IMG/VR virus record: IMGVR_UViG_3300020363_000013
Coordinates: 1 to 30,768 of that record
DNA from: a virus
Lineage: Duplodnaviria > Caudoviricetes
DNA: 30,768 nt
Reading direction: 5' to 3' (one strand)
Part shown: piece after piece, positions 1 through 30,768 of the stretch
Numbering within the stretch: the stretch's first letter is position 1
Layout of the letters: each line of letters starts with the position of its first letter
Position numbers and translations under genes: made by a program
The notes under the pieces: generated by a model
Told to the model about the DNA's origin: nothing
The model's database searches: none
Seen by the model: only the letters and a program-made list of their open reading frames with translations

Positions 1-59
1 AAAAATTTTGAGTTAAATTTTTCTGTGTTAAACTCATACACTTTTTGTGTCTTTGACAT
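1..59 (-). CDS. Hypothetical protein, 5' part only (MSKTQKVYEFNTEKFNSKF...), runs off the window
   Basis: Minus-strand ATG at 59-57 with a GGAGA RBS (plus-strand tctcc 65-69); frame stays open to position 1. Confidence 0.6.
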   Translation of the reverse strand, partial: MSKTQKVYEFNTEKFNSKF

Positions 60-80
60 TTTGTTCTCCAAAAAAAATTT

Positions 81-127
81 GTGAGAGGAAGATTTAATCT
101 GGGGAAATTACGTTTTCTTCCTCTCAC
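81..127. repeat. 12-bp perfect inverted repeat (stem-loop)
   Basis: gtgagaggaaga (81-92) / tcttcctctcac (116-127), 23-nt loop. Confidence 0.8.
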
Positions 128-146
128 TGGTCGTATTGACGACCAT

Positions 147-177
147 AAAAAAACCCTACGGTCAAAGACCGTAGGGT
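147..177 (-). terminator. Rho-independent terminator of the 214-aa gene
   Basis: Perfect 11-bp stem accctacggtc (153-163) / gaccgtagggt (167-177), 3-nt loop; A-run 147-153 is a U-tract on the minus strand; lies just past the stop at 190. Confidence 0.85.
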
Positions 178-189
178 CTGAAACTATAG

Positions 190-834
190 TTAAGCTACAG
201 TTTCTGAATGTTGAACATCAACATTTGGATTATCACAACCATTAAGAACAGTCTTGGTATGTGAATCAATGTCTGATGATAAATCACTAGACATCTCATT
301 GTCACCAAAAGGCGTGCGAATTGGTGTATCGTCAATGCTTATCTTGTTAAGCTGTGACTTAGTAAGAGGTTTATACTCTCTTACTTTCGCCTTTTGTATA
401 TTGTTTTTACGCTGATTGTTGCGTAAACTATTAACAATAGAACTGTATGTCTGACGTGATTCTGCTGGTTTCTGTGTAAAGAAACCTAATGCTTCGTCAT
501 ATAACGGTATTTCAGCAATCATTATAGACAATGCTTGTTGAACACCTTTGAGGTTATCATCAGCTCTTTGAAGATTAATATCAGTGCAATCTTCTTCTAA
601 TAATGATTGCTTGAAATCTAAAGCTCTTACTTCTGAACGCTTTAGGTCTTGTATATTAAAGTAATGACCACGAATCATAGAAGTAATAAGTCTTGTAGCT
701 ACTGAATTGCTATAAGCAATTTTATCACTACCAGAAATATAATATCCATTATATTTCCCTTCTTTGTTAATGTCGTTGTCAGTTACAATCAGGTTTAAAA
801 TGTCCTGAATCACTTTATTTTGACTCTTTGTCAT
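190..834 (-). CDS. Hypothetical phage protein (214 aa), first gene of the leftward arm
   Basis: Long ORF, GGAG RBS (plus-strand ctcc 842-845), own terminator; no recognisable motif. Confidence 0.8.
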   Translation of the reverse strand: MTKSQNKVIQDILNLIVTDNDINKEGKYNGYYISGSDKIAYSNSVATRLITSMIRGHYFNIQDLKRSEVRALDFKQSLLEEDCTDINLQRADDNLKGVQQALSIMIAEIPLYDEALGFFTQKPAESRQTYSSIVNSLRNNQRKNNIQKAKVREYKPLTKSQLNKISIDDTPIRTPFGDNEMSSDLSSDIDSHTKTVLNGCDNPNVDVQHSETVA

Positions 835-1123
835 AGTTATACTCCATATAAATGGTTATGCCAAAATCGGCAAAGAGCAGTGTTACATCATGATTCGATG
901 GTAACCAAACAAACCGACTTGCCTTTTTGCAAGTTGGTTTCCTTCGGCTTGTTTGGTGCTAATGCTCGGTTTGCAACGCAAACCATACGCATTGGCCCAA
1001 CGAATCCTGATGTATAAACAGCGTCCGATTTTGGCAGAACGAATACATATGGACTATGACAAAGCAGTCAAAAGGATTCAGGACTTGCCTGATATGAACT
1101 GCCACAACGACATAAACAAAGAA
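760..1123. repeat. Long imperfect inverted repeat / branched hairpin A
   Basis: Nested complementary blocks 760-768/1115-1123, 770-779/1104-1113, 780-784/1097-1101, 788-793/1088-1093, 802-811/1075-1084, 818-825/1066-1073, 826-837/1053-1064, 844-849/1047-1052, 859-870/1025-1036, 884-890/1008-1014, 892-897/1001-1006; two apical arms at 904-957 and 958-996. Confidence 0.9.
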
Positions 1124-1124
1124 A

Positions 1125-1141
1125 AGCGTGTCTAACACGCT
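1125..1141. repeat. Small palindrome between the two long hairpins
   Basis: agcgtgt-cta-acacgct. Confidence 0.75.
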
Positions 1142-1343
1142 ATCATTGTATCTAATACTCAAGTCATCTCCCTTATAAACTATATGCACATTACTATATG
1201 GTCTATAAATAGCAATAAGCCGTGTTGTTCGGCATAGCCGAACTGCCCGCACCCAGACATATTGCTATTTCTATCCTCATATAGTCGAGCCATGTGCATA
1301 TTAACAAGGGAGATTACATATGAGTATTCAAGAAAACAATGAT
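1142..1343. repeat. Long imperfect inverted repeat / rod-like hairpin B
   Basis: Nested blocks 1142-1149/1336-1343, 1154-1161/1321-1328, 1166-1174/1306-1314, 1182-1191/1292-1301, 1193-1200/1278-1285, 1207-1217/1260-1270; apex 1227-1233/1237-1243. Confidence 0.9.
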
Positions 1344-1460
1344 TATTATATTAAACAAACTGAACTTATCGCTACTATGTTTACAGCTGGTATCATAGAT
1401 GTTGATGAATATCATTATCGCATGGCACTCATCTCTGATGAATGTTATAGCGATAGTTGA
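1320..1460 (+). CDS. Small acidic hypothetical protein (46 aa, MSIQENNDYYIKQTELIATMFTAGIIDVDEYHYRMALISDECYSDS); not in the ORF track
   Basis: AAGGGAG RBS at 1306-1312, ATG 1320, TGA 1458-1460. Confidence 0.55.
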   Translation: MSIQENNDYYIKQTELIATMFTAGIIDVDEYHYRMALISDECYSDS

Positions 1461-1499
1461 TAAATCACAGATATATTCATTGCCATGTGGGTAACCCTC

Positions 1500-1529
1500 T
1501 TGACATGATTCGAATCATAGCTGTATAAT
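1500..1529 (+). promoter_or_regulatory. Consensus sigma70-type promoter upstream of terS, with a palindromic operator-like site in the spacer
   Basis: TTGACA 1500-1505, 18-bp spacer, TATAAT 1524-1529; palindrome ATGATTCGAATCAT 1505-1518. Confidence 0.8.
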
Positions 1530-1561
1530 CGGCAGAGCGAACAGTCGTAGAGGTCACTTAC

Positions 1562-1933
1562 ATGGCAAATGATGTCACCACATTAACGGATATGCAGACG
1601 CAATTCGTGGATAACTATTTAACCAACGGAGGTAACGGCAAGAGAGCTTGTATCGACGCTGGTTATAGTGATAAGAATGCATCAGTGCAAGCCAGTAAGT
1701 TATTGAAATTACCACATATTCAACAAGCTCTCATGAAAGGAACTGCTGAACATATTGGGATTGCGTCTGCGAAAGCAATGCAGAAGATGGTTAACCTTTC
1801 TGGCTCAGCTAAGTCAGAGTATGTTCAGCTTGAAGCATCTAAGGATATACTCGACAGAGCTGGATTCAAACCTCCAGAAAGGACACAGCATCTTCTGGAC
1901 GGTGACATCAAAATATCTATTGATTTATCATAA
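1562..1933 (+). CDS. terS: Terminase small subunit (Terminase_2 / SPP1 gp1-like HTH)
   Basis: LTxxQxxFVxxY...ACIDAGYS...ASxQASKLLKxPHI pattern; C-terminal ASKDILDRAG; GAGG RBS; upstream of terL. Confidence 0.9.
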   Translation: MANDVTTLTDMQTQFVDNYLTNGGNGKRACIDAGYSDKNASVQASKLLKLPHIQQALMKGTAEHIGIASAKAMQKMVNLSGSAKSEYVQLEASKDILDRAGFKPPERTQHLLDGDIKISIDLS

Positions 1934-2024
1934 CACTACCCCACCCCAAAACTTCGGCAAAATTACCGTGTTACTTGTCCTCCTCAAACATTATTCTTAA
2001 AAAAAGTACTTCATTAAATTTTTT

Positions 2025-2058
2025 TGTGCGTTAGGGTTCGTTACTGGTCGTGTAGTAT
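2025..2058 (+). promoter_or_regulatory. Putative late promoter, variant motif TGTGCGTTAG with TAGTAT as -10
   Basis: Variant of the recurrent GTGCGTTGC motif about 40 nt upstream of ATG 2066; TAGTAT at 2053-2058. Confidence 0.45.
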
Positions 2059-2065
2059 AGAGATC

Positions 2066-2317
2066 ATGTCTAAAGATAATATAATCGAATTTAAGGTAAA
2101 CGATGGTAGTAGGACTAAAGATACTGTACTGGATTATCTCGAAGATAATAGGGATAGTATTGTATCCATTACATCTATTGTGGAATTTGATGACGGCAAG
2201 GTGGGTATATACGCTGATGATAAAGATATTTATACCTGGCTATTCCAGAAAAAATTTTTGGATTACTTTGTCCAAAAGGCTTTTGATGAGAGGGTTGATA
2301 CATATTTGGAGGACTAA
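2066..2317 (+). CDS. Hypothetical protein (83 aa, MSKDNIIEFK...)
   Basis: ORF; ATG 2066 preferred over the TTG start in the track; stop overlaps next start (TAATG). Confidence 0.7.
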   Translation: MSKDNIIEFKVNDGSRTKDTVLDYLEDNRDSIVSITSIVEFDDGKVGIYADDKDIYTWLFQKKFLDYFVQKAFDERVDTYLED

Positions 2318-2508
2318 TGGCGAGAAAAAAGCAGAAACTAACGCCACAAGAACAAACACGATTAGAACTAGAAAGGGCCAACGCAGTTATAAGACCTTGC
2401 GTACTTTGCGGAGTAGAGGTATACAGAAGTAATCACTTTGTTATTAATTTAGCTGATGAACTAATGTGTATCAAATGTTATAGGGATAAATATGCAACTG
2501 AAGTATAA
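2317..2508 (+). CDS. Small putative zinc-binding protein (63 aa)
   Basis: CVLC...CIKC pair, GGAGG RBS, overlaps the terL start. Confidence 0.7.
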   Translation: MARKKQKLTPQEQTRLELERANAVIRPCVLCGVEVYRSNHFVINLADELMCIKCYRDKYATEV

Positions 2509-4012
2509 GCCTGATGGCGACACCCTGAAAACCTTTATGAAGGATGATTCTTTTTTTAGAGGACTCAGAGGTCCTGTCGGAAGTGGTAAGTCAGTGGCTT
2601 GTTGCATAGAAATATTTAGGCGTGCCTTACTACAGAAACCTAATGAGGATGGCAAAAGGCGTAGTAGGTGGGCAGTCATTAGGAATACAAACCCACAGCT
2701 AAGAACAACAACTATCAAGACATGGTTAGACTGGTTTCCAGAAAGCGACTGGGGTAACTTCCGATGGTCTGTTCCCTTTACCCACCACATAAAGAAAGGT
2801 GATTTAGATGTAGAAGTTATCTTCTTAGCACTTGATAGGCCAGAAGATGTAAAGAAACTGCTATCACTAGAGCTAACTGGTATATGGGTTAATGAAGCAA
2901 GGGAGATACCTAAGTCTATTATTGATGCGTGTACTATGCGTGTAGGTAGATTCCCCTCTATGAAGGATGGTGGTCCGTCTTGGTATGGTGTTATATGCGA
3001 TACCAATGCTCCAGAAGAAGATCACTGGTGGGCTATTATGGCTGGTGACTCTGTTGTACCAGAACATATATCCAGAGAAGAAGCATTAATGTTAGTAAAG
3101 CCTGACAACTGGGCGTTTTGGAATCAGCCTGGGGGTATGATTGAAAATAAAAACAATGAAAATGAAGTTATAGGTTATAAACAAAACGACAAAGCTGAAA
3201 ACAAAAAACACCTAACTCCAGATTATTACAAGAATATAGTCAATGGTAAGACTAGGTCTTGGATAGATATATATGTTATGAACCGACTCGGCAGATTAGA
3301 TGATGGTAAACCAGTCTATCCAGACTTTAATAAACAAATTCATGTAGCAGAAGAGCATATACCAGTAGCAAACGGCAACACAGTGTATGTAGGTATGGAC
3401 TTTGGATTGACTCCAGCTGCCGTATTTGCCCAAAAAATTCGTGGTCGTTGGCATATTCTTAAAGAAGTTGTGTGTATTGACATGGGTATTGTACGGTTTG
3501 CAGAGCTAATGCGACAAGAGATTGCACAGAACTATCAGGGTTGTGACCTACAAATGTGGGGTGATCCAGCTGGTGACTTTAGGGCGCAGACTGATGAGAG
3601 TACACCATTCCAGATAATGCGTGGTGCTGGTGTCCAAGTATATCCAGCACCGAGTAACGATGTAAGTCTAAGGCTTGAGTCTGTAAACGCTAGTCTTACT
3701 CGTATGTTAGAAGGTAACTCTGGTGTTATTATAGATAAAAGATGTAAGGAACTTATAGCTGGATTTGATGGTGGTTATCACTACAAACGACTACAAGTAA
3801 CAGGACAAGAACGATACCAAGAAAGCCCCAATAAAAATAGATTCAGTCATGTACACGATGCCTTACAGTATTTAATGCTAGGATCAGGAGAAGGTAGGTC
3901 TATCACACACGGTGCGTTGCAGAATAAAGCATTTCAAGTAAATACTTCCTTTAATCCTTTTGATAGGAAAAGAAAACCAAAGAAAGAAAAAAGTTTTTGG
4001 AGTAAGTTTTAG
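2492..4012 (+). CDS. terL: Terminase large subunit
   Basis: Walker A GPVGSGKS, Walker B-like IWVNE, CDTNAP coupling region, nuclease motifs GMDFG and HVHDALQY. Confidence 0.95.
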   Translation: MQLKYKPDGDTLKTFMKDDSFFRGLRGPVGSGKSVACCIEIFRRALLQKPNEDGKRRSRWAVIRNTNPQLRTTTIKTWLDWFPESDWGNFRWSVPFTHHIKKGDLDVEVIFLALDRPEDVKKLLSLELTGIWVNEAREIPKSIIDACTMRVGRFPSMKDGGPSWYGVICDTNAPEEDHWWAIMAGDSVVPEHISREEALMLVKPDNWAFWNQPGGMIENKNNENEVIGYKQNDKAENKKHLTPDYYKNIVNGKTRSWIDIYVMNRLGRLDDGKPVYPDFNKQIHVAEEHIPVANGNTVYVGMDFGLTPAAVFAQKIRGRWHILKEVVCIDMGIVRFAELMRQEIAQNYQGCDLQMWGDPAGDFRAQTDESTPFQIMRGAGVQVYPAPSNDVSLRLESVNASLTRMLEGNSGVIIDKRCKELIAGFDGGYHYKRLQVTGQERYQESPNKNRFSHVHDALQYLMLGSGEGRSITHGALQNKAFQVNTSFNPFDRKRKPKKEKSFWSKF

Positions 4013-4013
4013 T

Positions 4014-4286
4014 ATGGCACATGAGAATAGAAGAAAGTCTTTACTAAAAAAGCATGGCTTAAGTGGTGTTAATAAACCAAAAAGAACACCTAAACATAAA
4101 ACAAAATCACATATTGTTTTAGCAGCAAAAGGTCATACAATGAAACTAATACGGTTTGGCCAGCAAGGTAAAACAGGAGATAGAACTATGACTAAACGAG
4201 CAAAGTCTTTTAAAGCAAGACACGCAAAAAATATTAAGAAGGGTATTATGAGCGCAGCATACTGGGCAAACAAGGTAAAATGGTAA
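4014..4286 (+). CDS. Small highly basic phage protein (90 aa; DUF6321-like)
   Basis: ATG 4014 right after the terL stop; LIRFGQQG...RAKSFKARH...SAAYWANKVKW motif familiar from aquatic phage morphogenesis regions. Confidence 0.75.
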   Translation: MAHENRRKSLLKKHGLSGVNKPKRTPKHKTKSHIVLAAKGHTMKLIRFGQQGKTGDRTMTKRAKSFKARHAKNIKKGIMSAAYWANKVKW

Positions 4287-4287
4287 C

Positions 4288-4410
4288 ATGAGTTTATTAG
4301 CAAACATAAAGAAAAGACAAAAAAAAGGTATATCTAGGTCTAAAAAAAATAGCACAATAAGTAAAAAAGCATATGCAGCAATGAAACGAGGTTGGAAAAA
4401 ATCTTATTAA
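4288..4410 (+). CDS. Small Lys-rich protein (40 aa, MSLLANIKKRQKKGISRSKKNSTISKKAYAAMKRGWKKSY); not in the ORF track
   Basis: ATG 4288 directly after the previous stop; TAA 4408-4410; fills the gap exactly. Confidence 0.7.
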   Translation: MSLLANIKKRQKKGISRSKKNSTISKKAYAAMKRGWKKSY

Positions 4411-4420
4411 TGTGCGTTGC
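4411..4420 (+). promoter_or_regulatory. Recurrent motif TGTGCGTTGC (putative late promoter element)
   Basis: Intergenic, ahead of the portal module; same core at 3912, 7666 and 18481. Confidence 0.6.
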
Positions 4421-4464
4421 TCATTTGCAATATCTTTATACCAATGCATAAAGGATGAAAAAAT

Positions 4465-4668
4465 ATGTGCTTAAAAACACCAAAACCACCAAAGGAAAGT
4501 CAAGACGCAAAAGCAGCAAGAGCAGCTCAACTAAAAAGCGAACTAGACGAACGTACTAGGTTAAAGACAGAAGCTACTGAAACAGAAAAATTATTACAAG
4601 CTGGATTTGGTAGACGATCTTTAATAACTGGCACAGGAGGAGGAAGGGGTTATCCTCTTGGTAGATAG
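4465..4668 (+). CDS. Small pre-portal virion protein (67 aa)
   Basis: MC..PKPP start and GRRSLITG C-terminal motif, as in small genes preceding T7-type portals. Confidence 0.75.
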   Translation: MCLKTPKPPKESQDAKAARAAQLKSELDERTRLKTEATETEKLLQAGFGRRSLITGTGGGRGYPLGR

Positions 4669-4671
4669 TTA

Positions 4672-6207
4672 ATGGTAGCTGATACTAAAACTTTATTGGA
4701 AAGATACTCTAAAGCAGAATCTAATAAACAACTTTGGATTCCTACCTTTGAAGAATGTTATGAATATGCGTTACCCCAAAGAGAAAGTTTTTTTAGTGAA
4801 CACCCAGGTGCTAACAGGCACGATAAAATTTTTGATGAAACAGCTGTAGTAGGTGTACAAGAATTTGCATCAAGACTACAAGCTGGTATTGTTCCTAACT
4901 TTGCCAGATGGGCTGACTTAGTTGGTGGACAAGAAGTACCAGAAGAGGAGAAATTAGATGTTAACAAAGCTCTCGACGATGTTACAGAATATGTATTTGA
5001 GGTTCTGCAAAATTCCAACTTTAATCAAGAAGTACATGAAAGTTTCTTGGACTTGGCTGTTGGAACAGGTTGCTTACTTGTGGAAGAAGGTGACGCAGTT
5101 AACCCTGTCAACTTTACAGCAATTCCCCTCCCTCATATCTGCTTGGATACAGGGCCTAAAGACGATATTGATACGGTATATAGGAAAAGATTAGTCAAGT
5201 GTAGAGATTTACTTATTGCCTATCCTGATGCTAACTTAACAGAGCAGATGAAGATAGACATGGAAAGAAATCCTGATAGACAAAAAACTGTAATCGAAAC
5301 TGTATACAGAGATTATTCTGCATTACCTGATGAAAAATATCATTATTGTGTTATAGTAAAAGAAGATAAAGAAAAAATAGTCCATAGAGAAATGGATGGT
5401 ACTGGTTCTAATCCATACATTTGTTTCCGTTGGGGTAAATGTGCTGGTGAAGTATATGGTCGTGGACCATTGATGAATGCTATGGCAGCAATTAAGACTA
5501 CAAACTTAACTGTGGAGATGATATTAGAAAATGCCCAGATGGCTATCTCAGGTATATATCAACTGGAAGATGATGGTATTGTCAATACAGATACAATACA
5601 GTTATTACCGGGTACAGTCATACCGAAAGCTCCAGGCTCATCAGGACTCCAACCTATTAAGAACGCTGGTGATTTTAGAGTATCTGATATTATTCTATCA
5701 GATATGCGTAACAATATTAAAAGAGCTTTATACAACGATATGCTGGGTGACCCAAACAGAACACCAGCAAGTGCAACAGAAATTGCAGAAAGAATGGCAG
5801 ACCTTTCAAGAAGAATTGGATCAGCCTTTGGAAGATTACAAGCAGAGATGGTCACTCCAATCTTACGAAGAGTTATATACATCCTTAAGAAACAGGGTAA
5901 AATAGAAGTACCACAAATAAACGGAAGAGAAGTTAAAGTAGTAAGTATATCTCCTTTAGCACAAGCACAAATGCAAACAGACATTGCATCTGTAGATAGA
6001 TTTTTAGAATTAGTCATGGCTAGGTTTGGACCACAAATGTTACCAATGTTAGTAAAAGGTAATGAAGTAGCTAAATTTTTAGCAAAGAAATTTTCCGTGC
6101 CAGAAGATTTACTTATGACTGATGCTGATAGACAGCAAGTTTTACAACAGGCACAACAGATGGGAGCTATACCAAATGCCACAGACGAAAATGATAGTGG
6201 GTCCTGA
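4672..6207 (+). CDS. Portal / head-to-tail connector (T7 gp8-like)
   Basis: 511 aa; FDETAV, LAVGTG, GEVYGRGP, SATEIAER, GRLQAE and SPLAQAQ motifs. Confidence 0.95.
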   Translation: MVADTKTLLERYSKAESNKQLWIPTFEECYEYALPQRESFFSEHPGANRHDKIFDETAVVGVQEFASRLQAGIVPNFARWADLVGGQEVPEEEKLDVNKALDDVTEYVFEVLQNSNFNQEVHESFLDLAVGTGCLLVEEGDAVNPVNFTAIPLPHICLDTGPKDDIDTVYRKRLVKCRDLLIAYPDANLTEQMKIDMERNPDRQKTVIETVYRDYSALPDEKYHYCVIVKEDKEKIVHREMDGTGSNPYICFRWGKCAGEVYGRGPLMNAMAAIKTTNLTVEMILENAQMAISGIYQLEDDGIVNTDTIQLLPGTVIPKAPGSSGLQPIKNAGDFRVSDIILSDMRNNIKRALYNDMLGDPNRTPASATEIAERMADLSRRIGSAFGRLQAEMVTPILRRVIYILKKQGKIEVPQINGREVKVVSISPLAQAQMQTDIASVDRFLELVMARFGPQMLPMLVKGNEVAKFLAKKFSVPEDLLMTDADRQQVLQQAQQMGAIPNATDENDSGS

Positions 6208-6451
6208 TGGATATGAAAGAAGTACAAAAGATCAAGAGTTATTAAATGACTTGCTTACTACAACTTTTAGTACACCACATGGACAAGAAACATTAAAATA
6301 TTTGAAGTCAATTACAACTGAAAGAGTAGCTGGTCCAGAAATAAAAGCAGATGCGTTGTTTCATTTAGAAGGACAAAGATATTTAGTAGGTGTTATTGAA
6401 ACAAGAATTACACAACACAGAGTTAAACAGGAGCAAAATAAAGATGAATGA
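6176..6451 (+). CDS. Conserved post-portal protein (Bbp19-like, about 91 aa)
   Basis: FSTPHGQETLKYL...HLEGQRYLV motif; lies between portal and scaffold; ATG 6176 with GGGAG RBS (ATG 6191 is an alternative). Confidence 0.75.
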   Translation: MPQTKMIVGPDGYERSTKDQELLNDLLTTTFSTPHGQETLKYLKSITTERVAGPEIKADALFHLEGQRYLVGVIETRITQHRVKQEQNKDE

Positions 6452-7223
6452 AGAATCATTAGTACAACCAACAGAGATTACAGAAGAAACACAGGAGTCT
6501 GGTGATCTCCCTCCCACCCAATCTGCACCCCTCGAAAGCCAGACTCCATCAAGACCTGACCATGTACCAGAAAAATTTTGGAAAGACGGAAAGTTAGATG
6601 ATGTATCATTGTCTAAGTCTTATACTGAATTAGAAAGTATGATTGGTAAAAAGAAAGATGACTTTAAAGAAGAGCTTATTGGTGAATTAAAAGCTGAACA
6701 AATGAAAGATAGACCAGCTGATGAGAATAGTTACACACTTCCTGAAGTAGAAGGTTTTACTGAAGAAGAGATACTAAACAATCCTATGTTAGATTGGTGG
6801 AAGAAAACTGCATTTGAGTCAGGGTTTAGTGATGAGCAATTTCACGAAGGCATTAAACAGTTTGCACAATCAAACGAAGTAGAAATAGATTTAGAAGCAG
6901 AAAAATCTAAACTAGGTGAAAATGCAAATGCTAGAATAGATGGTGTAAGTCAATGGGCTAGTAAAAACTTTCAAGATGAAGAGCTTGATTTAATTGTAGA
7001 CTTAGGTGCTACAGCAACAGGCATAAGGTTTTTAGAAAAAATTATGGGCATGGGTGTAAACTCTGTTAATAATGCAGATGCAGTAGCAAAAGGTACAGGA
7101 CAACTAACACTTGCAGACCTTAGAGCTAAAATGCAAGACCCTCGATACTGGGATCAAAACCGTAGAGATGATGCTTATATTGCAGAAATAGAAGAAGGTT
7201 TTCAGAAGTTAAGTGGTAATTAG
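6444..7223 (+). CDS. Capsid scaffolding/assembly protein
   Basis: Acidic; RPDHVPEKFW...KSYTELE N-terminal motif and MQDPRYW C-terminus; GGAG RBS at 6430-6433 supports ATG 6444. Confidence 0.85.
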   Translation: MNEESLVQPTEITEETQESGDLPPTQSAPLESQTPSRPDHVPEKFWKDGKLDDVSLSKSYTELESMIGKKKDDFKEELIGELKAEQMKDRPADENSYTLPEVEGFTEEEILNNPMLDWWKKTAFESGFSDEQFHEGIKQFAQSNEVEIDLEAEKSKLGENANARIDGVSQWASKNFQDEELDLIVDLGATATGIRFLEKIMGMGVNSVNNADAVAKGTGQLTLADLRAKMQDPRYWDQNRRDDAYIAEIEEGFQKLSGN

Positions 7224-7701
7224 TATACAGCAACCAACTATTGAATTAGTCACACTGCTGTCTGAAAACTTAACTACGGAAGATTTAAACGAATGTGAGT
7301 TACTTGGATGCACACCGTTAGAAGCGTGTGTGCAACCACTTATACAACAAGGCGAAGATGTATCTTGGTTAGCTTGTAATGAAAATGGTCCAATGGCTAT
7401 GTGGGGTGTAGTAGAAGATAGACCACCATTAAACAATAAACTATATAAAAAAGCTGGTAGAGTTTGGTTACTTATGACTAACAACATAAGTAAAAAAGAA
7501 AAGTTTATATTTATTAGAGAGTCAAAAGCATGGGTAAATGTATTTAATACACACTTTGATTTACTATTTAATATTGCAGACTCCAGAAGAAAAGGTCTTA
7601 AAAAGTTTTTGTTGTATCATAAGTTTGATGTACTTGACTTAGAAGATGACAACAGAATGTATTTTGTGCGTTGCGTCAATGATAGGGAAATAATTAATTA
7701 A
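7213..7701 (+). CDS. Putative GNAT-fold acetyltransferase (T7 gp13 / DUF2833-like)
   Basis: NLTTEDLNEC..LG.TP, AMWGV, GRVWLL, LLFNIAD..KFL..HKF pattern. Confidence 0.7.
   Translation: MVISIQQPTIELVTLLSENLTTEDLNECELLGCTPLEACVQPLIQQGEDVSWLACNENGPMAMWGVVEDRPPLNNKLYKKAGRVWLLMTNNISKKEKFIFIRESKAWVNVFNTHFDLLFNIADSRRKGLKKFLLYHKFDVLDLEDDNRMYFVRCVNDREIIN
7665..7674 (+). promoter_or_regulatory. Recurrent motif TGTGCGTTGC upstream of the capsid leader
   Basis: Identical 10-mer to 4411-4420; about 30 nt before the structured capsid leader. Confidence 0.6.
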
Positions 7702-7702
7702 G

Positions 7703-7783
7703 GTTAACTGCCCAAAGGTAAATGACCAACCCTATTCGGATAATTGGTATCAGACTCTAGGATAACAGGAGGTTTTTATTAAC
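7703..7783 (+). ncRNA. Putative cis-regulatory structured leader of the major capsid gene
   Basis: Two nested CCC...GG-ATAA modules closed by CTG/CAG (7708-7710/7766-7768) and ACCAA/TTGGT (7725-7729/7744-7748). Confidence 0.55.
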
Positions 7784-7805
7784 TCTAACTTAAAGGAGAG
7801 TATTT

Positions 7806-8627
7806 ATGGCACTATCCATAGATCAAGCGTTTATAACGCAGTTCGAGAGTGAAGTCCACCTTGCTTATCAAAGAGCTGGTGCTAAGCTCAAAAACACAAC
7901 TCGCCAAGTCAATAATGTAACTGGTAACACTGCACGATTCCAAAAAATCGGTAAAGGTGAAGCCGTTACTAAATCAAGACACGCTGAAGTTACTAGCATG
8001 GACCTTACTCACACTAATGTCGATGTGACTTTAAATGACTTTTATGCTGCTGATTACATTGACACACTAGACCTACTCAAGACAAATATTGATGAAAGAC
8101 AAGTAGTTGCTACTAATGCTGCAAATGCACTAGGTAGAAAAACTGATGACCTTATCATATCTGCTCTTGACGCTGGTAATGGCACAACAATCGCAGCAGC
8201 TTCATCTGGTCTTACAAAAGCTAAAGTATTAGAAGCATTTGTAAACATGAATGAAAACGACATCCCTGATGACGGACAAAGATACTTTGTCGTATCACCA
8301 GAAGGATGGGCTGACTTGTTAGCTATCGATGAATTTGTTAACACAGATTACATCGCACCTGGCGATCAACCTTTCACTAGCGGTATGACTGCAAAAAGAT
8401 GGTTAGGCTTTAACTTTATGATTCATTCAGCATTACCTATTTCTGGTAATGATAGAAAAGTTTTTGCTTACCACAAATCTGCAATCGGTACTGCTACAGG
8501 ATCGGATGTGAGAACTGAAGTTAATTACATTCCAGAAAAAGTTAGTAACCTTGTAACATCATATATGTCTATGGGATCAATCGCTGTTGATTCAACAGGC
8601 ATTATTGAAGTCACGATAGTAGAATAG
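7806..8627 (+). CDS. Major capsid protein
   Basis: 273 aa; AFITQFESEVHLAYQ start, ALGRKTDD, IPDDGQRYFVVSP and WLGFNF motifs; strong AAGGAG RBS; follows scaffold. Confidence 0.92.
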   Translation: MALSIDQAFITQFESEVHLAYQRAGAKLKNTTRQVNNVTGNTARFQKIGKGEAVTKSRHAEVTSMDLTHTNVDVTLNDFYAADYIDTLDLLKTNIDERQVVATNAANALGRKTDDLIISALDAGNGTTIAAASSGLTKAKVLEAFVNMNENDIPDDGQRYFVVSPEGWADLLAIDEFVNTDYIAPGDQPFTSGMTAKRWLGFNFMIHSALPISGNDRKVFAYHKSAIGTATGSDVRTEVNYIPEKVSNLVTSYMSMGSIAVDSTGIIEVTIVE

Positions 8628-8636
8628 GAGTAGAAC

Positions 8637-8882
8637 ATGGCTTTAACATCAAGTGAATTGAAAAAAGTCGGTGGTGCTTCACCAGCTATTTGGTATTACA
8701 AATCAGCTGATGCCGTAGGCACTATATCTGGCTCTGGTTACTTCAACTCAGTTACTAACAATTTGAAACAATTTGATATTATTCTTGTTGTTTCTGCTAC
8801 TGGAGGTACTGCTGCTGTTGATGTCTTAACTGTATCATCAACAACTGGCAATGCAACTGTAACAACAACTGCGTTAGCATAA
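8637..8882 (+). CDS. Small virion protein, possible capsid decoration (81 aa)
   Basis: Directly after capsid with AGGAG RBS; Ser/Thr/Gly/Ala-rich; WYYKSAD...SGYFN motif. Confidence 0.7.
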   Translation: MALTSSELKKVGGASPAIWYYKSADAVGTISGSGYFNSVTNNLKQFDIILVVSATGGTAAVDVLTVSSTTGNATVTTTALA

Positions 8883-8892
8883 CCATAAAGGA

Positions 8893-8921
8893 TAGGGGAG
8901 TTAGCGATTGCGACTCCCCTA
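8893..8921 (+). terminator. Stem-loop after capsid genes (terminator or stabilising hairpin)
   Basis: taggggagt (8893-8901) / actccccta (8913-8921); no clear U-tract. Confidence 0.5.
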
Positions 8922-8930
8922 GAATTATAA

Positions 8931-9557
8931 ATGACAACAACAACATCGACTGCATCAGGCAGTGACATAGACATAGCTTCAAGAGGATTAGTGTTGATCG
9001 GTGCTACGCCGATTTCTTCTTTTTCTGGAACAACAACTGAATCCCAAGTAGCACAAAATCTGTACGAAGATATAGTTAGATCAGCTTTGACACAGACACG
9101 CTGGAGATTTGCCAGTAACATAAAACAATTATCAAGATTAACAGACGCACCTTTAGACGAAAATAGATATGATGCTGCTTACCAAATACCTATTGAATCT
9201 ATTATGATTCATGGTGTTACTGTAGGTGGTAACCCAATACAATATGAAATATTTACAGACAAATTATTTTGCAATGCTGGTGTAAGTGATAAAGTAATAG
9301 CTGAATACACATACAGACCAGATACTACTACATTCCCACCATACTTTATTACAGCTTTACAGTTTCATTTAGCATCTGTATTTGCTGGTGCTATTGCAGA
9401 AGATGCAGATAAGTCTGCATTGTTTGAGCAAAAAGCACAAAGACAATATTTGTTAGCAAGAAATGTAGATGCACAACAAACATCAACAGAAAGATTAAAT
9501 ATGGGTAGGTATGCTAACTTTAGAGGTAACACACGGACACTTGCTAGGAGATTCTAA
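8931..9557 (+). CDS. Tail tubular protein A / adaptor (T7 gp11-like)
   Basis: IASRGLVLIGA.PI, WRFA and FPPYFITAL..LA motifs; size and synteny. Confidence 0.85.
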   Translation: MTTTTSTASGSDIDIASRGLVLIGATPISSFSGTTTESQVAQNLYEDIVRSALTQTRWRFASNIKQLSRLTDAPLDENRYDAAYQIPIESIMIHGVTVGGNPIQYEIFTDKLFCNAGVSDKVIAEYTYRPDTTTFPPYFITALQFHLASVFAGAIAEDADKSALFEQKAQRQYLLARNVDAQQTSTERLNMGRYANFRGNTRTLARRF

Positions 9558-12043
9558 TGGCTAGAAAGATAAAATTTGTTCAGACAGATTTTACTGTAGG
9601 TGAATTAGACCCTCGTATGAAAGCTAGAACAGACATACCAGCATATTCTGGTGGATGTCAAAAGCTAAGAAACGCTATAATTACATCACAAGGATCAGTA
9701 TTTAGAAGGCCCGGTACTTTACATTGGGATGAGTTAACTGGTACTACAACACACGCTAGACTAGAACCTTTTGTGTTTAATGAAACACAAGAGTATTTGT
9801 TTTTATTTCAAATAGGAAAGATTGTTGTATATGATGTAACTAATCAAACTCCTGTAAGTACCATATCAACATATACAAGTGGTAGTACTACACCAGCTAT
9901 ACCTATTAATGCAAATAACATTAAAGAGTTTACCTATGCACAGCAAGGCGATACTTTTATAATAGCACATGAAACATTTACACCTATTATTATTGAAAGA
10001 GTAAGTGCATCATCGTTTACTGCAAAAGAATTAGAATTTAAAAAATCATCTAATGTAACTGAGTACACTGATTCTGGTACTACAAGAGTGTTACATGAAA
10101 TATACCAACCATACACAAAGCTGGCACCAAGTGATGTGACCATTCAACCTAGCTCCAATAGTGGTCAGATTAACTTGGTGTCCAGTGTTAATACATTTAG
10201 CAGTGATTGGGTCGGAGAGTCAATACTGTGGCATGGTAAGGAAATTGAAATTATTACATACACAAACCCAACAACTGTTGTTGGACAAGTAAAAGATGTA
10301 CTTGAAATAAAACTAGGTTTAAATCCATTTAGGTCTACATCTGGACAAAACTCTGTAGAAATTACATTAGTCAATCATGGCTTTAAAGCTGGTGATAATA
10401 TAACTCTTAGTGGTTTTGCTGGAGAGCCTGGGCTTATACAAAGAGCTGGATTAAATGGTACATTCCAAATAAGAAGAGTAGTAGATGATGACCATTTTGA
10501 AATAGGCACAGATAGTACAACAAACGCTACGCAAATACTTGCTGGTAGTGGTATTGGATTTTTCTTACCAGCTGGTGTGTCATGGAATCCTACTGGTGGA
10601 TATAGTGTAGGTAACAGTCCTACAACAAACTGGGCAGTATACAACTCATCACATGAAGTTACTGGATATACTGGTAATGTAGCTAACACTGATCCTAATG
10701 GTAATGGGTCCAGAGATTTTGGTGGTGCTGGTATTAAAATTACTGGTGCTAGTATGCCACCATCAAGAGAATGGAAAGAACAATCTTTTGGTAGAAATGG
10801 ATTTCCAAGAGCTGTTACATTCCATCAAAATAGATTATGGTTTGGTGGTACAGTAAGCCAACCTGATGCCTTATTTGCGTCACAATCTGGTGACTATTTT
10901 AACTTTGATGTAGGTGATGCAAGTGATAATGACAGTATACAAACTATTGTAGCATCTAACCAGTTAAACGAAATATACCATATTGTTTCTAACAAAGGGC
11001 TAGAAGTATTAACTAGCGGTGGTGAGTTTCTTGTGATACAAGATACAGGACAACCATTAACACCTACAAATATTTTAATAGAAAGGATGACTGGTTATGG
11101 ATCAACTAGAGCTACTCCTCATATTTGTAATGGTAATACTTTTTATATACAAAGGAACGGCAGAACTGTTCGTGACCTTGAAAGAGTATCTGCTAATTCT
11201 TTTGCACCAAGAGATGTTTCAATACGTAGTAGTCATCTTATTGTTAACCCTAATGATATATGCAGCTTTGGTGGTTCAGACACAAGACCAGAAGAGTACA
11301 TATTTTTTGTAAACAATGATGGCACAGTAGGTGTATTACATTCTGTAATATCAGAGTCTATACTTGGATGGACTTTATGGGATAGTACTGGTCAAACAGA
11401 CAATGCTCATGGCTATTTAGATAGTGTAATGACTATGACTTCTGTTAATGAAAATTTATTCTGGGTTACAAATAGAAACAATGTAGTCTCATTAGAAAAG
11501 TTTACTAACTTTGACGAGTTAAATATTACAGATGAATGTTACTTAGATGACGCATTTAAGGTTACTGTAGCTAATAATACAATCACTGGTATACCAGCAC
11601 ACTTTTACAATAAAACTGTTCATGTAATCAAAGATGACGGCTCTCACAGAGGTACACAAACTGTATCTGGAACAGGAACATTAGATTCAAGTTTGCTGAA
11701 CTTATCAAACGGTGATAAAGCATATATAGGATATTCATATTTTATGAAGCTAGAAACTATGCCAGTAGATTTTCAATACCCTGGCAGTGAACTAACTGGT
11801 AATAGAAGAAGAATAACAAGAGTAAAAGTAGAAACAGAAGGAGCATTGTCAATGTCAGTAAATGGCAAAACATTATTTAACAGAACAACTGCATCTGGCC
11901 TTATACAACAAGATCAGGCAAGAGTAGATGGTAAACAAGACTTTAGATTGTTAGGTTACTCAGAGGACCCAACAATAGAAATAACACAAACATTACCAGC
12001 GTCATGTGGTGTAATGCAATTAGTAAGTGAGGTAACAATATAA
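9557..12043 (+). CDS. Tail tubular protein B / nozzle (T7 gp12-like)
   Basis: QTDFTVGELDP, RRPGT, FPRAVTFHQNRLWFGG, TSGGEF and IGYSY motifs; 828 aa. Confidence 0.9.
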   Translation: MARKIKFVQTDFTVGELDPRMKARTDIPAYSGGCQKLRNAIITSQGSVFRRPGTLHWDELTGTTTHARLEPFVFNETQEYLFLFQIGKIVVYDVTNQTPVSTISTYTSGSTTPAIPINANNIKEFTYAQQGDTFIIAHETFTPIIIERVSASSFTAKELEFKKSSNVTEYTDSGTTRVLHEIYQPYTKLAPSDVTIQPSSNSGQINLVSSVNTFSSDWVGESILWHGKEIEIITYTNPTTVVGQVKDVLEIKLGLNPFRSTSGQNSVEITLVNHGFKAGDNITLSGFAGEPGLIQRAGLNGTFQIRRVVDDDHFEIGTDSTTNATQILAGSGIGFFLPAGVSWNPTGGYSVGNSPTTNWAVYNSSHEVTGYTGNVANTDPNGNGSRDFGGAGIKITGASMPPSREWKEQSFGRNGFPRAVTFHQNRLWFGGTVSQPDALFASQSGDYFNFDVGDASDNDSIQTIVASNQLNEIYHIVSNKGLEVLTSGGEFLVIQDTGQPLTPTNILIERMTGYGSTRATPHICNGNTFYIQRNGRTVRDLERVSANSFAPRDVSIRSSHLIVNPNDICSFGGSDTRPEEYIFFVNNDGTVGVLHSVISESILGWTLWDSTGQTDNAHGYLDSVMTMTSVNENLFWVTNRNNVVSLEKFTNFDELNITDECYLDDAFKVTVANNTITGIPAHFYNKTVHVIKDDGSHRGTQTVSGTGTLDSSLLNLSNGDKAYIGYSYFMKLETMPVDFQYPGSELTGNRRRITRVKVETEGALSMSVNGKTLFNRTTASGLIQQDQARVDGKQDFRLLGYSEDPTIEITQTLPASCGVMQLVSEVTI

Positions 12044-12462
12044 TGTTAGAGTCTATTTTATTAGGTGGTTCTGCTGCATTACAAGGTTTAGGTATTATAT
12101 TTGGTGGCAGAGCAGCAAGAGCTGAACAGCTTGCAAAAGCAAGAGAAATGAAAATACAGCAAAAATTAAACGAAATTAATGCTATATCAAATGAAAATGC
12201 TTTAGCAAGAAACTACGAAGAATTAACTGAAAGTATAATAACAACATCTGCTGGTGGAGAATCAACACAAGCACTGTTAAATGCTAATAAAAATAATTAT
12301 GCTATGGACCAATCAACCATAGCAAGAAAAAGTTTACTAGAAAGAGAACAATTAAAAAGAAGTCAAACTGGATTTAGACAAGCAGCTGGAATTGCAACTA
12401 CAAGATCATTAATAAAATTAGGGCAAGTAGCTACTGATACTGCTTATAAAATGAGTACATAA
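12043..12462 (+). CDS. Internal virion (ejection) protein, gp14-like
   Basis: Hydrophobic Gly/Ala N-terminus followed by a helical Ala/Gln-rich body; synteny. Confidence 0.7.
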   Translation: MLESILLGGSAALQGLGIIFGGRAARAEQLAKAREMKIQQKLNEINAISNENALARNYEELTESIITTSAGGESTQALLNANKNNYAMDQSTIARKSLLEREQLKRSQTGFRQAAGIATTRSLIKLGQVATDTAYKMST

Positions 12463-14619
12463 ATGGTTAGATATAAAAGACAAGTAACATCAATAGGTAA
12501 CATAGGAGTAGCACAAGGTGTAACTGCTGGAACTACAGAAGCACAAGGTTTAGGTCAAGACTTATTAAATCTTGGAAAAAATGTTTCAGATATAGCTTTT
12601 AAAGAAAAACAAAAAAACCAAATACAAGAAGATAAAAATAATGTCTTTAATTTTTATAGAGATATTGAGCCAACTGTAAATGATTTAATTTTTGAAGCAC
12701 AGCAAAACATAAGTGAAGATGAAGAATCATATCAAGAAAGAATAAAAACTATTGAAAGTGTTTATGGTAAATCTATTGATGAAAAAGTTAATAGTTTAAA
12801 TATTAATGACAGAAGAAAAGATGCAATAAGTTTAGCATTAAAAGATTCTTTTAGTAAAAAGTTTACATCATTAAACACATCAAGAAAAACAATACTAAAA
12901 AACATAAATATAAACAATGTTCAAGAATTAGCTTTAAACAGTCTTGGGCAAAATTTAACTACACTTCCAACAGATGGTTCTTATGCAAGTATAGTATCTG
13001 GTTATAATAATGAAATAGATTTATACAAAAACAAAATAACATCAAGTGCCTCAGGTGCTATACCAGAAAACAATGTAAATTTGTTTCAAAAATTTGGTAA
13101 AGAATATTTTGGTAAGTATATTAAAAATTTATCTATTTCAGAACAACAAGAATATCTGAGATTAATAAAAGGTGCAAAGCAAATAGTAATAAAAGGAGAA
13201 ACTATTACACAAGAAAGTTTATCTAATTTTACTGGTGCTAATCCAGCATCTCTTCAAGATTTAGAAAATCAAATTAAAACTAGCATTAATGATGCTACTA
13301 ACAATAATTCTTCATTGGATTCACTTATAAATTTATATACAGGAACAGAATCACCAGATGATTATAGGACTGGTAAAGTAGAGGAAGCCCTTGAACAAAT
13401 AATAACAGCACACTATGAAAGCGATGAAGAAGCTATAGAAGGAATTAATAGTTCAGTAGATTTAATAAGACGAATAGGAATGGTAGATGAAAATACTGTT
13501 AGTTCTATGATAGATTTAGGTAAAAAAAATCCAGTCTTATTAAATGCTTTAGTTAATTCTATACCTAGTTTACTTATATCTGGAAGAGTAGCAAATACTG
13601 TTCCTTTTGCTCCTAATGATGAATACCCAGAAGGTGGCGAAACTACATATACAGGATTAGCTGGTAAACCTATTAAGTTTTTAGGTAATGGTAGACAAAT
13701 GTTAGAAGAGTTAATGAATGAACACAAAGCATTTGCAGATGTAGAAGATTCAAATCAAAAATCTTTTTATTCACATTACACTAATTTAGATAATAACAGA
13801 TTTTTAAATGTCGAAGCTAGAGGTATTAGTACATTTGATTCTGATAGTAATACTGACTTAGGTATGACAATAGGAGATCATATAAACAAAAACCCAATTA
13901 CTTTTTTTCAAAAGATAAGAGGTGTTAGTATGTCTCGTAACATGATAGATAATTTAAATAACTCTATTGTAGGATCAACATCTGCTAACTCATGGATAAG
14001 TTTAAGATTTACACACGAATTAAGTTTACAAAGTAGAAATGATGGAAGCATAGATGGTACATCAGTTAGAAAAGCTGCAAGAAATACAATCAAAGCATTT
14101 AAAAATGAATGGAAATTAAATCCAGATAATCATCTTGGTTGGGTACATGAAGATGATTTAATAAAAAACAAAGATAACTTTTTAGATATGGCAAAAACTT
14201 TTTTTGAAAGTAATGATGTTATTAAAAATAGTTACTTAGATCAAACAATAAAAGATAAAGTTGCAGAAGATGGTTTAGATATAGATAATATAGTTTTTAT
14301 TCCAGTAGCTACTTACGATAATATTATAGAGTTTCCTGACGATAAAAAATATATACATGAAAAATCAGGAGAAACTATAGAAGGAACACCAATACAAGAA
14401 ACATGGTATTATGTTGGATATAAAGATGATAACAATCCATTTACTACTTATTTAAGTAGCAATGGTATTGGCAATTTAAACTCTGGCAATAATTACATTT
14501 TTAAATATGCACCTCCTAAAGATATAGAAAGACATAATAGTTATGTAAACTTTAAAGAAACAAAACTAACAAACTGGAAAAGCACAGTTATGTTTCCATA
14601 TCAAAGATATATTCCATGA
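12463..14619 (+). CDS. Internal virion (ejection) protein, gp15-like position (718 aa)
   Basis: Synteny and helical N-terminus; no catalytic motif recognised. Confidence 0.6.
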   Translation: MVRYKRQVTSIGNIGVAQGVTAGTTEAQGLGQDLLNLGKNVSDIAFKEKQKNQIQEDKNNVFNFYRDIEPTVNDLIFEAQQNISEDEESYQERIKTIESVYGKSIDEKVNSLNINDRRKDAISLALKDSFSKKFTSLNTSRKTILKNININNVQELALNSLGQNLTTLPTDGSYASIVSGYNNEIDLYKNKITSSASGAIPENNVNLFQKFGKEYFGKYIKNLSISEQQEYLRLIKGAKQIVIKGETITQESLSNFTGANPASLQDLENQIKTSINDATNNNSSLDSLINLYTGTESPDDYRTGKVEEALEQIITAHYESDEEAIEGINSSVDLIRRIGMVDENTVSSMIDLGKKNPVLLNALVNSIPSLLISGRVANTVPFAPNDEYPEGGETTYTGLAGKPIKFLGNGRQMLEELMNEHKAFADVEDSNQKSFYSHYTNLDNNRFLNVEARGISTFDSDSNTDLGMTIGDHINKNPITFFQKIRGVSMSRNMIDNLNNSIVGSTSANSWISLRFTHELSLQSRNDGSIDGTSVRKAARNTIKAFKNEWKLNPDNHLGWVHEDDLIKNKDNFLDMAKTFFESNDVIKNSYLDQTIKDKVAEDGLDIDNIVFIPVATYDNIIEFPDDKKYIHEKSGETIEGTPIQETWYYVGYKDDNNPFTTYLSSNGIGNLNSGNNYIFKYAPPKDIERHNSYVNFKETKLTNWKSTVMFPYQRYIP

Positions 14620-17600
14620 TAGATGAATATCAAAAGTATTTATTAAATCCACAAAGTGCTTATACTATAAAAGGTAGAGTAAACCCTCTTGATAATTTAC
14701 CAGCTGATTATGATAACTATAACGATCTTAATGGCCAATGGGATTTGTTTGGTGGTATTGCAGCTCACTTTAAAACAAGTTTAGGCAGTAATGCTTTTAG
14801 AAATATGCGTACTCGGATTAGTGGTTTTGATGATGAAGTTGATCCTAATTTTAATCCGTTATCAGAAGTTACTGATCCTTATATTGCAAGTAGGTATTGG
14901 GATGAGTTTTATTTTTTAGCTAATAAAAAACAAGTACAACTTAAAGAAGAACAAATAAAAGATAATTTATCTGCAAGAAAAAAAATTGATACATTAAACT
15001 TTGGTACACAATTACTAGCTTATCCTATTGGTAATTTAGCTGGTGGTGATTTAAGTTATTTTGTTCCTATTTTAAGAGGTGGTAAAATACTATCTACTAC
15101 TAAAGCATTTACAGATAGTGCATTAAGAGTATCTGGAGCAGAAGCATTATACCAAATACCTAAAGGTTGGGCTGATCCTACAGCTCAAGAAAGCATTGTG
15201 CCAGGGGTAAGTAATGAAGCATTGTTTATGATACCTACTGTTGGATTATTTGGTGGTTTAATGGGTGCTGGTTTAAATGGTTTAAGAGGAGGGTTTGCAC
15301 CTAGAGGTAGCACACCACCACCTAAACCTACACCAGAATCTCCAAAAAAAATTGAATCTGATATAACATTAGGACAACAAAATAATAAAACTTTTGCAAA
15401 AGATAATGTTACAGATATAACACCAGTTAATACTAATAATGTTTGGACAACAGAAAAAGCTGGAACTTTAAAACACGAAATAGTTAATAACGGTGTTCCA
15501 GTTAAGTTACAAGATTTAGCATTAAAAGGTACTAAAGAAGAACAATCAACAGCATTAGTTGTTTTAGAAAATCAATATCAAAGAGATATTGCAAATGCAA
15601 TTACATTTAAACCAGAAGATTCTTTAACAAAGTATCAAGAGTATAAAGATACTGAATGGGTTTTTGAAGGTACTGAAGCAAAAGAAATACACAAAGTATA
15701 TACAAGTGGTTTAGGTGGTAGAATAGTAAGAGAAATTGTAAGCAGACCTTTTGGTTTGGGTCGTTCTCCTTATGACTTTTTAAAAGATATGGTGTCAAAA
15801 TATGATTCACCAAATAACCCAGTACGATTTGAATCTGTGGAATACAATAATGCTTTAGCTGAGTTGTCATATATGATGGATGATTTAGTTAGTGATGGTG
15901 CTTTATTGCTTACAACAGATAAAAAAGCACAAGGTAGTGGTGTTAATATACAAGCAAGAAGAGAGTTTGATAGATTAATACCTAAAATTAATGAAGCTAT
16001 TTATGATGGGTTTGCATTACCTAACGGATATGCAAGAGGAGAATTAAGAGCTGGTGCTTATGACTTAGGTGTAGAAAGAGAAAAAGCAAAAGATGCTTTT
16101 AGTAAAATAATGGGAGATAACAAACAAGTTATAGAAATAGGCCCATTTTATGACCAAGTTATTAAAGAAATAGAAAGCCCAGGAAGTGCTACAAGATTAA
16201 ATTCTGATCCTAAAATAATACAAGGTGTTGAGCATACAGCAAGAGTAATAACTGAAATATCTGAAATGTTTGAAAAACTTTTAGTTGAAAGAAATTTAAT
16301 AGGTGAGCCAAAACTTATACAAAATGAAATAAATTTTTTAAACAGAAAATTAGAAAATGCAAAAACTAAAGAAGAAAGATTAGTTTACAAAGAAAGATTA
16401 AATGATGCAGAAAGTTTATTAGCGTCAGTTAAAGAAGAAGGTTTGCCTGTAAGGAGTGGTGGTTATTTTCCACATTTATATAGAGAAATTCCTGTAGCTA
16501 GAAAACAAGAATTTATAGATGATTTAGAATCTCAATTTAGAATAGACGAAATAACAGCTGGTTATATTGGTAAACTTACACCAAGAGAAAGAGCTGAACT
16601 TACTGCTAGTAGAATTATGGGTGAAGCATTAGAAGGTAATTTTATTAATCTTTCTGGTAGAGGAAGAAGTAAATATTTTATTGAAAGACAAATAACATGG
16701 CATGATAAAGACAAAATGCTTAAATGGATTGATAACGATATTTTTTCTGTAATGGCTAATTACATACAAAGAATAGGACCATTAATTAAAATGAATGATT
16801 TTGGTGGTGGTGATATTATGCTTAGCAAACAAATGTTAGAAATAGAAAAACATTTTAATATAATTAAATCTACTGCACCAAAAAAACATTTAGCAAAAAT
16901 TAATGAAGATATGGAAAACTTTAAATTAAACATAGCAGATATGCGTGATGTTGTTTTAGGTAGAATGGGTAACCATGGTAATCCAGCTGGTATACAAGCT
17001 AGAACAGCAAGATTGTTAAAAAATTATGCTACAATGATATTTGCTGGTAAGTTTTTATATAGCTCTATACCAGATATAGGTAATCTTGCAGCTATTATTG
17101 GTTTAAAAGAAATAGGTATATACACTAATGCTCTTGCTTCTGGTAATAAAAATTTAATTAATGCAATAGAAAAAAATAAAGAATTTACAAAAGAAATTGG
17201 TTTAGCAATAGAAACAGTATTAGGAAGTAATGCAAGGTTTATGGAACCAAATCAATACAGAACGCCAAGTGGTGGTATGGGTCAGTTTGGTTTAAAAAAT
17301 ATAGAAGATATAGCTGAAAAAGGTGCTAATGCTATGCACATAGCAAATTTACTTTTACCTTGGACTACTATGACAAAACAATTAGCTGGTACATTAACAA
17401 CATCACAGCTAATTAGAAACTCAATAGAACTTACTGCTAATGTTCCAACTAGAAATGGTAAAAAATATGTAGCAGATATACCTAAAAAAGACATAAAAGA
17501 ATGGCAAAGGTTACAAAACTTAGGTTTAAGTAAATCAGATATTATTAGAATTGGTGAACAAAGAACAGGCGTTAACTGGGAAGTAGTAAAAGAAGGTGAT

Positions 17601-18479
17601 GCGTCTATTTATGTTGGTAATGTTAATAATTGGACTGATAAAAAACTAGCAGAAAAATTTGAAATAGCTGTATTTGAACAAACTGAATTAGCTATTATGA
17701 TACCTGGCATTTCATCAAAACCAAATTATTTATTTAACACAATGAATGTACCATTTAGAGGAAAATGGGCTGTTAAAGTAAGAAAAGAAATGAATGATAT
17801 TGATGATGCAATTAGAGATGGTAAAAAAAGAGGTATGTCCGAAGAAGAACTAGCACCACAATATGAAAGATTTAGAGAGTTACAAGCTGAATATTCTGGT
17901 TTAGGTAGAAAATATGTACCATTGTTTAGTTTAATATTTCAGTTTAGGTCTTTTGGTATTGGTGCTGCACAAAAAATTACACAAGCATTTACACAAGGCA
18001 GACAAAGATCAAAATGGTCTGGGTTATCTGCTGTAATAGGTTTAGCTTATTTATCAAATTATTTAAGAAATCCATATTATCGTTTTTTAGACGAAGAAGA
18101 ACAAATGTTAACAGCTTTAGAATACTCTGGTGTTACAAATTGGTTGTTAGATTTTAATACATCAATAGAAACCTTAGCTCCATTGTTAACAGATGATGAA
18201 TTTGGTTTAAGACAAATGTTAGGAATGGACCCAAAATGGTCATATGATGATAATATTGATAGAATAGGTGGTGGATTTGGTACTGGTTATGCTGCTTTAT
18301 ATAAAGCATATGATTTACTTTTAAGTGATAATGATAAAACTGAAAGAGAAACTGCAAGTGCAGTTAGGCAATTAGTACCTTTTAATAATTTATTTTATTT
18401 AAGCCCTATTGCTAAACAAATACAAAATCAAGTATTAGAAGCAGATAAGCTAGACAGAAGATATTTATATGGAGATTAA
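14616..18479 (+). CDS. Large internal virion (ejection) protein, gp16-like position (1287 aa)
   Basis: Size and synteny; YFPHLY, FQFRSF and RQLVPFNNLFY motifs typical of podovirus large core proteins. Confidence 0.75.
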   Translation: MIDEYQKYLLNPQSAYTIKGRVNPLDNLPADYDNYNDLNGQWDLFGGIAAHFKTSLGSNAFRNMRTRISGFDDEVDPNFNPLSEVTDPYIASRYWDEFYFLANKKQVQLKEEQIKDNLSARKKIDTLNFGTQLLAYPIGNLAGGDLSYFVPILRGGKILSTTKAFTDSALRVSGAEALYQIPKGWADPTAQESIVPGVSNEALFMIPTVGLFGGLMGAGLNGLRGGFAPRGSTPPPKPTPESPKKIESDITLGQQNNKTFAKDNVTDITPVNTNNVWTTEKAGTLKHEIVNNGVPVKLQDLALKGTKEEQSTALVVLENQYQRDIANAITFKPEDSLTKYQEYKDTEWVFEGTEAKEIHKVYTSGLGGRIVREIVSRPFGLGRSPYDFLKDMVSKYDSPNNPVRFESVEYNNALAELSYMMDDLVSDGALLLTTDKKAQGSGVNIQARREFDRLIPKINEAIYDGFALPNGYARGELRAGAYDLGVEREKAKDAFSKIMGDNKQVIEIGPFYDQVIKEIESPGSATRLNSDPKIIQGVEHTARVITEISEMFEKLLVERNLIGEPKLIQNEINFLNRKLENAKTKEERLVYKERLNDAESLLASVKEEGLPVRSGGYFPHLYREIPVARKQEFIDDLESQFRIDEITAGYIGKLTPRERAELTASRIMGEALEGNFINLSGRGRSKYFIERQITWHDKDKMLKWIDNDIFSVMANYIQRIGPLIKMNDFGGGDIMLSKQMLEIEKHFNIIKSTAPKKHLAKINEDMENFKLNIADMRDVVLGRMGNHGNPAGIQARTARLLKNYATMIFAGKFLYSSIPDIGNLAAIIGLKEIGIYTNALASGNKNLINAIEKNKEFTKEIGLAIETVLGSNARFMEPNQYRTPSGGMGQFGLKNIEDIAEKGANAMHIANLLLPWTTMTKQLAGTLTTSQLIRNSIELTANVPTRNGKKYVADIPKKDIKEWQRLQNLGLSKSDIIRIGEQRTGVNWEVVKEGDASIYVGNVNNWTDKKLAEKFEIAVFEQTELAIMIPGISSKPNYLFNTMNVPFRGKWAVKVRKEMNDIDDAIRDGKKRGMSEEELAPQYERFRELQAEYSGLGRKYVPLFSLIFQFRSFGIGAAQKITQAFTQGRQRSKWSGLSAVIGLAYLSNYLRNPYYRFLDEEEQMLTALEYSGVTNWLLDFNTSIETLAPLLTDDEFGLRQMLGMDPKWSYDDNIDRIGGGFGTGYAALYKAYDLLLSDNDKTERETASAVRQLVPFNNLFYLSPIAKQIQNQVLEADKLDRRYLYGD

Positions 18480-18480
18480 A

Positions 18481-18513
18481 GTGCGTTGCAATAGAATTAA
18501 CATTGAGGAAAGT
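18481..18513 (+). promoter_or_regulatory. Recurrent motif GTGCGTTGC upstream of the tail fibre module
   Basis: Intergenic (motif 18481-18489), 41 nt before ATG 18522. Confidence 0.6.
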
Positions 18514-18521
18514 AAGACATT

Positions 18522-20747
18522 ATGGCGATAAGTGTATCAGATACAACACCAAGAGTAGACTATACTGTTGGCTCTACAGCACAACAAACATTTTCAGTAC
18601 CTTTTGCTACCGAACAAGCTACTGATATTAAAGTATTTGTTAATGATGTAGAAGCTACATATGTATCGTCTTTAGTAGGACAAACAGGAACTAAGTTTAC
18701 ATTAAACAATGTAGGTACAGCTAATAGTACTGAGGTACAATTTGCTACTGCACAAAGTAATGTCACTATTGACATTATACGAGATACTGCCATATCAAGA
18801 ACAAGTGACTTTAACACAGGTGGGTTTTTTGACATTGAAGATTTAAATGTTGAGTTATCAAGAGTCACAAGAAACTTACAAGATTTGGAGTTAAAAGTTG
18901 ACCAAGCTATTTCAGCACCAGTGCAAGAAGGTACGCCAGGCAATCTTCCTACTGCGACTTCAAGGGCTGGGAAGCTATTGGCTTTTGACTCATCTGGTAA
19001 TGTCACCACTAAAACAAGTGCTATTACTGAGTATCTTGGAGCTTATCCGTCTGATTTAACTAACAGGCCAGATGGTACAGCTCTACAAGTTGGTGACTTA
19101 TACTATAATACAACAGCGTTAGAAACACGCATATGGACTGGTACAGCATGGGATTTGGTATTTGGTAGGGTACAACCTATATCAACAACATACACATCTT
19201 CTGGTCAAACTACATTAACTCTTACTGCAAGACCAAGTAGTGTATTATCTATATTAGTTATTATAGATGGTGTATTACAAAATGTTGCTAATTACACATT
19301 GTCAGACAATGTAATAACATTTACTACAGCACCTCCTGTTGGTGCATCTATTGAAATTAGAGATTTTTCTTCAACAGTATCGTCTGGATCAGGTACTATT
19401 ATTGATTTATCTGGTACAGAAGTAACACAAGCTAATATAGATTTAGATAAATTACTTACTGATATTGCATCTGCAACTAACAGAATAGATACATCACAAT
19501 TATCTACATCACTACAAAATCAAATAAGCAACATTAACACTGTAGATGGAAGAGTATTAATTTTAGAAAATATTATTACTCAAAATGGTGTGCAAGTAAT
19601 TGGTGATCAAGGAACTAAAATTACAGCATTAGAAACATTAACATCATCCTTAGATAATACTGTTAATGGTTCTGCATCTACATCATTAACATCAAGAGTC
19701 GCTGCTTTAGAAGCATTACAAGTACAAGGTTCTGGTAGCATTACTTTAGATTTAAATAGAATTACTAATCTTGAATCACAAGTATTTGAATCAGATGGAA
19801 CTACAAGAAGATTAGCTACACTTAATGAGCATAACTCACTTAATGCTACTGTAAGTACATTAAATGGTACTACAACATCACACGCTACAAGATTAACTAA
19901 TTTAGAATCTATTGTTACTGGTGGTACTGGAACAAGTGTATTAGCAACTATATCACAATTAAATGCTGTAAGTACAACTGCTGCATCTGCAAATTCTACA
20001 GCTCAAGCTCAAGCAGCAACAGTTACACAATTAAGCTCAACTGTAGGTAACAATACAACAGCTATTAGTACTAATACTTCTACTATAAATGGAATACAAG
20101 GTAAGTATGCTGTTAAAATTTCTAGCAATGGGTATGTTAGTGGTTTTGGTTTAATATCTTCTGCTAATGAATTATCTGGAAGCACTACAGCATTTGGTGT
20201 TAATGCTGATAGATTTTGGATAGCTGATAGAACTAACGCAAATCATACACCTACTATAGCTTTTGAAGTTAATAATGGAGTTACTAATATTCGTGACGCT
20301 GTTATTGATTCTTTACAAGCTAATAAAATTAGAGGTGATGTAAACAAAACTAAAGTAGTAGAAACATCATCATCTTCTGCTTTAACAAACTCATATGTAT
20401 TAAAACTTACTTGTGATTTACCAGCACCAGATAATACAGGATCAACATCAGAAGGTCATGCTCCAATAGCTATGGCTAGTTTATATTTTAGTAGCTCATC
20501 TGATGGTATACATGGAAAGTTAACTGCTTGTACTTTAACAGGAAGTACAGAAGGTACTGAGTATGTTATACACGATATATATGAAGATTACTTTGTGTCT
20601 AATATGCACTTAAACTCTGGATTGCCTACACAAATATCTGCAACTGGTAAAACAACAAGTCAAATTAGATTTAAACTATATGCTAAACATGATGGTACTG
20701 CTTGTAATTTAACAAAAGCTAACATCATTGCCTGGGGATTAAGATAA
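18522..20747 (+). CDS. Tail fibre protein (T7 gp17-like N-terminal anchor, coiled-coil shaft, DUF1983-like segment)
   Basis: PRVDYT..FSVPF..DIKVFVN..LNVELSR N-terminus; RITNLE/RVAALE heptads; KYAVKI..GYVSGFGL..FGVNADRFWI. Confidence 0.85.
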   Translation: MAISVSDTTPRVDYTVGSTAQQTFSVPFATEQATDIKVFVNDVEATYVSSLVGQTGTKFTLNNVGTANSTEVQFATAQSNVTIDIIRDTAISRTSDFNTGGFFDIEDLNVELSRVTRNLQDLELKVDQAISAPVQEGTPGNLPTATSRAGKLLAFDSSGNVTTKTSAITEYLGAYPSDLTNRPDGTALQVGDLYYNTTALETRIWTGTAWDLVFGRVQPISTTYTSSGQTTLTLTARPSSVLSILVIIDGVLQNVANYTLSDNVITFTTAPPVGASIEIRDFSSTVSSGSGTIIDLSGTEVTQANIDLDKLLTDIASATNRIDTSQLSTSLQNQISNINTVDGRVLILENIITQNGVQVIGDQGTKITALETLTSSLDNTVNGSASTSLTSRVAALEALQVQGSGSITLDLNRITNLESQVFESDGTTRRLATLNEHNSLNATVSTLNGTTTSHATRLTNLESIVTGGTGTSVLATISQLNAVSTTAASANSTAQAQAATVTQLSSTVGNNTTAISTNTSTINGIQGKYAVKISSNGYVSGFGLISSANELSGSTTAFGVNADRFWIADRTNANHTPTIAFEVNNGVTNIRDAVIDSLQANKIRGDVNKTKVVETSSSSALTNSYVLKLTCDLPAPDNTGSTSEGHAPIAMASLYFSSSSDGIHGKLTACTLTGSTEGTEYVIHDIYEDYFVSNMHLNSGLPTQISATGKTTSQIRFKLYAKHDGTACNLTKANIIAWGLR

Positions 20748-21208
20748 TGCCAAAATATACAGCAGAACAATTACAAGAAAGACAGGATAACTTAGAAGCT
20801 CAAAGTAAATTAGTACAAGAAAAGTACGAAGCAGAGCAAGAACAAGCACAAATACAAAAAGAAAAACAACAAGATAAGTTAGATAATCCTATTGATGGTT
20901 ATTATGTGCAAGTATTAGGTGATAATGAATATGGATCACAAATGAGTCCAGATAAAATAGATGACTCATATGAATTAATTATACCATTTGTTGGTCAAGT
21001 TAGTAAAGGATATGAATTATATATTGATAGAAATGATGCTGGTATTTTAGAGCAAAGAATAAGAGAAGAAAGTTTAGGTTATGCTTCAAAAAGAAAAAAT
21101 GAATACCCTAAAATAGCAGATCAATTAGATATGATATATCACGACATAGACGCATGGAGAGAAACTATAAAAGAAATTAAAGATAGGAATCCTAAAGGAG
21201 AAGAATAA
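20747..21208 (+). CDS. Tail fibre-associated protein / assembly chaperone-like
   Basis: C-terminal [23 protein letters not shown]...[10 protein letters not shown] motif; directly follows the fibre gene. Confidence 0.65.
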
Positions 21209-24200
21209 TGGCTATTACTACAGTACATGGTAGAATGGTAACAGATGGTTCTATTGGAACTGCTGATTTAGATGGTAGTGGTGTTACTACTGGTTTTAGT
21301 GGTGTTGCTAAAACTGACAATGGCGATGGCACAATGGATATTGTGTTTACTGCTGTTGGTGGACAAACATATACTATTGTAACTCCTGATTTAACTGGTC
21401 CTACTGGACCAGCTGGTGCAACTGGATCAACAGGAGCTACTGGAGCAACAGGAGCGCAAGGAGCAGCTGGACCTACTGGACCTACTGGACCAGCTGGTAC
21501 ATCTGGTATTACTGTTACAGGATTTTCTTCTACATCTAATAATAATTATACAGAAACAATTAACTTAACTTTTTCTGATGGAAGTAGTCATAGTTTTACA
21601 TCACAAAATTTAAGAGGTGCAACTGGAGCAACTGGTGCAACTGGACCTCAAGGTGCTACAGGAAACACTGGACCAACTGGTCCTACTGGTCCGACTGGTC
21701 CACAAGGTGCTACTGGTAATACTGGTGCTACCGGTGCAACTGGTACAGCAATTACAGGCATTGCTCTAACTAATAACAATAATGGTACATATGATATTGT
21801 TCACACATTATCTAATGGAACTACACAAACAGTTACTAGTCCTAACTTAACAGGACCGACTGGAGCTACAGGCCCTCAAGGTGCGACTGGTAATACTGGA
21901 CCACAAGGACCACAAGGTAATACAGGAGCTACTGGTCCGACTGGTGCTACTGGACCTCAAGGACCAGCTGGTCCAATGGCTAATGTTGTTGAAGATACAA
22001 CTCCACAACTTGGTGGCAATCTTGACGCTAATGATAAAGCAATAACAAATGCTACATTAATATCAGCTAAATCTATATCAACAGATTATGGCTCATCTTC
22101 TGCTCCTGTAACATTTACTGTAACTGTAGCAAGTAAAACATCTGGTCACCCTTATAATGGTGATGGTAGTAGTAGTGGTTATTTTATAGATGGTGTTGAA
22201 TCTCCAGCTTTAACATTTGGAGGTGCTGATGGCGTAACATCTTCATCAGGATATGTATATAAATTTGATCAATCTGATGCAAGTAACTCTGGTCATCCAT
22301 TATTATTTTATAAAGATGCTGCAAAAACTACAGCATATACAACAAATGTAACTACATCTGGTACGCCAGGCTCTGCTGGAGCATACACACAAATAGAAGT
22401 AAATGAAGATACACCTCCTATACTTTATTATCAGTGTTCTGCTCATGGTTATATGGGTAATTATGCTAATGTTCCAACATCATTAGATGGTTCTTCTTTA
22501 AAAAATTTACCACCATCAGGTGGTTCTGTAACTGTAAACGCTTCTGGTACTGTTACTGCTGGTGATCCTTGTATCCTAACATCAACTGGTACTGCTGAAA
22601 AAATTGTTGCAACTGTAAGTTATAACAATAATCAATACGATGTTGATACTACTAACTCTAATATTAAAGGTTGGCATTATAATGAAGTGTTAAATAGTAT
22701 TGTTGTTTTATATAGAAATGCGTCAGGTTATGTAGAAGTTAGAGCTGGTAAAGTTGATGACTCTGCTAGAACTATAGATTGGGGTACAGCTAAAGTTTTA
22801 AACAGTGGACAAGTAGATTATTGTTATGATGAAGGTGACAGTCATTTAGTATATATGCCAGACAATGGAATGAATAGTAGCACAGGTTCTGGTGATGGAA
22901 TGAATGGTGAAAATTACGCTAACTATCAAGTATATGCTTATATAACAAGAACAAACGCTAGTTATACTAGGTATGGAGCTGGATGGTTTTCAGTTTTAGA
23001 TTCTGATGGAAAATCTATTCGCAACACTGTAGGTAATTATTATCAAATAGCTGGTGGTGGTCAAAACCATAGTCACGCTGGTATTGCTGCTGCTTTTGAT
23101 GGAAACGCTAACAGATTAAACTTTATGTTTAGATCATATTACGGAAGTAGTATGTGGTATTGGCATAACGCATGGGCTTATCCTACAGGATATAGTCAAG
23201 GTACGTCATATGCTAGAAGTAACTGGGGTTACGAACAACAACAAGGTGGATTCCATGACACTATACCAAGAATGGAATACAATCCAGCATTTGGTTCTAT
23301 TCTTGTATGTTTTAATGGTAAAAATAAACCTACATATAGAGGTACTAGCAGTAATGTTTCAACCACTGATGGTGGTTTAGTATTTAGTTGGTTAAAGCGT
23401 GAACCTAGTTATGACACATATGGTTTACAGTATGATACTACTCAAGAAGGTAACTCAAGTTATAGTGAAACATATGACTTTAGACCTCCAAGTAATGGTA
23501 GAACATATGTTCTTGGAATGGCATATAATAAAGATAAAGACAGAATAGATGTAGCTTATGTAGGAAGAAACAGTACTGCTGGTGATGACACTGGTGTTAA
23601 TATGATCGGCGTTAAAATGCAATCTGCTAATAATGGTACTTGGTGGCAACCAGAAACTCTAACTACAAACCTTGCACAATTTATGGACACAAGTGGTTCT
23701 TATTCTAACAAATATGAATTTAAAGCTAGTGATATGTACTACGATCATACAACAAAAAAACAATATCTTGGTATGATTGATTACTCAGACTCTAATAAAT
23801 TTAAAATGGTAGAAGTTACACATGGTATTGGTAATCCAGAAACAAGATCAACCAATATAAGAGAAATGATTACGCCAAGTGCTGGTGCATATAACAGTAA
23901 CACAGGAATTAGATCGTTTATTACTACTGGTGGTAATGATATTACTGTGTATAGAGCTGGAACAACTGGATACAAAAGAGCAATTATAGGTGCAACACAA
24001 ACAACATCTAACTTAACTGGTAATTTATTTTTAGGTGTAGCTGACAGTACTGCAACTAATGGTAATCCTGTTACTGTTACTATTGAAGGTGGAGTTAATA
24101 ATTCTTTAACTGGAATGACTATTGGTTCTTCTTACTTTACTAATAATGCTGGAGTAGTTAGTACATCTGGAGAAGTTTCATTAGGTACAGCTGTAAGCGC

Positions 24201-25896
24201 AACAAGTTTATGGAGAAAGCCTGGTCCTACTGGTGTAAAACAATTTACAGCATATGAAAATATTACAGCTGGTGACGCTGTTGGTATTACAAATGATGGT
24301 AAAATTGCTAAAGCTAGAAACTTTATTACAGCTAATATATCTATAACAACTGATTCATCTTTAGCATATGATAATAGTAATGATGATAAAATACATGATG
24401 GTGTTGGTGGTTCTGAAATTCATTACAATGCTGAATATGACAAGTACATTGTGTTTTATCCATCTAACGGAACATCTAAAATTAATTATAAAGTAGGTAT
24501 TAAATCTGGAACAGGAATAACATGGGGTAGTTACAATACACTATACTCATCTAATACTGGTGGGTTTTCAATAGCAGAAGGTAAGCATCCAGATGGTACT
24601 GGTCATTGGTTGCTTGTTGTTACTACTACTAATTCAACTTATAAATATCAAACTTATACATTTGATGGTTCAACATTTACAGCTCAAGGTAGTTCTGTAA
24701 CTATGTCAGGAACATACTTTAGAAATATTTCAGGTAATAGATTCGGCATTGATGTTCAATGGGAAAACGCATCAATAACTTCTAATAGTGTAACAAGATT
24801 TGGACAATGGATAATGATAGGAAGTGGTGCTGGACAGTGGTATGAAAACAGTTACACAGCTTATGCTGCTTTTTATCACGGTAGTGGTTCTGATAAAACT
24901 GCTAGTCAATTAGGTAGATCAGAACAACAAATGAATAGTGGTGCTTCTTATGGTTACCCAGATAAAGGTTATTTTCAATTAGTTAAACATCCAACAGAAC
25001 GTGAATTTTATTTAGCTCATATGAGAAACGGTTATACAAATCATGGTGGTCTTACAAAAATATATGGCACAGGTACTGCAGCTGGTTGGAGTGCTACTTC
25101 TTTCCAAAATGTAAGTAATAATAGTGGTCATCAAAATATGGGTGGTAGTAATATTGGTTTAAGTTTGCATCCATCAAATACAGTTGGAAGCAGATTAGGT
25201 TTAGCAGTTATATACAGGCCAGACAGCTCTGGAACTATGAGATATTTTACATTTGATATGAAACAAGGAACTACAAATACACCTACTGATAGTGAAGCAT
25301 TATCATTATATAGTGGAGGTAGCGTTTCTTTTGGTCAAGGTAATATGTGTAAAGTAATAAATGACTTTGATAGTGGTAAATATATATTAATGATTGGTTA
25401 CAACTCTGGTTCAGATCATAAGGTTTACTATCATTATGTAACAGATACTACTTCAACTACAAATAACAATGCAAATACCCCACAAGTAACTGGTACATTT
25501 GTAGACACAAACAATATAGCAATTAACAGTGCATCATCTTCTGGAGTAATGCCTTTTAGAAAAGCTGGTGATGCAAGTCAATGGATAGTTTTTAATACTG
25601 GCGTAAGCTCCCCTCAAAATACTGGTAACGGTAAACCAACATCATGGTTTATTGGGCCAGAAGCACAAAATGCTTTTACAAATTTTGTTGGAATAACAAC
25701 TGAATCAGCTACAGCAAACAATACAGCTTTAGTTAAAGTAGCTGGTAGTACTGCTAGTGATTTAAGTGGTTTAACACCAGCAAAATTAGCAGTAATAGAT
25801 TCAACTACAGGCAATATACTTTCTGTTAATAGTGTAGGAACAAACCAAAAACAAATTGGTGTTACACTTTCTGCAACAGAAATACAATTAACATAG
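21208..25896 (+). CDS. Large collagen-repeat fibre/appendage protein (1562 aa)
   Basis: Three Gly-X-Y blocks, [14 protein letters not shown] motif, [12 protein letters not shown] beta-sandwich-like domain, long Gly/Ser/Thr/Tyr-rich beta regions. Confidence 0.85.
21397..21978 (+). repeat. Collagen-like (Gly-X-Y)n coding repeats in three blocks
   Basis: 9-bp periodic GGN-NNN-NNN blocks at about 21397-21507, 21616-21750 and 21853-21978. Confidence 0.9.
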
Positions 25897-25904
25897 GATA
25901 TATT

Positions 25905-26255
25905 ATGAAAATAATTACATACAAAAATGTTATAGAAAGAATTCATGTTCCAAGAGAACCAAACCCTGATGATGAAAATGCAGTATGGGGTGAAGAAAAT
26001 GATTACGACAAAGATGTAACTGGATTAGTTTTAGAAAAATTTAATGATCAAGATGTTATAGTTCAGAATGAAAATAATATTATAGTTAATGGTACATATA
26101 CAATATCTGATTTAAATATAAACAACACAGAAATTTTTACCGTTAATGATGAGGATATTCCAGAAGGGTTTATGCCATGCAAATACTATTACAATGAAAC
26201 AGATGGCTTTGTTGAAAACGATGAGTATGTAGATATGGAGAATCTAAATGACTAA
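25905..26255 (+). CDS. Acidic fibre-associated protein 1 (116 aa)
   Basis: ORF with AGGA RBS; C-terminal P..F..CKY.Y....GFV.N motif. Confidence 0.75.
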   Translation: MKIITYKNVIERIHVPREPNPDDENAVWGEENDYDKDVTGLVLEKFNDQDVIVQNENNIIVNGTYTISDLNINNTEIFTVNDEDIPEGFMPCKYYYNETDGFVENDEYVDMENLND

Positions 26256-26598
26256 AGTATTAACAAAAACTAAAGAAGATGAAGAAGAAACTTTAATTAA
26301 TAATTACATTGATACTGAAGGTAACAATCAAACTGAAGAAGTTATTATTAATACAGTAAACAAAGATGTATGTACTTTTGTTTTTCTTGATGAAGAGCAG
26401 TTAGATTTTCTTGAAGATAGAGTAGTAATAAGAAATGCAGATAATGAAATTGTATTAGAGTTAATGGAATTAAAACGATCTGATTATAACTACTATGAAA
26501 ATGTTACAGACTTACCTTCTGATTGGAAAGGTTGTAAATATAAATACACACCTGATACTGGGTGGGTACTAAATGATGACTGGGTGGATTACGAATAA
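26248..26598 (+). CDS. Acidic fibre-associated protein 2 (116 aa), apparent paralogue of the previous gene
   Basis: GGAG RBS; C-terminal P..W..CKY.Y....GWV.N motif. Confidence 0.75.
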   Translation: MTKVLTKTKEDEEETLINNYIDTEGNNQTEEVIINTVNKDVCTFVFLDEEQLDFLEDRVVIRNADNEIVLELMELKRSDYNYYENVTDLPSDWKGCKYKYTPDTGWVLNDDWVDYE

Positions 26599-26807
26599 TG
26601 TCTGGTCTTACTCCATTAGAACAAGGCAAGTTAATTGAAGCAGTTAACAGACTGTCTGATCAAGTAGAAGATTTAAATGATAGATTGTTAATCATGGAAA
26701 CTCAAGTAGCTAGAGGTAGAGGTCTACTATTTGGAATTATTTTTGCAGCTGGTGGTTTATCAGCTGGCCTTACTAATTTTTTATCAACATATTTTGGAGG
26801 TAACTAA
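26598..26807 (+). CDS. Small coiled-coil protein with C-terminal transmembrane segment (possible lysis/holin-like)
   Basis: Heptad N-terminus then hydrophobic GLLFGIIFAAGGLSAGL; translationally coupled to neighbours. Confidence 0.65.
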   Translation: MSGLTPLEQGKLIEAVNRLSDQVEDLNDRLLIMETQVARGRGLLFGIIFAAGGLSAGLTNFLSTYFGGN

Positions 26808-26950
26808 TGAAAAAATCATTAGCAGTAGTATTTGTTTGTATGTTTACTGTAGTTGGTTGTGCATCTTCACACATAAATGTGACATCACAAGTGCCAACAG
26901 GCAAAAACATATCAATTAAGATAGAAACTACAGACAAAGTAGACAACTAG
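26807..26950 (+). CDS. Small lipoprotein (47 aa, MKKSLAVVFVCMFTVVGCASS...); not in the ORF track
   Basis: GGAGG RBS, TAATG coupling, MKK plus hydrophobic stretch plus lipobox VVG-C18; TAG 26948-26950. Confidence 0.75.
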   Translation: MKKSLAVVFVCMFTVVGCASSHINVTSQVPTGKNISIKIETTDKVDN

Positions 26951-27059
26951 CTCTCTCGCTGTAATAGAAAGCGATACAGAAGGTTTTAGATATTTTGATG
27001 TTATACTATATAGAAGATATTAACTTTAATTCTCCGTGCATTTATGGGAACTTTTTTTC

Positions 27060-27491
27060 ATGATCGCACTACTCGGATCAGCATTAGGCTTTGCTTCAAG
27101 CACAATCCCCTCAGTTTTAGGATTTTTTGAAAAGCGACAGGCTCATAAGCAACAACTTGCATTGCTCGAAGCACAATCTAAACATAAAATGAATATTGCA
27201 AATGCCCAAGCTGATATAGCACAGGCAGAAAATATTTATAAACATGATCAAACCCTGGCACAAGGGTCAGCTAAATGGGTAACAACATTCTCTGCTACTT
27301 GCAGACCGGTAATTACATATCTGTTTTTGTTTTCATATCTTACTGCAAAAACAATTACTATCTGGCAAGCATACACAAGTGGTGTAGAACTACATGAAAA
27401 CTTACACATAATATACTCAGACTTTGATGAAGGCATGGTGTCTTGCATTATAGCGTTCTGGTTTGGACAAAGGGCAATGGCAAAAAGATGA
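27060..27491 (+). CDS. Putative holin (3-TM, GTA-holin-like)
   Basis: Hydrophobic N-terminus, WV...ATCRPVITY and IIAFWFGQR motifs; ATG 27060 preferred. Confidence 0.75.
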   Translation: MIALLGSALGFASSTIPSVLGFFEKRQAHKQQLALLEAQSKHKMNIANAQADIAQAENIYKHDQTLAQGSAKWVTTFSATCRPVITYLFLFSYLTAKTITIWQAYTSGVELHENLHIIYSDFDEGMVSCIIAFWFGQRAMAKR

Positions 27492-27805
27492 CAAAAGAAA
27501 ATTTAAATGTATCGGACAATAGCGTTATAGCAATACCACTAAGAAACTTAGTAAGTCTTGTCGGTGGTGCTATGATATTAGTGTATGGTTATTTTGGTGT
27601 AACAGAAAGATTAAATTTTTTAGAGCATGAGCTAGAGCTACAAGATAAAGATATTATTCTTAACTCTGAGTTTAGAATTAAATGGCCCAGAGGTGAAATG
27701 GGTTCGTTACCAGATGATGCTCGTCAAGATATGATGATTGATTACTTACAAGATGAAGTAAAAATTTTGAAGGAGCTGATGAATGAAAAAGAAACAACAG
27801 ATTGA
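27488..27805 (+). CDS. Membrane-anchored hypothetical protein (105 aa)
   Basis: ATGA overlap with the holin; IPLRNL, one TM segment, then a coiled coil. Confidence 0.7.
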   Translation: MTKENLNVSDNSVIAIPLRNLVSLVGGAMILVYGYFGVTERLNFLEHELELQDKDIILNSEFRIKWPRGEMGSLPDDARQDMMIDYLQDEVKILKELMNEKETTD

Positions 27806-27986
27806 GATAACTGAAGATACTCAAGTGTATGTTATTCCTACTGGAGATAGGATAAGGGTGTGTATAGATCATGAGTCTATATGGAAACCAATGACTGTCA
27901 GTGCTTATATGAATATGATTGCTGGTTGTTTGGATGCTATACAAGAAATAAGAAGAGAAGAAAAAATTTGTAAATGTAAGGAGTAA
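27783..27986 (+). CDS. Hypothetical protein (67 aa)
   Basis: AAGGAG RBS; fills the gap to the next gene. Confidence 0.6.
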   Translation: MKKKQQIEITEDTQVYVIPTGDRIRVCIDHESIWKPMTVSAYMNMIAGCLDAIQEIRREEKICKCKE

Positions 27987-27988
27987 GT

Positions 27989-29026
27989 ATGCCTAGAAGT
28001 CCATTAACTAAAGACCAATTATATGAAGTATTAGAAGCAGACAATGAACATCCTAATAGATATGATGCTGCAAGTTCATTAGGTTTATCTTATCAAACAT
28101 ATTCAGCAAGATTAAATGCTGCAAAAGAAAGACTACCTGACCTTACTAAAGAACCAGACTTTGATATACCAGACCTACCATCAGAAGAATTACCTATTGA
28201 AGAATTGATTGAGTATAAACGAAAGAGATTTCGTACAAGAAAAAAAGCTACTGATGCTCATGAATGGATAGATGTTAAAGTAAATATTGATGGACCAATA
28301 GGTATATTATGGATGGGTGATCCACATATAGATGATAACCATTGTGATTGGGAGAAGTTACACTCTGATGTAGAGTTAATAAAATCTAATCCATCTATTA
28401 AAGGTGCATCAATAGGTGATGTACACAATAATTGGATAGGCCGTCTGTCTTTAAAAATGAGCCCTAGTCAGGAGACAACTGATGCACAAACCTATATGCT
28501 TATTGAATGGTTAATTAATAACATGGACCCACTTATATTAATCCGTGGTAATCATGATAATTGGACACCTAGTGAAAGAGATCCAATGACATGGATGCAA
28601 CAACCAAAGAATATATCTGCTGATTGGCAAGTAAGATTTAGATTAAACTTTCCTAATGGATATTGTCTTTCCGTGGATGCACGCCATGATTACCCAGGTC
28701 ATTCTCAATATTCAAATCTTCATGGTCTGATGAAAGCAAGTCTTTGGAATTCTGATGCTGATCTGTATATTGCTGGTCATAAGCATAACTGGGGGATTCA
28801 GAAGGTTGAGCAAATAAATGGTAAAGTAAGTTCTTTAGTTCGACTAAGAGGTTATAAGTATCACGATCAATATGCAATAGATAAGGGGTTTCATCAACAG
28901 CAACACGGTCAGTCAATTTTGCAAGTGATTGATCCATACTCTTCAAGTGCGTCAAAACAGCTGATGTTTGAGAATGTTGAAGAAGGTCGTGATTATCTGG
29001 AGTTTCTTCAACAGAGAGGTCATTAA
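27989..29026 (+). CDS. Calcineurin-like metallophosphoesterase with N-terminal HTH-like segment
   Basis: GDPH, GDVHNN, RGNHD, RH and GHKH metal-binding motifs in canonical order; N-terminal DAASSLGLSYQTYSARL. Confidence 0.88.
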   Translation: MPRSPLTKDQLYEVLEADNEHPNRYDAASSLGLSYQTYSARLNAAKERLPDLTKEPDFDIPDLPSEELPIEELIEYKRKRFRTRKKATDAHEWIDVKVNIDGPIGILWMGDPHIDDNHCDWEKLHSDVELIKSNPSIKGASIGDVHNNWIGRLSLKMSPSQETTDAQTYMLIEWLINNMDPLILIRGNHDNWTPSERDPMTWMQQPKNISADWQVRFRLNFPNGYCLSVDARHDYPGHSQYSNLHGLMKASLWNSDADLYIAGHKHNWGIQKVEQINGKVSSLVRLRGYKYHDQYAIDKGFHQQQHGQSILQVIDPYSSSASKQLMFENVEEGRDYLEFLQQRGH

Positions 29027-29291
29027 ATATTTTTGTGTAATGTTTAATAGTATTATCGTTTAATTTCTTTACTCCACTAATAATACTTGAATGATCTTTG
29101 TTAAACATATTGCCTATTTGTGTGTAACTTAATGCACCATAGTTTCTAAGCATATACCAAAGTATCCATCTAGCTTCTACTACTTGCTTGTTTCTAACAG
29201 CACCACGTAACTGTTCTTCTGTTACATTGTAGTCTTTACATACAATCATAAGTAATTGTTCTAATTTTTTATTTCTAAATATCATGGGCAT
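28653..29291 (-). CDS. DnaA domain IV (Bac_DnaA_C)-like HTH protein with a long tail overlapping the phosphoesterase gene
   Basis: IVCKDYNVTEEQLRG..R.KQVVEARWILWYMLR....SYTQIGNMFNKDHSSIISGVKKL matches the DnaA C-terminal pattern; GGAGA RBS; only the first ~90 aa are supported by similarity. Confidence 0.8.
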   Translation of the reverse strand: MPMIFRNKKLEQLLMIVCKDYNVTEEQLRGAVRNKQVVEARWILWYMLRNYGALSYTQIGNMFNKDHSSIISGVKKLNDNTIKHYTKIFNDLSVEETPDNHDLLQHSQTSAVLTHLKSMDQSLAKLTDRVAVDETPYLLHIDRDTYNLLVELKNLLYHLFAQPSESPSYAYDQQYTDQHQNSKDLLSSDHEDLNIENDLGNHGVHPRKDNIH

Positions 29292-29332
29292 AGTTCTCCA
29301 ATATATATTATATAAAAATTTTTTCTACTCAC

Positions 29333-29397
29333 AAAAATATCCCCACCTTGTGCCGTTATATTACTCAGCCAAATAAGTAATAATCAAGATGGGGATA
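29333..29397 (-). terminator. Long stem-loop with U-tract downstream of ssb
   Basis: tatccccaccttg (29338-29350) / caagatggggata (29385-29397), one G-U on the minus strand; inner stem 29359-29365/29376-29382; A5 at 29333-29337. Confidence 0.5.
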
Positions 29398-29462
29398 CTA
29401 ATACTATATGAACAACAATGTCTAATCTACCAACATATAGTATTTCTAAAAGGAGTGGTAGA

Positions 29463-29888
29463 TTAGAATGGTATATCTGAGTCGTGACCACCAGTCGCTC
29501 CACCTTGTGGTGGTTTCGCTCCTGATGTTCCCTCTGATTTAGAGTCTAACATTTTAAATGTAGAATTAAATCCTTGCAGTACAACTTCGGTAGTATATTT
29601 TTCTACACCTTCTTTGTCTGTGTATTGTCTTGTTGATAGTTTACCTTCAACAAAAACATTACTACCTTTTGTTACATACTGCTGTATGACTGGAACAAGA
29701 CCTTCGTTAAATACAACTATCTTACTCCATTCTGTTTTTTCTTTTTTCTCACCAGAGTTTTTGTCTTTCCAAGTTTCAGATGTTGCTATACTAAAGGTTG
29801 CAAATCTTCCTCCGTTACTTGTTTCTTTAATCTCTGGGTCTGCTCCTAGTCTACCTATGAGCATTACTTTATTTAAACTTCCTGACAT
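29463..29888 (-). CDS. ssb: Single-stranded DNA-binding protein
   Basis: LNKVMLIGRLGADPE, ATSETWKDK..GE..EKTEW, VEGKL.TR.Y, acidic C-terminal DSDIPF. Confidence 0.97.
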   Translation of the reverse strand: MSGSLNKVMLIGRLGADPEIKETSNGGRFATFSIATSETWKDKNSGEKKEKTEWSKIVVFNEGLVPVIQQYVTKGSNVFVEGKLSTRQYTDKEGVEKYTTEVVLQGFNSTFKMLDSKSEGTSGAKPPQGGATGGHDSDIPF

Positions 29889-30290
29889 TTAGTCCTCCTT
29901 ATTGTTTTGTTTAAAATCATCTGCTTCTACATCACTGTAGAAACTTGAGTACACATCAACACATTTAAGCACAACTCTATCGTGCGCTCGTTTCTCTGCC
30001 ATAGCCAGAGGGTATGCGTTGTGTGTGTTCTTACTGCTGGTCTCACCAAAGGATTCTATTTGTAATCCTGTTACAGTATTCTTTGCAGTAGCTTTAATAT
30101 ATATATTCCCCATGATTTCTTTTGGTTCTCCATAGGTAACTATAATTTTATTGTATGCTGCGATTCTTTGAATAGCTTGGTTACTTAGTATCCATTGTCT
30201 ATTCTGTTTTAATTGCCAGGCTAACTTATCGCTTGGTTCTATATCTGGGCATAATGATTTTATCTTTGCCCATGCTTGTGCTTTATCCAT
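29889..30290 (-). CDS. Putative single-strand annealing (Sak/ERF/Rad52-like) recombinase
   Basis: SFGE..N...YPLAMAEKRAHDRVVLK....YSDVEADDF motif; lies between exonuclease and ssb. Confidence 0.6.
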   Translation of the reverse strand: MDKAQAWAKIKSLCPDIEPSDKLAWQLKQNRQWILSNQAIQRIAAYNKIIVTYGEPKEIMGNIYIKATAKNTVTGLQIESFGETSSKNTHNAYPLAMAEKRAHDRVVLKCVDVYSSFYSDVEADDFKQNNKED

Positions 30291-30768
30291 TGTTTTGCTC
30301 CTTTATTCTAATAGATAGTCTACCAGTTCTATCACGGCTGGCAGTAACACCGTTATGAATAACAGACTTAGCATCGTCTGGTATTAATCCTTTAAGTTTG
30401 TTTTTGTTTTCCTCATTGCTAGTTTTGTGTTTGCTAGCAAGTTTGTTGCTTTGAATTGTATCTTCTGCAATATCTATAAACTCTCTAGCCCAATTATAAT
30501 CTGCGTTCTTGTTTAGATTATATACTATACCACTAGCAGTTACAACCTTTTGTTCTATTGGTGGACCACTAAGCCATGAAAACTCTTGAGATATTTTATA
30601 CCATTGTTCTCTGTCAATACCTTCTGGTTCTCCATCCATATAGAATGCTTCTGGTCTATGCCAAAAATCATATAACCTTTCACCAACTTCTCTTACTCGT
30701 TGCATATAAGTATACAAGTAATCATCATCTCTTTTAACTATATCGTATTCATGTCTTTGGTTACCAAA
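30283..30768 (-). CDS. YqaJ / lambda-exonuclease-like protein, C-terminal part (5' end outside the window)
   Basis: Frame open to the window end: FGNQRHEYDIVKRDDDYL...FW, resembling YqaJ C-terminal regions; synteny exo-annealase-ssb. Confidence 0.65.
   Translation of the reverse strand, partial: FGNQRHEYDIVKRDDDYLYTYMQRVREVGERLYDFWHRPEAFYMDGEPEGIDREQWYKISQEFSWLSGPPIEQKVVTASGIVYNLNKNADYNWAREFIDIAEDTIQSNKLASKHKTSNEENKNKLKGLIPDDAKSVIHNGVTASRDRTGRLSIRIKEQNNG

What the first reader, a model, noticed from the sequence alone, without database searches (positions are those of the whole stretch)
760..1530. Candidate undescribed system: back-to-back 'self-antisense' hairpins at the phage's only divergent switch point
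Seen: nearly all of 760-1460 folds into consecutive long imperfect hairpins: A (760-1123), a 17-bp hinge palindrome (1125-1141), B (1142-1343) and C (1363-1458). The layout is mirror-like. A holds an inverted, bulge-interrupted copy of the RBS and first ~25 codons of the leftward gene; B holds one of the RBS and first 8 codons of the rightward 46-aa ORF. The two copies start within a few nt of either side of the hinge. This is the only place in the window where transcription diverges, just upstream of terS. Inference: two unrelated gene starts each having an adjacent complementary copy, with 5-12 bp helices broken by short bulges, looks like selection for fold-back rather than a chance duplication. 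Candidate roles: (i) 5' leaders that lock translation until processed, by analogy to type I toxin mRNAs or RNase III leaders; (ii) a large structured ncRNA; (iii) ssDNA/cruciform structures acting as promoter, origin or packaging signal, by analogy to plasmid Frpo/ssi or N4 hairpin promoters. I cannot tell these apart or confirm novelty from sequence alone.
Basis: partly seen in the sequence, partly recalled or inferred. Interest (0 to 1): 0.88.

Follow-up and report, generated by a model that had tools for sequence, protein, structure and literature searches.

The report
Template-strand hairpins over first phage genes
In this marine phage and most of its relatives, the start of the first early gene is mirrored by a co-evolving non-coding copy that forms a long imperfect hairpin, and across the family the mismatches favour the gene's template strand rather than its mRNA, so it likely works as folded single-stranded DNA that would switch the first genes on, as plasmid single-strand promoters do.

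Summary
Confirmed. Hairpins A (z -16) and B (z -9) are real, unique in the genome, and each mirror arm tracks its own gene start across relatives. C is weak, the hinge palindrome is not conserved, and B is accessory. The A-type hairpin is family-wide: 76 of 118 terS-related loci, including the cultured pelagiphage Hodr. Isolated mismatches favour the strand complementary to the mRNA (G.T 180 vs A.C 27; 20 vs 1 clusters) and fit DNA energies better than RNA energies, as in plasmid Frpo-like controls. Limits: no promoter boxes found, no known route to single-stranded DNA, and the window's own hairpin A shows no strand bias (B does). No Rfam match and no description in ten literature searches. 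This scan noted similar template-biased fold-backs in other marine phages before (e1-9788554, e1-9759645, e1-3261979, e1-3261980).

The parts
1..59 (-). Start of the second early gene, an ArdC-type anti-restriction / ssDNA-binding protein, cut by the window edge
   Evidence: Reads MSKTQKVYEFNTEKF, as in the L001 ORF that hits ArdcN E 7.8e-08 and MPTase-PolyVal E 6.7e-34
151..179 (-). Intrinsic-terminator-like hairpin after the first early gene
190..834 (-). First early gene, 214 aa, no known family; the protein at this position in a distant relative is predicted to be a long helical hairpin
   Evidence: No PHROG/Pfam hit; 5 homologs; AlphaFold model of L020 pLDDT 89; no Foldseek match at E<=0.001
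760..1123 (.). Hairpin A: gene arm (codons 1-25, RBS 842-845, leader) paired with a non-coding mirror arm (about 997-1123); branched apex about 884-1014. Folding strand unresolved in this clade; + (template) strand in the wider family
859..872 (.). Small alternative hairpin just upstream of the first gene's RBS; a similar 5-9 bp hairpin sits here in many relatives
   Evidence: strand-neutral: sense better in 18, template in 15 of 39 clusters
1125..1141 (-). 17-bp hinge palindrome, terminator-like on the - strand; not conserved
1142..1343 (-). Hairpin B, folding better on the - strand (template of the 46-aa ORF); accessory module
   Evidence: E- lower than E+ in 8 of 8 loci with RNA and DNA parameters; A.C 14 vs G.T 1 unique mismatches on +
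1220..1253 (-). Conserved two-strand apex motif (1220-1227 and 1243-1253), found in two circular permutations in the family, in these loci on the template strand of the covered gene
1320..1460 (+). 46-aa accessory ORF; C (1363-1458) is a weak, unconserved fold inside it
1480..1568 (+). Hairpin D: anti-RBS arm upstream of the terS promoter pairs with the terS RBS and start; likely silences terS in read-through RNA
   Evidence: z -6.7; compensatory TTGCCAT/TAGCCAT vs ATGGCA/ATGGCT; significant in 4 of 39 clusters
1500..1529 (+). sigma70-type promoter TTGACA-18-TATAAT for terS, inside D
   Evidence: 12/12 match; a TTGAC upstream of terS in 39 of 39 clusters
1562..1933 (+). terminase small subunit
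   Evidence: phrog_51 E 1.6e-15

Best explanation
The long hairpins pair the start of each first gene with a co-evolving mirror copy, and they likely fold in single-stranded DNA on the gene's template strand, where they would act as Frpo-like promoters for the first-expressed genes. Shown: architecture, co-evolution, family-wide template-strand mismatch bias, better fit to DNA energies. Inferred: (1) this region is single-stranded for a time early in infection (one-strand entry, or resection of a genome end near terS); (2) host RNA polymerase starts in the folded stem near the apex, roughly 45 nt before the start codon; (3) the mirror arm stands in for the missing non-template strand and re-pairs behind the polymerase, peeling the RBS and first 25-75 codons off the template so ribosomes can load, which would explain why exactly the gene start is mirrored; (4) second-strand synthesis switches it off. 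B would do the same for the accessory rightward ORF on the other strand. D is a separate, conventional RNA-level lock on terS.
For: Energy-free arm alignments, + (template) strand: G.T 180 vs A.C 27 (20 vs 1 of 24 clusters), G.G 52 vs C.C 11, T.T 90 vs A.A 33, G.A 111 vs C.T 80. Per site, A.C (1.7%) and C.A (2.6%) are rarer than most transversion mismatches although they are transitions. Template strand folds better in 22 of 24 clusters after shuffle correction. Mismatch-choice likelihood: DNA/template nll 446.3, RNA/template 466.9, RNA/mRNA 453.7 only with a negative coefficient; with base-skew terms DNA/template still gains 22 log units and RNA/template <1; DNA beats RNA on the template in 60 of 60 cluster bootstraps. 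Six of 8 plasmid leading-region upstream stretches form similar stems with G.T 13, T.T 5, G.A 4, G.G 3 and no isolated A.C. Apex-motif loops are C-GN(N)A-G on the template strand in 10 of 19 variants by script, 4 more by eye; such mini-hairpins are much more stable in DNA than RNA and occur in G4 ori, ssiA and N4 promoters (PMC13037366 passages). GCGAAGC on + in 13 of 39 clusters vs 3.4 expected; GNRA/UUCG not enriched. ArdC follows in this clade and in Hodr. Transcription of ssDNA leaves RNA:DNA hybrids in N4 (PMC4496689 passage).
Against: No promoter shown: no enrichment of sigma70 boxes, of -10-like hexamers, of the phages' own terS-promoter profile, or of a -10 bubble on either arm; the plasmid controls also score only 6-7 of 12, so the test is weak. 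The window's own hairpin A and its clade show no strand bias (G.T 9 vs A.C 7; RNA energies favour - in 4 of 8 loci). These phages have T7-like internal virion proteins and no single-strand entry is known for them (own knowledge). ArdC lies near the first gene in only 15 of 62 loci with enough DNA. 42 of 118 loci lack the mirror arm. The window's own motif loop is C-TAT-G and Hodr's is C-TTCG-G, neither DNA-type. C-GNA-G triloops overall are enriched equally on both strands (7.4 and 8.0 vs 1.7 and 1.3). Sites are related by descent, so p-values are optimistic. No contig-end excess marks a terminus here.
Confidence: 0.45

Rival explanations
1. The hairpin folds in single-stranded DNA but is a replication or packaging signal (ssi/sso-type priming site, or a terminase/origin structure), and covers the gene start only because the genome is compact.
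For: All DNA-versus-RNA and strand evidence applies equally. It sits next to terS and, in 23 of 39 clusters, next to a pair of G-runs after the terS promoter. GC skew changes sign close to this junction in 4 of 4 whole genomes. Frpo transcripts also prime second-strand synthesis (10.64898/2026.01.09.698686 passage).
Against: Does not explain why both divergent gene starts are mirrored in this clade, each on its own template strand, or why pairing peaks over the RBS (0.85 at -15 to -6). Apex motifs are swapped freely between clades. GC skew follows gene direction, so it says little. No contig-end excess.
Confidence: 0.2
2. A structured RNA made antisense to the first gene (terS-sense strand) folds its anti-RBS part onto a decoy copy.
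For: Right strand; G.U, G.G and U.U are tolerated in RNA helices; B shows 15 of 44 pairs with two-sided changes on the - strand; circularly permuted motifs are typical of RNA modules (own knowledge).
Against: RNA energies on that strand add nothing once base skew is modelled; no GNRA/UUCG enrichment; no antisense promoter signal inside the first gene (7.9 vs 8.1 shuffled); no Rfam match.
Confidence: 0.13
3. The hairpins are 5' leaders that lock translation of the first genes in the mRNA until processed.
For: The RBS and start are covered, with the highest pairing over the RBS; A in this clade folds as well on the mRNA strand; D looks like this kind of lock.
Against: G.U on the mRNA is the rarest mismatch class (A.C on +: 27 vs 180); the fitted effect of mRNA-strand stability is negative; B folds worse on its mRNA strand in 8 of 8 loci; no leftward promoter signal beyond the mirror arm.
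Confidence: 0.12
4. The mirror arm is a by-product of template switching at a quasi-palindrome and has no function.
For: Template switching would explain how an arm is rewritten when the gene start changes (diagonal matrix; mechanism from own knowledge).
Against: It predicts long perfect tracts and strand-symmetric decay; instead helices are short (longest matched run 23 nt, most under 10), mismatches are strand-biased beyond base skew, the position is fixed in 4 of 4 genomes and an apex motif is conserved. It may still be how the arm is renewed.
Confidence: 0.07

Closest known systems
Frpo/ssi (ssp) single-stranded DNA promoters of F and ColIb-P9 leading regions (PMC9849209, PMC11541004, 10.64898/2026.01.09.698686; passages read)
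   Same: Long bulged stem upstream of early genes that include anti-restriction functions; fold favoured on the template strand; same mismatch spectrum as IncF controls.
   Different: Host element is a tailed dsDNA phage with no known single-strand transfer; stem runs 25-75 codons into the gene, whereas 5 of 6 plasmid controls end 45-58 nt before the start; branched, swappable apex; one or two per genome; no -35/-10 shown; no sequence family link tested.
Phage N4 virion-RNAP hairpin promoters (PMC4496689, passages)
   Same: Template-strand DNA hairpin for earliest transcription; C-GNA-G loops.
   Different: N4 uses 5-7 bp perfect stems and a 3500-aa virion RNAP; here stems have 80-250 bp with bulges and no RNAP was annotated in the window or in Hodr's early region.
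RBS-masking hairpins with the promoter inside (T4 e, soc, 49, I-TevI; IS10 fold-back inhibition; recalled, no call)
   Same: Hairpin D has this anatomy.
   Different: A and B are far longer and are biased to the non-mRNA strand.
Type I toxin mRNA leaders and RNase III-processed leaders (recalled)
   Same: RBS covered by long pairing.
   Different: No G.U on the mRNA strand; no cognate antitoxin RNA or toxin family found.
ssiA of RSF1010 and G4-type origins (PMC13037366, passages)
   Same: ssDNA hairpins capped by GAA mini-loops.
   Different: Those are short primase sites; no primase was annotated here.

Membership tests
Frpo/ssi single-stranded DNA promoters | Long imperfect stem-loop directly upstream of early genes | tested here: met
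Frpo/ssi single-stranded DNA promoters | Folds on the template strand | tested here: met
   Met for the family and for B; neutral for hairpin A of this clade
Frpo/ssi single-stranded DNA promoters | Reconstituted -35 and -10 boxes in the stem | tested here: inconclusive
   No enrichment, but plasmid controls also fail the scan
Frpo/ssi single-stranded DNA promoters | Lies in the leading region of a conjugative element transferred as ssDNA | tested here: not met
   Tailed phage genome: terminase, portal, capsid, tail
Frpo/ssi single-stranded DNA promoters | Sequence homology to known Frpo/ssi | not tested
   F record not in the collection; no direct comparison run
Frpo/ssi single-stranded DNA promoters | RNA polymerase initiates on the folded single strand | not testable with these tools
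   needs in vitro transcription
N4-type hairpin promoters | Virion-encapsidated RNA polymerase | tested here: not met
   None among 37 window ORFs or 19 Hodr early-region ORFs
Translation-locking mRNA leaders (type I TA, RNase III leaders) | Structure selected on the mRNA strand (G.U tolerated) | tested here: not met
   neutral for this clade's A
Catalogued RNA families (Rfam 15) | Match to a covariance model | tested here: not met
   0 at gathering score in the window; only sub-threshold hits in 1-2100 and six relatives
Promoter-inside RBS-masking hairpins (for D) | Anti-RBS arm upstream of the promoter, RBS downstream | tested here: met
   strand bias weak

The most novel reading that the evidence does not exclude
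A widespread group of tailed double-stranded DNA marine phages, including a cultured SAR11 phage, delivers or converts its leading end to single-stranded DNA and expresses its first genes from a folded-template promoter whose mirror arm strips the nascent mRNA start off the template: a plasmid-style zygotic-induction switch in a podovirus.
Probability: 0.3. Interest if true: 0.92.

Novelty: new variant of a known kind. Interest (0 to 1): 0.72.

Why it matters
Single-strand promoters are known from conjugative plasmids, whose DNA enters as one strand. A conserved, template-biased, DNA-like hairpin over the first genes of tailed dsDNA phages would mean these phages pass through an unrecognised single-stranded stage at infection. 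The cultured Pelagibacter phage EXVC031P Hodr carries the strongest example seen (about 240 bp), so the question is directly testable. The mismatch-spectrum test also gives a sequence-only way to tell DNA folds from RNA folds.

Tried and rejected
Rfam: nothing at gathering score, noise below it. Loose two-part motif scans: 2 of 240 matches had the extended motif; chance. The stricter scan gave 66 loci, 21 with a terS relative nearby, the rest mostly unstructured. Promoter searches: four tests negative; an apparent clustering of best hits at -74 to -89 did not hold (copy arm 4.3 of 17 vs 3.6 expected). Genome ends: upstream and downstream contig ends occur at the same rate. RNA data: 5 of 13 listed runs hold part of the stretch, all as contigs; 5 were laid. 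Contigs cover the first gene up to 809, 855, 853 and 782, one covers 1324-1456, and two bridge the terS promoter; none covers 856-1323. Four runs are one study, contigs give no strand or start, and hairpins hinder library making, so this is not used as evidence. First-gene function: no PHROG/Pfam family, no Atlas hit, no plasmid or phage record hit for two relatives, 290 unnamed relatives, only generic helical-hairpin fold matches such as Rop and UvsY at E>0.06 in PDB and E>=0.004 in BFVD. Host from genomes: 5 hits, all MAG contigs of mixed taxa; uninformative. More distant phages: MEP301, SI2, Vibrio 448O51-1 and the Baldr stretch lack a long repeat; HTVC010P and HTVC034P have a weaker AT-rich one at the same junction (scores 81, 66), not counted. 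D as a lock only where B exists: rejected, D persists in L100 and L101. Ribozyme, HK022 put and C4 resemblances were considered from memory only and not supported by Rfam. No paper on ComEC in Pelagibacter was found (listing only). No supplementary files were read; supplements of phage genome papers could mention these repeats.

Full report
Context. The window is one whole record of 30,768 bases, a podovirus-type phage with terS, terL, portal, capsid, tail and internal virion genes on + and SSB, DnaA-like HTH and further early genes on -. The closest cultured record is Pelagibacter phage EXVC031P Hodr (terL 67.5%, capsid 62.4%, terS 46.7%). Complete relatives are about 37 kb, so the window lacks part of the early region; it begins inside the second early gene, an ArdC homolog.

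Observation. The folds are real and far beyond chance: z -21 for 740-1570; A -16, B -9, D -6.7, C -2 to -3, with similar values under DNA parameters. The long repeat is unique in the window and in 4 of 4 whole genomes scanned, always at the early/terS junction (scores 102-252 vs at most 41 elsewhere). Three other contigs carry the same arrangement at 95-99% identity, so it is no chimera. The hinge palindrome and C are not conserved. B with its ORF is present in most close relatives and in L006/L007 (terS 74%) but absent from L100 and replaced in L101.

Co-evolution. For seven close relatives whose first 75 coding bases share 29-44% identity with the window-like gene, each mirror arm scores 53-90 against its own gene and 14-32 against the others; five B arms behave alike, less sharply (32-42 vs 12-34).

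Spread. Of 202 loci with a terS relative, 124 were non-identical with at least 900 bases upstream and 118 had a divergent ORF of 90 aa or more with an RBS. In 76 of 118 the RBS and start have an upstream inverted copy scoring more than 6 above the best of 20 shuffles; the same targets against downstream DNA scored 13-34. By sequence cluster, 22 of 39 are majority-positive and 24 hold a positive member. Some loci entered through motif scans, so these are not unbiased frequencies. Hodr has a 600-nt, 238-bp hairpin covering about 70 codons and running into terS. The first-gene proteins are very divergent (mean column identity 13%); one folds as a long helical hairpin; no function was found.

Which strand folds. 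With G-U pairs switched off so that both strands are treated alike, single mismatches read on the mRNA strand were A.C 109 vs G.T 11. An alignment-only count gave, on the template strand, G.T 180 vs A.C 27 (20 vs 1 clusters), G.G 52 vs C.C 11, T.T 90 vs A.A 33, G.A 111 vs C.T 80. Normalised per base, ratios to the mirror class were 7.1, 5.4, 4.3, 2.1, 2.0 and 1.3; intergenic composition is only mildly skewed (G 0.25, C 0.20, T 0.27, A 0.27). An mRNA-level lock would collect G.U on the mRNA; that class is the rarest. Against this: in the window's clade A has few mismatches and no bias (G.T 9, A.C 7), while B is biased to the - strand, again the template of the covered gene (A.C 14 vs G.T 1 on +). 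Clusters without the mirror arm show a weaker bias the same way (G.T 29 vs A.C 15).

DNA or RNA. I fitted which of the three possible mismatches occurs at 440 sites, using nearest-neighbour energies. DNA parameters on the template strand fit best (nll 446.3), RNA on the template worse (466.9) and only with an unrealistic transition deficit; RNA on the mRNA strand fits only with a negative sign (453.7). With free base-skew terms the DNA term still gains 22 log units, the RNA/template term under 1; DNA beat RNA/template in 60 of 60 and RNA/mRNA in 57 of 60 cluster bootstraps. As a control, 6 of 8 stretches upstream of IncF leading-region genes (taken as Frpo-like by position before ssb, following PMC9849209; related copies, not checked against the published sequence) formed similar stems with G.T 13, T.T 5, G.A 4, G.G 3 and no isolated A.C. 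I ran no curated RNA control. A two-strand apex motif occurs in two circular permutations; its variable arm ends in C-GN(N)A-G on the template strand in 10 of 19 variants by script and 4 more by eye; the five variants of the window's own clade do not, and Hodr's variant, missed by the pattern, has C-TTCG-G. Such mini-hairpins are far more stable in DNA and occur in G4, ssiA and N4 signals (PMC13037366, abstract start and passages). RNA-type GNRA and UUCG loops are not enriched; C-GNA-G triloops are, but on both strands.

Mechanism. Best reading (0.45): an Frpo-like single-strand promoter for the first genes. Frpo folds in the entering strand, recruits host RNA polymerase and is switched off by second-strand synthesis (PMC9849209, PMC11541004, 10.64898/2026.01.09.698686; passages). 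The difference here, stems reaching 25-75 codons into the gene, has a plausible rationale: transcription of single-stranded templates leaves RNA:DNA hybrids (shown for N4 vRNAP, PMC4496689 passage), and a mirror arm re-pairing behind the polymerase would free the RBS. This step is inference. So is the source of the single strand. Two routes fit the polarity if a genome end lies on the terS side: 5'-to-3' resection (these phages encode a YqaJ/RecE-type exonuclease and SSB), or one-strand import as for RcGTA, which needs ComEC/ComF (PMC12378983 passage). Neither is shown, and contig ends give no terminus. No promoter boxes were found, though the plasmid controls fail the same scan. A replication or packaging role in single-stranded DNA (0.20), an opposite-strand RNA (0.13), an mRNA lock (0.12) and neutral template switching (0.07) remain.

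D is likely a conventional lock that keeps terS silent in read-through RNA, by likeness to T4 and IS10 hairpins (recalled); it is significant in only 4 of 39 clusters and its strand bias is weak.

Novelty. No Rfam match. Ten literature searches (listings and abstract starts) showed no description of such hairpins or of Frpo-like promoters in tailed phages; PMC10504331 and PMC11288001 (term passages) do not mention Hodr or hairpins. The library lacks most subscription papers and no supplements were read. It works like Frpo but is not a member: the conjugative context is absent and the boxes are unproven. The scan's own notes report similar template-biased mirror arms in other marine phages; I saw them, did not test their DNA, and do not count them as support. 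No look-alike of this stretch was indexed.

Verdict. Real, conserved, family-wide and unexplained by known phage regulation; new variant of a known kind; interest 0.72.

Noticed in passing
upstream of terS in relatives, e.g. L134 941-959; absent at this place in the window: A pair of G-runs (G5+ N2-9 G5+) directly after the terS promoter in 23 of 39 clusters; could be an R-loop/G-quadruplex origin or a packaging signal. The window's clade has a C/G-run just after the terS stop instead (1938-1948).
   Followed up: partly
window 1506-1517: The terS promoter spacer holds the palindrome TGATTCGAATCA (two GANTC sites); CGAATCA is kept in close relatives and in L008/L009. Resembles the CcrM/GcrA motif of Alphaproteobacteria (recalled).
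   Followed up: no
window 55-253: Cluster of short strong hairpins and a terminator between the first gene and ArdC (z -5 here, -22 in L001); relatives insert a small gene or longer hairpins here.
   Followed up: partly
L002 3218-3460, L003 3275-3490, L006 2900-3525, L007 3049-3464, L101 2381-2899: Between A and B, relatives carry 250-620 nt of variable, strand-neutral, highly folded non-coding DNA.
   Followed up: partly
L008 3335-3796, L028, L033, L173: Clusters without the mirror arm still have large branched folds between the first gene and terS that do not cover the RBS.
   Followed up: partly
window 7717-8000: RNA contigs of three runs begin at 7717, 7730 and 7813 around the capsid gene start, hinting at a separate capsid promoter; contigs cannot show starts.
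   Followed up: no
L179 (OQ414635.1) and L505 (OQ414636.1): Locus tags are swapped between the two records: the Hodr record carries Baldr tags and the reverse.
   Followed up: no
L504 34223-34892 and 1-280 (HTVC010P); L507 junction (HTVC034P): The top long-repeat score of both genomes lies at the same early/late junction, but is weaker and AT-rich.
   Followed up: partly
L422, L471, L482, L483: The apex motif with complementary flanks also occurs in loci with no terS relative within 1.5 kb.
   Followed up: no
window 8201-8400, 8801-9000, 18801-19000, 25601-25800: Other 200-nt windows with folding z near or below -5, probably terminators or local structure.
   Followed up: no
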